Origin: Alkalispirochaeta sp.
GTDB lineage: Bacteria > Spirochaetota > Spirochaetia > DSM-27196 > Alkalispirochaetaceae
Direction: 5' to 3'
Assembly (NCBI GenBank): GCA_965601925.1
Contig: OZ271854.1
Coordinates: 3,936,001 to 4,000,000 of the forward strand
DNA: 64,000 bases
In this document: in pieces, positions 1 through 64,000 of the stretch
Position numbering within the stretch: the stretch's first letter is position 1
Layout: the number at the start of each line of letters is the position of its first letter
Notes under the pieces: generated by a model
Databases searched by the model: none
What the model was told of the DNA's origin: nothing
Seen by the model: only the letters and a program-made list of their open reading frames with translations
Made by a program: the position numbers and the translations under genes

Positions 1-1
1 C

Positions 2-589
2 GATCAGGAGGTCGTGCACAGTTTTGAGAGTCCCGAGCAGCCCCGGGGGCCGATCGCGATCCTCAAAGGTAACCTCGCCACCGAAGGCGCCGTCGTGAAG
101 ACGTGCGGCCTCAATGAGTTCGAGCATACCGGCCCGGCACGCGTGTACGAACACGAAGAGGAAGCGCTGAACGCGATTCTCAATGACGACGTCAAAAAAG
201 GCGACGTGGTCGTCATCCGGTATGAAGGGCCAAAAGGGGGGCCCGGGATGCGTGAGATGCTCGCCCCAACCGCCGCCATCGCCGGTGCGGGCCTTACCAA
301 GGATGTGGCGCTCATCACCGACGGACGTTTCTCCGGCGGCTCCCACGGCATGGTTGTGGGACACGTAGCTCCGGAGGCGCAAGTGGGCGGGACGATTGCT
401 CTCGTTCAGGACGGCGATGTTATAACGATTAGCACGAAGAAAAAGGAGCTTTCCGTCGCCGTGGACGAGGCCGAGCTGGCGCGTCGACGCGCGGCGTGGA
501 GTCCCAAAGAGACGACCTACCCCCGCGGCGCCTTGTGGAAGTTTGCTCAGTTATGTAGTTCGGCGAGTAAAGGGGCGGTAACGAGCTGA
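2..589 (+). CDS. ilvD: dihydroxy-acid dehydratase, C-terminal part (5' truncated by window)
   Basis: [47 protein letters not shown] motifs; frame open from position 2. Confidence 0.95.
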
Positions 590-596
590 TAGTGGG

Positions 597-636
597 CGCG
601 TTCCGCCCCGAAGTTCGACAACCGGGGCGGAACGCG
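597..636 (+). terminator. GC-rich hairpin downstream of ilvD
   Basis: 14-bp perfect stem CGCGTTCCGCCCCG/CGGGGCGGAACGCG, 12-nt loop, 7 nt after the stop; no clear U-tract. Confidence 0.55.
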
Positions 637-1128
637 GTGTCGGTCACTCGGCGGGTCTCGGAAGACTGCGTGCCTCGCATCGGCACCGTACCGCTGTGTT
701 CACGTTCCTCGGAACTTTGTTCCTCCGGTACGTGAACGAGCTCCGCATCCGCGGCGAGCAGCAATCTGCAAGGATTGCGACCAGCCGGCGCCGCCCGCTC
801 CCGGCGCGTCTCCCCGGGGTTCCAACCAGGGGGAGTAGGAGGCGGTGTCGATCACTCAGCAGGCCCTCCGGGCCAGAAGTCGCGCTCGCCACCACCGCCC
901 ACTCCCAGCACACCCCCACCGGGGTGTCGCGTCCTCTAATGGATGGTCGGGGAGCCGGGCTCCGCGACCATCCATCCGAGTCCCAAGCGCGCAGTATCCG
1001 AGGTGCTGGTCCTCCGATGGATATGTGTGGAAGAAGATTGGATGTCGAGCTCCCGAGTATGATCGGCCGTTCAATTCCACCGTGCGTCCGATCGTGGACC
1101 GGAATAAACTGAAACGAGGAGTGTCTGT

Positions 1129-1755
1129 ATGGTCGATTGGTTTCCGACCTTGTTGAGTGTCGCTCTGTTGTGGAGTGTAGCGGTAATGACCCCGGGACCG
1201 AATTTTTTCGTCATCCTGCAGAATAGCGCGCGCTATTCACGGAAGACGGGATGTTTCATTGTGGCCGGCGTGGTCGCCGGAACGTCGCTCTGGGGTTTCA
1301 CCGGTGTATGGGGCATCAATACACTATTTGAGGCGGCTCCATGGTTATACGCCTTCTTGAGGCTACTGGGTGGAGGTTATCTCGTCGTACGTGGGATCAC
1401 GCTCATTGCCGGAAAACACGGTTCGACTCCCTCAGCATCCTACCCTTCGCGTAGCTCAATGCGACCGGTGAGGGCGATCCGATTGGGTTTCTTGACGAGT
1501 CTGTCCAATCCGAAGACAGCGGCGTTCGTCGCGAGTCTCGTCGCCTCCACTATGCCCGAAACACCGTCGCTCGGACTCGGAATGGCCGGTGTCGTGCTCA
1601 TGATGGGGATATCCCTTTTGTGGTACGGTGTCGTGGTATTTCTGTTCTCATCCCGCTACGTAGCATCATTCTACAAACGGCGTCGAACGGTGATAGAGAG
1701 GGTAACCGGTATCATGTTTATCGGTTTTGGTACGAGAGTGGCTCTTCAACGTTGA
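1129..1755 (+). CDS. LysE/RhtB family amino-acid exporter
   Basis: AVMTPGPNFF, GFLTSLSNPKTA, several TM segments; RBS GAGGAG. Confidence 0.9.
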   Translation: MVDWFPTLLSVALLWSVAVMTPGPNFFVILQNSARYSRKTGCFIVAGVVAGTSLWGFTGVWGINTLFEAAPWLYAFLRLLGGGYLVVRGITLIAGKHGSTPSASYPSRSSMRPVRAIRLGFLTSLSNPKTAAFVASLVASTMPETPSLGLGMAGVVLMMGISLLWYGVVVFLFSSRYVASFYKRRRTVIERVTGIMFIGFGTRVALQR

Positions 1756-1818
1756 CCTCGTTACGCGGAACGCGAACGAGGTAAGCACCGTTTCGGCGTC
1801 CACACGGGTGTCGACACG

Positions 1819-2043
1819 CTACTCGCCGCCCTCTCCTTCCGGTCTACCAAGCGAGCGGGCCCGGATGCGTACCGCGGGGACGAGTTTCGAAGAACGCATC
1901 CTCTGCTCCACGTAGTCGCCCACCGCGTACTCCCGGTCAAGGAGCAGTTCGTCGGCACCGAAAAGATCGTCCTGTCGGGCACCCACTGTGCCGGGGTGCG
2001 CTCCCCGGTCGACCGAGAAGCTCCCTTCCAGCTCCGCCCGCAT
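1819..2043 (-). CDS. short hypothetical ORF or gene remnant (74 aa)
   Basis: ATG overlaps the kinase stop (TGATG); no recognisable motif. Confidence 0.3.
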   Translation of the reverse strand: MRAELEGSFSVDRGAHPGTVGARQDDLFGADELLLDREYAVGDYVEQRMRSSKLVPAVRIRARSLGRPEGEGGE

Positions 2044-3617
2044 CACTCCGATGCACCGTCTCCCCAATACTTTGTCTGTAGTGACGAGAGTCTGTCGTAG
2101 ATACCCGAGTCTCTGAGCGCACATAATGTGTCTTTGAAGACACCGTACAAGTCGGTGTACATCTCGTGACGTTTCGAGTCCGGTTCGAACTCACCCGTTA
2201 CATTCACCATGTTCTCCACCGCTTCGTCGATCGACGCGAATTGACGCGCTCCCGTTGCTCCTAAGATCGTAGCACCCAATGTCGTACATTCGGAAACGAG
2301 ATACGTCTTGACCGGTCGACCGTATACGTCCCCCTGAATCTGTCGCCATAATGGACTTTTCGCGCCGCCGCCGGACAATCCAATGACATCAAAAGGTGTT
2401 TTCAAGACGTGCTCCATCGCCTCGACGATCATCCTCATTTCCAACGCCACGCCCTCGAGGACGGCCCGGGCCATGATATTTCGATCATGCATAAAACCGA
2501 GCCCTAAAGAGCCTCCCGATGCGGTGTGAATATAGTGGGGCGTCACCTGTCCGGTGAAAAAGGGGAAGAAGAGATACCCTTTGGACCCGGCCGGCGCCTG
2601 CGCCGCTTGAGCGGTAATCAGGTCGTATGTGCTCAGTCCGAGCTTGGCCGCAGTATCGGTCTCGACCTGGGCGTACGTATCGCGCCACCAGCGAAGCGTC
2701 GCCCCGGAGGAGTATTGCGTCCCTTCCATGTCCCACTTTCCCGGTACTGCGTGTCCCCCCGTGATGACGCGCCCGTCAGGATCGTCCTTTCTCGAATCGG
2801 CGTGCGCGACCATCACACCGCCGGTGCCGAGGGTCACTTCGGAGAGTCCCTCCCGAATAACCCCGGCGCCGACCGCCGCGCACTGCTGATCACCACCGCC
2901 CACGACGATCGGTGTACCTTCGGCAAACCCGGTCGATTGCGCCGCGTGTTTGCTCATCACCCCTACCTGGCGCATCGGTTCGCCGACGGGGGGGAGTTTT
3001 TCTCTCGGTATGCCCGCGGCATGTAAAATCGTATCGGACCAATCGAGCGTATCGATCGCCATCATGCCGTTCAACGTCAAAGAGGCCGGGTCGGAGAACA
3101 TCTCTTCCGATCCGAGGCGGTGGAGAAACCACTCCTGGCCGTTGACGATCTTCCACGTCTTGGACCACACCTTGGGCATGTTCTCCTTGACCCACATGAT
3201 TTTGAATAGTGACCAGTGGGGGTCCATCGCGACACCGGCCTCCGCGATATACGCCTTCGCGTCCATACGCTCCTTGAACCGCAAGAATTGATGGTGGGCC
3301 GCGCGATTATCGTTCCAGACGATCGCGTGGTGGAGGGGTTTCCACTCTTTGTCGATGCACACGAATGTCCCGCGCTGGCTGGAAAAACCGAGGGAGCCGA
3401 TCTCTCGCGTATCGATTCCGGTTTTACCGGTCACTTCCGTGCTCGCGTCACAGAGTCGATCCCACACCAATTCCATGTCCTGTTCGCTCCACCCCATCTT
3501 GGGGTAGTAGCACGAATATTCACGATACGCACTACCGACGATGCGCCCCGACAGGTCTGTAATCATGACCGTAGCGCCGGAGGTTCCGGCATCGATACCA
3601 ACCGCATAGTTCGCCAC
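2043..3617 (-). CDS. FGGY family carbohydrate kinase (xylulokinase-like)
   Basis: GIDAGTSG, WNDNRA, GGGDQQCA, RAVLEGVA, SGGGAKSPLWRQI motifs. Confidence 0.92.
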   Translation of the reverse strand: MANYAVGIDAGTSGATVMITDLSGRIVGSAYREYSCYYPKMGWSEQDMELVWDRLCDASTEVTGKTGIDTREIGSLGFSSQRGTFVCIDKEWKPLHHAIVWNDNRAAHHQFLRFKERMDAKAYIAEAGVAMDPHWSLFKIMWVKENMPKVWSKTWKIVNGQEWFLHRLGSEEMFSDPASLTLNGMMAIDTLDWSDTILHAAGIPREKLPPVGEPMRQVGVMSKHAAQSTGFAEGTPIVVGGGDQQCAAVGAGVIREGLSEVTLGTGGVMVAHADSRKDDPDGRVITGGHAVPGKWDMEGTQYSSGATLRWWRDTYAQVETDTAAKLGLSTYDLITAQAAQAPAGSKGYLFFPFFTGQVTPHYIHTASGGSLGLGFMHDRNIMARAVLEGVALEMRMIVEAMEHVLKTPFDVIGLSGGGAKSPLWRQIQGDVYGRPVKTYLVSECTTLGATILGATGARQFASIDEAVENMVNVTGEFEPDSKRHEMYTDLYGVFKDTLCALRDSGIYDRLSSLQTKYWGDGASE

Positions 3618-4168
3618 TATCCTCGACCTCCCTCGGTAACGTTGTATGTCTTTGTCGTATCGGCAACGAAAAGATTTCGCAGTTCCAGTTCTCGTTGCAG
3701 CCGGTACGCCGACTCGTAGTGGATGGCCTGCTCTCCCGCGAGCAGTGCGCGCTCTATCGTGTTCATTCGACGAGAAACGGTAATCCGTTGCATACGTTCG
3801 ATCTCATCCGTGGACCGATCCGCGTGCCGCCCGTGAGCGGATAGCCAAATCGATGGAATCTTCTCGTACATCTCGCGCAGTATCGGCGTCGCACATACCG
3901 TTTGTATGGTGCCGCCGCGCAGGACTATACGGTGTAGAAGTTGAACCAATGCATCGTCGACCGGGCGGTCTTCATACACGGCATGAATGAGAGACACGAC
4001 GGCGTCTCCCGGTGGGGAATCCTGGTCATTCCGAAGATAATCATCGATCGAGAAAACGTGGTGCGCGCCTAACGTGTGACGAGACCGATAGCGTTCCTCT
4101 TCAAAGACAATCGAGCGCACGTCGGGGATAAGCGTTCCGTACGTCTCTACGATGAGCTTTAAGGTCAT
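3617..4168 (-). CDS. hypothetical protein
   Basis: ATGA overlap with upstream yjbQ-like gene, TAGTG overlap with the kinase; ~183 aa. Confidence 0.65.
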   Translation of the reverse strand: MTLKLIVETYGTLIPDVRSIVFEEERYRSRHTLGAHHVFSIDDYLRNDQDSPPGDAVVSLIHAVYEDRPVDDALVQLLHRIVLRGGTIQTVCATPILREMYEKIPSIWLSAHGRHADRSTDEIERMQRITVSRRMNTIERALLAGEQAIHYESAYRLQRELELRNLFVADTTKTYNVTEGGRG

Positions 4169-4593
4169 CGCGGACAATCTCCTACGATGGTAAGGGCTAC
4201 GAAGCGCTCCAAGGGTTCGGGTTGAAAGTCCATGAACATGATCTCCTGATATGTTCCCAGGGTCATATCACCGTCGATGAAGGGCATTACGAGGGTACGA
4301 TTGAAGAGTGCCGACAGTACGTGCCCGGCTCCGTTCTCATCTACACCCCGTCGGTGGTGGAAGAATGCGTCGGAATCGGGAATGAACTCTTGAAGAAGAC
4401 GCTTGATGTCCATGATTATCCCCGCCTCGTGCTCGACGAGCATAAGAGCGCTCGTCGTATGCTGCACGAGAAGGTGTACGAAACCGGAACGTATTTCTCC
4501 ACGTGAAATTTTCTTTCGTACTTTATCGGTGAGAATTTCAGTGTAATACCGGCCGTCGGAGTAGACCGATATGGAATCACGAGCGGTCGCCAT
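4165..4593 (-). CDS. YjbQ (UPF0047) family protein
   Basis: HTTSAL, NGAGH, LGTYQEIMFMDF motifs; RBS GGAG before MATARD. Confidence 0.85.
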   Translation of the reverse strand: MATARDSISVYSDGRYYTEILTDKVRKKISRGEIRSGFVHLLVQHTTSALMLVEHEAGIIMDIKRLLQEFIPDSDAFFHHRRGVDENGAGHVLSALFNRTLVMPFIDGDMTLGTYQEIMFMDFQPEPLERFVALTIVGDCPR

Positions 4594-4812
4594 CACATTT
4601 TCTCCACGTATCAATCGACACGACGATTTGATCGTAAAATAACAAAAGAAGATTGTCAAAGAATATTTTGGTATCGGATACTTTCATTTCAAAAATATAT
4701 TTGCCGATTTAGGCGCATTTAATGTAAACAATAGCTTCTTCTTGGTATGTATGAAAGAACATGCTATGCTATAGCGCGTACGCCGTACCATGTTATATGA
4801 GGATGCTTCGTC

Positions 4813-5616
4813 GTGGACAAACAGCAACAGCGCATGAATGAAATCGTCAGGATTCTCTCAAGTACCGGTATGCAACGCGTATCCGATCTTGCCGATCAAA
4901 CGGGAGTATCGGAGGTAACCGTTCGGCGGGACCTCCGAAGACTCGAAGACGACGGGCTGGTATTTATCGCCCACGGTGCGGCGTCGATCAACCCCGGAAG
5001 CGATACGCTTCGCGTCGGAGATCAGTATTTCATCGCCCAGCAACAAGCCCTCCACCAACACGAAAAAATGATTATCGGAGAAAAGGCGGCAACGCTCGTA
5101 GAACCTCACGATACGATCGTGATTGATTCGGGGACAACACCCTACTATTTGGCGCGAGCCCTCCCTACCGATTACGACCTCACGGTCATTTGCGTCTCAT
5201 TGAACGTCTTTATCGAGTTACACGACCGTGACGATGTAAAACTGATCTTTGCGGGCGGCTATTATCACCAAAATAGTCTGATGTGCGAGAGTGAAGAAGG
5301 AATTTCCATGATTCGGCGCCATCGCGCCTCGAAGGCGTTCTTGGGAGCGACCGGAATCCATGAAAAGCTGGGTGTTACCTCGTCTAATCCATGGGAGCAA
5401 AAGACAAAACGAGCCATCATGGAATCAAGCCTCACGAATATTCTCCTCGTCGATTCGGATAAGTTCCGGGTCGTTCAAACGTCCTATTTTGCCGATATGC
5501 ATGAGTTCGATGTGGTGGTCAGCGACGGCGAGGTACCGGAAACGTACATATCTCACATAAAAAACAGCGGTGTTCAGCTCGTGTACGCAGACAGTGAGCC
5601 GGATACCGTCCGGTAA
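4813..5616 (+). CDS. DeoR/GlpR family transcriptional regulator
   Basis: VSEVTVRRDL HTH, IDSGTT, LLVDSDKF. Confidence 0.93.
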   Translation: MDKQQQRMNEIVRILSSTGMQRVSDLADQTGVSEVTVRRDLRRLEDDGLVFIAHGAASINPGSDTLRVGDQYFIAQQQALHQHEKMIIGEKAATLVEPHDTIVIDSGTTPYYLARALPTDYDLTVICVSLNVFIELHDRDDVKLIFAGGYYHQNSLMCESEEGISMIRRHRASKAFLGATGIHEKLGVTSSNPWEQKTKRAIMESSLTNILLVDSDKFRVVQTSYFADMHEFDVVVSDGEVPETYISHIKNSGVQLVYADSEPDTVR

Positions 5617-5834
5617 CGGCGCGGATCATTCCGTCGAACGTTTCAACCGCATATGAACTGAGCGATGTAACGATCGCAAAACAAAGATTATCCCCGAATT
5701 ACTTACGTAAACGTACATCAACTCAAAGAATTCGTTGACAGCTGCAAATTTAGATGGTTCAATTGAATGCGGTTGGGAAAAACGACAAATAATGTTCCTA
5801 ATCGAAACTGTATTGTCGTAAAGGGAGGTGAAAC

Positions 5835-6863
5835 GTGAATAAATGCACACGGTTCGGAATGTTGATGGTCGTCGCGTTGATCGCGATGCCGATCGCCGTC
5901 TTCGCAGCGGGTCAACAAGAGGCGGATGACGATGTTTTTCAGATCGTCATGGTCGCGAAACATGAAGGGATTTCGTGGTTTGACGACATGCGCATCGGTG
6001 TAGAGGAGTTCGGAGAGGACTTTACCGATGTAGAGGCGTGGCAGATTGCCCCCGAGGGCGGTGATCCGGCTCGGCAGAACCAAATGGTTGAGGATCTCAT
6101 CGCTCAGGGCGTAGACGCCATTCTCGTCGTGCCGAACGATCCGGAAGCGATGATTCCGGTGCTGCGCCGGGCGCGCGAAGCCGGCATCGTTGTCGTCAGC
6201 CACGAGGCGGAGCAACTCGTTCGCGATCACGATGGGGTTGTGGACTACAATATGGAAGCATTCACGAATCACGAGTTCGGCCGCGTGATGGGAGCGGCGC
6301 TGGCCCGCGAGATGGGGTACGAAGGAAGGTTCGCGGGGCAAGTCGGTGGATTAACGATGGAAACCCACATGCAGTGGTACCGTGGTCTCATGGACTACAT
6401 CGCGGAGAATGCGCCCGATATGGAGTTCGTTCTCGATGAGCCGGTGGAAGACTGGAATACCGAGCAAACCGCATATAATAACGCCCGTGAACTGCTCGCC
6501 GCGTATCCCGATCTCACGGGATTCTTTGGGAACTCTGCGTCGTCGACGATCATGAATGCGCAGGTGATCGAGGAGCTCGGTCTCACGGGTGACGTCGCCG
6601 CCGTCGGTCTTACGCTCCCGTCGATGTCCGAACAGTACATTCGAAACGGCTCGCTGCAACACGGTCAAGCGTGGCGCCCGGCGGACGCCGGATACGTATC
6701 CGCGTACATCGCGTATCTCGCCCTTACCGGTCAACAGGTCGAAAGCGGTATGGATCTCGGAAAAGACGGATATCGCGACATCATCGTTGATGGTCAGCTG
6801 GTTTTCGGGAATGCTCCGCTCATTTTCAACCAGGAGAACATCGACGATATGCTGTTCTTTTAG
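5835..6863 (+). CDS. sugar ABC transporter substrate-binding protein (LsrB/RhaS-like)
   Basis: signal peptide ending FAAGQQE; KHEGISWFDDM, EDLIAQGVDAILVVPND; RBS GGGAGG. Confidence 0.9.
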   Translation: MNKCTRFGMLMVVALIAMPIAVFAAGQQEADDDVFQIVMVAKHEGISWFDDMRIGVEEFGEDFTDVEAWQIAPEGGDPARQNQMVEDLIAQGVDAILVVPNDPEAMIPVLRRAREAGIVVVSHEAEQLVRDHDGVVDYNMEAFTNHEFGRVMGAALAREMGYEGRFAGQVGGLTMETHMQWYRGLMDYIAENAPDMEFVLDEPVEDWNTEQTAYNNARELLAAYPDLTGFFGNSASSTIMNAQVIEELGLTGDVAAVGLTLPSMSEQYIRNGSLQHGQAWRPADAGYVSAYIAYLALTGQQVESGMDLGKDGYRDIIVDGQLVFGNAPLIFNQENIDDMLFF

Positions 6864-6895
6864 CGACGACTATCGGTTGATAGAGTCATCACAGG

Positions 6896-6926
6896 CATTT
6901 TCAAAAATCGCCGATTTTTGAAAATG
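6896..6926. repeat. perfect 15-bp inverted repeat (1-nt centre) between SBP and ATPase genes
   Basis: CATTTTCAAAAATCG-C-CGATTTTTGAAAATG. Confidence 0.8.
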
Positions 6927-6993
6927 TCATACAGCGCGTTCGTTCCGGCTCGATGTCGTGCCGGAACGTTCTGCATATACGAGGGAGCTCCCG

Positions 6994-8499
6994 ATGGCCG
7001 ACGACTACGTACTTCGTATAGAGGGTTTGTCAAAAACGTTTCCAGGTGTCCAGGCGCTCGACCGCGTCGACATGTCGGTAGGATACGGCGAGGTACACTG
7101 TCTCGTCGGTGAAAACGGTTCCGGCAAATCGACACTCATCCGCTCCGTTTCCGGATCGCAGGGATTCGACGGGGGCCGTATCATCCTCAATGGAAACGAG
7201 TACACTGAATTGACGACCAGAGCGGCGATGAATGAGGGCGTACAGATCATTTATCAGGACCTGTCCCTGTTTCCGACGCTGTCGGTCGCCGAAAATATCG
7301 CCTTCAATTGGATGGTGCGCGATGAGGTCAGATACATCAGGCCGAGCATGATCACCGCACGGGCCCGGGACGGTTTGGATCAACTGCGCGAGTCCATCGA
7401 TCTCGAAACCCCGGTACAGAATCTCTCTATGGCCCAGAGGCAAATCGTAGCCATTGCACGAGCCTTGGTGCTCGAAGCGAAGATCATCTTCATGGACGAA
7501 CCGACGACGGCGCTCACGAAATCGGAGATCGATTCCCTGTTTCGAATCATAGACGAGCTGCGCAACAACGGTATCGCCACGGTATTCGTCAGCCACAAGC
7601 TCGATGAGGTATTTCGCGTTTCCGACAATATTACGGTCATTCGCGACGGAAAAAAGATCGGCGACTTCGCCACGGAATCGTTGAACGAGGAAACGCTTGC
7701 CCTTCACATGACCGGTAAGAAGATCTTATACACCCCGTACGAGTACGAACCATCAAACGAGAACGTCACGCCGGTGCTCGAAGTGAAAGGACTGTCGCGG
7801 GAGCCTCACTACCACGATCTGGATTTAACCGTGAAACCGGGGGAGATCGTCGGCATCATCGGCCCTCTGGGCGCCGGACGAACCGAGTTCGCTCTTTCCC
7901 TCTTCGGACTGAATCAACCGGATCGGGGTGAAATCGTCGTCGAAGGCGCACCGCAGGCGATTCGTTCCCCGGAAGAGGCGATTCAAGCCGGTATCGCTCT
8001 CGTTCCGGAGGACCGGCACGTACAGGGACTCTTTCAGGAAAAACCGATCGATGAGAACTTGGTGGCGTCGGTATTGGATACGGTGACTCGATGGGGATTG
8101 GTCGACGGAGATGCTGCACAGGGAATAGCACGTCGATGGTTTTCCGAGTTGTCCATTAAGGCGCCCTCCCCCCGTGACGCGGTCGGTTCGCTGTCGGGCG
8201 GCAACCAACAGCGAGTCGTCATCGGTAAATGGCTCGCAACACAACCGCGTCTCTTGATTCTCGACGGTCCGACGGTCGGTATCGATGTCGCGTCAAAATC
8301 GACGATACACGAAATCGTTCATGAACTCGCCCGGAACGGTATGGCGATCGTCATCATTTCCGATGAAATACCGGAGATCCATAAGAACAGCAGTCGAATC
8401 ATCGTAATGCGCGACGGGACGTTTATCTTCGAAGCGAAGCGCGAGGATATCGGGCAAGAGGAGTTGAGAAGCATCGTAGAACGGGGAGTTCCCGCGTGA
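6994..8499 (+). CDS. sugar ABC transporter ATP-binding protein (two NBDs)
   Basis: GENGSGKST, FMDEPT, LSGGNQQRV. Confidence 0.93.
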   Translation: MADDYVLRIEGLSKTFPGVQALDRVDMSVGYGEVHCLVGENGSGKSTLIRSVSGSQGFDGGRIILNGNEYTELTTRAAMNEGVQIIYQDLSLFPTLSVAENIAFNWMVRDEVRYIRPSMITARARDGLDQLRESIDLETPVQNLSMAQRQIVAIARALVLEAKIIFMDEPTTALTKSEIDSLFRIIDELRNNGIATVFVSHKLDEVFRVSDNITVIRDGKKIGDFATESLNEETLALHMTGKKILYTPYEYEPSNENVTPVLEVKGLSREPHYHDLDLTVKPGEIVGIIGPLGAGRTEFALSLFGLNQPDRGEIVVEGAPQAIRSPEEAIQAGIALVPEDRHVQGLFQEKPIDENLVASVLDTVTRWGLVDGDAAQGIARRWFSELSIKAPSPRDAVGSLSGGNQQRVVIGKWLATQPRLLILDGPTVGIDVASKSTIHEIVHELARNGMAIVIISDEIPEIHKNSSRIIVMRDGTFIFEAKREDIGQEELRSIVERGVPA

Positions 8500-9521
8500 G
8501 CGACCTTCGAAAAACGGGGTTCGGTAAGCTTGTCGGACGACAAGAGACGGTTCTCCTGGCGATCCTTATAGCCTATGGAGTGCTTGTAGGATCGATAAAC
8601 CCTTCGTTCTATACCTTGGATAATCTGTTTCAGATTGTCCGCTCCAGTGCCGGTACGATGATCCTCGCAATGGGTTCGCTCGTCGTGCTCGCGTCCGGGG
8701 GGATAGATGTATCCTTTACGGCGGTCGCGATCTTCGGTGGGTATGCCACGGTGAGGATCATGATGGCGACGGGTATCGACAACATCGTTTTCGCGTTCGC
8801 CTTGTCCGGTGTCTTCGGCATTCTCCTGGGCGCAATCAATGCATTCTTCATCCAGAAGTTTCGACTCCAGACGTTGATCGTAACGCTCGGCACGCAGTCC
8901 ATTTTCGTTGGATTGATGACCTTGATGTTCGGAACGAGGTTCGTTCCGGTGGGGAACATGCCCGACTCGATCGTGTGGTTTGGAACGGAGCCCCTTCTTA
9001 CCCTCACTACGGCGAGCGGCGCGGCGCGCCTTACGTGGTTTGTCGTTCCCACGATCGTTTTGATCGTTCTTACATGGTTTCTTCTCAATCGTACTCTCGT
9101 GGGACGTACCGTGTACGCTATGGGGAGTTCCCGAGAGGCCGTGGAACGGGCCGGGGTCCAACTGTGGAAGACGCGAGCCTTTATCTACTGCTACGTCGGC
9201 ATGTTGTCCGGTTTCATGGGAATCGTGTATACCGCGCACGTTCGATCCCTGAATCCGATTTCCCTCGTCGGCGATGAGTTATTCGTACTTACCGCCGTCG
9301 TGCTCGGAGGGGCCAAACTAACCGGTGGAGTCGGGACCGTTTCGGGTACCGTCCTGGGCGTGCTCATCATCACGACACTCCAAACGACGCTCATTCTCAT
9401 CGGGCTTTCGTCGTCGTGGATGCGTTTTTTCATCGGCGCCATTCTCATCCTGAGCGTGTCGATCATGGCGATACGTACGCGACGAGAGAACCTTCGCAAT
9501 CTCATCTTTCATAACGAGTGA
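8496..9521 (+). CDS. sugar ABC transporter permease
   Basis: SGGIDVS, AVVLGGAKLTGGVGT; GTGA overlap. Confidence 0.92.
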   Translation: MSDLRKTGFGKLVGRQETVLLAILIAYGVLVGSINPSFYTLDNLFQIVRSSAGTMILAMGSLVVLASGGIDVSFTAVAIFGGYATVRIMMATGIDNIVFAFALSGVFGILLGAINAFFIQKFRLQTLIVTLGTQSIFVGLMTLMFGTRFVPVGNMPDSIVWFGTEPLLTLTTASGAARLTWFVVPTIVLIVLTWFLLNRTLVGRTVYAMGSSREAVERAGVQLWKTRAFIYCYVGMLSGFMGIVYTAHVRSLNPISLVGDELFVLTAVVLGGAKLTGGVGTVSGTVLGVLIITTLQTTLILIGLSSSWMRFFIGAILILSVSIMAIRTRRENLRNLIFHNE

Positions 9522-10522
9522 GGAGACCCGTGCAAAACAAAACGATACATCTTACGAAGATCGTTCTCCTTCTGGGCGCGTTCTTCGTCATCTCCGTGTT
9601 GATCTTCCTCTTGTACGGAACGCGGTTTTATAATTGGCGGAACATATCGTCGATCATGTTTCAGATGAGCGAATTCGCATTCCTCAGTATGGCGATGGCG
9701 ATCGCGATGCTCACCGGGGGAATCGACCTATCCGTCGTATCGAATATGAATCTCGCCGGTATCTTCGCGGCGTTCATTCTCACGAACGAGGCGCTGCTCG
9801 CCGGTTCGGGTACCGTGCCCGTTATGCTCCTCGCAATCGCCGTAGCCCTCGCGTCGGGATTGATCGGTGGGCTCTTCAACGGTCTGGTAATCGCCAAAGT
9901 CGGCGTACATTCGATTCTGACCACGATCGGAACGATGATGCTCTTTGCCGGAATCGGGATGATACTCACCGGGGGACGGGGGGTCGTAGGGTTTCCGCAG
10001 GAGTTCGCATTCGTCGGAAACGGAACCCTTCTCGGCATTCCCTTTCCGTTCATCTTGATGGTGATCTTTTTTTTGATCGTCGGCTTCTTGCTGAACCGTT
10101 CTCAATGGGGGCGCAATCTCTATCTGTACGGATCCAATCCCGTAGCGTCACGGTTTTCAGGGATACACAACGCTCGTACGATCGTTGTGACGTACGCTCT
10201 CGGCGGTTTTCTGACCGGAATCAGTGCACTCATCATGATCTCGAGAACCAACTCCGCGCGGGTCGGCTACGGTGAGTCGTATCTACTACAGGCGATCGTC
10301 GTATCGGTCATGGGGACGATGGATCCGAAGGGCGGTTCGGGAAAGTTCGCCGGCGTCTTTATATCCGTTGTGCTGTTACAAATGCTGTCCAGCGCATTTA
10401 CCCGCTTGGGAATAACCCCCTTCGCCCGCGGTCTGGTGTATGGAACGATTCTTCTCCTTATCATTATCGGGTACGAGACCGTATCGGGAAGAAAGATTAC
10501 TCTCGGCGGCGAAGGACTGTAG
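9518..10522 (+). CDS. sugar ABC transporter permease
   Basis: TGGIDLS, GSNPVASRFSGI; GTGA overlap. Confidence 0.92.
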   Translation: MRRPVQNKTIHLTKIVLLLGAFFVISVLIFLLYGTRFYNWRNISSIMFQMSEFAFLSMAMAIAMLTGGIDLSVVSNMNLAGIFAAFILTNEALLAGSGTVPVMLLAIAVALASGLIGGLFNGLVIAKVGVHSILTTIGTMMLFAGIGMILTGGRGVVGFPQEFAFVGNGTLLGIPFPFILMVIFFLIVGFLLNRSQWGRNLYLYGSNPVASRFSGIHNARTIVVTYALGGFLTGISALIMISRTNSARVGYGESYLLQAIVVSVMGTMDPKGGSGKFAGVFISVVLLQMLSSAFTRLGITPFARGLVYGTILLLIIIGYETVSGRKITLGGEGL

Positions 10523-10545
10523 TCGGCGACGGAGGAGGTAGACCA

Positions 10546-11547
10546 ATGCAACGAATTATCAACAACCCCGACAACGTCGTGGAGGATATGCTGAAGGGGT
10601 TCTTCAGGACCCACGGCGATATCGTCTCGGCCACCGACAACCCGCGGGTCGTCAAGTTCAAAGATGCCCCGATTGAAGGCAAGGTCGGCGTCGTTACCGG
10701 CGGCGGGAGCGGACACAAACCGGCGTTCATCGGATACGTCGGAAGAAACCTCGTGGACGCCGTCGCGGTGGGAGAAGTGTTCAGTTCGCCCACTGCGAAG
10801 GCGTTCTACGACGCCATACGCGCCGCCGATGCCGGAAAGGGGGTCGCGGTGCTCTATGGGAACTACGCCGGCGACGTCATGAACGTGAAAATGGCGGTCG
10901 AGGAGGCGGAGGAGGACGACATCGTGGTAGAGACGGTGTTGGCCAACGACGACGTGCCGAGCGCCCCGCGCGACGAGCGGGAGAAACGCCGCGGCGTCGC
11001 CGGCGAGGTGCTCATGTGGAAGGTCGGCGGCGCGAAAGCGGCCCTCGGCGGTACCTTGGACGAGGTCATCGCTGCGGCGCAAAAGGCGATCGACAACACC
11101 CGGAGCGTCGGTATCGGACTCACACCGTGCACCATCCCCGCGGTGGGCAAGCCCAACTTCTCCATCGAGCCCGGCACCATGGAGGTCGGTATCGGCCACC
11201 ACGGCGAACCGGGGATTACGGTGCAGGATCTGCAACCCGCGGACAAAATGGCCGAGATGTGTCTCGATATCGTCCTGCCCGATCTTCCCTTCGGCGCCGG
11301 CGACGAGGTCGTCGTGTTGGTGAGCGGACTGGGAGCTACGCCGGTAATGGAGCAGTACATCTTCTACAATCGTATCGCCGAGGTGCTGGAAGAGAAGAAC
11401 ATCGGCGTCTATCGGCCGTACGTGGGAAACTACTTCACCAGTTTGGAGATGATGGGCATCACCCTCACCGTAATGAAGCTCGATGAAGAGCTGAAGGAGC
11501 TCATTGATCTGGACGCCTATTCCATGGGGCTCAGGCAGCATGGCTGA
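10546..11547 (+). CDS. dhaK: dihydroxyacetone kinase family, K subunit
   Basis: GGGSGHKP, GEVFSSP, NYAGDVMN, RRGVAG, GHHGEPG. Confidence 0.92.
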   Translation: MQRIINNPDNVVEDMLKGFFRTHGDIVSATDNPRVVKFKDAPIEGKVGVVTGGGSGHKPAFIGYVGRNLVDAVAVGEVFSSPTAKAFYDAIRAADAGKGVAVLYGNYAGDVMNVKMAVEEAEEDDIVVETVLANDDVPSAPRDEREKRRGVAGEVLMWKVGGAKAALGGTLDEVIAAAQKAIDNTRSVGIGLTPCTIPAVGKPNFSIEPGTMEVGIGHHGEPGITVQDLQPADKMAEMCLDIVLPDLPFGAGDEVVVLVSGLGATPVMEQYIFYNRIAEVLEEKNIGVYRPYVGNYFTSLEMMGITLTVMKLDEELKELIDLDAYSMGLRQHG

Positions 11548-12226
11548 TGTATTTAAGAACCGCGAGGGTCGCGTGATCGTAGAGCGGTTGATCGAGGTAA
11601 TCCACGAGAATCGGGCGTATCTCAGTGAGCTCGACGGAAAGATCGGCGACGGAGACCATGGAATCAACATGGACAAAGGCTTCCAGCTGACGAAAGAGCG
11701 TCTGGAAGATGGAATGAATATGAGCGACGCTCTGAAGATCTTGGGGAGGACGCTCCTTCTTGAGATCGGTGGATCGATGGGCCCACTCTACGGGCAGTTC
11801 TACAAGGCGATGGCGAAGGCGAGTAAGGACGCTGAGGAGATCGGTGTCGGTACCCTCGCCGAGATGCTCGAGGCCGCCTACGAGGCGATCCGCACCTTGG
11901 GCGAGGCGAAACCGGGCGATAAAACGCTCGTCGACGCGCTGGCCCCGGCGACACACGCCGTCCGGGAGGCGGTCGATCGCGGGAAGAGCTTCGCCGAGGC
12001 GCTGGACGCGATGGTAGAGGCCGCCGAGACGGGGTGGAAGAGCACCGAGGATATGGTAGCCAAGATCGGCCGGTCGAGCCGGCTCGGTGAGCGGAGTCGG
12101 GGTGTTTTGGACGCCGGTGCTACGAGCTGTTACTTGATGCTGAAAAGCATCGCCGAGAGCGCGGGTGATTTGGCGTCAACAGAACCGTCGCGCACCGAGG
12201 CCTCGCCGGGTCCTTCGACCGGCTGA
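11540..12226 (+). CDS. dhaL: dihydroxyacetone kinase family, L subunit
   Basis: LDGKIGDGDHGINM, GGSMGPLYG, GDKTLVDAL, AKIGRSSRLGERS. Confidence 0.92.
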   Translation: MADVFKNREGRVIVERLIEVIHENRAYLSELDGKIGDGDHGINMDKGFQLTKERLEDGMNMSDALKILGRTLLLEIGGSMGPLYGQFYKAMAKASKDAEEIGVGTLAEMLEAAYEAIRTLGEAKPGDKTLVDALAPATHAVREAVDRGKSFAEALDAMVEAAETGWKSTEDMVAKIGRSSRLGERSRGVLDAGATSCYLMLKSIAESAGDLASTEPSRTEASPGPSTG

Positions 12227-12283
12227 GCGCGCGGCGAGGCCGCCGTCCGGCGTTCCGGTAACGCTACGCGGCCTACAGGAGGC

Positions 12284-13990
12284 TTACTCGTTCTCTCGCT
12301 TGTTGCGCACGACTCGCGCCCAGCTGTCCTTAAGCGTTACCGCACGATTGAAGACCGGACGATCGGGACGCGAATACTTCTCGTCACGGCGGAAGTAGCC
12401 GGTGCGTAAGAATTGCACCGCGGAATCGGACTCTCGGTCCGCCAATGCCGGTTCGATATACCCTTCCTTGACGGTCAAGGAATCGGGTGATACGGCAACG
12501 GTAAAATCTTCTCCCTCCGCAACGTCGTACGGGTTCTCGCGGTCGAAGAGCGGTCCGTAGAGGCGAAACTCGGAAGCGACGGCGTGAGGCGCCGATACCC
12601 AGTGGAGGGTACCCTTTACTTTGCGACCATCGGGGCTCTCGCCGCCTCGACTTTCCGGATCGTAGGTGCAGCGCAGCTCTACGACCCTTCCCTCTCCGTC
12701 ACGTACCACCTCGTTGCACGTGACGAAGTAGGCGTACTTAAGGCGCACCTCGCGTCCCGGGCCGAGGCGAAACCACTTTCTGGGCGGATCGTCCATGAAG
12801 TCGTCCCGCTCCACATACAGTTCGCCGCTGAAGGGGATACGCCGCGCTCCCGCCGACGGATCCTCGGGATTGTTTTCCGCATCGAACCAATCGACGTCGC
12901 CGGCCGGCCAGTTGGTAATGGTCAGTTTAATCGGGTCGACCACGGCCATGTACCGCTCGGCGCGAGGATTGAGGTCTTCCCGAAGACTGAACTCCAAGAG
13001 TGATAGGTCCACGACGCTGTTGGTCTTGGAGACGCCGACGCGTTTGCAGAAATTGCGTATCGCCTCGCTTGTGTATCCTCGGCGACGTAAGCCGGACAGC
13101 GTCGGCATCCGAGGGTCGTCCCACCCGTCAACGTAACCCTCTTCCACCAACCGTAGGAGTCTGCGCTTGCTCATTACCGTGTATGTTAGGTTGAGGCGGG
13201 CAAACTCGACTTGACGCGGCGTAGAGGGAACCGGCAGTTGCTCGATGAACCAGTCGTATAGCGGCCGATTGTTCTCAAACTCGAGAGTACAGATCGAATG
13301 CGTAACGCCCTCGATCGCATCGGACTGACCGTGGGTGAAATCGTAGGTCGGGTAGATACACCACGCGTCGCCGGTACGATGGTGGTGGACGTGGCGAATC
13401 CGATAGAGCGCGGGGTCGCGCATGGTGATGTTGGGGTGCGCCATATCGATCTTGGCACGGAGAATCAGACTGCCATCCTCGAACTCGCCATCTCGCATGC
13501 GGCGGAACAGATCGGCGTTCTCCTCCACGGGCCGGTCGCGCCACGGGCTGTTTTTTCCCGGTTCGGTGGGTGTGCCGCGATACTCGCGAATCTCCTCGGC
13601 GCTCAGCTCGTCGACATAGGCGAGCCCCTTCTCTATCAGATAGTGTGCCCACTGATACAGCTGCTCGAAATAGTCGGAGGCGTAGTACAGGCGATCCTCC
13701 CAATCGTATCCGAGCCAACGAATATCGTTCTGGATCGACTCTACGTACTCGGTGTCCTCTTTGACCGGGTTGGTGTCGTCGAAACGGAGGTTGCACAGAC
13801 CGCCGAACTCCTCGGCGATACCGAAGTTCAATACGATCGACTTGGCATGGCCGATGTGGAGATATCCGTTTGGCTCCGGAGGAAAGCGCGTGTGGACCTT
13901 CGCTTTCTTTCCCGCGATGTCCTCGGAAACGATCGTTCGTATGAAATCGAGCCCCGCGCCGTCCGCGCGTTCGGTAGGACTGTATGACAT
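12284..13990 (-). CDS. glnS: glutamine--tRNA ligase
   Basis: [31 protein letters not shown]. Confidence 0.97.
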
Positions 13991-14025
13991 GTTGTATTGC
14001 TTCCCCTCTCGTCGGTTATCGAGCG

Positions 14026-14613
14026 TTACACGCCGTCCGATGCCGGGTTCCCGGCAAGACCGATACGTTCCGCCGCCTTCTGCATTCCCGCGAGCGTCTC
14101 TGCGATGACCTCATCGAGAGGGACATCGAGTAGCTCGGCTCCCGCGGCGATGACCTCGCGGTTGGCTCCGGCGGCAAAGCTTTTATCTTTCCACTTCTTT
14201 TTGATGGACTTTACCTTCATGTCGAGAATGCTTTTTGACGGTCGAACGAGGGCCGTGGCGGTGATGAGACCGGTCAGCTCGTCGATCGTATAGAGCACCT
14301 TCTCCATCACGTGCTCCGGCTTGTCCTCGGTGAACATTCCCCAGGCGTGGCTGCGTACCGCACGAATCCACTCCTCGGGCCATCCCTCCTCCGCTAAGAT
14401 GCGGGTAGTTTGCTGGCAGTGCTCGTCGGGATAGCGTTCCCAGTCCAGGTCGTGCACCAGTCCGATAACTCCCCATTGCTCGGGATCCTCGCCGTACTTC
14501 TCGGCAAAGTGGCGCATCACCGCCTCTACGGAGAGGGCGTGGTTAATGAGACTCTCACTCTCGGTATAGCGACGCAGCAGTGCGTACGCGTGTTCACGAT
14601 CGGGTGTAGCCAT
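14026..14613 (-). CDS. HD (HDIG) domain hydrolase
   Basis: [34 protein letters not shown]. Confidence 0.85.
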
Positions 14614-14663
14614 GAAATGAGCATAGCGGAAAGTCGACGGGGTGGAAACCGCTTATCGGGTCC

Positions 14664-15380
14664 TCATAGATCGAGGCCGATGCGCTCCGGCGGATAATCC
14701 AACTCGTGCAATAGCCAGCGGCCGAAGGCGTGGAGTGCGGCAAACGGCGCGTCTCGACCGCGGCCGGCGGAGATGGCGAGCGCATAGTTGATCCTGTCGC
14801 GGGCGATTTCCGCGGTGGCGGGATGCGCGCGATCCTGATACCGGATGACGCCGTCGAGGCCGCGTAACACGACGCGACGAACCGGAGAATAGACCATTGC
14901 GTGGCGCTCCGTGAGGGTAAAGTTGCCCTGATGCATGAGAAATCCTTGGAAAATAGAGACGAATGCCGCGTCGTACTCGTAGGCCCAATACAGTACCGAG
15001 CGAATCACCGCGGCGTTTCGCTTGCGAAGCGTCGCGCGGGAACGCACTCTCCACACGGCCAAGCCCAGCGACTGAAAACGATACAACGCCGCATACAGGG
15101 CCGGCCGCGGCGCCAAATCGGACGAAAGACCGAGCTCCACGAGAAACGCCCGCGGATCGAACTGGCTGCGGAGCGTTTCTCGACGCCTTAAGACGCTCCA
15201 CTGTTCGCGGTAGCGCTCGAACTCCTCTCGAAAATAGAGAAACAGACGACCGTCGTCTCCCAAGCGATCCGGGTGAGTACGCTTTATCAATGTGCGATAG
15301 ATGCGCTCGAGCTCGATCGACTCATCCGGCGGGTTGGCTCGGAGGCGAGTAAAAATCTCGTCCAGGGATACGCGGTCCAT
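14664..15380 (-). CDS. hypothetical protein with N-terminal J-domain-like segment
   Basis: YRTLIKRTHPD motif; start placed at MDRVSL. Confidence 0.65.
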   Translation of the reverse strand: MDRVSLDEIFTRLRANPPDESIELERIYRTLIKRTHPDRLGDDGRLFLYFREEFERYREQWSVLRRRETLRSQFDPRAFLVELGLSSDLAPRPALYAALYRFQSLGLAVWRVRSRATLRKRNAAVIRSVLYWAYEYDAAFVSIFQGFLMHQGNFTLTERHAMVYSPVRRVVLRGLDGVIRYQDRAHPATAEIARDRINYALAISAGRGRDAPFAALHAFGRWLLHELDYPPERIGLDL

Positions 15381-15394
15381 CGGTGTATATGCGA

Positions 15395-16198
15395 CTACTC
15401 CCGCACATTTGGATCGGCGCTCTCGTCGGGGCGATAGACAACCGCCGTTTCGAGAGGGTCTCCCGGGCAGATTTCGACGACACGATAGCCCGGGCCGATC
15501 GGATGGGGAAGAAACGTTTCCGAGGTGGGATCGATCTGCATGTAGAGCGACGGCGTACAGTACTGGTGTATTCCTCCGCGTACCAGATGCGACTCCCAGT
15601 GGTAATGCCCGCAGAAGATCGATATATCGAGATCGTGTGCGTACGCGTCGAGGATCGTCTTCGCCTCCGCCGCGCCCGCCAATGGATAGTTGGCATCCAT
15701 GTATCGATGAAAACCGGTCAATATCGGGTGGTGACACCACACCGTCAGATATCGCGTCCGTTGGCCGGTCCGGGCGGCGGCGGCGCACGAGGATAGTACC
15801 GAGTCGAGCCAGAGGAGCTGCTGCACCGTCACCTCGCCGTCGCCGGTATCGAGCATCACCATGGGCACACCACCGATGTCGACGTGGCGGTCGATAAAGG
15901 GAGCGCTATCCGTCGTCCGATATCGGCGGCCGAAGATGTCGGCGAAGACACTACGATCGTCGTGGTTGCCCGGCATGACCAGATAGTCGCACGGCAGGCG
16001 ATCAAGCCACAGGGCGAGTTCGGAGTAGGTCTCGCGCGTCCCGTGGCGAAAGGCTAAATCACCGGTGACGAGTACCGCATTGGCGCCGGTCTCCGCCACC
16101 GACCGGAGTGCCCACTCGAGGTGTTCCCATACCGGAATATCCCGAGGGCGAGGTTCCTTCACGTCCACGTGAAGATCGGTGAGCTGTACGATTCGCAC
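15395..16198 (-). CDS. calcineurin-like metallophosphoesterase (CpdA/Icc-like)
   Basis: TDLH, TGDL, PGNHD, HHP, GHYH. Confidence 0.9.
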   Translation of the reverse strand: MRIVQLTDLHVDVKEPRPRDIPVWEHLEWALRSVAETGANAVLVTGDLAFRHGTRETYSELALWLDRLPCDYLVMPGNHDDRSVFADIFGRRYRTTDSAPFIDRHVDIGGVPMVMLDTGDGEVTVQQLLWLDSVLSSCAAAARTGQRTRYLTVWCHHPILTGFHRYMDANYPLAGAAEAKTILDAYAHDLDISIFCGHYHWESHLVRGGIHQYCTPSLYMQIDPTSETFLPHPIGPGYRVVEICPGDPLETAVVYRPDESADPNVRE

Positions 16199-16269
16199 AC
16201 TCCAAGTATGCCTCGAAACGCGACGAATGTGTATCCACGGAGGGGCCGGTCCCCTATACTCGCACCCGT

Positions 16270-16935
16270 ATGGGTACACTGGTCTACATGGATTCCGATC
16301 TTGTCGTTCTATCCAAGCGTTCCGGAGAGGCCGTTGCCGGACGACGCCCGGAGCATCGCGCACTCATCACCGAATGGCGACGTCGGCTCGGTGAACCGGC
16401 GCTGCAGCCGGTACATCGTATCGACCAGCCGGTGAGCGGACTCGTAGTGCTGAGTCGTAACCGCCGTGCGTTCGCAAATCTCCAGCGCGCTCTACAGGCC
16501 GGTGCGGTGCGGCGCGTCTACCTCGCGGTGGTGGACGGAACCCCCGACCCGCCGTCGGGAGTATTGGAAGATCGAATCGCGATAGAGACGGGGCGTAATC
16601 GCAGTCGCATCGATGAGGCGGGCAAAGAGTCGCGGTTGACCTATGAGCTGATCGGCCGTACGGACCACCACGCGGTGCTGAAAGTGACGCTCGACACAGG
16701 ACGGCACCATCAAATCCGCGTGCAGTTGGGTAGTCGGGGTTGGCACGTAGTGGGTGACGCCAAGTACGGAGCGCGCCGGGCGATGAGCGACCGCAGCATC
16801 GCGCTTCACGCCCGTTACCTCTCCTTCCCTCACCCGTCACGACCGGTCCGCGTCGCCTGCATCGCGCCCATGCCCGAGCGGCCGCTGTGGCGCGCGGTGC
16901 GGGAGCTCTACGATTCCTCGTCCGAGGAGTCGTGA
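16270..16935 (+). CDS. RluA family pseudouridine synthase
   Basis: VHRIDQPVSG, TGRHHQIR, VGDAKYG, LHA. Confidence 0.92.
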   Translation: MGTLVYMDSDLVVLSKRSGEAVAGRRPEHRALITEWRRRLGEPALQPVHRIDQPVSGLVVLSRNRRAFANLQRALQAGAVRRVYLAVVDGTPDPPSGVLEDRIAIETGRNRSRIDEAGKESRLTYELIGRTDHHAVLKVTLDTGRHHQIRVQLGSRGWHVVGDAKYGARRAMSDRSIALHARYLSFPHPSRPVRVACIAPMPERPLWRAVRELYDSSSEES

Positions 16936-17621
16936 CCGTCGCCCAGGTGTATCGCCAGGGCGTTCACCACTGAGTGCATTAAATTGACGTCCGTCTGGCG
17001 CGCCGCGCCGATGCGTTCCATAAGTCGCTTGTAACGGGCGCGACCCGGGTCGAATCCGAGACTAGGTAACATCCGCGATAGCTTCTCCGCAAGCGCGCGG
17101 ACGCTCTCTTCGTCGCCTTCCCGCACGAGCGGACGCGCGACGTCCAGAAGCAGGGGCGAAAGCGCGTAGGTGTACACCATGACCGCCTGCGCCAAGTTGA
17201 GCGAGGGATACGGACGCCTCATCGGTACGGCGCTCACGATTTGGCAAAGATCCAGCTCGGCGTTACTCAGACCGCTCTCCTCGCAGCCGAACACTATGGC
17301 GATACGGTTACCCCGACCACCGTCGGCGAGCATGGTGCGCAGCTCGTCGGGGGTGTAGTAGTCGCTGCGCTTACCCCGTCTGCGTCCGGTAGTGGCGACG
17401 GCAAGATCGACGTCTGCAAGCGCCTTGGGAAGCGTGGTATATCGACGCGCTCCCTCGAGAATGTCCCGCGACCCGTGCGCGAAGGCGAGCGCCTCGGGAG
17501 AATCCAGCGGCGCATCGCCGGTCAATCTGAGGTCGGTAAAGCCCATGGTCTTCATAGCTCGCGCCGCGGCACCGATGTTTCCTCCCCGCGCCGGCGCTAC
17601 CAGCACAATCGAAAACTCCAT
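16908..17621 (-). CDS. SPOUT tRNA/rRNA methyltransferase (TrmJ/LasT family)
   Basis: NIGAAARAMKTMG, VFGCEESGLSN, SLNLAQAV. Confidence 0.9.
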   Translation of the reverse strand: MEFSIVLVAPARGGNIGAAARAMKTMGFTDLRLTGDAPLDSPEALAFAHGSRDILEGARRYTTLPKALADVDLAVATTGRRRGKRSDYYTPDELRTMLADGGRGNRIAIVFGCEESGLSNAELDLCQIVSAVPMRRPYPSLNLAQAVMVYTYALSPLLLDVARPLVREGDEESVRALAEKLSRMLPSLGFDPGRARYKRLMERIGAARQTDVNLMHSVVNALAIHLGDGHDSSDEES

Positions 17622-17631
17622 CGCGTACGAC

Positions 17632-18216
17632 TCACGCCTTGTCGGTGCGGCGACCGTAGTTACGCGGCGTAGCGTAGAATACGAGCGTTCCGTTGGCGCC
17701 GGCGGGGACGAGCTCCTCGAATGCGATTCTGCACACGCCGAGGGTCGGAATGTTTTCCAAACGGGAGCCGGTGCACACCTCGACCGCCTCGGTGATGCCG
17801 GGGTTGTGCGCGCAGATCCATACCTCATCCGCCTCCAGGAGTGCCGAGTACGCGATATCCCATAGCGTCTCAGCGTCGGCGAGATAGAGTTCGTCCCGCC
17901 ACTCCGGCTCCGGATATGCCCCGGAGCGAGCTGCGTCGTCGCCCCGCGGTCTGGAGACCGCTTTGGTCTTCCGCGCCAGGGCATCCGCCTCTTCCGCGGT
18001 CCGTCGAGCGGCCTCGGTGAGGCGCACCACCGTTTGGCGGACGCGTTGTGCGCTACTCCCCAAGATCATCGCCGGTACCGGAAGCTCACGGGCAATCGTA
18101 TGCCCCATGTGGACGCAGTCGTGCTCGCCCCGTGCGTTCAGCTCTCTTTCGATATCGGCGCTTCCTCGGTCCTTCCAGCTCGATTTAGCGTGTCGTATCA
18201 GCGTCAAGTATTTCAC
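17632..18216 (-). CDS. SixA-like histidine phosphatase
   Basis: RHAKSSW, SSAQR, AHNPG. Confidence 0.88.
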   Translation of the reverse strand: MKYLTLIRHAKSSWKDRGSADIERELNARGEHDCVHMGHTIARELPVPAMILGSSAQRVRQTVVRLTEAARRTAEEADALARKTKAVSRPRGDDAARSGAYPEPEWRDELYLADAETLWDIAYSALLEADEVWICAHNPGITEAVEVCTGSRLENIPTLGVCRIAFEELVPAGANGTLVFYATPRNYGRRTDKA

Positions 18217-19513
18217 GGTTGTCCCTCGTAAGAGCGGTGCGTAATGCCCGGATCATATAATCAATATCGATGAGTGCCGCCGTCTCGCGCGCCGAGTGCA
18301 TTGCCAGCATCGGGATACCGAGATCGAGTCCTCGTATCGCCAGACGCGAGGCCACGAAGGGACCTACCGTGGAACCGGTGGGTATATCCGAGCGATTCTG
18401 CAGGTACTGGAGCGGCACGTCGGCCTCGCGACAGACCGCGGCAAACCAGCCGCTCACCGATAGATCGCCGATATAGCTCATCTTCACGCTCTTCTTAATC
18501 GCCGGACCACCGCCTACCACCGGCGCGTACCCCGCGTCGTGTTTGTCGGCATAGTTCGGGTGTATCGCATGTGCGCCGTCGTTGGAGATAAGGATCGTCC
18601 TGGCGAGGGTACGGTCGACGGCCTCTCGTCGTTCATCCAGGGCCCGAACGATACGCGTCAGCGAACGGCGCAAAAAGTCTCCCGCGGCGCCGACTGCCGA
18701 CGCGTTTCCGATCTCCTCGTGGTTAAAAAACACCGCCATACGCCCGTGATCGACCGTCGCGTCGTCGCACAGCGCCTCCGCGTTCGTATAGCAACCTGCG
18801 GCGTTATCGATTCGCTGACTCACGACGAGTTTGCGATCGCCGTCGCCGAGGAGACGCGCCGTCTCGACGGGAACCACCGAGAGATCGGCGTCCAAAACGC
18901 GCGCAGGATCAAAATCGGCGTGGTCCGCCAAACGCTCAAAGAGCCACGTCGTAGCCGACGGTTCCCCCCGCGACGCGTCGCCTGTGAGGCCGAAGAGCGC
19001 CTGCATGTGGTCCTGTCGGTTGTACGTTGCCGCCGCGTTGACGTCTCGATTGAGATGAATTGCAAGATTGGGAATGATCGCCAGGGGACGCTTAGTGTCG
19101 ATGGGTACGACGCGCGTCGAGCCGCCTCCGTCGTCTACTACGACCGACCCGACGACGGCGAGATCCCGGTCGAGCCACGTCGCCAGAATCGGTCCGCCGT
19201 ACACCTCGACGGGGACGCGCACGAATCCGTCGACGTAACGCGCGGACCGGTGTTTTAAGCGTAGTCCCGGACTGTCGGTGTGGGCGGCCAATAGCACGAT
19301 CCCGGCGTCCGACGGCGGAAGCCTGCCGGCACGATAGGCGAGTACCGTCCCGCCGTATACGACGAAGAATGCGTCGTTTTCGGTGAGATGCCACGGTTCA
19401 CCAATCGCAAGGCGGCGAAATCCCGCCTCCTGCAACCTGGAAGCGATGGAGCGAGCGACGCCGGCGCTGCTCACTCCGGTGTCCAAAAAACGAACAAAAT
19501 CGGTCACGGCCAT
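18185..19513 (-). CDS. M18 family aminopeptidase
   Basis: AHTDSP, YGG..TWLDRDL, HEEIG, AHAIHPNY, LAMHSARE. Confidence 0.92.
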   Translation of the reverse strand: MAVTDFVRFLDTGVSSAGVARSIASRLQEAGFRRLAIGEPWHLTENDAFFVVYGGTVLAYRAGRLPPSDAGIVLLAAHTDSPGLRLKHRSARYVDGFVRVPVEVYGGPILATWLDRDLAVVGSVVVDDGGGSTRVVPIDTKRPLAIIPNLAIHLNRDVNAAATYNRQDHMQALFGLTGDASRGEPSATTWLFERLADHADFDPARVLDADLSVVPVETARLLGDGDRKLVVSQRIDNAAGCYTNAEALCDDATVDHGRMAVFFNHEEIGNASAVGAAGDFLRRSLTRIVRALDERREAVDRTLARTILISNDGAHAIHPNYADKHDAGYAPVVGGGPAIKKSVKMSYIGDLSVSGWFAAVCREADVPLQYLQNRSDIPTGSTVGPFVASRLAIRGLDLGIPMLAMHSARETAALIDIDYMIRALRTALTRDNREILDADTTR

Positions 19514-19553
19514 GTGTACTCCACTATAGTTGATGTCGGGCGCGCTCGATATA

Positions 19554-20309
19554 TCATTGCGCGCTGTGAAACGCGGCCAATACGTTCCGCGCAAGCTCCA
19601 CGTCGTCGGTTACGATGCCGTCCACACCGATAGTCGCCGCTGCGCGAATTGAACGCGCATCATTCAATGTCCATACATCGACGGCGATGCGACGGCGATG
19701 GAGAAAGCGCACGAAACCGCGCGTCGCCAAGGGCACGACACCGTAGCGTCGGGGAATTTGAACGGCGAACGCCGGCGTATCGACGGTGCCCCCCAGAAAG
19801 CGTGCGCGCAGGAGCGCCTTTACCTCGTCCGGGTGTGCCGAGGTGCGTACCTCCGGCGCTATTGAGCGAAAGTATTCCAGCGCCTTGGGAAGAAAGCTCG
19901 CGACGGTCGTACGCGATAGTGCGTCGTGGCGACCGAGCAAGTCATACACCGAACGGGCCAATGCGGGCTCCGCCGTCTTCAGGTCGATATTGAAATGAAC
20001 CTCGGAACAGCAAGCGAGCACATCGTCCAAGGAGCTGATACGACACTCGCGGTGCACCGTGCCGGACTCGTCACGCATCGGATGTCTCTGCAATTCCGAT
20101 AGCGCCAGTTCCGAGACCGCGCCGCTGCCGCCGCAAACACGATCGATCACCTCGTCGTGAATCACCACAACCCGTCCGTCGCGACTCAGCCGCACGTCCA
20201 GTTCGAGAACGTCGGCTCCCGCGGCGATGCCCGCCAAGAACGCCGAAATACTGTTCTCAGGAAGACGACCGGCGCTTCCGCCGCGATGGGCGAGTATTTT
20301 CACCCCCAC
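19554..20309 (-). CDS. glycerophosphodiester phosphodiesterase family
   Basis: AHRGG, PENS, ELDV, VIHD, NIDLK, VWTLN, GIVTD. Confidence 0.9.
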   Translation of the reverse strand: MGVKILAHRGGSAGRLPENSISAFLAGIAAGADVLELDVRLSRDGRVVVIHDEVIDRVCGGSGAVSELALSELQRHPMRDESGTVHRECRISSLDDVLACCSEVHFNIDLKTAEPALARSVYDLLGRHDALSRTTVASFLPKALEYFRSIAPEVRTSAHPDEVKALLRARFLGGTVDTPAFAVQIPRRYGVVPLATRGFVRFLHRRRIAVDVWTLNDARSIRAAATIGVDGIVTDDVELARNVLAAFHSAQ

Positions 20310-20450
20310 GACGCCGTCCCCGCATGCACAGAAGCGATGCTCATGATCGTGGGAGCAGTGTCCAGGCTAAGCGAATCTTTGTCAACAAACACGCGCCGCC
20401 GCGTATCGAGTACGTGGGTAAGAGCGACCCCGGGCCGACGCTCGATTCCG

Positions 20451-20903
20451 TTACAGCGTCGTTACGGTGATCACGAAGAGCCAACTTGCGCTACGCCCGG
20501 CGTCCGGTCCGCGATCCTCCTCGACCGTCACGGGTATTCGTATTCGGTAGGGGCGTCCTCGCTCTAACGCTTCGAGGTCGACATCAACGACCGCGCGTCC
20601 GACGTCGGGATGAGGTTCGTGGGAAACGACAACCGCTTCTAGGCGAAACGGCTCCCCGATCTCCACGGAGAGCCACCGATTGGGTCCGTAAGGCACCGCG
20701 TAATTCGTTGCATAGGCCTCGCCGACTTGTGCCGCGACGGAGAAGGACCACTCGGTACCGACGCGATCGTTTCGCATCATACGCGCCGACGAAACGCGCA
20801 CAACGACCGTCGATTGGGCATACGCGACGGTTGAAATCGATGCGAGAAGAAGGCCGAGTAGGATGCGTCTCTTGGTACGTCCCGCGAAGATCACAGGAGC
20901 CAT
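20451..20903 (-). CDS. hypothetical exported protein
   Basis: basic then hydrophobic N-terminus ending AYA; beta-rich body. Confidence 0.6.
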   Translation of the reverse strand: MAPVIFAGRTKRRILLGLLLASISTVAYAQSTVVVRVSSARMMRNDRVGTEWSFSVAAQVGEAYATNYAVPYGPNRWLSVEIGEPFRLEAVVVSHEPHPDVGRAVVDVDLEALERGRPYRIRIPVTVEEDRGPDAGRSASWLFVITVTTL

Positions 20904-21220
20904 TATAATTCACATTTCGGACGTAGTCTCTCCTCTTTGCATCGCGGTGCGTGCGAACGTTCAAACGGCCGTGCGTCATTCGTCGCTCGGGCGGTACGGC
21001 CGCTAGGTACACGGGCCCGCAATACGCGCGCCAACCTCACGCCGGGCTCCAACGCCGTGATGCGAACCGGTCAGGTACGGTATATCTCCGCCGTTGCGAC
21101 TCCATGCCCGGCTCCCACTTCGAGAATGCTCGACCCTTGCGGAGAGTTCCGATAAAGGCCGACAATGGCATAGAGCATATCCGGGTACCCGGGTCTCGAA
21201 CGGCCGTAGGCGTCGGCGAC
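20903..21220 (-). pseudogene. class I SAM-dependent methyltransferase remnant
   Basis: VADAYGRSRPGYP...ILEVGAGHG...IYRT*PVRITALEPG; in-frame TGA at 21073-21071, no start codon, C-terminus missing. Confidence 0.7.
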
Positions 21221-21241
21221 CCCTCGGTGTACAATTCCGGC

Positions 21242-24200
21242 GTGCCTCGCCTACGGAGAGTCTTCATCGTGTTCCTCGTGTTGGGAAGTGTCCTTTGCCC
21301 GAGTCGCGTCGTCCCGCAGCGCGCCATGCGGTTCACCCACGTAACGGTCCGCGACGGATTGTCGAACAACTCGGTGTACTCGATTCTACAGGACCACCTC
21401 GGTTTTTTGTGGTTCGGGACCTTCTCCGGGCTGAACCGTTACGACGGGCGCGAGATACGCACCTACCGTCCCGAACCGGCGGACCGAACGAGTATTTCCG
21501 GTTCGGTCGTATTCGATATGCTCGTAGACTCCCGAAACCGTTTGTGGGTCGGTACCGGCGGCGGCCTTAATCGATACGACTATGAAGATGATTCATTTGA
21601 GACCTATCTCCACGATCCATCCGACACAACCTCCATTCCCAGTGACAGCGTTTTTTCGCTCGCGGAGGCCTCCGACGGCTCGATCTGGATCGGTACCGCC
21701 GACGCCGGCATCGTCGTACTCGACCCCGAGTCGGAGCGGTTCCGGCGCCTGACCACCGAGTCCGTCGGCGGGCCGGCGAGCGACGTAGTTCGCGTACTCC
21801 ATAGGGACGGGAGCGGACGGATGTGGATCGGGACCACACGCGGACTCTCCGTGTACACCGGTGGACCGGCGATGGAGCACCATCTTGCGGGGCATACCGT
21901 GCGCGATATCTTCGAGGATTCTCGGGGCGCGGTATGGATCGGGACCGAAGAGACGGGCCTGCTGCGCGTCGCGCCGGGGGGCGGAAGGAGGTTCGATACC
22001 GTTATCGGCGATGTGACGATTCGGACGATCAACGAGGACCGCACCGGGCGCATGTGGGTGGGTACGGAACGTGACGGCCTGGTGACGATCGAGTCGGACG
22101 GGACGGTGCGTAGGATCACCTACGCGACCGACGAGTCGCGCTCGCTCAGTAACGACTTTGTCCGTGACATCTACATCGACCGATCGGGGTTGGTGTGGGT
22201 CGCTACACGCGGCGGCGGCCTCAACCGTTACAATCCGCGTAGCGAAGGGTTCGAGTACATCCTGGACGGCGATTACGCGCCGCGTCAGATCATGGAAGAC
22301 GAAGACGGAACGGTGTGGATCGCGACCGACGGACAGGGCATCTATCGGATCGGCCGCGACGGTCGTAGTCGGCTCACCCACGAGTCGGGTAACCCCGCGT
22401 CGTTGGTAAGCGACCACATTTACTCGCTGGCGATCGACCATCGAGGGTATATGTGGATCGGGAGCGACGGCGACGGACTCGATCGATTGAACCGCGCCAC
22501 CGGCGAGGTCGTTCGCTATCGCTTCGATCCTCTTGACGATTCTACCATTCCCTCTAACGTGATTTGGAGTCTCCTCGTCGATGCCGGAGGGCGCCTATGG
22601 GTCGGGAGCGAAGGAGGCGGGCTCAGTCGGTACGACGAGGAAACGGATCGTTTCATCCGATTTAAGAACAACCCTACCGACGAATCGTCTCTGATCGGGA
22701 ACTCCGTACGGGCGTTGTACGAGGATAGTCGCGGTGTTCTGTGGATCGGCACATGGGACGGCGGGCTGAGCCGTTTGGAACCCTCCGGTGACCGATTTAC
22801 CACCTTTACGCGCGACCCCGCCGACGCGGCGAGCATCAGCGATAACAGCGTGAACTCCATCGCCGGGACGCCCGACGGTACGCTGTGGGTCGGAACGTCC
22901 GGCGGCGGCCTCAACGCCTTTGATTCGGCAACGCAGACCTTTCGCTCCTATCGCGTCGAGGACGGACTGCCGGACAATAACGTCGTCGGGCTGGTCGTCG
23001 ATCGGGCCGGGGACTTGTGGGTGGCGACGGGAAACGGCTTAGCGCACTTCGATGCGACGACCGAGGATTTCACGAGTTACTGGCAATCCGATGGACTCCC
23101 GGCCGACGAGTTCGGGCGCAACTCGGTACTCCGAACTCGCTCCGGAGAGGTGGTGTTGGGTACCGACGGCGGCGTCATTCGATTTCATCCGGACACGATC
23201 GCGCCCAACCCGTTCATGCCGCCGGTCCGTATCATCGGGTTCAGCCTCTTCAACGAGCCGGTGACCCGGGATACGCGCGCCGGTAGACGCAGGCGTCTGG
23301 AGAGAAGCATCGTCGTAAGCGATTCGGTCGGTATCTTTCCCGGCGACTCGTTCGTGGGGTTTACGTTTGCCGCGCTAGACTTCACCGATCCGTCGAAGAA
23401 TACCTATGCAATACAACTGATCGGGTTCGATCCCGAGCCTCGCTACCTCGGACCGTCGAACCGCTACTTCTACTCGAGTTTGCCGCCCGGGGAATACACC
23501 TTGCGCGTGATGGGCGCCAATAGCAACGGAGTATGGAGCCGGGAGCACGCCGAGATCGGCGTCGAGGTGTACCCCTCCTTCTTTCAGCAGTGGTATTTCT
23601 TCGGCATCGTCGCCGCGACGGTGGGCGTCGCGATCGCCGTTGTTGCGCGTATTCGCATTCGGGGATTGCATCGCCACACCCTCCTCCTCCGGCAGTTTTC
23701 CGACAGCGTGCAGGACGCGCGGGAGGAGGAGCGCAAGAGCGTCGCCCGGGATGTGCACGACGAGTTGGGTCAACTCTTGACGACACTCAAGATGCACATT
23801 TTTTGGCTTTCCCGAAACGCCGCGGCGGGAGAACCGCAGCGCCAGGCGCGGTATGACTCCATGCTCGGTATCATCGGCGCTACCCTCGACTGGACGAAGG
23901 ACATGGCGACGAGACTGCGTCCCGTGGCGCTCGATAACCTCACGCTCGCCGAAGCGGTCGACTGGTTGGTTCGAGAAACCGATCGACACTCCGATGTCCG
24001 GTTCACTCGTAGGATCGACGCGACCGGTGAGGTATCCGTGGACCGAGCGACTACCGTGTTTCGCCTGATGCAGGAGATACTTACCAATATCGTACGACAC
24101 TCCCGAGCGACAGAAGCGCACGTCGCGGTGCGAACCGTCGACGGCGAGGTACGTATCGACATACGGGACAATGGAATCGGCATCGATCGGCACAGCCTTG

Positions 24201-24352
24201 CAGATCCGAAATCATATGGCATAATCGGGATGCGGGAACGCGTCCGGCGTCTCGGCGGCGAGATTCGATTTCGCTCCGGAGCGACCGGAACGCACGTATC
24301 CGCAAAAATACCGATGGGAGAGGCGACCAATTCCGCGAATTCTCATAGCTGA
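21242..24352 (+). CDS. sensor histidine kinase: beta-propeller (Reg_prop) repeats, Y_Y_Y domain, TM, HisKA_3 and HATPase
   Basis: ~14 DxxGxxWIGT repeats; YSSLPPGEYTLRVMGANSNGVW; EERKSVARDVHDELGQ; DNGIG; GIIGMRER; start inferred at GTG 21242. Confidence 0.9.
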   Translation: MPRLRRVFIVFLVLGSVLCPSRVVPQRAMRFTHVTVRDGLSNNSVYSILQDHLGFLWFGTFSGLNRYDGREIRTYRPEPADRTSISGSVVFDMLVDSRNRLWVGTGGGLNRYDYEDDSFETYLHDPSDTTSIPSDSVFSLAEASDGSIWIGTADAGIVVLDPESERFRRLTTESVGGPASDVVRVLHRDGSGRMWIGTTRGLSVYTGGPAMEHHLAGHTVRDIFEDSRGAVWIGTEETGLLRVAPGGGRRFDTVIGDVTIRTINEDRTGRMWVGTERDGLVTIESDGTVRRITYATDESRSLSNDFVRDIYIDRSGLVWVATRGGGLNRYNPRSEGFEYILDGDYAPRQIMEDEDGTVWIATDGQGIYRIGRDGRSRLTHESGNPASLVSDHIYSLAIDHRGYMWIGSDGDGLDRLNRATGEVVRYRFDPLDDSTIPSNVIWSLLVDAGGRLWVGSEGGGLSRYDEETDRFIRFKNNPTDESSLIGNSVRALYEDSRGVLWIGTWDGGLSRLEPSGDRFTTFTRDPADAASISDNSVNSIAGTPDGTLWVGTSGGGLNAFDSATQTFRSYRVEDGLPDNNVVGLVVDRAGDLWVATGNGLAHFDATTEDFTSYWQSDGLPADEFGRNSVLRTRSGEVVLGTDGGVIRFHPDTIAPNPFMPPVRIIGFSLFNEPVTRDTRAGRRRRLERSIVVSDSVGIFPGDSFVGFTFAALDFTDPSKNTYAIQLIGFDPEPRYLGPSNRYFYSSLPPGEYTLRVMGANSNGVWSREHAEIGVEVYPSFFQQWYFFGIVAATVGVAIAVVARIRIRGLHRHTLLLRQFSDSVQDAREEERKSVARDVHDELGQLLTTLKMHIFWLSRNAAAGEPQRQARYDSMLGIIGATLDWTKDMATRLRPVALDNLTLAEAVDWLVRETDRHSDVRFTRRIDATGEVSVDRATTVFRLMQEILTNIVRHSRATEAHVAVRTVDGEVRIDIRDNGIGIDRHSLADPKSYGIIGMRERVRRLGGEIRFRSGATGTHVSAKIPMGEATNSANSHS

Positions 24353-24965
24353 CGACCATCCCGTGCTACGCCGCGGTCTCATCCAGTTACTCAAGGAATC
24401 TCTGCCGATCGCCCGGATATACGAGGTTGATGCCGGTAATCAGGTGATCCCACTGTTGCGCGAGCACCGGATTGAGGTGGTGGTTCTGGACATCAGCTTG
24501 CCGGGTAAGGACGGTATGATCGTCCTGTCGGAGATCAAAAGCGAGTTTCCCGATACTCCGGTGCTCATGCTGAGTATCCAACCGGAGGCGCAGTATGCCG
24601 CGCGCGCCTTCCGTCTCGGTGCTTCGGGCTGCCTCAACAAGGCGGTCGCGCCCGAGGAACTCGTGTGCGCCGTCCGTCGGGTACTGCAGGGCGAGACGTA
24701 CATCAATGAGGCGACGTCCCACGCCCTTCTCGATACGATTCGACACCCCGCCTCCGGCGCATCCCACCACACCCTGTCGGAGCGCGAGACGCAGGTGATG
24801 CTCATGATCGCATCGGGAAAGACGCTCTCGGAGATCGCTACCGAGTTGAACCTGAGCGTCAAAACGGTGAGTACCTATCGGAGCCGCCTTCTGGAGAAGA
24901 TGCATCTCCGTAACAATTCGCAGCTGACCCATTACGTGTACAAGAACAAGCTCATGACGTTGTAG
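24330..24965 (+). CDS. NarL/UvrY-like response regulator (REC + LuxR HTH); apparent ATT start
   Basis: ILIADDH lies upstream of the first GTG (24363); VLDISLPG; LSERE...LSVKTVSTYRSR. Confidence 0.88.
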   Translation: MPRILIADDHPVLRRGLIQLLKESLPIARIYEVDAGNQVIPLLREHRIEVVVLDISLPGKDGMIVLSEIKSEFPDTPVLMLSIQPEAQYAARAFRLGASGCLNKAVAPEELVCAVRRVLQGETYINEATSHALLDTIRHPASGASHHTLSERETQVMLMIASGKTLSEIATELNLSVKTVSTYRSRLLEKMHLRNNSQLTHYVYKNKLMTL

Positions 24966-25029
24966 GACAAAACCAGACAAAAATGTCGGATTGCGTCTTA
25001 CTGGCGAATGGAAAAGCGGCAGTTAGAAT
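24961..25029 (+). promoter_or_regulatory. candidate citC promoter: two TGTMGG-N7-CWKACW boxes and -10 TAGAAT
   Basis: TGTAGG-acaaaac-CAGACA (24961-24979), TGTCGG-attgcgt-CTTACT (24984-25002), TAGAAT 25024-25029, ATG 6 nt later. Confidence 0.5.
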
Positions 25030-25035
25030 CCGCCC

Positions 25036-26085
25036 ATGGCGTGGAGTGAGGACTTCTCGATTCGGTCGCTGTCCCGCGGCGTTGCATCGGAGCGCGCCCA
25101 GGTTGAGGCATTCCTTCAACACTACAATCTGCAATACGAGACGGATATCGATTATACCGTGGGAGTATTCCGCGGCGACGCGCTGCTCGCCACCGGTTCG
25201 CTCGCCGGTCGAGTAATCAAGGGCGTCGCGGTGAGCGAGGCCGGGCGCGGGCGCAATCTTACCGCGACGGTCGTCTCGTATCTCAAGCTCAAGGCGCACC
25301 ACCAAGGTGTGCATTCGCTCTTTCTATTCACGTCACCGGAAAATCGGACGGTATTCACCGCTCTGGGATTCTCGCCGCTGGCGGAGACATCCGATGCGCT
25401 GCTGTTCGAAGACAACAAACACGGTCTGCGCCGTTATCGCGAACGGTTGGCTGCGGCGCGTCGGGACGACGGCACAACGGCCGCAGTCGTGATGAACTGC
25501 AATCCCTTTACCAATGGGCACCGGTATCTGATCGAAACCGCGTCGCGTAGGGTCGATCACGTCGTCGTCTTCGTCGTCGAGGAAGATCGGTCGGTCTTTC
25601 CGTTCGACGATCGGTTGGCTCTGGTGGCGGCGGGAACCGAGGATCTTGCGAACGTATGCGTAGTGCCGGGCGGAGACTACATCATCTCCGGAGCGACCTT
25701 TCCCACGTACTTCATCAAGGATACCGGGCGCATCAACGCCGCCCACGCTACGCTCGACGCCACTCTGTTCGCCGACTCAATTGCGCCGGCGGTGGGTGCG
25801 ACGCAGCGCTTTGTCGGAGCCGAGCCGTACTGCGAAGTCACCGCCCACTACAACCGCGTCCTGGCCGACGTGCTTCCCCGTTTCGGCGTCGAGGTAGTAG
25901 AGATCGAACGGAAGGAGACGGCGGGCCACGCAATCAGCGCCTCACAGGTGCGCCGACTCTGGGCGCGCGACGCCCTCTGTGAGCTCGCGGCACTGGTTCC
26001 CGAGTCGACGTATCGGTTCCTGACATCCGAGGCGGCCCGGCCGATTAAGCGGCGTCTACAAGGAGACATGGATGAAGATCGTTAA
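25036..26085 (+). CDS. citC: [citrate (pro-3S)-lyase] ligase
   Basis: VMNCNPFTNGHRYLIE, YIISGATFPTYF, RFVGAEP, ISASQVR. Confidence 0.95.
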   Translation: MAWSEDFSIRSLSRGVASERAQVEAFLQHYNLQYETDIDYTVGVFRGDALLATGSLAGRVIKGVAVSEAGRGRNLTATVVSYLKLKAHHQGVHSLFLFTSPENRTVFTALGFSPLAETSDALLFEDNKHGLRRYRERLAAARRDDGTTAAVVMNCNPFTNGHRYLIETASRRVDHVVVFVVEEDRSVFPFDDRLALVAAGTEDLANVCVVPGGDYIISGATFPTYFIKDTGRINAAHATLDATLFADSIAPAVGATQRFVGAEPYCEVTAHYNRVLADVLPRFGVEVVEIERKETAGHAISASQVRRLWARDALCELAALVPESTYRFLTSEAARPIKRRLQGDMDEDR

Positions 26086-26368
26086 GACGGGGATCGCCGG
26101 TTCTTTGGAGTCGAGCGACGTGCTGGTTACCGTGAGCCCACCGGAGGGAGAGGGCGTACACATCGACGTGGAGAGCGCGGTGATAAAGCAGTTCGGGCGG
26201 CAGATTCGTCGCGTAGCAAAGGAGACTCTCGAGGAGCTGGAGATCACCGATGTGTTTCTCTCCCTTCAGGATAAGGGGGCGCTGGACAGCACGATTCGCG
26301 CGCGTATCGAGTCGGCGGCGTATCGGGCGGCGGGTATCAGCCGGTATCGGTGGAGGCGTCAATCGTGA
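26072..26368 (+). CDS. citD: citrate lyase acyl carrier protein
   Basis: AGSLESSD, KQFG, DKGALD. Confidence 0.95.
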   Translation: MKIVKTGIAGSLESSDVLVTVSPPEGEGVHIDVESAVIKQFGRQIRRVAKETLEELEITDVFLSLQDKGALDSTIRARIESAAYRAAGISRYRWRRQS

Positions 26369-27261
26369 AACTGCGCCGGACAATGCTCTACGTACCGGGA
26401 AACAACGCCGCGATGGTGAAGGATGCGCATATCTACCGGTCCGACGCGATCATGTTCGATCTGGAAGACGCGATTGCAGTAGAGGAGAAAGACAGCGCAC
26501 GTTTTCTGGTCTACCACGCGTTGCGTAACCTCAACTACGAGGGAATGGAGACGGTGGTACGCATCAACGGGCTGGACACCCCCTTCGGCCGCGACGACAT
26601 TGCCGCAATGGTAAACGCGCGGCCGAACCTCATTCGGATTCCCAAGACGGACTGCGCCGCCGACGTCCAGGAGGTCGAAGCGTTGGTCGCTGAGGAGGAG
26701 CACGCCGCCGGTGTTCCGGAGGGTACGATCGGTCTCATGGCTGCGATCGAAAGTCCCCTCGGCGTGCTTAATTCGTACGACATCGCAACGTCCTCCAAGC
26801 GGCTCATCGGTATCGCCTTCGGCGCCGAGGATTTCGTTACGAATATGAAGACGACGCGGAGTAAGGACGGTATGGAGCTCCTCTTTGCCCGTAGCCACAT
26901 CGTCGCCTCGGCGCGGGCGGCCGGCATCTATGCGCTGGATACCGTCTTCTCCGATCTCGACGACGAAGAGGGGTTGGTACGCGAAGCGACGGCGGCCAAG
27001 CAACTCGGATTCGACGGTAAATCGGTAATCTCACCGCGCCAGATTGCCCCGGTACATCGCGTCTTTCAGCCCGCCGACGGCGAGATCGAGTCGGCAAAAC
27101 GGGTCATGCGCGCCGTCGCCGAGGCGGAGAGAGTCGGGGCCGGCGTCTTTACCGTCGACGGGAAGATGGTCGACAAGCCGATTATCGAGCGCGCCGAGCG
27201 CATCATCGAGTTGGCGCGAGCGGCGGGCTACCGCATTACCGCGGAGGACATCAATGGCTAG
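26365..27261 (+). CDS. citE: citrate lyase beta subunit
   Basis: LRRTMLYVPGNN, FDLEDA, FGAEDF, GFDGKS, MVDKP. Confidence 0.95.
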   Translation: MKLRRTMLYVPGNNAAMVKDAHIYRSDAIMFDLEDAIAVEEKDSARFLVYHALRNLNYEGMETVVRINGLDTPFGRDDIAAMVNARPNLIRIPKTDCAADVQEVEALVAEEEHAAGVPEGTIGLMAAIESPLGVLNSYDIATSSKRLIGIAFGAEDFVTNMKTTRSKDGMELLFARSHIVASARAAGIYALDTVFSDLDDEEGLVREATAAKQLGFDGKSVISPRQIAPVHRVFQPADGEIESAKRVMRAVAEAERVGAGVFTVDGKMVDKPIIERAERIIELARAAGYRITAEDING

Positions 27262-28804
27262 CAACAGTATCGACCGTGAGATACCGGCGAAGATCGGCCG
27301 CTTTTCGAACCTCAAGCCCTTTCAGGGAGCGGTAGAGAACACACCGCTCATCCGGCGGCGAAAGGGCGATCGCAGCGCGCCGCGTCTTAACAAACTCGTC
27401 GACACCGTCGAGCAGGCGGTGCTTAAATCGGGTCTCAAAGATGGTATGACGATCTCGTTTCACCACCATTTCCGCAACGGTGACCGCGTGGTGAACATGG
27501 TGATGGACGTAATCGCCAACCTGGGTATCAAGGACCTGACGGTGGCGAGCTCGTCCCTCACCGGCGTGCACGACGAGTTGATTCGCCATATCGAGAGTAA
27601 GGTCATCACGCGCATCTACACCAGCGGCCTGCGCGGCGATTTGGCAGGTGCGATCTCCTGCGGGCTCATGGACGAACCGGTGGTCTTCCATTCCCACGGC
27701 GGGCGTGCCCGGGCGATCGAGACGGGGCAGATCACGATCGATGTCGCCTTTCTCGGTGTGCCCTCCTGCGATGTGTACGGAAACGCCAACGGATTTACCG
27801 GCGACTCCGCCTGCGGCGCCCTCGGCTACGCGATCGTCGACGCCAACCACGCCGATACCGTGGTACTTCTGACCGACAATCTCGTCGAGTATCCCAATAC
27901 GCCGTTCAGCATCGATCAGGATCTGGTGGATCATATCGTGACGGTCGATTCGGTCGGCGACGCGTCCAAGATCGCAACCGGAGCGACGCGGATCACCACT
28001 AACCCCAAAGACCTTCTGATCGCCCAAAACGCGGCGGACGTCATCGCCTACTCGCCCTACTTCGAAGACGGTTTCTCGCTCCAAACCGGCTCCGGCGGCG
28101 CCTCCCTCGCGACGACGCGTTACCTCACCGAGCATATGGAGCAACGCGGCGTAACGGCGAGCTGGGCCCTGGGCGGTATCACCAGCCAGATGGTCGCCAT
28201 GCACGAGGCGGGGCTGATAAAACGGCTTTTGGACGTGCAGAGCTTCGACCTCGACGCCATCCGATCGATTGCACGAAATCCGCTGCACACCGAGATCGAC
28301 GCGTCGTTTTACGCCAATCCGCTCAACAAAGGGTGTGCAGTGAACAAGCTCAACGTCGTCGTGTTGAGCGCGCTGGAGATCGATGTCGACTTCAACGTCA
28401 ACGTACTAACCGGTTCCGACGGCACCATTATGGGTGCGTCGGGCGGGCACTCCGACACGGCGATCGGCTCCGGTCTCTCGATCGTAGTGGCGCCGCTCAT
28501 TCGCGGCCGCATTGCGACGGTGGTCGACCGCGTCATCACCGTCATTACACCCGGCGAGTCAGTCGACATTTTGGTCACCGACCGCGGTATCGCGATCAAC
28601 CCCCGCCGTCCCGATCTCATCACCCATTTTCGAGGTAGCTCGCTTCCGATCTTTACGATTCAGGAGTTGAAGGAGCGGGCCGAGCACGTTGCAGGCCGTC
28701 CGGAGCCGCTGGTGTTCGAAGATCGGATCGTCGGATTGGTCGAATACCGCGACGGCACGATTATCGACGTGATACGAAGCGTTCCGGTTTACTGCGAGAG
28801 TTAG
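27254..28804 (+). CDS. citF: citrate lyase alpha subunit (citrate CoA-transferase)
   Basis: TISFHHHFRNGD, HSHGGRARAI, QTGSGGASLA, GASGGHSDTA. Confidence 0.95.
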   Translation: MASNSIDREIPAKIGRFSNLKPFQGAVENTPLIRRRKGDRSAPRLNKLVDTVEQAVLKSGLKDGMTISFHHHFRNGDRVVNMVMDVIANLGIKDLTVASSSLTGVHDELIRHIESKVITRIYTSGLRGDLAGAISCGLMDEPVVFHSHGGRARAIETGQITIDVAFLGVPSCDVYGNANGFTGDSACGALGYAIVDANHADTVVLLTDNLVEYPNTPFSIDQDLVDHIVTVDSVGDASKIATGATRITTNPKDLLIAQNAADVIAYSPYFEDGFSLQTGSGGASLATTRYLTEHMEQRGVTASWALGGITSQMVAMHEAGLIKRLLDVQSFDLDAIRSIARNPLHTEIDASFYANPLNKGCAVNKLNVVVLSALEIDVDFNVNVLTGSDGTIMGASGGHSDTAIGSGLSIVVAPLIRGRIATVVDRVITVITPGESVDILVTDRGIAINPRRPDLITHFRGSSLPIFTIQELKERAEHVAGRPEPLVFEDRIVGLVEYRDGTIIDVIRSVPVYCES

Positions 28805-28846
28805 CGCAGCGTAGATGCGCATCAAATACATTAGGGAGGTTTCACA

Positions 28847-29839
28847 ATGAGACGATTGGGAGTGTGTATGCTGATCACCCTCGTGGCGATCGGTGCCGTA
28901 TGGGCCGAGGGCCAGAACGAAGGCGGCGCGGGATATCCTCGCGGTGCGCTTGATTTTGTCGCTCCCGGCGGGGCCGGCGGCGGCTGGGATCTCACGATTC
29001 GGACTACCGCGAACGTACTGGCCGACAGCGGCTTGGTCGACGCGCCGATGCCGGTACGCAACAATCCCGGTGCGGGCGGATCGGTTCATCTTGCGAGTCT
29101 GCAGGAGCGACCCGACGCCGATAACATCATCACCGTATACTCGCCGCCGCTTATTCTTACCCAGTTGGCCGGTACTTCGGAGTTCGGATATCAAGACGTG
29201 ACGCCCCTCGCACGATTGATCGCCGACTACGCGGTCTTCGTCGTTCGAGACGATTCTCCGTTCCAAACGATGGTCGACGTGATGGAGGCCCTCGAGGCCG
29301 ATATCAAGGGCGTCAAGATCGGCGGTACGTCCTCGGCCGGATCGATGGATCATCTTCAATTTCTTATTATGGCTCGAGCCGCAGGCATTACGGACTTACG
29401 CGAGATCGACTACGTCAGCTTCGACGACGGCGGATCGGCGATGGTCATGGGTGGGCACATCGACATCTTTTCCACCGGCCTCTCGGAGGTACGCGGTTTG
29501 ATCGAGAGCGGCGACCTGCGCGCTCTGGCGCAGTCCGCTCCCCATCGAGTTGGGGCGGGAATCGTCGCTCAGATTCCCACGACCGTGGAGCAGGGAATCG
29601 ATGCGACCTTCGTGAACTGGCGCGGTCTATTCGGTCCTCCCCAGATGCCCGACTATGCGGTCGAGTACTGGCGCGAGACGTTGGCGGCCATGGTGCAGAC
29701 CCCGGAATGGGACACGGCGCGCCTCACAAACGGGTGGGACGACGCGTACATGGACGGTCCCGAGTTCGGTGAGTTCTTGGCCGAGGTGGATACCGAGTAC
29801 CGCACTATCCTCGCCGAAATCGGCATGTTGGCGAATTAA
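28847..29839 (+). CDS. tctC: tripartite tricarboxylate transporter substrate-binding protein
   Basis: APGGAGGGWDLTIR, NNPGAGG, NWRGLFGP; signal peptide. Confidence 0.92.
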   Translation: MRRLGVCMLITLVAIGAVWAEGQNEGGAGYPRGALDFVAPGGAGGGWDLTIRTTANVLADSGLVDAPMPVRNNPGAGGSVHLASLQERPDADNIITVYSPPLILTQLAGTSEFGYQDVTPLARLIADYAVFVVRDDSPFQTMVDVMEALEADIKGVKIGGTSSAGSMDHLQFLIMARAAGITDLREIDYVSFDDGGSAMVMGGHIDIFSTGLSEVRGLIESGDLRALAQSAPHRVGAGIVAQIPTTVEQGIDATFVNWRGLFGPPQMPDYAVEYWRETLAAMVQTPEWDTARLTNGWDDAYMDGPEFGEFLAEVDTEYRTILAEIGMLAN

Positions 29840-29863
29840 CTCGCCGCGATACGCGCGACGTAT

Positions 29864-29896
29864 GGGCGGCATCCCGCGCGATGCCGCCCGCTTTTC
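29864..29896 (+). terminator. intercistronic hairpin after tctC
   Basis: GGGCGGCATC/GATGCCGCCC 10-bp stem followed by GCTTTTC. Confidence 0.55.
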
Positions 29897-29909
29897 AGGA
29901 GTACTATCT

Positions 29910-30374
29910 ATGACTATCACGACGATATCGGGAATCGTATCGCTGGCGGTCGGTATCACCTTTGCGATGATGGCGTTCAGCTTGCCGGATGCGAGTATCG
30001 GTATCCCCTTCGCACCAAAAGTATTTCCCGCCGGACTCGGCATTCTCATGATCGTCTTGTCGATCGTGCAAATCTCCAAAGAGACGCTCCGTGTCCGCCG
30101 AACCGCAGAACCGGTCGCCCGAGGTCGGGATCCTTATGTACGCAAGATCCTCCTTTCCTGCGTATTCGCGCTCGTATACGCGATGCTTTTTGACCGGATC
30201 GGATACGTACTGTCGACGGTATTCTTCTTGGAAGCCGAATTATGGCTCTTTAACGGCCGCGAGCACTGGAAAACGAACACCCTCGTCGCGGTGATCTTCA
30301 GCATCGCGGTGTACGTGCTTTTTTCGCAAATCCTGGGCGTCTACCTGCCCCGTACGCCCATCATCTGGATATAG
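29910..30374 (+). CDS. tctB: tripartite tricarboxylate transporter small membrane subunit
   Basis: PKVFP, GYVLST, LGVYLP; lies between tctC and tctA. Confidence 0.88.
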   Translation: MTITTISGIVSLAVGITFAMMAFSLPDASIGIPFAPKVFPAGLGILMIVLSIVQISKETLRVRRTAEPVARGRDPYVRKILLSCVFALVYAMLFDRIGYVLSTVFFLEAELWLFNGREHWKTNTLVAVIFSIAVYVLFSQILGVYLPRTPIIWI

Positions 30375-30383
30375 GAGATCGCG

Positions 30384-31886
30384 ATGGAAACGATTCAACT
30401 ATTGACGGAGGGCCTCAGCGTCGCGGCTCACCCGATCAATCTCATGTGGGTTACGATCGGGGGTATATTGGGGACCCTCATCGGTATGTTACCCGGCCTC
30501 GGACCGGCGACCGGTGTGGCGGTACTTCTTCCCATGACCTTCGTGCTCGGCCCGCAGGCGTCGTTGATCACTATGGCCGGGGTCTACTACGGCGCCATGT
30601 ACGGCGGGTCGCGCTCCTCGATCCTCATTAACACGCCCGGCGCCGGTGCGGCGGTCGCCGCAACCTTCGACGGATATCCGATGACCCTCAAGGGGCGCGC
30701 CGAAGCCGCTCTCGCGATCTCCGCAATCGCATCGTTTATCGGCGGCATCATCGCAACGGTGATTATGGTCGCCGTCGCGCTACCGGTCGCCCGATTCGCC
30801 CTACACTTCGGTCCGGCGGAGTACTTCATGCTCTTCGTCTTTGCCCTGTCGGCCACCGCATCGATGAGCAAGGGGGACACGATCAAGGGCTTCATCGCCA
30901 CTACCCTGGGACTCATGATCTCTTCGATCGGGATTGACGGGCAGTCGGGAGTCAAGCGATTCACCTTCGGAGTATTGGAGTTGGAGGCGGGCATCGACTT
31001 TCTCGTCGTGATTATCGCGGTGTACGCCTTGGGCGAAGTCTTTAAGAGCTTTCAGGGCATCGCCGAAGGTACCAAGAAGGCGCAAACGAAGTTCGGGCGT
31101 ATCTGGATCACTCGCGAGGATTGGCGTCGGTCGGTGTGGCCCATTCTGCGATCCGCTCCGTTCGGATTCTTCATCGGCGCTCTGCCGGGCGCCGGGGGTA
31201 CGATGGCGGCGCTCCTCTCCTACAGCAATGAGCGACAGATTTCCAAGCACCCCGAGGAGTTCGGCGAGGGCGCGATTGAGGGAGTCGCGGCGCCCGAATC
31301 GGCCAACAACGCCGCATCGGTCGGTGCCATGATACCGATGCTCACCCTCGGTATTCCCGGCTCCGGCACGACCGCGGTCATGATGGGGGCGCTCCTCATG
31401 CTCGGTTTGCAACCCGGTCCGATGCTCTTCGAGCAACAGTCGGCGATCGTATGGACGCTTATCGCCAGTATGTTCTTCGGGAATATCATTTTGGCCTTTG
31501 TAAACATACCGATGGCCGGCGCACTGGTACGCGTATTGGCGGTGCCTCCGAAGATTCTCTATCCCATCGTGATGGGGCTCGCGTTTGTCGGTACGTACGC
31601 GATCAGCTACAGTATCGTCGATTTCTATCTGTTGATTATTTTCGGTATTCTCGGATTCTTCATGGCGAAGGCGAAGATACCGACTACACCGCTTATACTG
31701 GCGGTGATCGTGGGTAATAACATGGAACAGTCGTTTCGGCGGGCGTATACGATCGCCAACGGCGACCTCGCCATCTTTTTCGGCTCCCCTCTTGCCGTCG
31801 TGCTCTTCGCCTTGACGCTGCTGTCGATCTTCGGGCCGATGATAACCCATGTCATTCGTACGCGAGCGAAGGCCCAAACGGCGTAA
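30384..31886 (+). CDS. tctA: tripartite tricarboxylate transporter large membrane subunit
   Basis: GMLPGLG, YYGAMYGGS, APESANNA, LTLGIPGS. Confidence 0.95.
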   Translation: METIQLLTEGLSVAAHPINLMWVTIGGILGTLIGMLPGLGPATGVAVLLPMTFVLGPQASLITMAGVYYGAMYGGSRSSILINTPGAGAAVAATFDGYPMTLKGRAEAALAISAIASFIGGIIATVIMVAVALPVARFALHFGPAEYFMLFVFALSATASMSKGDTIKGFIATTLGLMISSIGIDGQSGVKRFTFGVLELEAGIDFLVVIIAVYALGEVFKSFQGIAEGTKKAQTKFGRIWITREDWRRSVWPILRSAPFGFFIGALPGAGGTMAALLSYSNERQISKHPEEFGEGAIEGVAAPESANNAASVGAMIPMLTLGIPGSGTTAVMMGALLMLGLQPGPMLFEQQSAIVWTLIASMFFGNIILAFVNIPMAGALVRVLAVPPKILYPIVMGLAFVGTYAISYSIVDFYLLIIFGILGFFMAKAKIPTTPLILAVIVGNNMEQSFRRAYTIANGDLAIFFGSPLAVVLFALTLLSIFGPMITHVIRTRAKAQTA

Positions 31887-32781
31887 CGCTCGCGCATGCG
31901 CGACGACGCGTCGCACGGCACCGTCACCGGCGACCGTCGGTGATCTGGCGCATCGTGCCATGCTCGCCGAGTTGGAGGTCACACCCAAACCGGGTCTTGT
32001 CGATCGGCGAGACCCGGGATCGCACCGCGACATGGGGTTCGATACCTTCGAGTCGAGTATTAGAGCCGTTCATCCGTTTCTGGTCCGCGTCGCCGAGCGC
32101 GCCCACCGCGCTGCGGACGAGCCCGAAACCTTAGCCGCGACGCGTCGTATCGGCCTGGGAGCCGAGCGCGCGATGTTTGCGGCGACCGGCGGTGTCAACA
32201 CCCACAAGGGGCAGATTTTCGTCATGGTGACGCTCACGACCGCCGTATTGTGCGGCACCGTCTCCGCTCTTCACGCGTCGTCGATTACCGAGCGATGGCG
32301 TGCCGCGACGCGTCGTCTTACCTCCGGCATCGTGGAGCGCGAGCTCGTCGGACTGAACACGAGCGATGCACCGCTGTCGCACGGGGAGCGGCTATACCGT
32401 ACCCACGGCGTAACCGGTATTCGGGGCGAGGCCCAAACGGGATTTCCGGCGATTTTCGAGGTCGGTCTGCCGGCGTATCGCTCCGCTATGAGGGACGGTT
32501 GCTCATCGAACGATGCCGCAGTTCATGCGTTGCTCGCAATCATGACCGTCGCGGAAGACACGACCGTCGTCCACCGCGGTGGACCGGCGGCGCTGGGGTA
32601 CGTGCGAACGGCGGCGCACGAGGCGCTCGCCCTCGGCGGCGGTCGCACCTCCGAGGGACTGGCGTATGTTGAGGCGATGAACGCCGCCTTTATCGAGCGC
32701 GGCATCAGTCCCGGGGGGTGCGCCGACCTTTTGGCCGGTACGATCTTCGTACATACAACGGTAAAAGCGAATGCCACCTAA
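31849..32781 (+). CDS. citG: triphosphoribosyl-dephospho-CoA synthase (start uncertain)
   Basis: TPKPGLVD, GVNTHKG, GIRGEA, SPGGCADL. Confidence 0.92.
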   Translation: MSFVRERRPKRRNARACATTRRTAPSPATVGDLAHRAMLAELEVTPKPGLVDRRDPGSHRDMGFDTFESSIRAVHPFLVRVAERAHRAADEPETLAATRRIGLGAERAMFAATGGVNTHKGQIFVMVTLTTAVLCGTVSALHASSITERWRAATRRLTSGIVERELVGLNTSDAPLSHGERLYRTHGVTGIRGEAQTGFPAIFEVGLPAYRSAMRDGCSSNDAAVHALLAIMTVAEDTTVVHRGGPAALGYVRTAAHEALALGGGRTSEGLAYVEAMNAAFIERGISPGGCADLLAGTIFVHTTVKANAT

Positions 32782-33334
32782 GGCGTCCGATATACCGTTC
32801 GCGATTCTCGGGGCACGCGAGGAGCGTGGTCGGCACACCCGCCGCTTTATAATGCGCCTTCGCCGCCCGACAATCGTGTTGTCGGTCAATGTCCCCGGGC
32901 CGGACAAAAACGAACCGTGGGTAGCCGGTGTGCTGAGGCGGGGACGGCGTGCCGTCGGTGCCGAACTTGAAGCGTGTGGATGGATTGTACAGGAGGCGGA
33001 GGCGTACGACTCCGCGGCGGGGCCGGAATGGCGTGCGGCGATCGCCGGCACGGAGGATATCGAGCGGGGCGCGAACCGTTGTGCTGAGGTCCGCTCGATA
33101 CCATCCGGGATCGAGCTCAAACGCATGGCGGTCCGTATCGAGGAGACGCATCCGATCGGGCGTCTTCTCGATATCGACGTATTCGACCGCGATCGTACGC
33201 CGATAGGACGATCTGCGTTAGGACTGCCGCCGCGACGGTGCTTGGTCTGCGGAAACGCCGCTCACGAGTGTGCACGTAGTAGACGACACGCTCCGTCCGA
33301 GTTACGGGCGAGGATCGCGGCGTTGTTGGGATAA
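32771..33334 (+). CDS. citX: apo-citrate lyase phosphoribosyl-dephospho-CoA transferase
   Basis: AREER, NVPGPDK, IEETHPIGRLLDIDV, RRCLVC...CARSRRH. Confidence 0.92.
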   Translation: MPPKASDIPFAILGAREERGRHTRRFIMRLRRPTIVLSVNVPGPDKNEPWVAGVLRRGRRAVGAELEACGWIVQEAEAYDSAAGPEWRAAIAGTEDIERGANRCAEVRSIPSGIELKRMAVRIEETHPIGRLLDIDVFDRDRTPIGRSALGLPPRRCLVCGNAAHECARSRRHAPSELRARIAALLG

Positions 33335-33346
33335 CGCCGTTCGTTT

Positions 33347-33370
33347 GCGGTCCGTCTCGCAACGGGCCGC
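33347..33370. terminator. hairpin between convergent citX and carB
   Basis: GCGGTCCGT/ACGGGCCGC stem, 6-nt loop. Confidence 0.45.
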
Positions 33371-33384
33371 GACCGGCGAACGTC

Positions 33385-36300
33385 TTACGGCAACGCCCGG
33401 GCCACCGTTTCACCGCGACGCAAATGGCGAATCGCCTCCACCGCCGCCCGCGCCACCGAGGTGGTCGTCGTATAGGGAATGCGGTGCCGTAGCGCCTCGA
33501 CGCGTAGGTATCCGTCGTCGCTCTGCGTATACCGTCCCAAGGGAGTGTTGATCATCATATCGATGCGTCCCGAGCGAATATGGTCGATGACGTGGGGGTG
33601 CCCCTCGTGAACCTTCAAGATAACCTCGGCCATGATGCCGCGTTCAAAGAGAAAGGCCGCGGTACCGCGTGTGGCGGCGATCGAGAAGCCCATCGCCATC
33701 AAGTCTTTCACGACCGGCAGAATCGTCTCCTTGTCGTAGTCGTTTACCGCGACGAATACGCGTCCCTCGTGGGGTAGTCGGGTGCCGGTCGCGATCGACG
33801 CCTTGGCGAAGGCTTCGCCGAAGTCCTCGCCGATACCGATCGCCTCGCCGGTGGAACGCATCTCGGGTCCCAAAAGCGGATCGTGACCGGCAAAGCGATC
33901 GAAACTGAACATCGCCTCCTTCACGGCCCACCCGACGGCGCACTTCCCGATGCCGACGCCCGTTCCGTCCGACGGTACCAGCCCTTGCGTCACGAGGTCG
34001 GTACCGGCCCACACGCCGACCGCCGCCGCCACCAGGTCTACGCCCGACGTTTTTGAGAGAAACGGCACGGTTCGCGACGCGCGGGGATTGACCTCTAAGA
34101 CGTACAACGCTCCCTCTTTGACGGCGTATTGAATGTTCACAAATCCTCGTACGCCGATTTCACGCGCGATCGCCGCCGTCGCGCGCACCATCTCGGCCTC
34201 CAACGCGCCGTCTTCCTTGAACGGCGGAAACACACACGCCGAGTCGCCGGAGTGCACGCCGGCGGCCTCAATGTGCTGCATGATGCCACCGATGTATACG
34301 TTTATCCCGTCGGCGACGGCGTCTACGTCGTACTCGAACGCGTCTTCGAGAAACTGATCGACCAGCACCGGCCGTTCGGCACTCAAAATCGGCGAACGGG
34401 AGAGGAACTCGTCCAACTCATCACGATTGTAGGCGATCGTCATACTACGCCCGCCCAACACGAACGAAGGACGCAGGAGTACCGGGTATCCGATGTCACG
34501 CGCCGCCTCGCGCACCGCCTCGACGGTGCCCGCCATACGATTGTGGGGTTGACGGAGTCCGAGACGCGCGATGAGGTGGGTGAACTTCTCCCGATCCTCC
34601 GCATCCTGAATGCTTTGTACGCCCGTGCCGACGATCCGAGCGCCGGCCGCCTCGAGCTCGGCCGCCATGTTCAACGGTGTCTGGCCGCCGAGTTGTACCA
34701 CCACGTCACGAAGCCCCTCTTTGCGTATCACTTCACAGACGTCTTCGGCCGTAAGCGGCTCGATGTAGAGACGGTCCGAGACGTTGAAGTCGGTGGAGAC
34801 CGTCTCGGGATTGGAGTTGACCATGACCGTTTGGCGCCCCAAGCGGCGAAATGCGAGCGACGATAAGGTGCAACACGTATCGAACTCGAGCCCCTGTCCG
34901 ATGCGGTTGGGTCCCGATCCGACGATCAGCACGCCCGACTCACCGATCGGCCTCCCCTCGTCGGTCTCGCCCCAGGAGGAGTAAAAGTAGGGAGTCTCGG
35001 CTTCAAACTCTCCGGCGCACGTATCGACGAAGTGGTACACCGCGTTGATGCCGGCCTCTCTTCGTGCATCCCGGATCGTTACGCTTTTTATCGCGGGTCG
35101 ATGCGGTCGGTCGTGTACGGCCCCCTCGTTCAGAAGGCGTGCGATTCGACCGTCGGTAAGGCCGCGTCGCTTCGCTTCCAGGAGGAGCTCCGGCGAAATG
35201 TCTCGACCGTCGTTCTCTGTAGCTACGCTTCGGGAGCGACCCACCTCGCCGATCGTCTCCTCGAGCCGCGCCTGCTCGACAAACTCGTGAAGGAACCAAC
35301 GGTCGTACCCGCTTGCCGCGGCGATCGACTCGACCGCGACATCGACCGCGCCGGTTTGTCCCGACCGCTCGTCGGCGATTGCTCGTCGTATCGTGGTATA
35401 GGCTGCAAACATCCGGCGCGGGTGGAGCGTCTCGACCATCCGCCGTAGTTCCGCCGCATCGACGGAGATCTCCTCCAGACCGTCGAATCCGTACTCGGCG
35501 GCGCGGATCGCCTTGTTTAACGACTCCCCGAAGGTACGCCCAAGAGCGAGGCTCTCGCCGACCGACTTCATCTGCGTGCCCAAACTCGTGTAGCCCTCGG
35601 GAAACTTCTCAAGCTCGAACCGCGGTACCTTTACCGCCACGTAATCGAGGGCCGGCTCAAAGCTCGAGACCGTTTTGCCGGTGATATCGTTAATAACCTC
35701 GTCCAAGGTGTAGCCCACCGCGAGACGCGCCGAGGCGCGGGCGATGGGGAAGCCGGTCGCCTTGCTTGCAAGGGCCGAGCTTCGCGAGACGCGAGGGTTC
35801 ATCTCGATAACGACCATACGACCGTCTTTGGGGTTGAAGGCGAACTGTACATTGGAGCCGCCGCAGTCCACGCCGACGCCGCGGAGGATTTCGATTGAGG
35901 CGCTGCGCATCCGCTGGTACTCGCGATCGCTCAAGGTCTGGATCGGTGCTACGGTGATGCTGTCGCCGGTATGTACGCCCATCGGATCGATATTCTCGAT
36001 CGAACAGACGACCACCGCATTATCCGCACCGTCGCGCATCACCTCGAGTTCAAACTCCTTCCACCCGATCAGACTCTCCTCGATAAGCGCGGTGTGAACG
36101 GGACTCTCCGCCAGCGCGCGTTCGATGGACGAGCGCGCCTCCTCTTCGGTGTAGGCGATGCTGCCGCCCTTGCCGCCCAAGGTATAACTGGGTCGAATGA
36201 TGAGGGGCAATCCGAAGCGACCCTTGACCTCCATCGCCTCGGTGAGGCTTCCCACCAGGGCAGAGCGCGGACTCTCCATGCCGAGTCGGCGGACCAGTTC

Positions 36301-36699
36301 CTTGAACTCGCCGCGATCCTCCGCGAGTCGAATTGATCGGATCGCCGCGCCGATCACCTCGACATCGTAGCGTTCAAAAACACCTGCGGCGTCGAGATCC
36401 ATCGCCAGATTGAGCGCCGTTTGCCCTCCCATCGTCGCGAGAATCGCATCGGGGCGCTCCTTTTGGATGATGTCTTCGATGTAATCGACTTCCAGAGGAT
36501 CCATGTATATCGCGTCCGCGCTACCGGGAGTCGTCATCACCGTCGCCGGATTGGGGTTCACCAGGATAACGCGATACCCCTCCTCTTTGAGGGAGCGCAC
36601 GGCTTGGTTTCCCGAATAGTCGAACTCGCACGCCTGTCCAATCACGATAGGACCGCTGCCGACGAGCAAAATCGAGGAAATATCCGTTCTTCGCGGCAT
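33385..36699 (-). CDS. carB: carbamoyl-phosphate synthase large subunit
   Basis: [50 protein letters not shown]. Confidence 0.97.
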
Positions 36700-36700
36700 G

Positions 36701-37969
36701 CTAACGCTCCCTTTCCCGGTTCGAAGATGGTGAGTCCGTCGTCTCCGCCTGCTGCCGCGGCGCATACCCCGGTATCGCATCGAGAAAGGCCTCGAAGATC
36801 CAGCGACTATCGACGGGGCCCGGCGCGCTCTCAGGATGAAACTGCGTTGAGCGAATGCGACGCGTATCGTCCCGTAACCCCTCGATGCTGCCGTCGTTGG
36901 CGTTGCGGAACCATACCGACACTCCGTCCGGAAGGCTCTCCTCATCGACTGAAAAACCGTGGTTCTGACTGGTCACAAAGACGCGCCCGGTGATCTCGTC
37001 GCGTACCGGATGATTCACGCCGTGATGTCCGAACTTCATCTTAAAAGTTTCGCCACCGATCGCCTCGGCGATAATCTGGTGGCCGAGGCAGATACCCAGC
37101 ACCGGGAGGCGACCGATGAGGAGGCGCGTCTGCTCAACCTGGTGTCCGAGAACCGCCGGATCACCGGGTCCGTTGGAAAGCATCACCGCGTCGGGATCGG
37201 TCGCAAGGATCTCATCGGCGGTTGCGGTCGACGGGAGCACGGTGAGGCGACAGTCGAGGGCGCGTAACTCTCTGATGATGTTGGCCTTCGCGCCGCAGTC
37301 GTAGATTGCCACGTGCGGCCCGTCGCCTCCGATGCCTGCGGAGGCGGACCGCGGAACATCGATGGACACGGTCCGACGCGTGCCGACCTCAGAGACCAGG
37401 CCCCTCCCTTCCATGCTGGGAAAGGTGTGCACCGCTTCTACCGCGCGGCGTCGCTCCGCTTCCGTCTCCGTGCGGCATATAACGCCGTTCTGCGTACCGT
37501 TATCTCTCAGGTGGAGCGTCAAAGCGCGCGTATCGACGCCGGTGATGCCCGAGATGCCGGCGGAGGCAAGATAGTCGGAGAGGCGCACTCTTCCCTCGGG
37601 CACCGGACCGCGATACAGACTCCGGACGACGAACCCGGCGACCTTAATCGGACGTCCGATCGTAGAACGGTCCTCCGGAGGAGAACCCCCTTCGGGGCCC
37701 GACTCGGACCAGATCTCTTCAACTCCGTAGTTTCCGATGTGGGGATAGGTCATCGCAACGATCTGGCCGGTATAGGAGGGATCGGTGAGAACCTCCGCAT
37801 ACCCGCTCATCGCGGTGTTGAATACGACTTCACCGACGTGGGCCAATATCGGGCGGCTCGTCGCATTGCGCACGGCCGCCTCAATCGCATCTACGGTACT
37901 GGGTGTCGCACCGAAGGACACTCCGTCAAAACATGTTCCGTCCGAAAGGATCAATACGCAGTTCGACAC
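36701..37969 (-). CDS. carA: carbamoyl-phosphate synthase small subunit
   Basis: GEVVFNT, TDPSY, SNGPGDP, GICLGHQ, QFHPE; RBS GAGGAG. Confidence 0.96.
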
Positions 37970-38150
37970 TAATACTCCTCTCGGGACTGCATTGTGCCCG
38001 GTCGTGGAACGGAAGCACAAGACCTTCTGACCCCTTCACACGGTAACCGACCAAAGTCACCGCCCTCTCTCGACACCGTTGTTGCGTCCATGTAAGAGGA
38101 GCGACGGCAACGAGGCCCGCGAGTGGCGTGTCCGAGTTCGCGCTGCGGCG

Positions 38151-38771
38151 TTAGATGAACGTGAGTTTGATACGAGTCAACAGACGAACGTGATCGAGTT
38201 TCTGAGGCCCGTCCACCTCAACCGTTACGGCTTTGGTCTTGCCCGTCGCCTCGATCTCTTTCCACTGACTCTCGTACTGATCATCGAGACCACTCCGCTC
38301 CAAGAGCGGAATCGCGTTCGCATTGAAGTAAAACGTCGTCTTGAACATATGGTGACAGACGGTTACCCAAACGGCTGTCTTGTTTTTGACGGTGCTTTTG
38401 CCGAGCCAGGTGTTGCCGTCGGTGTAATAGCGCCATTCCAAGGAGATTGGTGGGGTGCATTTGCGGAACTCATCGACCATTCGATCAAGGAGCACTTTGG
38501 CCTCTCCCAGGTGATGCGCCAACACACCGTCGTCGGGGTACGTGTCTGGGTCACCGAGAACCGTCTTTCCCACCGTCCACGGTTGGAAGGTCAGTCCTCG
38601 CTCGGCTAATGCGTCCTTGATGAGCGATACGGCTTTCGGACCTACCCCGCGAAGGCTCCGGACCTGAGCCTCGGAGACGCTCGTAAAGTCTTCCAACTTC
38701 ATGAAGTTGAGCGTCTCTATTCCGCGTTGCGCCGGAGCGGGAAGCTTCGAGAGAAGCGTTGTCAGATCCAT
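38151..38771 (-). CDS. RpoA-CTD-like HhH domain fused to a DUF3788-like domain
   Basis: LPAPAQRG...LRGVGPKA...GLTF then DPDTYPDD...EWRYYTDGNTW...FKTTFYF; RBS GGAGG. Confidence 0.7.
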   Translation of the reverse strand: MDLTTLLSKLPAPAQRGIETLNFMKLEDFTSVSEAQVRSLRGVGPKAVSLIKDALAERGLTFQPWTVGKTVLGDPDTYPDDGVLAHHLGEAKVLLDRMVDEFRKCTPPISLEWRYYTDGNTWLGKSTVKNKTAVWVTVCHHMFKTTFYFNANAIPLLERSGLDDQYESQWKEIEATGKTKAVTVEVDGPQKLDHVRLLTRIKLTFI

Positions 38772-39005
38772 AAGTTCCTCCCGAACGGGCACCACCAGAG
38801 GTGTGCTGAGTCAACGAGTCGTGTGTGCCTGGGTAACTCTCACCCCGTAAACGAATCTCGTCAAGGTAACGAACCGGCGACGTTTTTCCCGAAACGGTTC
38901 CTTGCAAAGTGAAACGTTCGCGTATCCGAAATAGATACATAGATTTCTCGCGTCATTCAGGCCCGCAACGATACCGACTCCGATCAGCAATCTTTTTGCG
39001 GACAC

Positions 39006-39036
39006 AAAAAAACCGACGGAGTGATATCCGTCGGTT
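39006..39036 (-). terminator. Rho-independent terminator of the tRNA pair
   Basis: AACCGACGGA/TCCGTCGGTT stem with T7 run on the minus strand. Confidence 0.85.
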
Positions 39037-39040
39037 ACCG

Positions 39041-39112
39041 TAGCCCGTAGGGGAATCGAACCCCTGTTTTGGGAATGAGAATCCCACGTCCTAGCCGCTA
39101 GACGAACGGGCC
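39041..39112 (-). tRNA. tRNA-Glu (anticodon CTC)
   Basis: cloverleaf GGCCCGT..., anticodon arm TGGGA-TTCTCAT-TCCCA, GGTTCGATT; CCA not encoded. Confidence 0.95.
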
Positions 39113-39129
39113 GATATCATTTGTCATTG

Positions 39130-39201
39130 CTTCCCGGGGAGGACTTGAACCCCCACTGTCAGAGCCAGAATCTGATGTGCTACCAATTACACCACCGGGA
39201 A
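39130..39201 (-). tRNA. tRNA-Gln (anticodon CTG)
   Basis: acceptor TTCCCGG/CCGGGAA, anticodon arm TCAGA-TTCTGGC-TCTGA, GGTTCAAGT. Confidence 0.95.
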
Positions 39202-39221
39202 TCACATGCAAATGTGCTCGA

Positions 39222-39251
39222 ATCTTAGCGTTCTCGTTCCCGATGTGTCAA
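39222..39251 (-). promoter_or_regulatory. sigma70-type promoter of tRNA-Gln/Glu
   Basis: TTGACA-18 nt-TAAGAT, ~20 nt upstream of tRNA-Gln. Confidence 0.7.
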
Positions 39252-39291
39252 GAGTCGACCTGCGGATACGGTGCCGCACAGCGGGCTCCCT

Positions 39292-39825
39292 TTACTCGCT
39301 CGCGTACTCTTGTAGGTAGCGCACATCGCGCCCCCTGAGGCGGGCGGCAAACCCGAGAAACGGAAGGGCGACCACGGCAAATACGCCGGCAACGTGGGCC
39401 CCCGCCTCCTCTATGAGCTCACACGCCGCCTCGACGGTGCCTCCGGTGGCGATAAGGTCATCGATGACGAGAATGTCAGCCCCGGGCGTTACGTCCTCGC
39501 GGTGGACCTCGATGCGATCGGTTCCGTATTCCAACGCGAACTCCCGCCCGATCGTCCGGCCCGGGAGCTTCCCCGCCTTCCGCAAGAGGATAAGCGGTAC
39601 GTTCTGACGGTAGGCGAAGGGTGCGGCAAGCAGAAAGCCGCGCGCCTCGATCGCCGCCACGGCCTGAATGCTACGGTCGGCATAGATATCGACCATGCGA
39701 TCGACGGTGTACGAAAAGGCGTCGGGTTTGGCCAAAAGACTCGTAAGGTCATAAAACAGGATGCCCGGCTTAGGAAAATCGGGAATCTTTCTGATTGCGG
39801 CATCGATCGCATCGTCGGTGACCAT
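39292..39825 (-). CDS. apt: adenine phosphoribosyltransferase
   Basis: IPDFPKPGILFYD, EARGF, RKAGKLP, LEYG, IDDLIATGGT. Confidence 0.96.
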   Translation of the reverse strand: MVTDDAIDAAIRKIPDFPKPGILFYDLTSLLAKPDAFSYTVDRMVDIYADRSIQAVAAIEARGFLLAAPFAYRQNVPLILLRKAGKLPGRTIGREFALEYGTDRIEVHREDVTPGADILVIDDLIATGGTVEAACELIEEAGAHVAGVFAVVALPFLGFAARLRGRDVRYLQEYASE

Positions 39826-39938
39826 GGGCGCAGTATCGGTCGGATGACGCCGCCTCGTCAACGGAGTCGGTGTATCAATGCCGCCCAATGTCACATATTT
39901 GAACAAACTGCGTTCTCGTCCTATAGTAAGACTGGAAC

Positions 39939-40910
39939 ATGCAGTATTTGATTCCCATTGCGAGTGGAAAAGGCGGTGTAGGCAAGTCGATTCTCGCCGC
40001 CAATCTCGGTATCGCCCTTGCCCAACAGCAAAAGACCGTCGTGCTCGTGGACTTGGATCTCGGGGGAAGCAATCTGCACACGATTCTCGGTATTCGAAAC
40101 CGGCACGCCGGGATCGGCCACTTCATCTATCGCCAAGCCGCCGGTCTCGAGGAGTTAGTCGTGGAGACGCCCCAGGAGCGCCTCTTTTTGATCCCCGGCG
40201 ACGGGTTGTTCGCCGGCACGGCCAACCTCCCCTATTGGCGGAAGCTGGCGCTCATGAAGGAGCTCGAACGGCTGACTGCCGACTTCGTGATTCTCGATCT
40301 CGGTTCCGGGAGCGCCTTCAACACATTGGATTTGTTTCTCGTATCGCCGGCGGGGCTCATCGTCACGACGCCCGACACGACGGCGATTCTCAACGCGTAC
40401 TCATTTCTCAAATCGAGCATGTTGCGCCTTCTGCAACGGAGTTTTCCCGGCAAAAGCGAGGAACGTCGGGCGGTGCTCACTTTTATGGAGACGCGCGTCG
40501 AGGGAAGCGATATGTCGATCCGCAACGTACTCGAGGCGATCGCCGCACTGAGCCCGGAGAGCGGCCACCGAGCCGAAGAGGCGCTGGAGGGCTTCCGCCC
40601 CCGTATCGTCATGAATATGGGGCGATCCGCGGAGGATATTAAGCTCGGAACTCGTTTGCGAATGGTAGCGCGGGATAACCTCAAACACGATCTCGAGTTC
40701 GTCGCCTATTTGCCCCAGGACGAGCTTACCTCCCGCAGTCCTCTGGAACGTCGTCCCACTGTGCTCGCCTATCCTCAGAGTCAGTATTCACGAGCCGTCG
40801 CGCAATGCGCCACGAGAATCATCCACGAGCCCATACCGGAACTGTTGAAGCTATTTCCCGACGACGAAGATATCCAGGAGCTTGCCGAGGGGTTTGCCGG
40901 TAGACCGTAG
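39939..40910 (+). CDS. MinD/FlhG-like P-loop ATPase
   Basis: SGKGGVGKS deviant Walker A, DLDLGGSNL, ILDLGSG. Confidence 0.88.
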   Translation: MQYLIPIASGKGGVGKSILAANLGIALAQQQKTVVLVDLDLGGSNLHTILGIRNRHAGIGHFIYRQAAGLEELVVETPQERLFLIPGDGLFAGTANLPYWRKLALMKELERLTADFVILDLGSGSAFNTLDLFLVSPAGLIVTTPDTTAILNAYSFLKSSMLRLLQRSFPGKSEERRAVLTFMETRVEGSDMSIRNVLEAIAALSPESGHRAEEALEGFRPRIVMNMGRSAEDIKLGTRLRMVARDNLKHDLEFVAYLPQDELTSRSPLERRPTVLAYPQSQYSRAVAQCATRIIHEPIPELLKLFPDDEDIQELAEGFAGRP

Positions 40911-40955
40911 GAACCGTAGAGACGCTTCTCGCTCGACCGCTCGTTGCGGTTTGCC

Positions 40956-42002
40956 CTATGCTTTGCCGCGAAATTCCGGGACGCGGGCCGCCACACCGAC
41001 ATCCCAAGTCGTCCGTGCTCCTCGTCGCAGCAAATGGTATCCGAGACCCGCGACCATCGCACCGTTGTCGATGCACAGTTCCATGGGCGGCACGACCACC
41101 TCAACGGGCTCGGGCAGCTCGGTTAAGGCCCGAAGGCGGCGTCTGAGCTCGCTATTCGCCGCAACACCGCCGCCGGCAACGACGCGCCGTATGCCGGTAT
41201 CTTCGACGGCGTTGCATAGTCTGTCGACGAGCATCTCTATCGCCGCATCTTGAAATGCCGCCGCGAGATTCTCCTTGGTCCGCGGATACGCATCGTTCCA
41301 AAAGCGGTCGAGTTGATGGACGACCGCAGTCTTCAGTCCCGAGAAGGAGACGTCGTACCGTTCTCGTGCGTGGTTTAGCCGCGGCCTGGGAAGGCGGCAG
41401 GAGCGCGGGTCGCCGGCTTGCGCGAGGCGATCGATTGCGGGGCCTCCCGGGTATCCGGTGCCGATAAACGCGCTCACTTTGTCGTATGCCTCGCCGCACG
41501 CATCGTCAATCGTGGTGCCGAGGACCTCAAGCACATCCTCCGAGCGACTAATCGCTACCATGCTATGGCCGCCGGAGACGAGCAGCACGAGGTAGGGATA
41601 CTCGATTGCGGCCTCCGGCACCAGCCGTGCGGCGTAGGCGTGGGCGTGCATGTGATTGACGGCTGCAAAGGGTACGTCGGCGGCGTACGCGTAACTCTTG
41701 GCGAAGGTAAGGCCCACCGCCAAGGAACCGGAGAGTCCCGGCCGATTGGTCGCCGCAACGCCGTCGATACGCAGGCTCGAAGGAACGACGCGCAACGATT
41801 GCGCCGCGTCGGTGAGGGCTCGTTCGGCTACAGGTAAGATTTGCTCGACGTGGGCCCGCGAAGCGACCTCGGGTATCACCCCGTGATATCTCGCGTGGAT
41901 TTCGGTCTGCGAGGCGGTCACGAGGGAATGAATGCGACGCCCGTCCTCGACAACGCTCGCCGAGGTCTCGTCGCACGAGCTTTCAATCCCCAGTATCAGC
42001 AT
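40956..42002 (-). CDS. tsaD: tRNA N6-adenosine threonylcarbamoyltransferase
   Basis: GIESSCDET, HMHAH, VSGGHS, DDACGEAYDK, SFSGLKT, DNGAM. Confidence 0.96.
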   Translation of the reverse strand: MLILGIESSCDETSASVVEDGRRIHSLVTASQTEIHARYHGVIPEVASRAHVEQILPVAERALTDAAQSLRVVPSSLRIDGVAATNRPGLSGSLAVGLTFAKSYAYAADVPFAAVNHMHAHAYAARLVPEAAIEYPYLVLLVSGGHSMVAISRSEDVLEVLGTTIDDACGEAYDKVSAFIGTGYPGGPAIDRLAQAGDPRSCRLPRPRLNHARERYDVSFSGLKTAVVHQLDRFWNDAYPRTKENLAAAFQDAAIEMLVDRLCNAVEDTGIRRVVAGGGVAANSELRRRLRALTELPEPVEVVVPPMELCIDNGAMVAGLGYHLLRRGARTTWDVGVAARVPEFRGKA

Positions 42003-42873
42003 GCGCGTTCTCTCTCCTCTTCATCAGATCGCTCAACGGGAAGAAACGGAATCCGGCGTCCACGATCTCTCCGTAACGACTCAGTAGGACGCGGGCGAGC
42101 TCCGGTGAGGTTAGATGGCCTATCATGACCGCGTATCCGCGTTCGGCGGCAATGGCGAGCGCCTTGTCGAGTTGGTCGGAGATTGCCGCGTCGTCGCGCT
42201 CATTATCGAGAAACACGTCGCGCACGGCCGTCTCCAACCCGGCCTGCGCCGCGATATCAAAGGCGACGCTTTCGTGGGTCGTGCGACTGTCGAGAAAGAA
42301 GAGCTCATGGTCTCGCAAGGTCTCGGCGACGGCGAGCATAACGCGCGTATCGGTCGTTGCTTTGCTCCCCATGTGGTTGTTGACGCCGGTGATTCCGGGG
42401 AGCGAATCGATGTTATCCGCCAATATGCGGCCGATTTTATCCTCGGAATCGTCGACATAGATTGCACCGGGGCCGAGGGCGTTCCCGCCCAGCGCCTCCA
42501 TGGGTTGATGAAGAATGACCTCGTGGCCCGCCGCCAGCGAACGCCGCGCTACCTCTCGGCTGTATTCGAGTCCGGGAAGAACGGCGACCGTGTATACCCC
42601 TCGAAAGGGTTCAAAGTCGCGCATCTGCTCGACAGTGTGGCCGGCGTCGTCCAAAACGAGATAGAGCCGGGGGCCGGAAAACGGCTCGACGGTACCGGTC
42701 GTATCGGGTATGCCGGTTCCACCGGGGGGCTCGATACGACCCGGCCCGACATGCGCGGCGGGCTCTCCTTCTCCGGGGCCGCCGAACACGTCGGGCCGTA
42801 CAATCCATATAATCGCACCTACCGTGATGACCAACAGACAGACGAGGACGACTATCGTAGTTGTGCGCTGCAT
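41983..42873 (-). CDS. divergent polysaccharide deacetylase family protein
   Basis: LDDAG, LHQPME, NNHMGS, FLDSRT, RDVFLDN, IGH; N-terminal TM. Confidence 0.9.
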   Translation of the reverse strand: MQRTTTIVVLVCLLVITVGAIIWIVRPDVFGGPGEGEPAAHVGPGRIEPPGGTGIPDTTGTVEPFSGPRLYLVLDDAGHTVEQMRDFEPFRGVYTVAVLPGLEYSREVARRSLAAGHEVILHQPMEALGGNALGPGAIYVDDSEDKIGRILADNIDSLPGITGVNNHMGSKATTDTRVMLAVAETLRDHELFFLDSRTTHESVAFDIAAQAGLETAVRDVFLDNERDDAAISDQLDKALAIAAERGYAVMIGHLTSPELARVLLSRYGEIVDAGFRFFPLSDLMKRRENAHADTGD

Positions 42874-42889
42874 GTTCCTCCGCCGACGA

Positions 42890-43735
42890 TCAGTTTACCA
42901 TCATCTCCTTAAGATAGTCGGCGTTGAGTCGTAGCTTCTTGATCGCGCGCATCTCGATTTGGCGAACCGTCTCCGGCGAGATACCCATCTCATCGGATAT
43001 CTTTTTGAGCGTGTAGCGCTCTCCACCGTCCAGGGCGTAGCGGAAACGCAACACTTGCTGCTCACGAGTCTTGAGTTGCTCCAGACTCTTCAGGGCGGCG
43101 TCGCGAAGGGCCTGCTCCATCACCATTCCGTCAGGTGTGTACGAGTAGTCTTCGAAGATATCCAAAATTGTGCCGTTGTCTTCGTTTATCGTGCTATCGA
43201 GGGACACCGGCGAAACGGCCGCATTCATGATCTCAACGATATCGTCACGATCCAACTGCACCTCCTCCGCAATCTCGTCGACGGTAGGAGTTCGCATCAG
43301 TCGCTGGCTGAGAAAGTTGTAGGCACGCTGGATTCGCTTGAGCGCATCCTCCTTGCGATGGGGAAGACGTATCGGACGACGCCGATTGGCGAGGGAACGC
43401 GTAATCGCCTGTTTGATCCACCACGCGGCGTACGTACTGAAACGGACACCCTTTTTGTGATCGAAGCGACCGGCGGCCTTCAATAATCCCAAGTTCCCAT
43501 CTTGAATGAGATCAAGCAGCGAGACATCGGGACTCATGTACACTTTTGCTATTTTTACGACTAAACGTAGGTTGCTTTCTATCAACTTTTTCCGTGCGTC
43601 GTTGTCTCCCCGCTGAATACAACGGGAGAGCTCCTGCTCTTCTTCCGCAGACAGAAGCGCCGTCTGCCGAATTTGCGCGTAGTACGCTTGAAGAGCATCA
43701 GACTGGGCTGGGCCGGCAATTCGTTTCTTGGCCAT
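42890..43735 (-). CDS. rpoS: group 2 sigma70 factor, RpoS-like
   Basis: NLRLVVKIAK, DLIQDGNLGL, RFSTYAAWWIKQ, ISPETVRQIE; no region 1.1; downstream of flgJ. Confidence 0.8.
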   Translation of the reverse strand: MAKKRIAGPAQSDALQAYYAQIRQTALLSAEEEQELSRCIQRGDNDARKKLIESNLRLVVKIAKVYMSPDVSLLDLIQDGNLGLLKAAGRFDHKKGVRFSTYAAWWIKQAITRSLANRRRPIRLPHRKEDALKRIQRAYNFLSQRLMRTPTVDEIAEEVQLDRDDIVEIMNAAVSPVSLDSTINEDNGTILDIFEDYSYTPDGMVMEQALRDAALKSLEQLKTREQQVLRFRYALDGGERYTLKKISDEMGISPETVRQIEMRAIKKLRLNADYLKEMMVN

Positions 43736-43757
43736 ACCTTCCTCCTGCCCATTATGA

Positions 43758-43773
43758 AGCAAGGAGCGTGCCA
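43758..43773 (-). promoter_or_regulatory. sigma54 (-24/-12) promoter of rpoS
   Basis: TGGCACGCTCCTTGCT, exact GG-N10-GC, 22 nt upstream of ATG. Confidence 0.85.
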
Positions 43774-43931
43774 ACATGACATTTTTTCTCGTGATAAAGG
43801 CTATATCATTGACAGACAAAGAAATACCATAAAGTCGCCCCAAAGGGCAGCTTTATGGTTGTATTATTTTTTGTACAATTGCCGGTGCGGCGATTACGTT
43901 TTTTAATACACGTTGCGGTGGCTATAATCTA

Positions 43932-44252
43932 TCACGACCGATACTGGTTCACAATAATTTCGGCCAAACCGAGTCCGCCGGTACGCGACATGATCTGCGC
44001 ATACTCGTCGTATAACATGTCCTCGTAGATATCTCCGGCTAAGCCGGTATCGACGAGGCGATTCTCCGGGTTAAGGGTGCTTCGCATGCTTTCCAACATC
44101 TGTTTAATGAAAATCGCCTCGAAGTCCTCGGCGACCGCCTGGAGTTGCTCGTCGTGACTTCCCTCAGGCACCGTATAGCGCAACGTTTGCATCTGAAGTC
44201 GCGCTACGTCGGCCGATGAATTGCGTAGTGTTCCACCGCTGTTCTCAATCAT
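43932..44252 (-). CDS. flgJ: flagellar rod-binding protein, short FlgJ
   Basis: DFEAIFIKQMLESMR, YEDMLYDEYA, GLGLAEII; no muramidase domain. Confidence 0.88.
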   Translation of the reverse strand: MIENSGGTLRNSSADVARLQMQTLRYTVPEGSHDEQLQAVAEDFEAIFIKQMLESMRSTLNPENRLVDTGLAGDIYEDMLYDEYAQIMSRTGGLGLAEIIVNQYRS

Positions 44253-44260
44253 AGATCACC

Positions 44261-45055
44261 CTACCGTTTTAGCCCGTTGGCGATACCCAACATCGTGTCG
44301 CTGGTCTGAATGGCGCGACTGTTCATCTCATAGGCGCGCTGTGCCACGATCATGTTCACCATTTCGTTCACCACCGAGACGTTCGACATTTCCAAGAACT
44401 TGTGTAACGTCTGCCCCATCCCTTCGAGTCCGGGCGTGCCGCCGATCGCCTCACCGCTCGCGGCGGATACCTTAAAGAGATTTTGGCCCACCGCGTTGAG
44501 ACCACTCGGATTAACGAAGCGATAGAGTTGCATTTGACCCACATTGAGCGGATCGTCCTGTCCGGGAACCTGCACCAGTATTCGTCCGTCCTGCGTCACC
44601 GTAACGGTCTCGCGTATGAAATTGGGCGGCATGATGACTTCCGGGACGACGCGCAATCCGTTATTGGTAACGAGTTGACCGTTCGAGTCGATCTGGAACG
44701 CCCCGTCACGGGTATAGGAGAAGGTTCCGTCGAAGTCGAGGACGCGAAAGAATCCCTCGCCCTGGATCGCGATATCGCTGACGTTTCCCGTGTTCTGTAG
44801 ACTGCCCTGTTGAAACTGCTTCGACGATCCCGACACACGCACACCGTGGCCGACCTGGACCGGCGTAGGAACGAGCGTTTGTTCGGTCGCGGGGGTTCCG
44901 GCGGTTCGCGTCGTTTGATAGAGCAGGTCCTCAAAGTCGGCACGGTTTCGCTTGAAGCCCGTTGTGTTAACATTCGACAAGTTATTGGAAATCGTATCGA
45001 TGTTGAACTGCTGGCCGATCATGCCCGAGGCCGCAGTCCATAGGGATCTCATCAT
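44261..45055 (-). CDS. flgG: flagellar basal-body rod protein FlgG
   Basis: SLWTAASGM, NNLSNVNTTGFK, FEDLLYQ, LEMSNVSVVNEMVNMIVAQRAYE. Confidence 0.95.
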   Translation of the reverse strand: MMRSLWTAASGMIGQQFNIDTISNNLSNVNTTGFKRNRADFEDLLYQTTRTAGTPATEQTLVPTPVQVGHGVRVSGSSKQFQQGSLQNTGNVSDIAIQGEGFFRVLDFDGTFSYTRDGAFQIDSNGQLVTNNGLRVVPEVIMPPNFIRETVTVTQDGRILVQVPGQDDPLNVGQMQLYRFVNPSGLNAVGQNLFKVSAASGEAIGGTPGLEGMGQTLHKFLEMSNVSVVNEMVNMIVAQRAYEMNSRAIQTSDTMLGIANGLKR

Positions 45056-45102
45056 CGTGTGCTCCTCTCACCGGTTGCGCGTTTCATCACTCCGCCTCCG
45101 AG

Positions 45103-45972
45103 CTACTGTGCGCGCATAATCTCACTGATCAGGCGTGCGGTACTCTGGTCGTGGCTCTGAATGACGCGTTGATTGGCCTCGTACGCGCGATTGACCTCAA
45201 TCATCTGAGTCATCTCTACGACGGGATTGATATTCGCCTTCTCCAGGAATCCTTGAAGGACCACCGGCCTCTGATCTCCCACGATATCGATCGCGTCTCC
45301 GCTCTCTCGCGTCACGTTCCACAGGTTTGCGCCCTCCTTGCGGAGGTAGCGCGTCTCTTCCATACCGACGACCCGTAAGGTCGCGATCTGTACCGTCTGG
45401 TCCCACTCGTTTTCCCGCATCTGTACCAACCGATCCGGATCGTCGAGAAAGCGTTGGTTGGCAAAGACCCGTCCCGCCTCGTCGACGACGAAGTTATTGA
45501 GTTTGACTTCAATAGAGTTCCCGTCGTCACCGAGTACCGGATAGCCCTGCTGGGTCACCAGAAGACTTTCGGGGCCGATGGTGAAGCTACCGTTGCGCGT
45601 GTAACGCGCTCCGTACGGCGTGTCTACGACAAAAAAGCCTTCGCCTTCCAGTGCCAGATCGAAGGGACTCTCGGTCTGCTGGACCGCGCCCTGCTCAAAG
45701 ATCGTAAAGACCTCATTCTGCTCGACTCCGGTTCCGAGGCGTCCCACGACCGGAGCGCTATCGATGCTCCCCACCGGCTCGCGACGATACGGAAAGGGAA
45801 TAACACCCGCGTCGCCCGTTCGGCGAAGGAGGAGCTCGGGAAACGCCTTGTGGACCGACACGTCCCGTTTGTATCCCGTCGTGTCCGCATTGGCGAGGTT
45901 GTTCGTGATTGCGTTGAGTCGATGCTGCTGCGCGGCCATACCGCTCGCGGCGGTAAATATACCCCGTACCAT
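45103..45972 (-). CDS. flgF: flagellar rod protein FlgF/FlhO
   Basis: GIFTAASGM, NNLANADTTGYK, YTRNGSF, GFLEKANIN. Confidence 0.85.
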   Translation of the reverse strand: MVRGIFTAASGMAAQQHRLNAITNNLANADTTGYKRDVSVHKAFPELLLRRTGDAGVIPFPYRREPVGSIDSAPVVGRLGTGVEQNEVFTIFEQGAVQQTESPFDLALEGEGFFVVDTPYGARYTRNGSFTIGPESLLVTQQGYPVLGDDGNSIEVKLNNFVVDEAGRVFANQRFLDDPDRLVQMRENEWDQTVQIATLRVVGMEETRYLRKEGANLWNVTRESGDAIDIVGDQRPVVLQGFLEKANINPVVEMTQMIEVNRAYEANQRVIQSHDQSTARLISEIMRAQ

Positions 45973-45979
45973 ACCGTTA

Positions 45980-46007
45980 GTATCGGCACGGCAACCGTCC
46001 GGGTTGA
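45980..46007 (-). promoter_or_regulatory. sigma28-type promoter of the rod operon
   Basis: TCAA-16 nt-GCCGATAC, 7 nt before the flgF ATG. Confidence 0.65.
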
Positions 46008-46084
46008 ACGCATGACGCCGCAACACAACCGTGTCGGGGCTTCCCCTTCGTCTTCTTTTTATCTATAGTACTGCCCACAACAAC

Positions 46085-46156
46085 GCCAAGCTAGCTCAGT
46101 GGTAGAGCAGCTCACTCGTAATGAGCAGGTCGTCGGTTCGAGTCCGACGCTTGGCT
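46085..46156 (+). tRNA. tRNA-Thr (anticodon CGT)
   Basis: acceptor GCCAAGC/GCTTGGC, anticodon arm GCTCA-CTCGTAA-TGAGC, GGTTCGAGT. Confidence 0.95.
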
Positions 46157-46411
46157 GTTGTACTTCCTACCGAACGACTCGCTTCTTTTTTTTGTATCGG
46201 TTACCACCTTCACACCGTTGGCCCAGCGACTGAGGAATCGCTTTCACTGCAGAAACAAGATGCGTAAAGATGACAAAAACGTTTATAAATGTTTCTTTGG
46301 AAAAAATATTGATTGAATTGAGAAGAAAGTATATAAACTAGTCTCTGATACTAGTGTCATCCGTGCAAAAAAAAGTACTACCACACAATACGATCGCTGG
46401 AGGTTTGCCAG

Positions 46412-47059
46412 ATGAACAAGATGTTTCGCTTGTCGATGGTGATGTGCATCATCGCAGTGTTGGGCGCCGTTTTGGTCGGTTGCGACACCGGCGGTGGGAG
46501 CGACGGAACCGATATAACGACGGTTCTTTGGAGAGAAGACGGAAACGGATTCTATCAGTTCTCTACCAACGATCCCGCTGACTATGAGTTCTCTTTTTGG
46601 AACGCGCTGAATGTCGACCAAACGCTGGTGGACACGTTCGATTTGGTAGTAAAAAAAGAATCCGGTGCGAGCACTATGGGATACGGAGTTGTCTTCGACT
46701 ACGTGGATGGCGACAACTTCAGCCGGGTGCTGATAACGCTAAATGGAAGCTATAGTATTCGCCGCATAGAAAACGACGTTCAATCGGTGATCACTACAGA
46801 AAGTTTTCAGTCTTCGAATGGTGCCGTGAATGCAACCACGGGAGGTGAGAATCGTATTAGAATCGACCTCGACAGGACGAGCGACACACTCACGCTCACG
46901 ATAAACGGTACCGTGCTCGAAAACGGGTTGGCCTATGTAGACCTCGGTGGGAGCGGGCTCGGCGGCTACGCCGCAGTCGGCGACGCAACGCTCGAAAACT
47001 TTCCCGCCGTGCCGGTCGATGTTCGATATCGCACCGTCTCACCGATTGCTCAACCGTAG
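46412..47059 (+). CDS. hypothetical lipoprotein, beta-sandwich-like
   Basis: lipobox VLVG-C; RBS GGAGG; Thr/Asp/Gly-rich beta-type sequence. Confidence 0.75.
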   Translation: MNKMFRLSMVMCIIAVLGAVLVGCDTGGGSDGTDITTVLWREDGNGFYQFSTNDPADYEFSFWNALNVDQTLVDTFDLVVKKESGASTMGYGVVFDYVDGDNFSRVLITLNGSYSIRRIENDVQSVITTESFQSSNGAVNATTGGENRIRIDLDRTSDTLTLTINGTVLENGLAYVDLGGSGLGGYAAVGDATLENFPAVPVDVRYRTVSPIAQP

Positions 47060-47094
47060 TAGCGGCCGCCTTGTCACAAAAAGACACGCACACC

Positions 47095-47158
47095 GACAGT
47101 GAACTACCGGTGTTCCTCAAAGGACTCCGGTAGTTCACCGTCACGTCTCATAGAGACG
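47095..47158. repeat. long hairpin and a second small hairpin between convergent genes
   Basis: GTGAACTACCGG(47099-47110)/CCGGTAGTTCAC(47127-47138); CGTCTC-ata-GAGACG. Confidence 0.7.
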
Positions 47159-47221
47159 GATAGCGATATCAAATGCACCGCTTCCCGCAGTCTCGCAGTC
47201 TGCCGTCCTGCGGCACAGAGA

Positions 47222-47986
47222 TCACAACTCCGGCGCACTGTGATAGGCGTATAGGTCCGACCGAATCTTGCGACAGAGTTCTTGAAACTCGGTGTCGTCC
47301 GCATGGCGCGGTCGCGGTGCCGTGGGGCGATACTCTTCCACGGCGGTCGCCGGAGAACCGGCGAGGAGAATGATGCGGTCCGCGAGCAATACAGCCTCCT
47401 CCACGTCGTGGGTTACAAAAAGGATCGTGGTGCGCGTCTCCTCCCAGATACGGCGTATTTCATCTTGAAGGGACCGGCGGGTCATCGCATCCAACGCGCT
47501 GAAGGGTTCGTCCATAAGCAGGAGGTCCGGTTCCACCGCCAAAGCGCGCGCAATACCGACCCGTTGTTGTTGTCCACCCGACAGCTGTGAAGGCCGTTTG
47601 TGGGCGTGAGCGCCCAGGCCGACCAACCGCAACATTGCGTCGCCTCTCCTCCGCCGTTCCTCGCGCGTCAATGGAAGGCCCTCAAGGCCGAATATCACGT
47701 TGCGACGTACGCTTCGCCACGAGAACAGACGCGCATCCTGAAAGACCATTCCAACGGGGCGGCGGTCGCGCTCGGAGGTCGTACGGAACGTCACGATGCC
47801 GCGAGTCGGCTCCATAAGCCCGCCCACGACGCGCAGGATGGACGACTTTCCCACTCCCGAGATACCGAAAAACACGACAAACTCTCCGGGTGTGATCGAG
47901 ACGTCGATGTTGTCGAGAATCGTATGGCGGTCGGGACCTTCCCCGACGTCGATCGTGACGTTATTGAGGTGAACGATCGGGGTCAC
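47222..47986 (-). CDS. nitrate/sulfonate/taurine-type ABC ATP-binding protein
   Basis: [33 protein letters not shown] overlap. Confidence 0.92.
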
Positions 47987-48747
47987 ACGCGACTCCACGC
48001 CGTTACGGTCCGTTTCACAAGGAGAAACAACACTTCGGTCAGACCGTACAACAGCGCAATCGTGAACATGTAGATGGCGACGACATCGATGGCGAGTAGC
48101 CCCGATGCAACCATCATCCGTTGACCGATTCCTTCGATGCCGAAAAGTTCCGCCGCAACCACCGTCATCCACCCCTGCCCGAGGCCGGTTCGCACGCCGG
48201 TAACGATGCCCGGTGAGGCGGCGGGCAATACGACGCGAAACACACGCGAAAAGAAGCGCCCGTGCCCGAAGACGCGCGCGACGTCTACCAGGCCCTCGTC
48301 GACCGCTCCGATCGCTCCTACGGCGGCGAAGTAGTTGATCCAAAAGACGCCGATCGAGATGATGAACGCCGCACTGCGGCGATTGATGCCGAACCAGATA
48401 ATCGCAAAGGGGATCCACGCCAGTGGAGGAATGGGACGCAATACGCGTACGACAATCGACTGCCACTCCTGCACGCTGGGAACGAGAGCCACCGCCGTAC
48501 CTACGACAAGTCCAAGTCCGGTTCCCAACGCCCATCCCAGACCGTAGTGCGATAGGCTCGATGCGACCATGCGCAGCCAGATGCCGCTTTGGATCTCCTG
48601 TACGAATCGGAGCGGAAGGGCCGAGGGGCGGGGGATGATACGCGGCGAGAGGACGCCGGTGCGTACGCTGATCTCCCACGCGACAAGGAGCAAGATCAAA
48701 CCTCCCACCCCCCGTAGGATTCGTCGCACCCGTACGGCGTCGATCAC
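47983..48747 (-). CDS. nitrate/sulfonate/taurine-type ABC permease
   Basis: [28 protein letters not shown]. Confidence 0.92.
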
Positions 48748-49826
48748 TCCGCTACCGCCTCGTAAAACCGAAGATCGAAGAGCGCCTGGAGGTCGACGGG
48801 GCGTGCAAGGGTACCTTGGGATAGTTGAAAGTCGTGCATGCGTCCGGTCGCCTCGATGATACGCGACGGATCCGCCACATAATTCGTCGACGGCGACGAC
48901 AGCGCCGCCTCCATCGTCTCCGACGACACCAGGCCGGTTCCGATGTACGCAAGCGCATGTCGGGCCGCGGTCGGGATATCGTTGATGAGAAACTCCGTCG
49001 CGCGGACGTGCATCGCGACTAAGCGCTCCACCGCCTCGGGCGTCTCGTCGATTAACGATTGTCGGACCGCCAATACCGCACCGGGTTGGTCGGGGAACAT
49101 CGTGCTCGCCCGTGCCAGCACGCGAAGGGTTGGGTCGCGTTCTTGTACGATGGTAAGCGTCGGCTCCAAGATCGAGGCGCCGTCGACGCTTCCGGTGAGC
49201 AGCGCCTGTTGAACTTGGTCGGCACCCATCGGAATGATCTCCAGTGCGTCGGCGGCGAGCCCCAGTTGCCGGCGCACCCAGTACTGCAGCACCGTATGAG
49301 GTACCGAGCCCTCCGGGAACGTCGCGATGCGCGCCCTTCGCCCGTTCGCCTCCTCAAACGCTGCAAAGAGAGTACCCGGGCGCGCGGAGTTATAGTGTGA
49401 CGCGAGTACGTCTCCTGCGACGAACGCAATCTGCTCCACGATACTCGATGCGACGACTCGAATATCCTGGCCTCTGCCGCGCGCGACCATGGCGGGGCCT
49501 ATTCCGACGAACATCACGTCGAGTTCACCGCTTGCGACGGCCTGTACCATCGCCGGTCCGTTCTGAAAGCGCACCAAGTTGAACTCGATACCGGCCTCCT
49601 CAGTCCACCCCTCCTCAACCATGATGAACACCTGCGCCACGGGAAGAATCGGCATATATCCGACATCGAGCACGACCGGACGCGTATCGGGCGCGTTATA
49701 CTCATTCGGCGGTTCCCCCTGCCCTCCGGCACTCACCGTGAAAGAAAGAGCCGTCGTAAGCGCGACGATAATCGTCGCACGGCGCCGGCGGCGTGCGATG
49801 GTCGATTGGTGAAAACATGTGCTCAT
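48744..49826 (-). CDS. SsuA/NMT1-like ABC substrate-binding protein
   Basis: signal ending [24 protein letters not shown]. Confidence 0.88.
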
Positions 49827-49917
49827 CGGTGCACCTCCGGCGCTAAACTAAGTTTCTAACGTTATTTAGTCAAGATAGCGACTGAGAATACGACCCCCTT
49901 AGGCACATCCTTCGGTA

Positions 49918-50820
49918 TTAGGCGGGAAACACACCGGTTGAGACGTAACGGTCGCCCCGGTCGCAAATGACTACCACAATGATTGCGTCCGTCTTTCCGC
50001 GGGCCTCGACTTCGCGCGCTACATCAAGGGCGACGGAGACGTTTCCGCCCGAAGAAACCCCGGCAAAGATACCCTCCTGCGCGGCGAGCGAGCGCATCGT
50101 ATCGAGTGCCGTATCGCGAGATACGATGCGACGGTCATCTATGCGGCTTTCCTCGTAGATTGCGGGCATATACTCCGGCGGCCACGCCCGAATGCCGGGG
50201 ATGCCGCCGTGTTCATCGGGACGTGCGGCTACGATTGTTACCGCCGAATTCTGCTCCTTGAGATAGCGAGAGGTTCCCATCAACGTACCGGTCGTCCCGG
50301 TAGACGCCACGAAATGTGTGATTTTTCCGTCGGTGTCGCGCCATATCTCGGGACCCGTCGTACGGTAATGAGAGTCCGGATTGTCGGGATTACCGAATTG
50401 ATCCAGTACGATACCCTCGCCGGCCGCCTCCATTTCGCGAGCCAAGTCGATCGCACCCTCCATGCTGCGCTCCTTGGGGGTCAAGACGACCTCGGCGCCG
50501 TAGGCGCGCATCAACGATCGCCGCTCGGAACTCATATGCTCGGGCATTATCAGAATCATACGGTACCCTTTGACCGCTGCTGCCATGGCGAGGGCGATAC
50601 CGGTGTTGCCGCTGGTGGCCTCAATAAGGGTGTCGCCGGGCTTGATCCGTCCGCGCTCCTCGGCGGCACTTATCATGCGGAATGCGGGGCGGTCCTTCAC
50701 CGATCCTGCGGGGTTGTCGCCTTCGAGTTTGCACAGGATGAGACTTGGGCCGCGGTGAAGACGGCGTAGTTTCACCAGCGGCGTATTACCGATGCACTCT
50801 TCGATTGAAAAAAATCTCAT
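49918..50820 (-). CDS. cysM: cysteine synthase B
   Basis: KLEGDNPAGSVKDRPA, EATSGNTG, GTTGT, IPGIRAWP, CDRGDRY. Confidence 0.9.
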   Translation of the reverse strand: MRFFSIEECIGNTPLVKLRRLHRGPSLILCKLEGDNPAGSVKDRPAFRMISAAEERGRIKPGDTLIEATSGNTGIALAMAAAVKGYRMILIMPEHMSSERRSLMRAYGAEVVLTPKERSMEGAIDLAREMEAAGEGIVLDQFGNPDNPDSHYRTTGPEIWRDTDGKITHFVASTGTTGTLMGTSRYLKEQNSAVTIVAARPDEHGGIPGIRAWPPEYMPAIYEESRIDDRRIVSRDTALDTMRSLAAQEGIFAGVSSGGNVSVALDVAREVEARGKTDAIIVVVICDRGDRYVSTGVFPA

Positions 50821-50899
50821 GGGCCAAATATAAGTTGATTATCTTGATTGGTGAACTATGTATTGACGTTGCCGTCCATCCATGGGGATACTCACATCC

Positions 50900-51334
50900 A
50901 TGACAATGAGCATTGCGCTCCGGCGAGTGAACGCGGCGGCACATTTCGAGGCTACCAACGGGGACGGTAATACCGTTTCGATCGACGGCGCGGCGGCCGT
51001 CGGCGGCGAGAACCTCGGGTTCAGGCCGATGCAGTTGGCTCTTACCGCTCTTGCGTCGTGCGCAGGCATGGACGTTGCGCCGATTCTCGCTAAGCAACGC
51101 CAGCGGCTCAGGGATATGCGCGTGACGGCAACGGGAGAGCGAGGAGACGGCACGCCTTCACCCTTTACGGCGATACACCTCCATTTCGACCTGTACGGCG
51201 CATTGCGAGAGGCACCGGTCCGCAAGGCGCTCGATCTCGCGGTCCATAAATACTGTTCCGTCGGAGCGATGCTTGAAGGAGCCGTAGATATCACGTGGAC
51301 GGTGGATATCCACGGCGAGGAGGATGCTTCGTGA
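50900..51334 (+). CDS. OsmC family protein
   Basis: GFRPMQL..ALASCAGMD, KYCSV. Confidence 0.88.
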   Translation: MTMSIALRRVNAAAHFEATNGDGNTVSIDGAAAVGGENLGFRPMQLALTALASCAGMDVAPILAKQRQRLRDMRVTATGERGDGTPSPFTAIHLHFDLYGALREAPVRKALDLAVHKYCSVGAMLEGAVDITWTVDIHGEEDAS

Positions 51335-52557
51335 CTACACCGCACCGCGACGGCGATCACACCGCCGAAGGGCGATCGTTCGATATCGATACTGCCGGTT
51401 TCGACACCCGGGCGATTCGCACCCAGGCGCGTCGAAGCGCGCACCGGGAACACAGCGTACCGGTCTATCTCACTTCGAGTTTCGTCTTCGATTCGGCCGA
51501 ACAGGGTCGCGATCTTTTCGCCGGTCAGGAAGAGGGGCTGGTCTACTCGCGATACGGAAACCCCAGCGTGGACGAGTTCATCACCAAGCTGTGCCGCATG
51601 GAAGGCACCGAGGACGGTATCGCTACTGCAACCGGCATGGCGGCGATGTTCGCGTCTATCGCCGGGCTTGTGTCGGCCGGCGATCATGTGGTGTGCTCGA
51701 GGGCCGTATTCGGCTCGACGTCGCAGATTCTCACCAAATTACTTCCGCGATGGAACATTGAGACGACGTTCGTTCCGCCGGGAGAGACCGCGGCGTGGCG
51801 AGAGGCGATCCGGGACAACACGCGCCTTTTGTTCGCCGAGACGCCGTCCAACCCCGGTTTGGAGCTCATCGACATCGAGGCGGTGGCGAAGATTGCCCGT
51901 GACGCCGGAGCGCTGTTCGTCGTCGACAACTGTTTTGCGACACCGTGGCTGCAACAACCGGCGCGTTTGGGCGCCGATATCGTTACCCACTCGGCGACGA
52001 AGTTCATGGACGGCCAAGGTCGCGTTCTCGGCGGCGCGATTCTCGGCCCCGCCGGCATTATTGATGAGCTTCGTTTCTTCACGCGCCAAACGGGCCCCGC
52101 CCTCTCGCCGTTCAACGCTTGGGTCTTGTCCAAGAGTCTGGAGACGCTCTCGCTACGCGTCGATCGCCACTGCGAAAACGCCGAGACGATCGCCCGCCGG
52201 TTGGCGACCCACGAGGCGGTGGCGCGGGTTCGATATCCTTTTCTCGCGAGCCATCCGCAACACGAGCTGGCGCGCCGCCAGATGCGTCGCGGCGGAGGGC
52301 TCGTTACCATCGACGTTGTCGGCGACGAGGAGGCGGCGATGCGCTTCATCAATCGATTGCGCATGGTAAGTCGGTCGTCCAACCTCGGCGACTCGCGTAG
52401 CATCGCGACGCATCCGCGTACGACGACCCACGCCAAGTTGAGCGAGGACGAGCGGGTAGCGCTCGGCATCCTCCCGACGACGGTGCGCCTGGCGATCGGC
52501 CTCGAGGATGTTGCGGATATCCTCGCGGATGTCGAGAACGCCCTTTCGGCGGGGTAA
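51331..52557 (+). CDS. metZ: O-succinylhomoserine sulfhydrylase-like trans-sulfuration enzyme
   Basis: EHSVPVYLTSSFVF, YSRYGNP, HSATKFMDGQGRVLGG, NLGDSRS. Confidence 0.88.
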   Translation: MTTPHRDGDHTAEGRSFDIDTAGFDTRAIRTQARRSAHREHSVPVYLTSSFVFDSAEQGRDLFAGQEEGLVYSRYGNPSVDEFITKLCRMEGTEDGIATATGMAAMFASIAGLVSAGDHVVCSRAVFGSTSQILTKLLPRWNIETTFVPPGETAAWREAIRDNTRLLFAETPSNPGLELIDIEAVAKIARDAGALFVVDNCFATPWLQQPARLGADIVTHSATKFMDGQGRVLGGAILGPAGIIDELRFFTRQTGPALSPFNAWVLSKSLETLSLRVDRHCENAETIARRLATHEAVARVRYPFLASHPQHELARRQMRRGGGLVTIDVVGDEEAAMRFINRLRMVSRSSNLGDSRSIATHPRTTTHAKLSEDERVALGILPTTVRLAIGLEDVADILADVENALSAG

Positions 52558-52565
52558 ACAGAGCG

Positions 52566-52979
52566 GTGTTTTCCCTATCGGCAAAGGGTGTATACGGGGC
52601 CGCGGCGCTGGTAGAGCTCGCCGAACACTATCGGTCGGGTCCCATCCAAATCCGGGATATCGCATCGCGTAACGATATACCGCAGCACTATCTGGAGCAA
52701 ATTCTTTCGGGACTCAAACGCACCGGGCTCGTACGCAGCTATCGCGGAGCGCAGGGTGGATACGAGCTCACGCGGCACCCCGATACGATCCGCCTCTCCG
52801 AGCTTCTCTCGGAACTCGAAGGTCCGCTATCGGTAACACCGTCGGGCCAGTCGGCCGACAATCTCGCTTTTTTGTGGGGAGACTTGGAGCAACATATCGC
52901 CGCCTTTCTCAATCGGTCGTTGGGCGATGTCATGCGGGAGAAGGCGCGGAGAAATCAGGCCGTCGATTTCGTCATTTGA
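52566..52979 (+). CDS. Rrf2 family regulator (CymR-like, no Cys ligands)
   Basis: YLEQIL, SYRGAQGGYEL; protein contains no cysteine. Confidence 0.9.
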   Translation: MFSLSAKGVYGAAALVELAEHYRSGPIQIRDIASRNDIPQHYLEQILSGLKRTGLVRSYRGAQGGYELTRHPDTIRLSELLSELEGPLSVTPSGQSADNLAFLWGDLEQHIAAFLNRSLGDVMREKARRNQAVDFVI

Positions 52980-53076
52980 CCGCTCGAGGCCGGTTCGGTA
53001 CGCTTGCAATAGCGTACCAACTATGGATTGTGATCTTCTTCGCGTCCTTCGGGATGCGTTGAACAAGGAGGTTTCC

Positions 53077-54213
53077 ATGCGATGCAAAATGTATCTTTTG
53101 ACGATCGTTCTCACGGTCTCCGTCGTCGCCGTTGCGTTCGGCGCGGGCGAACGGGAGAGCGTGGACGACGGTATGATCCACGTAGCGCTCTCCGCGCCGA
53201 TTACCGGCGATTGGTCGGAGTACGGGGTCAACTTTCAACGGTCCGTCGAGATGGCTATCGAGAGGATTAATGCCGACGGCGGCGTCCTCGACGGACGAAC
53301 CTTTCGACTGTCGGTCGGCGATACGCGCGGTAACCCTCAGGAGGCGGCGACCCTCGCCCAGCGGTGGACCTCCGACGAGACGATTGTCGCGCAGATCGGC
53401 GCCTTCTCCTCCTCCAGTTCCATGGCGGCCCAGCCGATCTACGACGAGGCGGGTATGGTGCAGCTCTCTCCGACCGCCAGCCACGCCGATTATGCCGGAG
53501 GTTCTCCGTGGAGTTTCGGTATCGTCGGAACCCAGGCGGGCGAAGGACCCTTTAACGCCGCCTTTGCGTACAACGATCTCGGCCTTCGACGCGTCGCGGT
53601 GCTGCACCTCAATAACGACTGGGGTATCGACACTGCGAAGCACTTTTCGGATGCATTTGCCGCCTTCGGTGGTGAGGTCGTCGATACGGAGTTCTACTTT
53701 GACGGTGAGAGCGACTTTACCGCAGTACTGACGAAACTGCGTGATTCCGACGCCGACGGCGTCTTCATCGCATCGTTTTATAACGACGGCGCGGCGATCA
53801 ACATCCAGCGCGATCGTCTGGGGTGGGATGTCCCGGTTCTGGGGCCGACTTCGTTGTACTCGCCGCAGCTTATCGAGTTGGGTGGGCCCGCCGTGGAGGG
53901 ACTGTACACGGCAACCGGATTCTTTGCCGAGGATCCCCAGCCGGCGGTGAGCGAGTACGTCAATGGGTTCGCCGACCGGTACGGAGACGCGCCCAACTTC
54001 CACGCCGCCCTCGCCTACGATGCAATGATGCTCCTCGCCGATGCGATCGAGCGTGCCGGCTCTACCGATCGGCAGGCGATTCGCGACGCTCTTGCGACGA
54101 CCGCCGACTACCCGGGACTCGCAGGCTCCATCACCTTCACCGATCGGGGGGACGCGAACAAGGGATACAGTAAGCTTACCATTCAAGACGGCCGATTTGT
54201 GCCGTACGAATAA
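53077..54213 (+). CDS. Liv-type ABC substrate-binding protein
   Basis: APITGDWSEYG, INADGGV, QLSPTAS, AYDA; RBS AAGGAGG. Confidence 0.92.
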   Translation: MRCKMYLLTIVLTVSVVAVAFGAGERESVDDGMIHVALSAPITGDWSEYGVNFQRSVEMAIERINADGGVLDGRTFRLSVGDTRGNPQEAATLAQRWTSDETIVAQIGAFSSSSSMAAQPIYDEAGMVQLSPTASHADYAGGSPWSFGIVGTQAGEGPFNAAFAYNDLGLRRVAVLHLNNDWGIDTAKHFSDAFAAFGGEVVDTEFYFDGESDFTAVLTKLRDSDADGVFIASFYNDGAAINIQRDRLGWDVPVLGPTSLYSPQLIELGGPAVEGLYTATGFFAEDPQPAVSEYVNGFADRYGDAPNFHAALAYDAMMLLADAIERAGSTDRQAIRDALATTADYPGLAGSITFTDRGDANKGYSKLTIQDGRFVPYE

Positions 54214-54232
54214 CGCGTCCGACTCGCTATTC

Positions 54233-54261
54233 GGTTCGGCCCACCGCTTGTGGGCCGAACC
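54233..54261 (+). terminator. intercistronic hairpin after the Liv SBP gene
   Basis: 12-bp stem GGTTCGGCCCAC/GTGGGCCGAACC. Confidence 0.55.
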
Positions 54262-54287
54262 AACGCTCGACCTCGCCGGAGGATCCC

Positions 54288-55151
54288 ATGGTTTTGCAAC
54301 AGCTGGTCAACGGGTTGACACAGGGGAGTCTGTTTGCCCTGCTTGCCATATCGTTCTCAATCGTCTACGGAACGCTGCGCCTGGTAAACTTTGCTACCGG
54401 TTCCATTTATATGATCGGCGCCTTCGCCGGTTGGCTCGTTGTCCGTTACGTGACGGCGAACTTGTTCCTTGCGCTCCTCGCGGGAGCGGCGGCGGGGTTC
54501 GTTACCGGATTCGTCCTCGAGCGCTTTGCATTTCGCGCCCTGCGCGGCGTGGCGCGTATCGCATCGTTGATCTGTACGATCGGGTTTTCGTGGTTTCTCA
54601 ACGAGTTGATGTCGGTACTCTTCGGGGCGGAGCGGAAATCGATGCCGCCGTTCTATTCGGAGACGGCGTTCGCCGTCGCGGGCGTGAACATATCGTGGCT
54701 GCAAATCATTCTTATCGTCGTCGTCGCCGTGATTCTCATCGCACTCCAGATATTCATCTTCAAGACCAAGATCGGTCTCGCCATTCGAGCCGTCTCGCTC
54801 GATTTTAAGACGGCGGGTCTCATGGGAATACCGATCGATCGAGTGATATCGCTCACTTTTTCGCTGGCCGGCGCCATGGCCGGAATTGCGGGCGTGCTCG
54901 CAAGCGCGTATTACAACGCCGTGTTCCCTTTTATGGGGAACATTGCGGGACTCAAGTCGTTTTCGGCGGCGGTATTCGGAGGTCTTACCTCAATACCGGG
55001 CGCGATTCTTGGAGGGTATCTCTTAGGCCTGGTAGAAAACTTCGGCGTCCAGATCATTTCGGCGGGGTATCGCGACATCATCGGATTCGCCATTATGGTG
55101 CTCTTCCTCCTCGCGCGCCCGCGCGGGCTTTTGGGTCGAAAAAACGCGTGA
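54288..55151 (+). CDS. Liv-type ABC permease (LivH-like)
   Basis: QQLVNGL, VNFA, GLAIRAVS. Confidence 0.92.
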   Translation: MVLQQLVNGLTQGSLFALLAISFSIVYGTLRLVNFATGSIYMIGAFAGWLVVRYVTANLFLALLAGAAAGFVTGFVLERFAFRALRGVARIASLICTIGFSWFLNELMSVLFGAERKSMPPFYSETAFAVAGVNISWLQIILIVVVAVILIALQIFIFKTKIGLAIRAVSLDFKTAGLMGIPIDRVISLTFSLAGAMAGIAGVLASAYYNAVFPFMGNIAGLKSFSAAVFGGLTSIPGAILGGYLLGLVENFGVQIISAGYRDIIGFAIMVLFLLARPRGLLGRKNA

Positions 55152-56167
55152 GGAACGGTATGGGTTATAGCGTCCGTCTGCGGGAGCTCGTCACGCGTCA
55201 CAAACGGTCGGCGGCCGGACTCCTCTTCATCGCGTTGATCGCCCTCCCGTTCGTTCTCGGCAACGCATACTACGTGCGGGTCGCGACGATCGTCGGCATC
55301 TACGTCATACTCGCCTCGAGTCTCAACATCGTCATCGGTTTCACGGGAATGTTCTCTCTGGGACACGCGGCGTTCTACGGCATCGGCGCCTATACCTCCG
55401 CCATGCTCACCACTATGGCGGGTTGGCCCTTCTGGGCGGCACTACCGGCGTCGGGTCTCGTCGCGGGCCTTTTCGGAACCCTCATCGGCCTTGCGACTCT
55501 CAGGCTGCGCGCCGTGTTTCTCGCCTTTACCACGTTGGGATTCGGAGAGATTACGCGCATTGTAATTCTCAACTGGCGTTCCTTCACGCGAGGCCCTCTC
55601 GGCATCGCGGGCGTGCCGATCCCGTCGATTTTCGGGTGGACCCTCGACCGGAACGGGTACTACTACCTCGTGGTCGTGCTGGCGAGCCTCACCGTTCTGG
55701 TCGTACGGCGAATGTACCACTCGCGGGTCGGTCGAGCGCTGGTAGCCGTTCGAGAAGACGAGACGGCGGCCAAGAGCATGGGGGTGTCGGTCTTTGGATA
55801 CAAGGTGTTGGCATTTACCGTCGCGTGCGCCTTCGCCGGTATCGCGGGATCGTTTTTTGCCCACTTTCAACGGTTTGTCAGCGCCGACTCGTTTGCCAAC
55901 CTCGAGTCGTTTGCGATCATCACGATGGTGGCCCTCGGCGGCACCGGATCGATCGTCGGCCCTATCCTCGGCGCCCTCATCCTCGTGGTCATTCCCGAGA
56001 TGTTTCGCTTTCTTTACCAATATCGCGGTGTGATCTACGGATTGGTGCTTATCCTGGTAATCGTACTCAAACCGGGAGGCCTCGCCGGCGTCAAAGGAGT
56101 CTTCGAGAAGCCCACGATGCCCAAGCGCCCCCGCGCGGTACGTTTCGAGCGTGGGGGGCGACGATAA
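55148..56167 (+). CDS. Liv-type ABC permease (LivM-like)
   Basis: SLGHAAFYGIGAY, GRALVAVREDE. Confidence 0.92.
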   Translation: MRNGMGYSVRLRELVTRHKRSAAGLLFIALIALPFVLGNAYYVRVATIVGIYVILASSLNIVIGFTGMFSLGHAAFYGIGAYTSAMLTTMAGWPFWAALPASGLVAGLFGTLIGLATLRLRAVFLAFTTLGFGEITRIVILNWRSFTRGPLGIAGVPIPSIFGWTLDRNGYYYLVVVLASLTVLVVRRMYHSRVGRALVAVREDETAAKSMGVSVFGYKVLAFTVACAFAGIAGSFFAHFQRFVSADSFANLESFAIITMVALGGTGSIVGPILGALILVVIPEMFRFLYQYRGVIYGLVLILVIVLKPGGLAGVKGVFEKPTMPKRPRAVRFERGGRR

Positions 56168-56934
56168 TGCTGCGAGTTGCGGGTCTCCGTAAGGCGTTCG
56201 GCGGACTGGTCGCCGTGAACGATATCGACCTATCGGTCGAGCGCGGTGCGATCCACGCCGTTATCGGACCCAACGGCGCGGGAAAGACGACCTTCTTTGA
56301 TGCATTGACCGCTCTCATCCCTCCCGACGCCGGAGAGATCACCTTCGACGGCCGGCGCATCGACGGGCTCAAGACGCACCACATCGCATTACGGGGAATC
56401 GGAAGAACGTTCCAGAACATTCGTCTCTTTCCGTATCTCTCGGTGTTGGAAAATGTCAAAGTCGGTGCGCATATCCTCGCCCGTCATACCCTCTTCGATG
56501 CGGTCATCCGGAGCCGACGATTTCTCCGTGAAGAGCGCGAGATCGACGAGTTTGCCATGGCGCTCCTTGATCGCGTCGGGCTTGCCGACAAGCGCGACGC
56601 GTATGCACGCAATCTCCCGTACGGAGAGCAGCGCAAACTGGAAATCTCACGCGCTCTGGCCGGCCGGCCGAAGCTCCTGCTCCTTGACGAGCCCGCGGCG
56701 GGAATGAACAACGCCGAGACGGCCGCCCTGGACGAGTTTATCCGCTCACTCAAAGCCGAGGGGTATACTATTCTCTTGATCGAACACGATATGAAACTCG
56801 TCATGAGTATCGCCGATCGTATTACCGTCATCGACCACGGCGAGAAGATCAGCGAAGGCGCCGCCCGGGAAGTTCAGACCGACGAACGGGTGATTGAGGC
56901 GTATCTGGGACGACATACGGGAGCATCGATATGA
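56167..56934 (+). CDS. Liv-type ABC ATPase (LivG-like)
   Basis: GPNGAGKTT, RTFQNIRLF, LPYG, LDEPAAG; TAATG overlap. Confidence 0.93.
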   Translation: MLRVAGLRKAFGGLVAVNDIDLSVERGAIHAVIGPNGAGKTTFFDALTALIPPDAGEITFDGRRIDGLKTHHIALRGIGRTFQNIRLFPYLSVLENVKVGAHILARHTLFDAVIRSRRFLREEREIDEFAMALLDRVGLADKRDAYARNLPYGEQRKLEISRALAGRPKLLLLDEPAAGMNNAETAALDEFIRSLKAEGYTILLIEHDMKLVMSIADRITVIDHGEKISEGAAREVQTDERVIEAYLGRHTGASI

Positions 56935-57644
56935 GTCTCCTCGAGGTACACGAACTGAGTGTCTTCTACGGTCGGATTCACGCGTTGCGCGGCGTGTCGT
57001 TCACCCTTGAGGAGGGAGAACTCGTTGCGCTGATCGGTGCGAACGGTGCCGGAAAGACGACGCTGTTGAACACCATCTCCGGGGTCGTACCCGGGACCGA
57101 CGGAAGTGTCCTCATCGGCGGCCGGGAGATCCTCAACGAGCACTCCCACATCATTACACGCCTCGGCGTAGCCCACGCTCCCGAGGGGCGACACATCTTT
57201 TCCGAGCTCACCGTAGAGGAGAATCTCACTATCGGTGCCTACATTCTTCGGGATCGACGGCGCATTCCCGAGCTCATCGCGCGTAATTATGAACTCTTTC
57301 CCCGCCTCGCGGAGCGCCGGCGCCAGGAGGGCGGGTCGCTTTCCGGCGGGGAACAACAGATGCTCGCGATCGCCCGCGGACTGATGAGCGATCCGACGGT
57401 GCTGTTGCTCGACGAGCCGAGCTTGGGACTCGCGCCGATCCTCGTGGAGCGTATCTTCGAGATGATCACCGAAATCAATGCGGCCGGAGTCTCGGTACTC
57501 TTGGTGGAGCAGAACGCCAACGTGGCGCTGCAAGTCGCCACGCGCGGCTACGTTCTGGAGACGGGAGCCGTCACGATGCAGGACGACGCGCCGGCGCTTT
57601 TGCGCAATCCCGAGGTGCGCAAAGCGTACTTGGGTATCGCATAA
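56931..57644 (+). CDS. Liv-type ABC ATPase (LivF-like)
   Basis: GANGAGKTT, LSGGEQQML, LDEPSLGLAP. Confidence 0.93.
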   Translation: MSLLEVHELSVFYGRIHALRGVSFTLEEGELVALIGANGAGKTTLLNTISGVVPGTDGSVLIGGREILNEHSHIITRLGVAHAPEGRHIFSELTVEENLTIGAYILRDRRRIPELIARNYELFPRLAERRRQEGGSLSGGEQQMLAIARGLMSDPTVLLLDEPSLGLAPILVERIFEMITEINAAGVSVLLVEQNANVALQVATRGYVLETGAVTMQDDAPALLRNPEVRKAYLGIA

Positions 57645-57680
57645 GGAACGCTGCGGGCATACCGTAACAAGGAGGGATCG

Positions 57681-58616
57681 ATGAACAAGATTGAACGGGT
57701 TGAAGCGAGTCTTGCAGGGCGGGAGTTCGACCGTCCGCCGGTATCGTTTTGGTACCACTTCGGAACGCAGCACGAGGGCGGCGAACGTATCGCGGAGCTG
57801 GAACTCGAGTTTTTTCGCTACTACGATTTGGACTACCTCAAGTTGATGAACGATTACTACTATCCGATGCCCGAGGGGACGATCGGTCTGAAGACGAAGG
57901 ACGATCTGCGTCTCATAAAACCCTTCGACGTATGGAAGAGTCCGTGGAAGGAGCAGTTGAAGGCGATAGAAATCGTGGCGCGCGAGCTCGAGGGCGAGGC
58001 GTACTTCATCGACACGGTCTTTGATCCGTGGCAGGTATTGGTACGCAATCTGGTCGGCGAACACTTGATGCCGTTGATCGAGGCGGTACCCGAGGCGGTG
58101 TTGGAGGCGCTCGACGTGGTAACGGAGAACGTGATCGCCTACTGTAAAGCGGCCATTACCGCCGGGTCCGCCGGCGTCTTTCTCTCAACCTTCAGCGCCG
58201 GCACCCAATTAGCAAAAGATACGTACATGACCTTCGCGTACCCGTTTGTCGAACGAATCTTCAAAGCGATAGCGCCTATGGGCATCATGAATACGGCGCA
58301 TCTTCACGATTATGGGATTTTCGTCGACGAGATGGTGCAACTACCGGCCGACATCATCTCCTACGAGGACACCGATGCGTGTAACCCGTCGATTACCGAG
58401 ATGCGCGCCGTGTGGGACGGGAGCATCATGGCCGGTATGGATAAAAATCTCATCACCCGCGTTACACCCGAACGAGCGCGGCAGAATGCCCTCGACGGTA
58501 TCAAAAACGGCGGGTCGACGAAGTTCTTCCTCGCTCCGGGATGCAGCTTTCCGACGTGGTTTTCGCCGCAGGCCGGGAGACTCATCGTCGATGCGGTGAA
58601 GGCGTCGGCTCGGTAA
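57681..58616 (+). CDS. uroporphyrinogen decarboxylase (URO-D/MtaA-like) family protein
   Basis: ERVEASLAG..DRPPVSFWYHF, LAPGCSFP; lacks the HemE WxMRQAGR motif. Confidence 0.8.
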   Translation: MNKIERVEASLAGREFDRPPVSFWYHFGTQHEGGERIAELELEFFRYYDLDYLKLMNDYYYPMPEGTIGLKTKDDLRLIKPFDVWKSPWKEQLKAIEIVARELEGEAYFIDTVFDPWQVLVRNLVGEHLMPLIEAVPEAVLEALDVVTENVIAYCKAAITAGSAGVFLSTFSAGTQLAKDTYMTFAYPFVERIFKAIAPMGIMNTAHLHDYGIFVDEMVQLPADIISYEDTDACNPSITEMRAVWDGSIMAGMDKNLITRVTPERARQNALDGIKNGGSTKFFLAPGCSFPTWFSPQAGRLIVDAVKASAR

Positions 58617-58680
58617 GGTGTATCGGCCCCGGAACGAAAGCGTATTGTAGCGGACGCGGGCAGCGGTCCCGGAGGCATCG

Positions 58681-59220
58681 ATGAACTTGTACCTATGCGG
58701 AATGATCGGGTCCGGCAAGACGACGCTCGGTCGGGAGCTGAGCGGACGATTCGACAGCCCCTTTCTGGACCTCGATGGAGAGATGGATCGCCGCCTCGGA
58801 TACTCGTTTCACCGTTTGGTGCGCGAACGGGGCTGGCTTCCCTTCCGCGAGTTGGAGTACTCAATCTGTAAGGCCTTTTCAGAGGTGCGCGGCGCCGTCG
58901 TCTGTCTCGGAGGCGGTACCGTGCGTTACGAATGGAATCGCGATGTCCTCTCCGGGACGGGCGTTATGGTATTGCTGGAGGCCGGCGAGGATACGCTTAT
59001 CGAGCGCGTACGCGCCGCCGATCGACCGCGGGTTAATCCGGGGACCGATATAGCCGGCGATATTCGCCGCATGTGGGCGGAACATCGCGAAACGTACCGC
59101 GCCGCCGCGGATGTAATCTACCGCACCGACGAGAAGAGTATTCGCGAAGAGGTGCGTGAGTTGGAGATGCTTATTCGTGACGATCGGCGTTTTGCATCCT
59201 TGTGGGGACACCTCGTATGA
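58681..59220 (+). CDS. shikimate kinase-like protein
   Basis: GMIGSGKTT, DLD, FRELE, LGGG, RP. Confidence 0.85.
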   Translation: MNLYLCGMIGSGKTTLGRELSGRFDSPFLDLDGEMDRRLGYSFHRLVRERGWLPFRELEYSICKAFSEVRGAVVCLGGGTVRYEWNRDVLSGTGVMVLLEAGEDTLIERVRAADRPRVNPGTDIAGDIRRMWAEHRETYRAAADVIYRTDEKSIREEVRELEMLIRDDRRFASLWGHLV

Positions 59221-59258
59221 GTAATGGAGTAAGACGCACCTCGGTGCACCGCACCAAG

Positions 59259-59331
59259 GAACCAAAAGGGTTCTCAGCGTCTGATAAGAACGAAATCGGT
59301 TCCCGTTAATACATAGGAACAAAAATGGTTC
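59259..59331. repeat. three GAAC-N7-GTTC palindromes at 29-bp period
   Basis: 59259-59273, 59288-59302, 59317-59331. Confidence 0.9.
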
Positions 59332-59334
59332 CTG

Positions 59335-59363
59335 TTGAGCGATGACGTATCGCGTGATACGGT
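59335..59363 (+). promoter_or_regulatory. candidate sigma70 promoter of satD (leaderless)
   Basis: TTGAGC-17 nt-TACGGT with extended TG; GTG 6 nt later. Confidence 0.5.
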
Positions 59364-59369
59364 ATAGTA

Positions 59370-60020
59370 GTGAATGTAGTGGCGGTTATCGCAGACATCG
59401 TAAGTTCTCGCGATATCGTAGACAGAAGAGAATTCCAAAAGACGCTCAAATCGCACCTTCACGCGGTCAGCGAACGCGCCGGTGCATCGCTTCTCTCTCC
59501 GTACACCCTTACACTGGGAGACGAGTTCCAAGCAGTATACGGAGACTTCGATACGATATTCATCGATATCGTCACGATCATCGCAGCCCTATTCCCCGTA
59601 CGGTTGCGATTCGCCCTCGCTATCGGACCGCTCTCCACCGAGATCAACCGCGACGCGGCGCTCGAGATGGACGGACCGGCGTTTCATGATGCGCGCGCGT
59701 TGATGGAGGCCCTCAAACCGCAGGACCAGACGGTCATACGCATCGCGGCGGCCGATGTCACGCCCATCGATCTCATCAACGGATGTCTTAGGCTCCTATC
59801 GAATGCACTGGGAGCGTGGCGCGAGAACACCATTCGGCTGTTTCACGGGCTATTGACGGACGAATCGGTCGATACGTTGACACGGCGTGTGGGAATTTCC
59901 CGCCGCGGAGTCAACAAACACATCGCTTCGCACCACCTCCACGATTATGTAGACATAGTGCGGACGATACGGACCGAGTTGGAGCGGTACAACGTAGTGG
60001 GCATCGGGCGGACGGGATGA
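59370..60020 (+). CDS. SatD family protein with C-terminal HTH
   Basis: IADIVSSR, TLGDEFQ, MDGPAFHDAR; C-terminal VGISRRGVNKH. Confidence 0.85.
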   Translation: MNVVAVIADIVSSRDIVDRREFQKTLKSHLHAVSERAGASLLSPYTLTLGDEFQAVYGDFDTIFIDIVTIIAALFPVRLRFALAIGPLSTEINRDAALEMDGPAFHDARALMEALKPQDQTVIRIAAADVTPIDLINGCLRLLSNALGAWRENTIRLFHGLLTDESVDTLTRRVGISRRGVNKHIASHHLHDYVDIVRTIRTELERYNVVGIGRTG

Positions 60021-60766
60021 CGACCACCCACGTTTTCTACGCCCTCATACCGGCGATATTCCTATCGCAATACGTTCGTAGCCTCGACGGACGACGAATG
60101 GTCCGTCGCACGGTAGGCGCCGCGCTGTGTTACATGGCCGCGATCGCGGCGCCGCTGGCAACTCCCGCCAACTGGGTGGCCGTAACCGTAATGGCAGCCG
60201 CGATTATCGGCATCGATATAACGATGTTGCGCAGATCGACCAATCGCCACCTTTCCCGAACCGTGGTGCTGCTTTTCAATATCGCCGCAACGGTCGGCAT
60301 TGTCGGCAACGGCAGATGGATATCGGGATTCAACGCGAGCACGCAGCGTATTGCCGACGCGTTGGCACGATGGAACGTCATACTCCACCGTCTCGACGGC
60401 GCGGCCGTCCACTACCTGATCGTCGCGGTGGCGGGCCTTCTTATCGCCACGACCGAGATCAACCATCCCATCGCGCTCATTCTCAAACGATCGAGCCTTA
60501 TTCCGCGTACGCTTCCCGGCGCACAAACCGGCGTCGACGACACTCCGGCTCGGGGGCGCATGATCGGCGTGTCGGAACGGGGAATCGTTTTCGTATTTAC
60601 CCTCACCGGCAACCTATCGGCCATCGGCCTCGTTCTCGCCGCCAAAGCGTTTGCTCGCTTTCGACAACTGGACGATCGCGAATTTGCCGAATACATGTTG
60701 ATCGGGACGCTACTGTCCATCTCCGGCGCGATGGCGGTCGGGCTGATCATGCAATTCTTCGTGTAG
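60017..60766 (+). CDS. DUF3307-like multi-pass membrane protein
   Basis: GRMIGVSER, AAKAFARF, DREFAEYMLIGTLLS; ATGA overlap with satD. Confidence 0.75.
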   Translation: MTTTHVFYALIPAIFLSQYVRSLDGRRMVRRTVGAALCYMAAIAAPLATPANWVAVTVMAAAIIGIDITMLRRSTNRHLSRTVVLLFNIAATVGIVGNGRWISGFNASTQRIADALARWNVILHRLDGAAVHYLIVAVAGLLIATTEINHPIALILKRSSLIPRTLPGAQTGVDDTPARGRMIGVSERGIVFVFTLTGNLSAIGLVLAAKAFARFRQLDDREFAEYMLIGTLLSISGAMAVGLIMQFFV

Positions 60767-60838
60767 CACCGCGCACATACAGTCTTATCGCCCGCGCAAG
60801 TGGGTGAAGAAACGACCGGATATTTTCATCGTAAAGGT

Positions 60839-60894
60839 TTGACACATTCGGTATGATGCGGTATATTATTTTTCAGTTGCACATGTATGCAACT
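60839..60894 (+). promoter_or_regulatory. sigma70 promoter with downstream palindromic operator
   Basis: TTGACA-17-TATATT (60839-60867), then AGTTGCACATGTATGCAACT (60875-60894). Confidence 0.75.
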
Positions 60895-60925
60895 ACACAA
60901 CAAAGCATCCTGGGAGGAGGCGAGT

Positions 60926-61210
60926 ATGTTTGACTATGAGCACTTTCTGAAGATCGACTACACGGATATTCACACACGTACCAACCTAAGTTCGAGGAGG
61001 CCCACTATGCACGACTACGAACACCTGGCCATGCATCGCGAACGCGTACGGGATCGAGCACGTTCAATACGGCGCAGTTCGGTCATACGTCCGTCTCTCG
61101 GTGCGGCGCGCCGTCTCATAGCATACATGGCGAGCGTGGCGCGGCGGATCGCGGAACATCTGAAAGTTGGACACAGCGGTTGCGTAGATCACGCCGTTCC
61201 GTGTAAATAG
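60926..61210 (+). CDS. small hypothetical protein with two in-frame starts
   Basis: GAGGAGG precedes ATG 60926 (MFDYEH) and ATG 61007 (MHDYEH). Confidence 0.55.
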   Translation: MFDYEHFLKIDYTDIHTRTNLSSRRPTMHDYEHLAMHRERVRDRARSIRRSSVIRPSLGAARRLIAYMASVARRIAEHLKVGHSGCVDHAVPCK

Positions 61211-61219
61211 ATACACGGG

Positions 61220-62284
61220 ATGCCGCTCTACACTCCAGGACCGTCGGATCACCTTTATCGGCTCACACGATTCGAAGAATCTGCGGTCTTGGAGATGCTT
61301 GAGAGCCTACTATCTCTCTTGGATCCCGTACGGAATGCCGACTGGAAACAGACCGTACGCGGCGAGTTGGGACAAAGATTTCTCGACCGCCTTGCGGATT
61401 TGTATCCGCACTTTCACGGCGGCGCCGATTTCATCGAGTTTGCCGTTGCCGGCGACGAGCAGCAGGACATCCCCTCCTTTTTTGATGCCGTAGAGGCGCA
61501 GTCGCCGCGCCGTTTTCTTTTTCTGGTTCTCGGACGTATGTATCCCGAGGAATCCCTTCCGGAGACGATATCGCGGGAGACGGTCGAGCGTTTTTTGGAA
61601 GAGCGAAAGACTCGCAACCATCATCAACACATAGGAGCCGACTTTGCGTGGTGCGACGACCTTCCGGGGCTGCAAAAGCGCGTCGTGGCCCTCTGGAGAG
61701 AGTACTATGAGGGCGTCTTTCGAGATCACATCGACGACGGAGCCGCGGAACGCACGGAGGCGATCACCGAAAAAAAGACTCTTTTGGAGAACGAGGGCGG
61801 CGTCGCGGTGCTGAAGGAGATTACCGGTATGGCGGAACTGCCGTCGGAGATGCCCGCCGGTTTCCCGTATACCAGCCTCGTATTCGTCCCGGTCCTCAGA
61901 ATCAATCGCGGCCATAAGATGTACTTCGGGTACGGAAAGGTCGTCGTTCTCTTCGACGCCCACCGTACACGGCGCCAGATAACCGCCCAACGGGAGCGAC
62001 GCGACCGATTGACCAGAGTCATGCGCGCCCTCGCCGATCCCGGCCGCCTGCGGATGCTCCAAGTAATTGCCGGCGACGACTACAAGTTCAACGGTCAGCG
62101 AGTCGCCAATTGGACCAACCTCTCAACCTCGGTGGTGAGTCGCCATCTCAAACAGCTGCGCGAGGCCGGACTCATCGAAGAGCACTCGCCGGACAATCGC
62201 AACGTCCTCTATCGGGTCAATACCGAAGCGATCGAAGAACTCTCAAACGAGTTATTGCGCTACGTAAAAGACCTTCAATTATAG
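61220..62284 (+). CDS. ArsR/SmtB family regulator with long N-terminal domain
   Basis: RALADPGRLRML...LSTSVVSRHLKQLREAGLI. Confidence 0.85.
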   Translation: MPLYTPGPSDHLYRLTRFEESAVLEMLESLLSLLDPVRNADWKQTVRGELGQRFLDRLADLYPHFHGGADFIEFAVAGDEQQDIPSFFDAVEAQSPRRFLFLVLGRMYPEESLPETISRETVERFLEERKTRNHHQHIGADFAWCDDLPGLQKRVVALWREYYEGVFRDHIDDGAAERTEAITEKKTLLENEGGVAVLKEITGMAELPSEMPAGFPYTSLVFVPVLRINRGHKMYFGYGKVVVLFDAHRTRRQITAQRERRDRLTRVMRALADPGRLRMLQVIAGDDYKFNGQRVANWTNLSTSVVSRHLKQLREAGLIEEHSPDNRNVLYRVNTEAIEELSNELLRYVKDLQL

Positions 62285-62325
62285 CGAACGCGATCCACGC
62301 GTTTTCGGCGGTCGTCCGCCCCACC

Positions 62326-63258
62326 CTATGAGTATCGGTCTCGTCCGACGATCTTCGCCGCGGTACCCAGGAGACGACCTTCGATTAATAGAAGACCGAT
62401 TGCAATACACGCCATACCGACCCAATGCCGGACGAGCAGCCGTTCCCGCAACACGAATACGCCCAACAGCGTCGCGCTTACCGGCACCAAGAGGGTCACC
62501 AACAGCACGTTTGTAGCGCCGGAGCGCGAGAGCACCCGAAAATACAACAGATACGCGACGGCGGTGCTCAAAAACGCCAGCGATAGGACCGCCGCGGTCG
62601 TACTCGGCGTTGTAGGAAACCTGATCAACGACGGGTCGACCGCGATCGTCACGGCGGCGACGATTACCGTGCTCGCCGTTAATTGTCCTCCGGCAACGGC
62701 GATAAGCGGGCATCCGGTCGCGCGAAATCGGCGGGCAAAGATACCTGCGATGCTATACGATATCGCGGCCCCTACTACCGCCAAGGAACCGAGAACGGCG
62801 GCTCGTCCTCCGGTAGCGCGTCCTACTCCGACGATGACGGCGACTCCCACCAAGCCGACGACACTCCCGAGTATTTTGCGCCCGTTCATCTTCTCGTCGG
62901 ATGTGAGGAAATGGGCCAGGAGAATCGTAAACATCGGCGTCGTCGCGTTGAGCACCGATGCGACGCTACTGTCTATGGAGCGTTGCGCCTGAAAAATCAG
63001 CGTGAACGGGATGACGTTGTTCACCGCGCCCATCACAAAGAAGGCGCCCCACATCCGCGGGTAGTGAAAGGGTGTACGCCGAAAGGGCAATGCCACCGCG
63101 TTGAGCGCGATTGCGGCGATACCGACGCGGAGCAACACGAGCGATACCGCCGGCATCTCCGCGATCGCTATCTTGCCGAAAAAGAAGGATCCGCCCCACA
63201 GAAACGAGAGCAGTCCGATCGATATCCAGCTTGATGTGTCCATGCGTAGATCGTTCAT
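62326..63258 (-). CDS. EamA/DMT family transporter
   Basis: LWGGSFFF, NNVIPF, LNATTP, STAVAYLLYF, LLVPV. Confidence 0.92.
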   Translation of the reverse strand: MNDLRMDTSSWISIGLLSFLWGGSFFFGKIAIAEMPAVSLVLLRVGIAAIALNAVALPFRRTPFHYPRMWGAFFVMGAVNNVIPFTLIFQAQRSIDSSVASVLNATTPMFTILLAHFLTSDEKMNGRKILGSVVGLVGVAVIVGVGRATGGRAAVLGSLAVVGAAISYSIAGIFARRFRATGCPLIAVAGGQLTASTVIVAAVTIAVDPSLIRFPTTPSTTAAVLSLAFLSTAVAYLLYFRVLSRSGATNVLLVTLLVPVSATLLGVFVLRERLLVRHWVGMACIAIGLLLIEGRLLGTAAKIVGRDRYS

Positions 63259-63508
63259 CGTGGCTACCATACGATAATACCCATCCGCCGTCATTCCGCA
63301 TCGTGCTGCCGTAGGCGGCTGCTCCCGTGCATACTGAGGAGTAGTTGCACGATGGACACGATACCGCGCGAGGAGTCGGCAACGAGAACGTTCGTCCCGA
63401 TGAGAACGTTTGCCTCCTTTCCCGAGACCGCCGAACAAGGTGAACGGTGTACGCGAAAGGACGTTGCACCGCAAGACGCGGCGCAGCGATACGACCGAAG
63501 CGTACGCG

Positions 63509-64000
63509 CTACGCCGACGCCAACCGGTCTAACGCCTCGATAATCTCCGCAGGTTCGGCGCGGAATCGATAATCGGGATGGAGAAACTCGTACACGATGA
63601 CACCGTCACGACCTATCACATACGTCGCCGCCAAGGGCAACTCGTCGGTGTCGTTTGCGTTGTACTCAGAGAGACGAAATGAGCCGTTGTAGTGTTTCAT
63701 GACGTAGTTGGGGACGCGGAAAACCAACCCGTACGTTCGCGCAACGAGGTTGTCCGTATCGTTCAATACCTCGAACTCCAGCGCATGTTTCTCCGCCGTG
63801 GACATGGAGTGGTCCGGCGTCTCGGGTGTGAGGGCGACCAGCGTCGCTCCCCGCTCCTTAAACTCTTCGAGAGCGTCCTGGAGTGCACGGAGCGTAATAT
63901 TGCAGTAGGGACACCACCCGCCGCGGTACCACGTCAAGACGACCGGTCCAAGCTGCAGCAACTCGGACAGCCGCGTCTGTGTACCGACCGCGTTACGAAG
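63509..64000 (-). CDS. AhpC/TSA peroxiredoxin-like protein (5' truncated by window)
   Basis: WYRGGWCPYCN, ELPLAATYVI, DYRFRAEP; frame open to window end. Confidence 0.9.
   Translation of the reverse strand, partial: LRNAVGTQTRLSELLQLGPVVLTWYRGGWCPYCNITLRALQDALEEFKERGATLVALTPETPDHSMSTAEKHALEFEVLNDTDNLVARTYGLVFRVPNYVMKHYNGSFRLSEYNANDTDELPLAATYVIGRDGVIVYEFLHPDYRFRAEPAEIIEALDRLASA

Follow-up and report, generated by a model that had tools for sequence, protein, structure and literature searches.

SatD and its His-less membrane partner in Alkalispirochaeta: a palm-domain protein that may control its own operon

The satDE cassette and its operator array

The window, a stretch of 64,000 nucleotides from Alkalispirochaeta sp., carries satD followed by a gene for a satE-like membrane protein (Table 1). 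In an HMM search, the satD product matched PF16264 with 91.1 bits, where the curated cut-off is 29. The first-pass annotation had described satD as coupled by an ATGA overlap to a hydrophobic membrane-protein ORF, and this arrangement was confirmed. The motifs read in SatD were also found as described, namely DIVSS (D9), GDEF (G50-F53), RFALAIG (R80-G86) and GPAFHDAR (G102-R109). Neither frame is interrupted, and relatives at 78-82% identity are equal in length; thus, satD and its partner gene are not pseudogenes. The GC content of the cassette (0.57-0.60) is the same as that of the adjoining genes, and the host genome, a single 5.05-Mb contig, carries one satD.

Table 1. Positions of the satDE genes and of their upstream elements in the window
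Feature	Position	Strand	Description
operator site 1	59258-59274		17-bp palindrome; centre at -104 nt from the start codon; 16.5 bits
operator site 2	59287-59303		centre at -75; 14.2 bits; 29 bp after site 1
operator site 3	59316-59332		centre at -46; 12.7 bits; 29 bp after site 2; separated by 2 nt from the inferred -35
inferred weak promoter	59335-59363	+	TTGAGC-17-TACGGT; ends 6 nt before the satD start codon
satD	59370-60020	+	216 aa; GTG start; PF16264 match
satE-like membrane protein gene	60017-60766	+	249 aa; His-less subtype; N-terminal half of four helices is variable, C-terminal core is conserved

A branched-chain-type ABC transporter, a URO-D-family gene and a shikimate-kinase-like gene lie on the 5′ side of satDE. 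On the 3′ side, a separate strong promoter is followed by an ArsR-type regulator gene. In this region, positions 60839-60893 hold a near-consensus sigma-70 promoter (11/12) and then a perfect 6-6-6 inverted repeat (60876-60893). The repeat is probably the operator of the ArsR-type gene (61220-62284), a unit distinct from satDE. The short ORF before this gene (60927-61210) has two ribosome-binding sites and two similar peptide starts, MFDYEHF and MHDYEHL; it is possibly a duplicated leader or a small protein.

To describe the upstream palindromes, we used a palindromic matrix made from 79 related loci (consensus TGAACC-N5-GGTTCA), from which the window and the duplicate locus L005 were excluded; the bit scores of the window sites in Table 1 come from this matrix. 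In the matrix scan, at least two sites were detected in 75 of the 79 upstream regions, against 2 of 1580 shuffles, and the spacing was 28 or 29 bp in 121 of 129 cases. The palindrome pattern occurs four times in the window (0.32 expected), a number reached in one of 100 shuffles. A site is located 39-51 nt before the start codon in 67 of the 79 loci, and 11-23 nt before it, where binding would block the promoter, in 48. In the window all three sites are upstream of the inferred -35. Since the promoter-overlapping site is absent there, SatD may act as an activator, as a repressor or as both.

A TTG/TAnnnT promoter ending 5-7 nt before the start codon, a geometry like that of the window, was present in 25 of the 79 loci. 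This short distance suggests that the satD mRNA is likely leaderless. A scan for consensus promoters did not flag the inferred satD promoter of the window. A perfect 6-4-6 palindrome (59346-59361) occupies the spacer and -10 of this promoter. As it is absent from the promoters of the nearest relatives, it is possibly a chance occurrence or the site of a second regulator. In another related locus (L215:1489-1917), five operator sites with 28-bp spacing precede a SatD frame of 143 aa, which lies 130 nt from the end of the locus sequence.

SatD had also been credited with a C-terminal HTH. Helices are predicted at residues 152-187, and to that extent the assignment stands; in a sequence search of the PDB, SatD gave only weak profile matches, to HTHs of the GerE/LuxR type (E 0.15-0.9). 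The residues of the recognition helix were compared with the operator bases. Residue 179 is Arg in 40 loci, and 39 of these have G at operator position 2, which is found in 0 of the 32 others (agreement in 71 of 72 loci). Asn occupies position 182 in 18 loci, and 17 of these have a purine at operator position 1, as against 1 of the 54 others (agreement in 70 of 72). Columns 179 and 182 ranked top among all SatD columns for their operator bases, and the window obeys the pattern, with R179 and N182 beside G and a purine. By the sign test this covariation is not significant, as it comprises only 2-3 phylogenetically independent pairs.

The autoregulation that had been proposed from the upstream array is thus backed by the matrix sites and by the residue-base correspondence, and judging from these sequence features SatD very probably binds the array. 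In the host genome, no other spaced site pair was found before a gene, the sole extra pair being inside an ABC permease gene; therefore, the satDE operon is the only SatD target found. Of 57 loci, mostly of the His type, 53 gave no site with the matrix; other repeats were visible there by eye.

The SatD palm and the three forms of its partner

In the AlphaFold2 model of SatD (117 sequences, pLDDT 94.7), a linker helix connects a five-stranded palm (residues 1-128) to three short helices (152-187), which are followed by a last helix. In Foldseek, mycobacterial adenylyl cyclases came out on top (Rv1900c and Ma1120, E 4e-5), and the Pycsar cUMP synthase 7r65 was among the matches (E 4e-4). In a wider structure search, residues 1-128 were aligned with the class III cyclase 3et6 at Z 11.9 (rmsd 2.3, 119 aligned), with GTP cyclohydrolase III and GGDEF at Z 11.5 each, with Cas10 at Z 11.2, and with the Panoptes mCpol OptS (9mnr) at Z 10.9 (rmsd 2.5, 104/119 aligned). 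Both searches of the predicted model agree with the palm, cyclase-like fold that had been suggested from motifs, and on this model SatD belongs in the palm nucleotide-synthase superfamily. Because the scores for these five families tie (Z 10.9-11.9), the fold does not name the branch.

The two metal-binding aspartates that had been pointed out are strongly conserved: among 160 other SatD sequences, D51 is present in all and D9 in 159. R109 was kept in 155 and K/R116 in 152 of the same 160 sequences, which cover all three partner types. For the other motifs, the comparison set comprised the 12 cyclases and 18 GGDEF domains of the host genome and 8 Cas10 palms, and registers were set by motif and secondary structure, not by residue-level structural alignment. 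The parallel with the class III motif GxxVNxAxR held only in part. G102 and A108 are in register, but the transition-state Asn is absent, with His, Tyr or Thr at 106, and the Arg comes one residue early, at +7 instead of +8. Position 47, three residues before the GD hairpin, corresponds by motif register to the base-selecting Lys/Glu; it is I, L or V in 159 of 160 SatD sequences, whereas the host genome's own cyclases carry Lys there. A profile-profile alignment of SatD reached no significance with the Cas10 palms or with the host's cyclases and GGDEF domains (1-6% probability or less), and this same alignment puts D9 and D51 in register with the cyclases.

SatD has a first strand and an Arg strand like those of class III enzymes, a GGDEF-like LGDEF hairpin, and a helix-end Lys116 as in GGDEF and Cas10. 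The signature of GGDEF diguanylate cyclases is incomplete in it: the first motif is DIVxS and not the guanine-binding DxDxFK..ND, and PF00990 gave no match; the mCpol profile PF18182 gave no match either. R19, Q23, R80 and D101 are conserved in SatD proteins beside long partners and variable beside short ones. From its residues SatD looks able to bind an NTP with two metals, and we consider such binding probable, yet it does not look like a canonical cNMP cyclase.

The partner had been noted as apparently lacking the His motifs of DUF3307, and this was verified: the positions of HxxxD/HxxxD/DQxxH hold A13, Q18, A60 and I64. The protein had no match to DUF3307 (PF11750) at E 0.1, and neither had any other protein of the host genome. 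Its C-terminal half is nevertheless common to DUF3307 proteins. We distinguished three partner forms, the His-motif DUF3307 form, the His-less form of the window and a core-only form, and one C-terminal core is found in all of them. Across 74 His-less, 67 His and 17 short sequences, G184, E187 and K210 are 100% conserved, and R188, R214 and E/D225 are conserved at 88-100%. The core also includes Y226, L228, G230 and S234, and the window partner carries the full pattern GxxER..K...R..[ED]Y.L.G...S. Tyr226 is near-invariant, being replaced by Phe in 18% of the short-type partners. The His/Asp motifs are near-invariant within the DUF3307 type, and the His-less form has conserved residues of its own (R81, E147 and N149). 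Since the three forms share one C-terminal core, it is safe to conclude that SatD and SatE, whatever their task, can do without the metal site and without the entire N-terminal half of the partner.

In the SatE model (pLDDT 91), the conserved core residues are on the last three helices, near the helix ends, and may form a cytoplasmic ligand pocket. Foldseek gave no match for this model at E 0.001. The best hits of the wider structure search were generic helical bundles (Z 8.1), a result that does not prove a new fold. No recognisable soluble nucleotide-sensor domain was found with Pfam, and no known nucleotide-binding effector family with Pfam and PADLOC. In the protein atlas, the whole partner matched unnamed clusters (0.91-0.96) and DUF3307 at 0.76, and the core alone had no named match. 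An NCBIfam search gave nothing useful. The predicted complex of two SatD and one SatE scored 0.00, where the mark is 0.32, which speaks neither for nor against such a complex.

Distribution and genomic neighbourhoods

Among the best 80 of 495 GTDB loci, a satE-like gene was present downstream of satD in 72, and none of these 72 showed more than one of the three His-motif patterns. The remaining eight comprise two that stop at a contig edge and six that have room but no detected partner, one of the six with a truncated SatD. A metagenome set of 80 loci was picked by the DUF3307-type partner. All three His patterns were present in 70 of them and satD was upstream in 69; ten of the other 11 had no room for it and one had room. 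A SatD-first sample was made of the best 30 of 62 matches from 301 Bacteroidota-phylum genomes and all 7 matches from 401 Pseudomonadota genomes. It contained 8 long His-less, 23 short core-only and 2 His-type partners, 2 loci without a partner and 2 that were not inspected. The short partners, mostly about 105-170 aa, were assigned by profile (17) or by eye (6). Because the best-scoring loci were taken, the His type is under-sampled.

satD and its partner are translationally coupled in most loci. In L019, L030, L032, L049, L052 and L066, the satE-like gene begins 120-240 nt from satD with no overlap. Five loci (L017, L023, L036, L042 and L217) have satD and operators and no detected partner. 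In L036 and L042, satD is directly followed by the deaminase gene that follows satE in sister genomes, which suggests a clean loss of satE. The Bacteroidota loci L220-L240 have core-only partners of about 105-125 aa beside SatD proteins mostly without R19, Q23, R80 and D101, and these pairs are the smallest form of the SatD-SatE system. One spirochaete chromosome carries two apparently identical cassettes about 217 kb apart (L004 and L005), with a Phd/YefM-type antitoxin gene upstream. Some candidates were rejected. The weak SatD matches L129 and L130 lie within frames of 1,020 aa, the first of which looks like an efflux-type transporter. In P0277, the long N-terminus is of low complexity and does not represent an informative fusion.

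A quick tree built from 98 SatD rows placed the window within a clade of 43 rows (SH-aLRT 98) in which all partners are His-less. This clade spans Spirochaetota, Verrucomicrobiota, Bacteroidota, Ignavibacteriota, Calditrichota and Pseudomonadota. Partner type changes four times on the tree, as compared with 40.8 times when the labels are shuffled. This shows that partner type clusters on the SatD tree; co-evolution is not implied, because the sets were partly gathered by likeness to a type and the label of L127 comes from a fragment.

Of 16 further genomes of the genus, 2 have SatD; in the phylum, it scored above the cut-off in 5 of 401 genomes. Orthologues of the upstream kinase gene were located in nine relatives, and none had satD within 1.5 kb. 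From the sparse occurrence in the genus and from these kinase loci, the cassette is accessory and has moved. The family as a whole comprises 2,271 clusters at 50% identity (E up to 1e-10) from bacteria and archaea. A search of 50,697 phage records gave no match, nor did one of the viral contigs, and four of 72,556 plasmids carried SatD, three of them haloarchaeal.

Neighbour genes at 79 loci were called with a simple script; 235 of the 239 cluster representatives within 3 kb were searched against Pfam, 70 were rescanned at a looser Pfam limit and 90 were compared with PADLOC. The neighbours are mostly metabolic, transport or unknown genes, and the cassette lies in conserved synteny in Opitutales, Ignavibacteria and Saccharospirillum. 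A dGTPase match is part of the conserved Opitutales block. This long-standing housekeeping synteny in Opitutales fits an ordinary accessory function as well as it fits addiction. A clear anti-phage system was found within 3 kb of two of the 79 loci, a raw count that implies neither enrichment nor depletion: RosmerTA (RmrT, RmrA) is downstream of the cassette at L048:10701-12615, and Wadjet JetD is upstream of it at L064:4979-6025. Toxin-antitoxin-type genes are within 3 kb in seven loci (L002, L004, L007, L008, L015, L034 and L038), and L008 also has a partial PDC-S01 match. No restriction-modification, CRISPR or CBASS genes were recognised among the 235 representatives. When satDE itself was compared with the PADLOC models, including those for PycC, CD-NTases and effectors, no family matched at E up to 1. 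Among these 79 loci, a defence-island setting is not the rule for satDE.

Genetics of homologues, interpretation and comparison with known systems

The SatD-SatE pair is catalogued but unstudied: no report of SatD chemistry or biochemical function was found in the literature searched, in which subscription journals are thinly covered; defence-prediction tables may mention SatD. Published transposon data exist for streptococcal homologues. PMC11323703 singles out satD as the only accessory gene that is essential in S. pyogenes, where it is present in 178 of 249 genomes. The operon consists of satD and one further gene, and all nine data sets class satD as essential and the other gene as non-essential; these data sets are not independent and include those of PMC4440532. 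In PMC4440532, the essential gene is satD (M5005_Spy_0891), and the satE that overlaps it (Spy_0892, 238 aa) is classed as non-essential; the text holds nothing on transposon polarity. For S. mutans, Table S2 of PMC5806208 gives observed/expected reads of 0.41, 0.21 and 0.21 for satD and of 1.46, 1.31 and 1.66 for satE (initial, BHI and FMC, respectively). The satD values miss the thresholds given there for essential and compromised genes (1% and 10%), and the neighbouring genes scatter widely. PMC10210942, PMC5786311 and PMC13492114 list sat genes in expression data, and the S. canis and M1UK supplements name none.

In these distant homologues the pattern is antitoxin-like, since satD, though accessory, is indispensable in the presence of a partner that can itself be lost, and it is opposite to that of Pycsar or CBASS. 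By analogy, it is rather likely that SatD restrains a harmful SatE. The pattern matches inhibitory signalling and the plain repression of a harmful protein alike.

As a tentative explanation, we propose that SatD regulates the operon in which it is encoded and produces a nucleotide by which SatE is held shut, in a Panoptes-like manner. The HTH of SatD would bind the three upstream palindromes, while the palm would make a nucleotide that keeps SatE inactive in the membrane. Loss of SatD would then harm the cell. On this view SatE could take different N-terminal halves or do without one. One possible trigger would be a fall in the signal, brought about by stress or, as in Panoptes, by phage proteins. 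The parts of this explanation differ in strength: that the palm turns its substrate over to a product is evenly balanced, that such a product acts on the conserved charged core of SatE is conceivable but somewhat doubtful, and a phage role for satDE is unlikely. We lean slightly towards inhibitory signalling because the enzyme-like residues are kept family-wide, because the invariant SatE residues resemble a phosphate-binding pocket, and because the window operators leave the promoter uncovered. Against it, the Tn-seq data would be explained equally by lost repression and over-production of SatE, the promoter-blocking position is occupied in 48 of the 79 loci, SatE has no recognisable soluble sensor domain, and six of 80 loci have satD and room but no partner.

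A one-component regulator is a close though doubtful alternative. Here the palm would sense a nucleotide or another phosphate-rich metabolite and release no messenger, SatD would control satE transcription, and SatE would be a transporter or a membrane stress protein, harmful only if over-produced. The operator array, the covariation of HTH and bases, the frequent promoter-overlapping site, the missing class III specificity and transition-state residues and the finding of no target besides the own operon all suit such a regulator, and the same Tn-seq asymmetry and the housekeeping neighbourhoods would be expected. Against it stand the two-metal and phosphate-binding residues, which SatD proteins retain in full throughout the family. 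In addition, the window sites upstream of the -35 suit activation at least as well as repression, and the invariant SatE residues are charged and near helix ends, as they might be in a ligand pocket. Activation of the Pycsar or CBASS type, with a SatD cyclase turned on by infection and a product that makes SatE kill the cell, was the reading to which the first-pass annotation pointed, and we now regard it as improbable. The cyclase-like fold, the coupled membrane protein, the Foldseek match to 7r65, the patchy spread, and RosmerTA, JetD or toxin-antitoxin-type genes near some cassettes speak for it. However, an activating enzyme should be dispensable, whereas streptococcal satD cannot be lost; moreover, PADLOC gave no match, the class III residues are missing, the neighbours are of the housekeeping kind without restriction-modification, CRISPR or CBASS genes, and SatD gave no match in the phage records and viral contigs and was found on few plasmids.

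In HEPN/MNT systems, antitoxins add AMP to a tyrosine of their toxin. SatD could similarly be a nucleotidyltransferase that modifies SatE directly, or a lipid or another substrate of SatE. The two-aspartate palm is a fold that polymerases also have, Tyr226 is near-invariant and the genes are coupled in most loci; nevertheless, the Phe found at 226 in part of the short-type partners, and closest folds that are cyclases and oligonucleotide synthases, leave this reading with a small probability. Smaller still is that of decay, in which SatE would be a metal-dependent membrane enzyme and the window copy its His-less remnant. The near-invariance of the His/Asp motifs in the DUF3307 type and their loss from the window partner would fit decay. 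Conservation largely refutes it: 72 of 80 related loci, from six phyla, carry an intact His-less form, which makes up the supported 43-row clade and has conserved residues of its own, and core-only partners exist as well.

If the antitoxin reading is true, it would explain why, of all accessory genes of S. pyogenes, satD alone is reported as essential (PMC11323703). If the palm makes an inhibitory nucleotide, bacterial nucleotide signalling would be extended by a signal and a membrane receptor that are both new, and by a fusion of synthase and regulator; if it only senses, SatD would still be a new kind of one-component regulator. The His-less subtype reveals which half of the partner matters. 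A bolder statement, to which we give little weight, is that SatD-SatE is a widespread, unrecognised membrane toxin silenced by a nucleotide, whose synthase is its own transcription factor and which fires when stress or phage counter-defence drains the nucleotide. The effector would then be a small helical membrane core, unmatched among the solved structures searched, with an optional sensor module of the His-metal or the His-less kind.

Of the known systems, the streptococcal sat operon (PF16264 with SatE/DUF3307, PF11750) shares SatD membership, the gene order, the overlap and the C-terminal core of the partner with the window cassette. The window partner has neither the DUF3307 domain nor its His/Asp motifs, and there is no ffh/ylxM context. 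Panoptes (OptS mCpol and OptE) is alike in its minimal two-aspartate palm and its two-gene operon, and also in that the enzyme is needed while the membrane partner is present, as Tn-seq of homologues suggests on the SatD side. As given in PMC12657218, OptS relies on Asp6 and Asp57, and OptE alone is toxic and blocks growth, with rescue only by catalytically active OptS. SatD differs from OptS in its fused HTH and operator array, in LGDEF, in the class III-like Arg strand and in not matching PF18182. SatE, in turn, is all-helical without a Pfam sensor domain, and a defence-island setting is not the rule for satDE.

Class III cyclases, including the Pycsar PycC, resemble SatD as its top Foldseek matches, with D9 and D51 in register and the R80-x5-G86 strand. 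SatD differs from them in the lack of the base-selecting Lys and of Asn at 106, in the Arg that is one residue early, in a domain shorter by about 50 residues, and in Lys116, which is as in GGDEF and Cas10. Autoregulated toxin-antitoxin modules and the controller (C) proteins of restriction-modification systems are further systems with which satDE can be compared. Like these, satDE is a small accessory operon with phased palindromes at its own promoter and a likely leaderless mRNA, and its upstream gene is indispensable in homologues. In satDE, that upstream gene encodes an enzyme-like palm, and the toxicity of SatE is putative. If satDE is read as toxin-antitoxin-like, it would not be a classic phage-triggered alarm.
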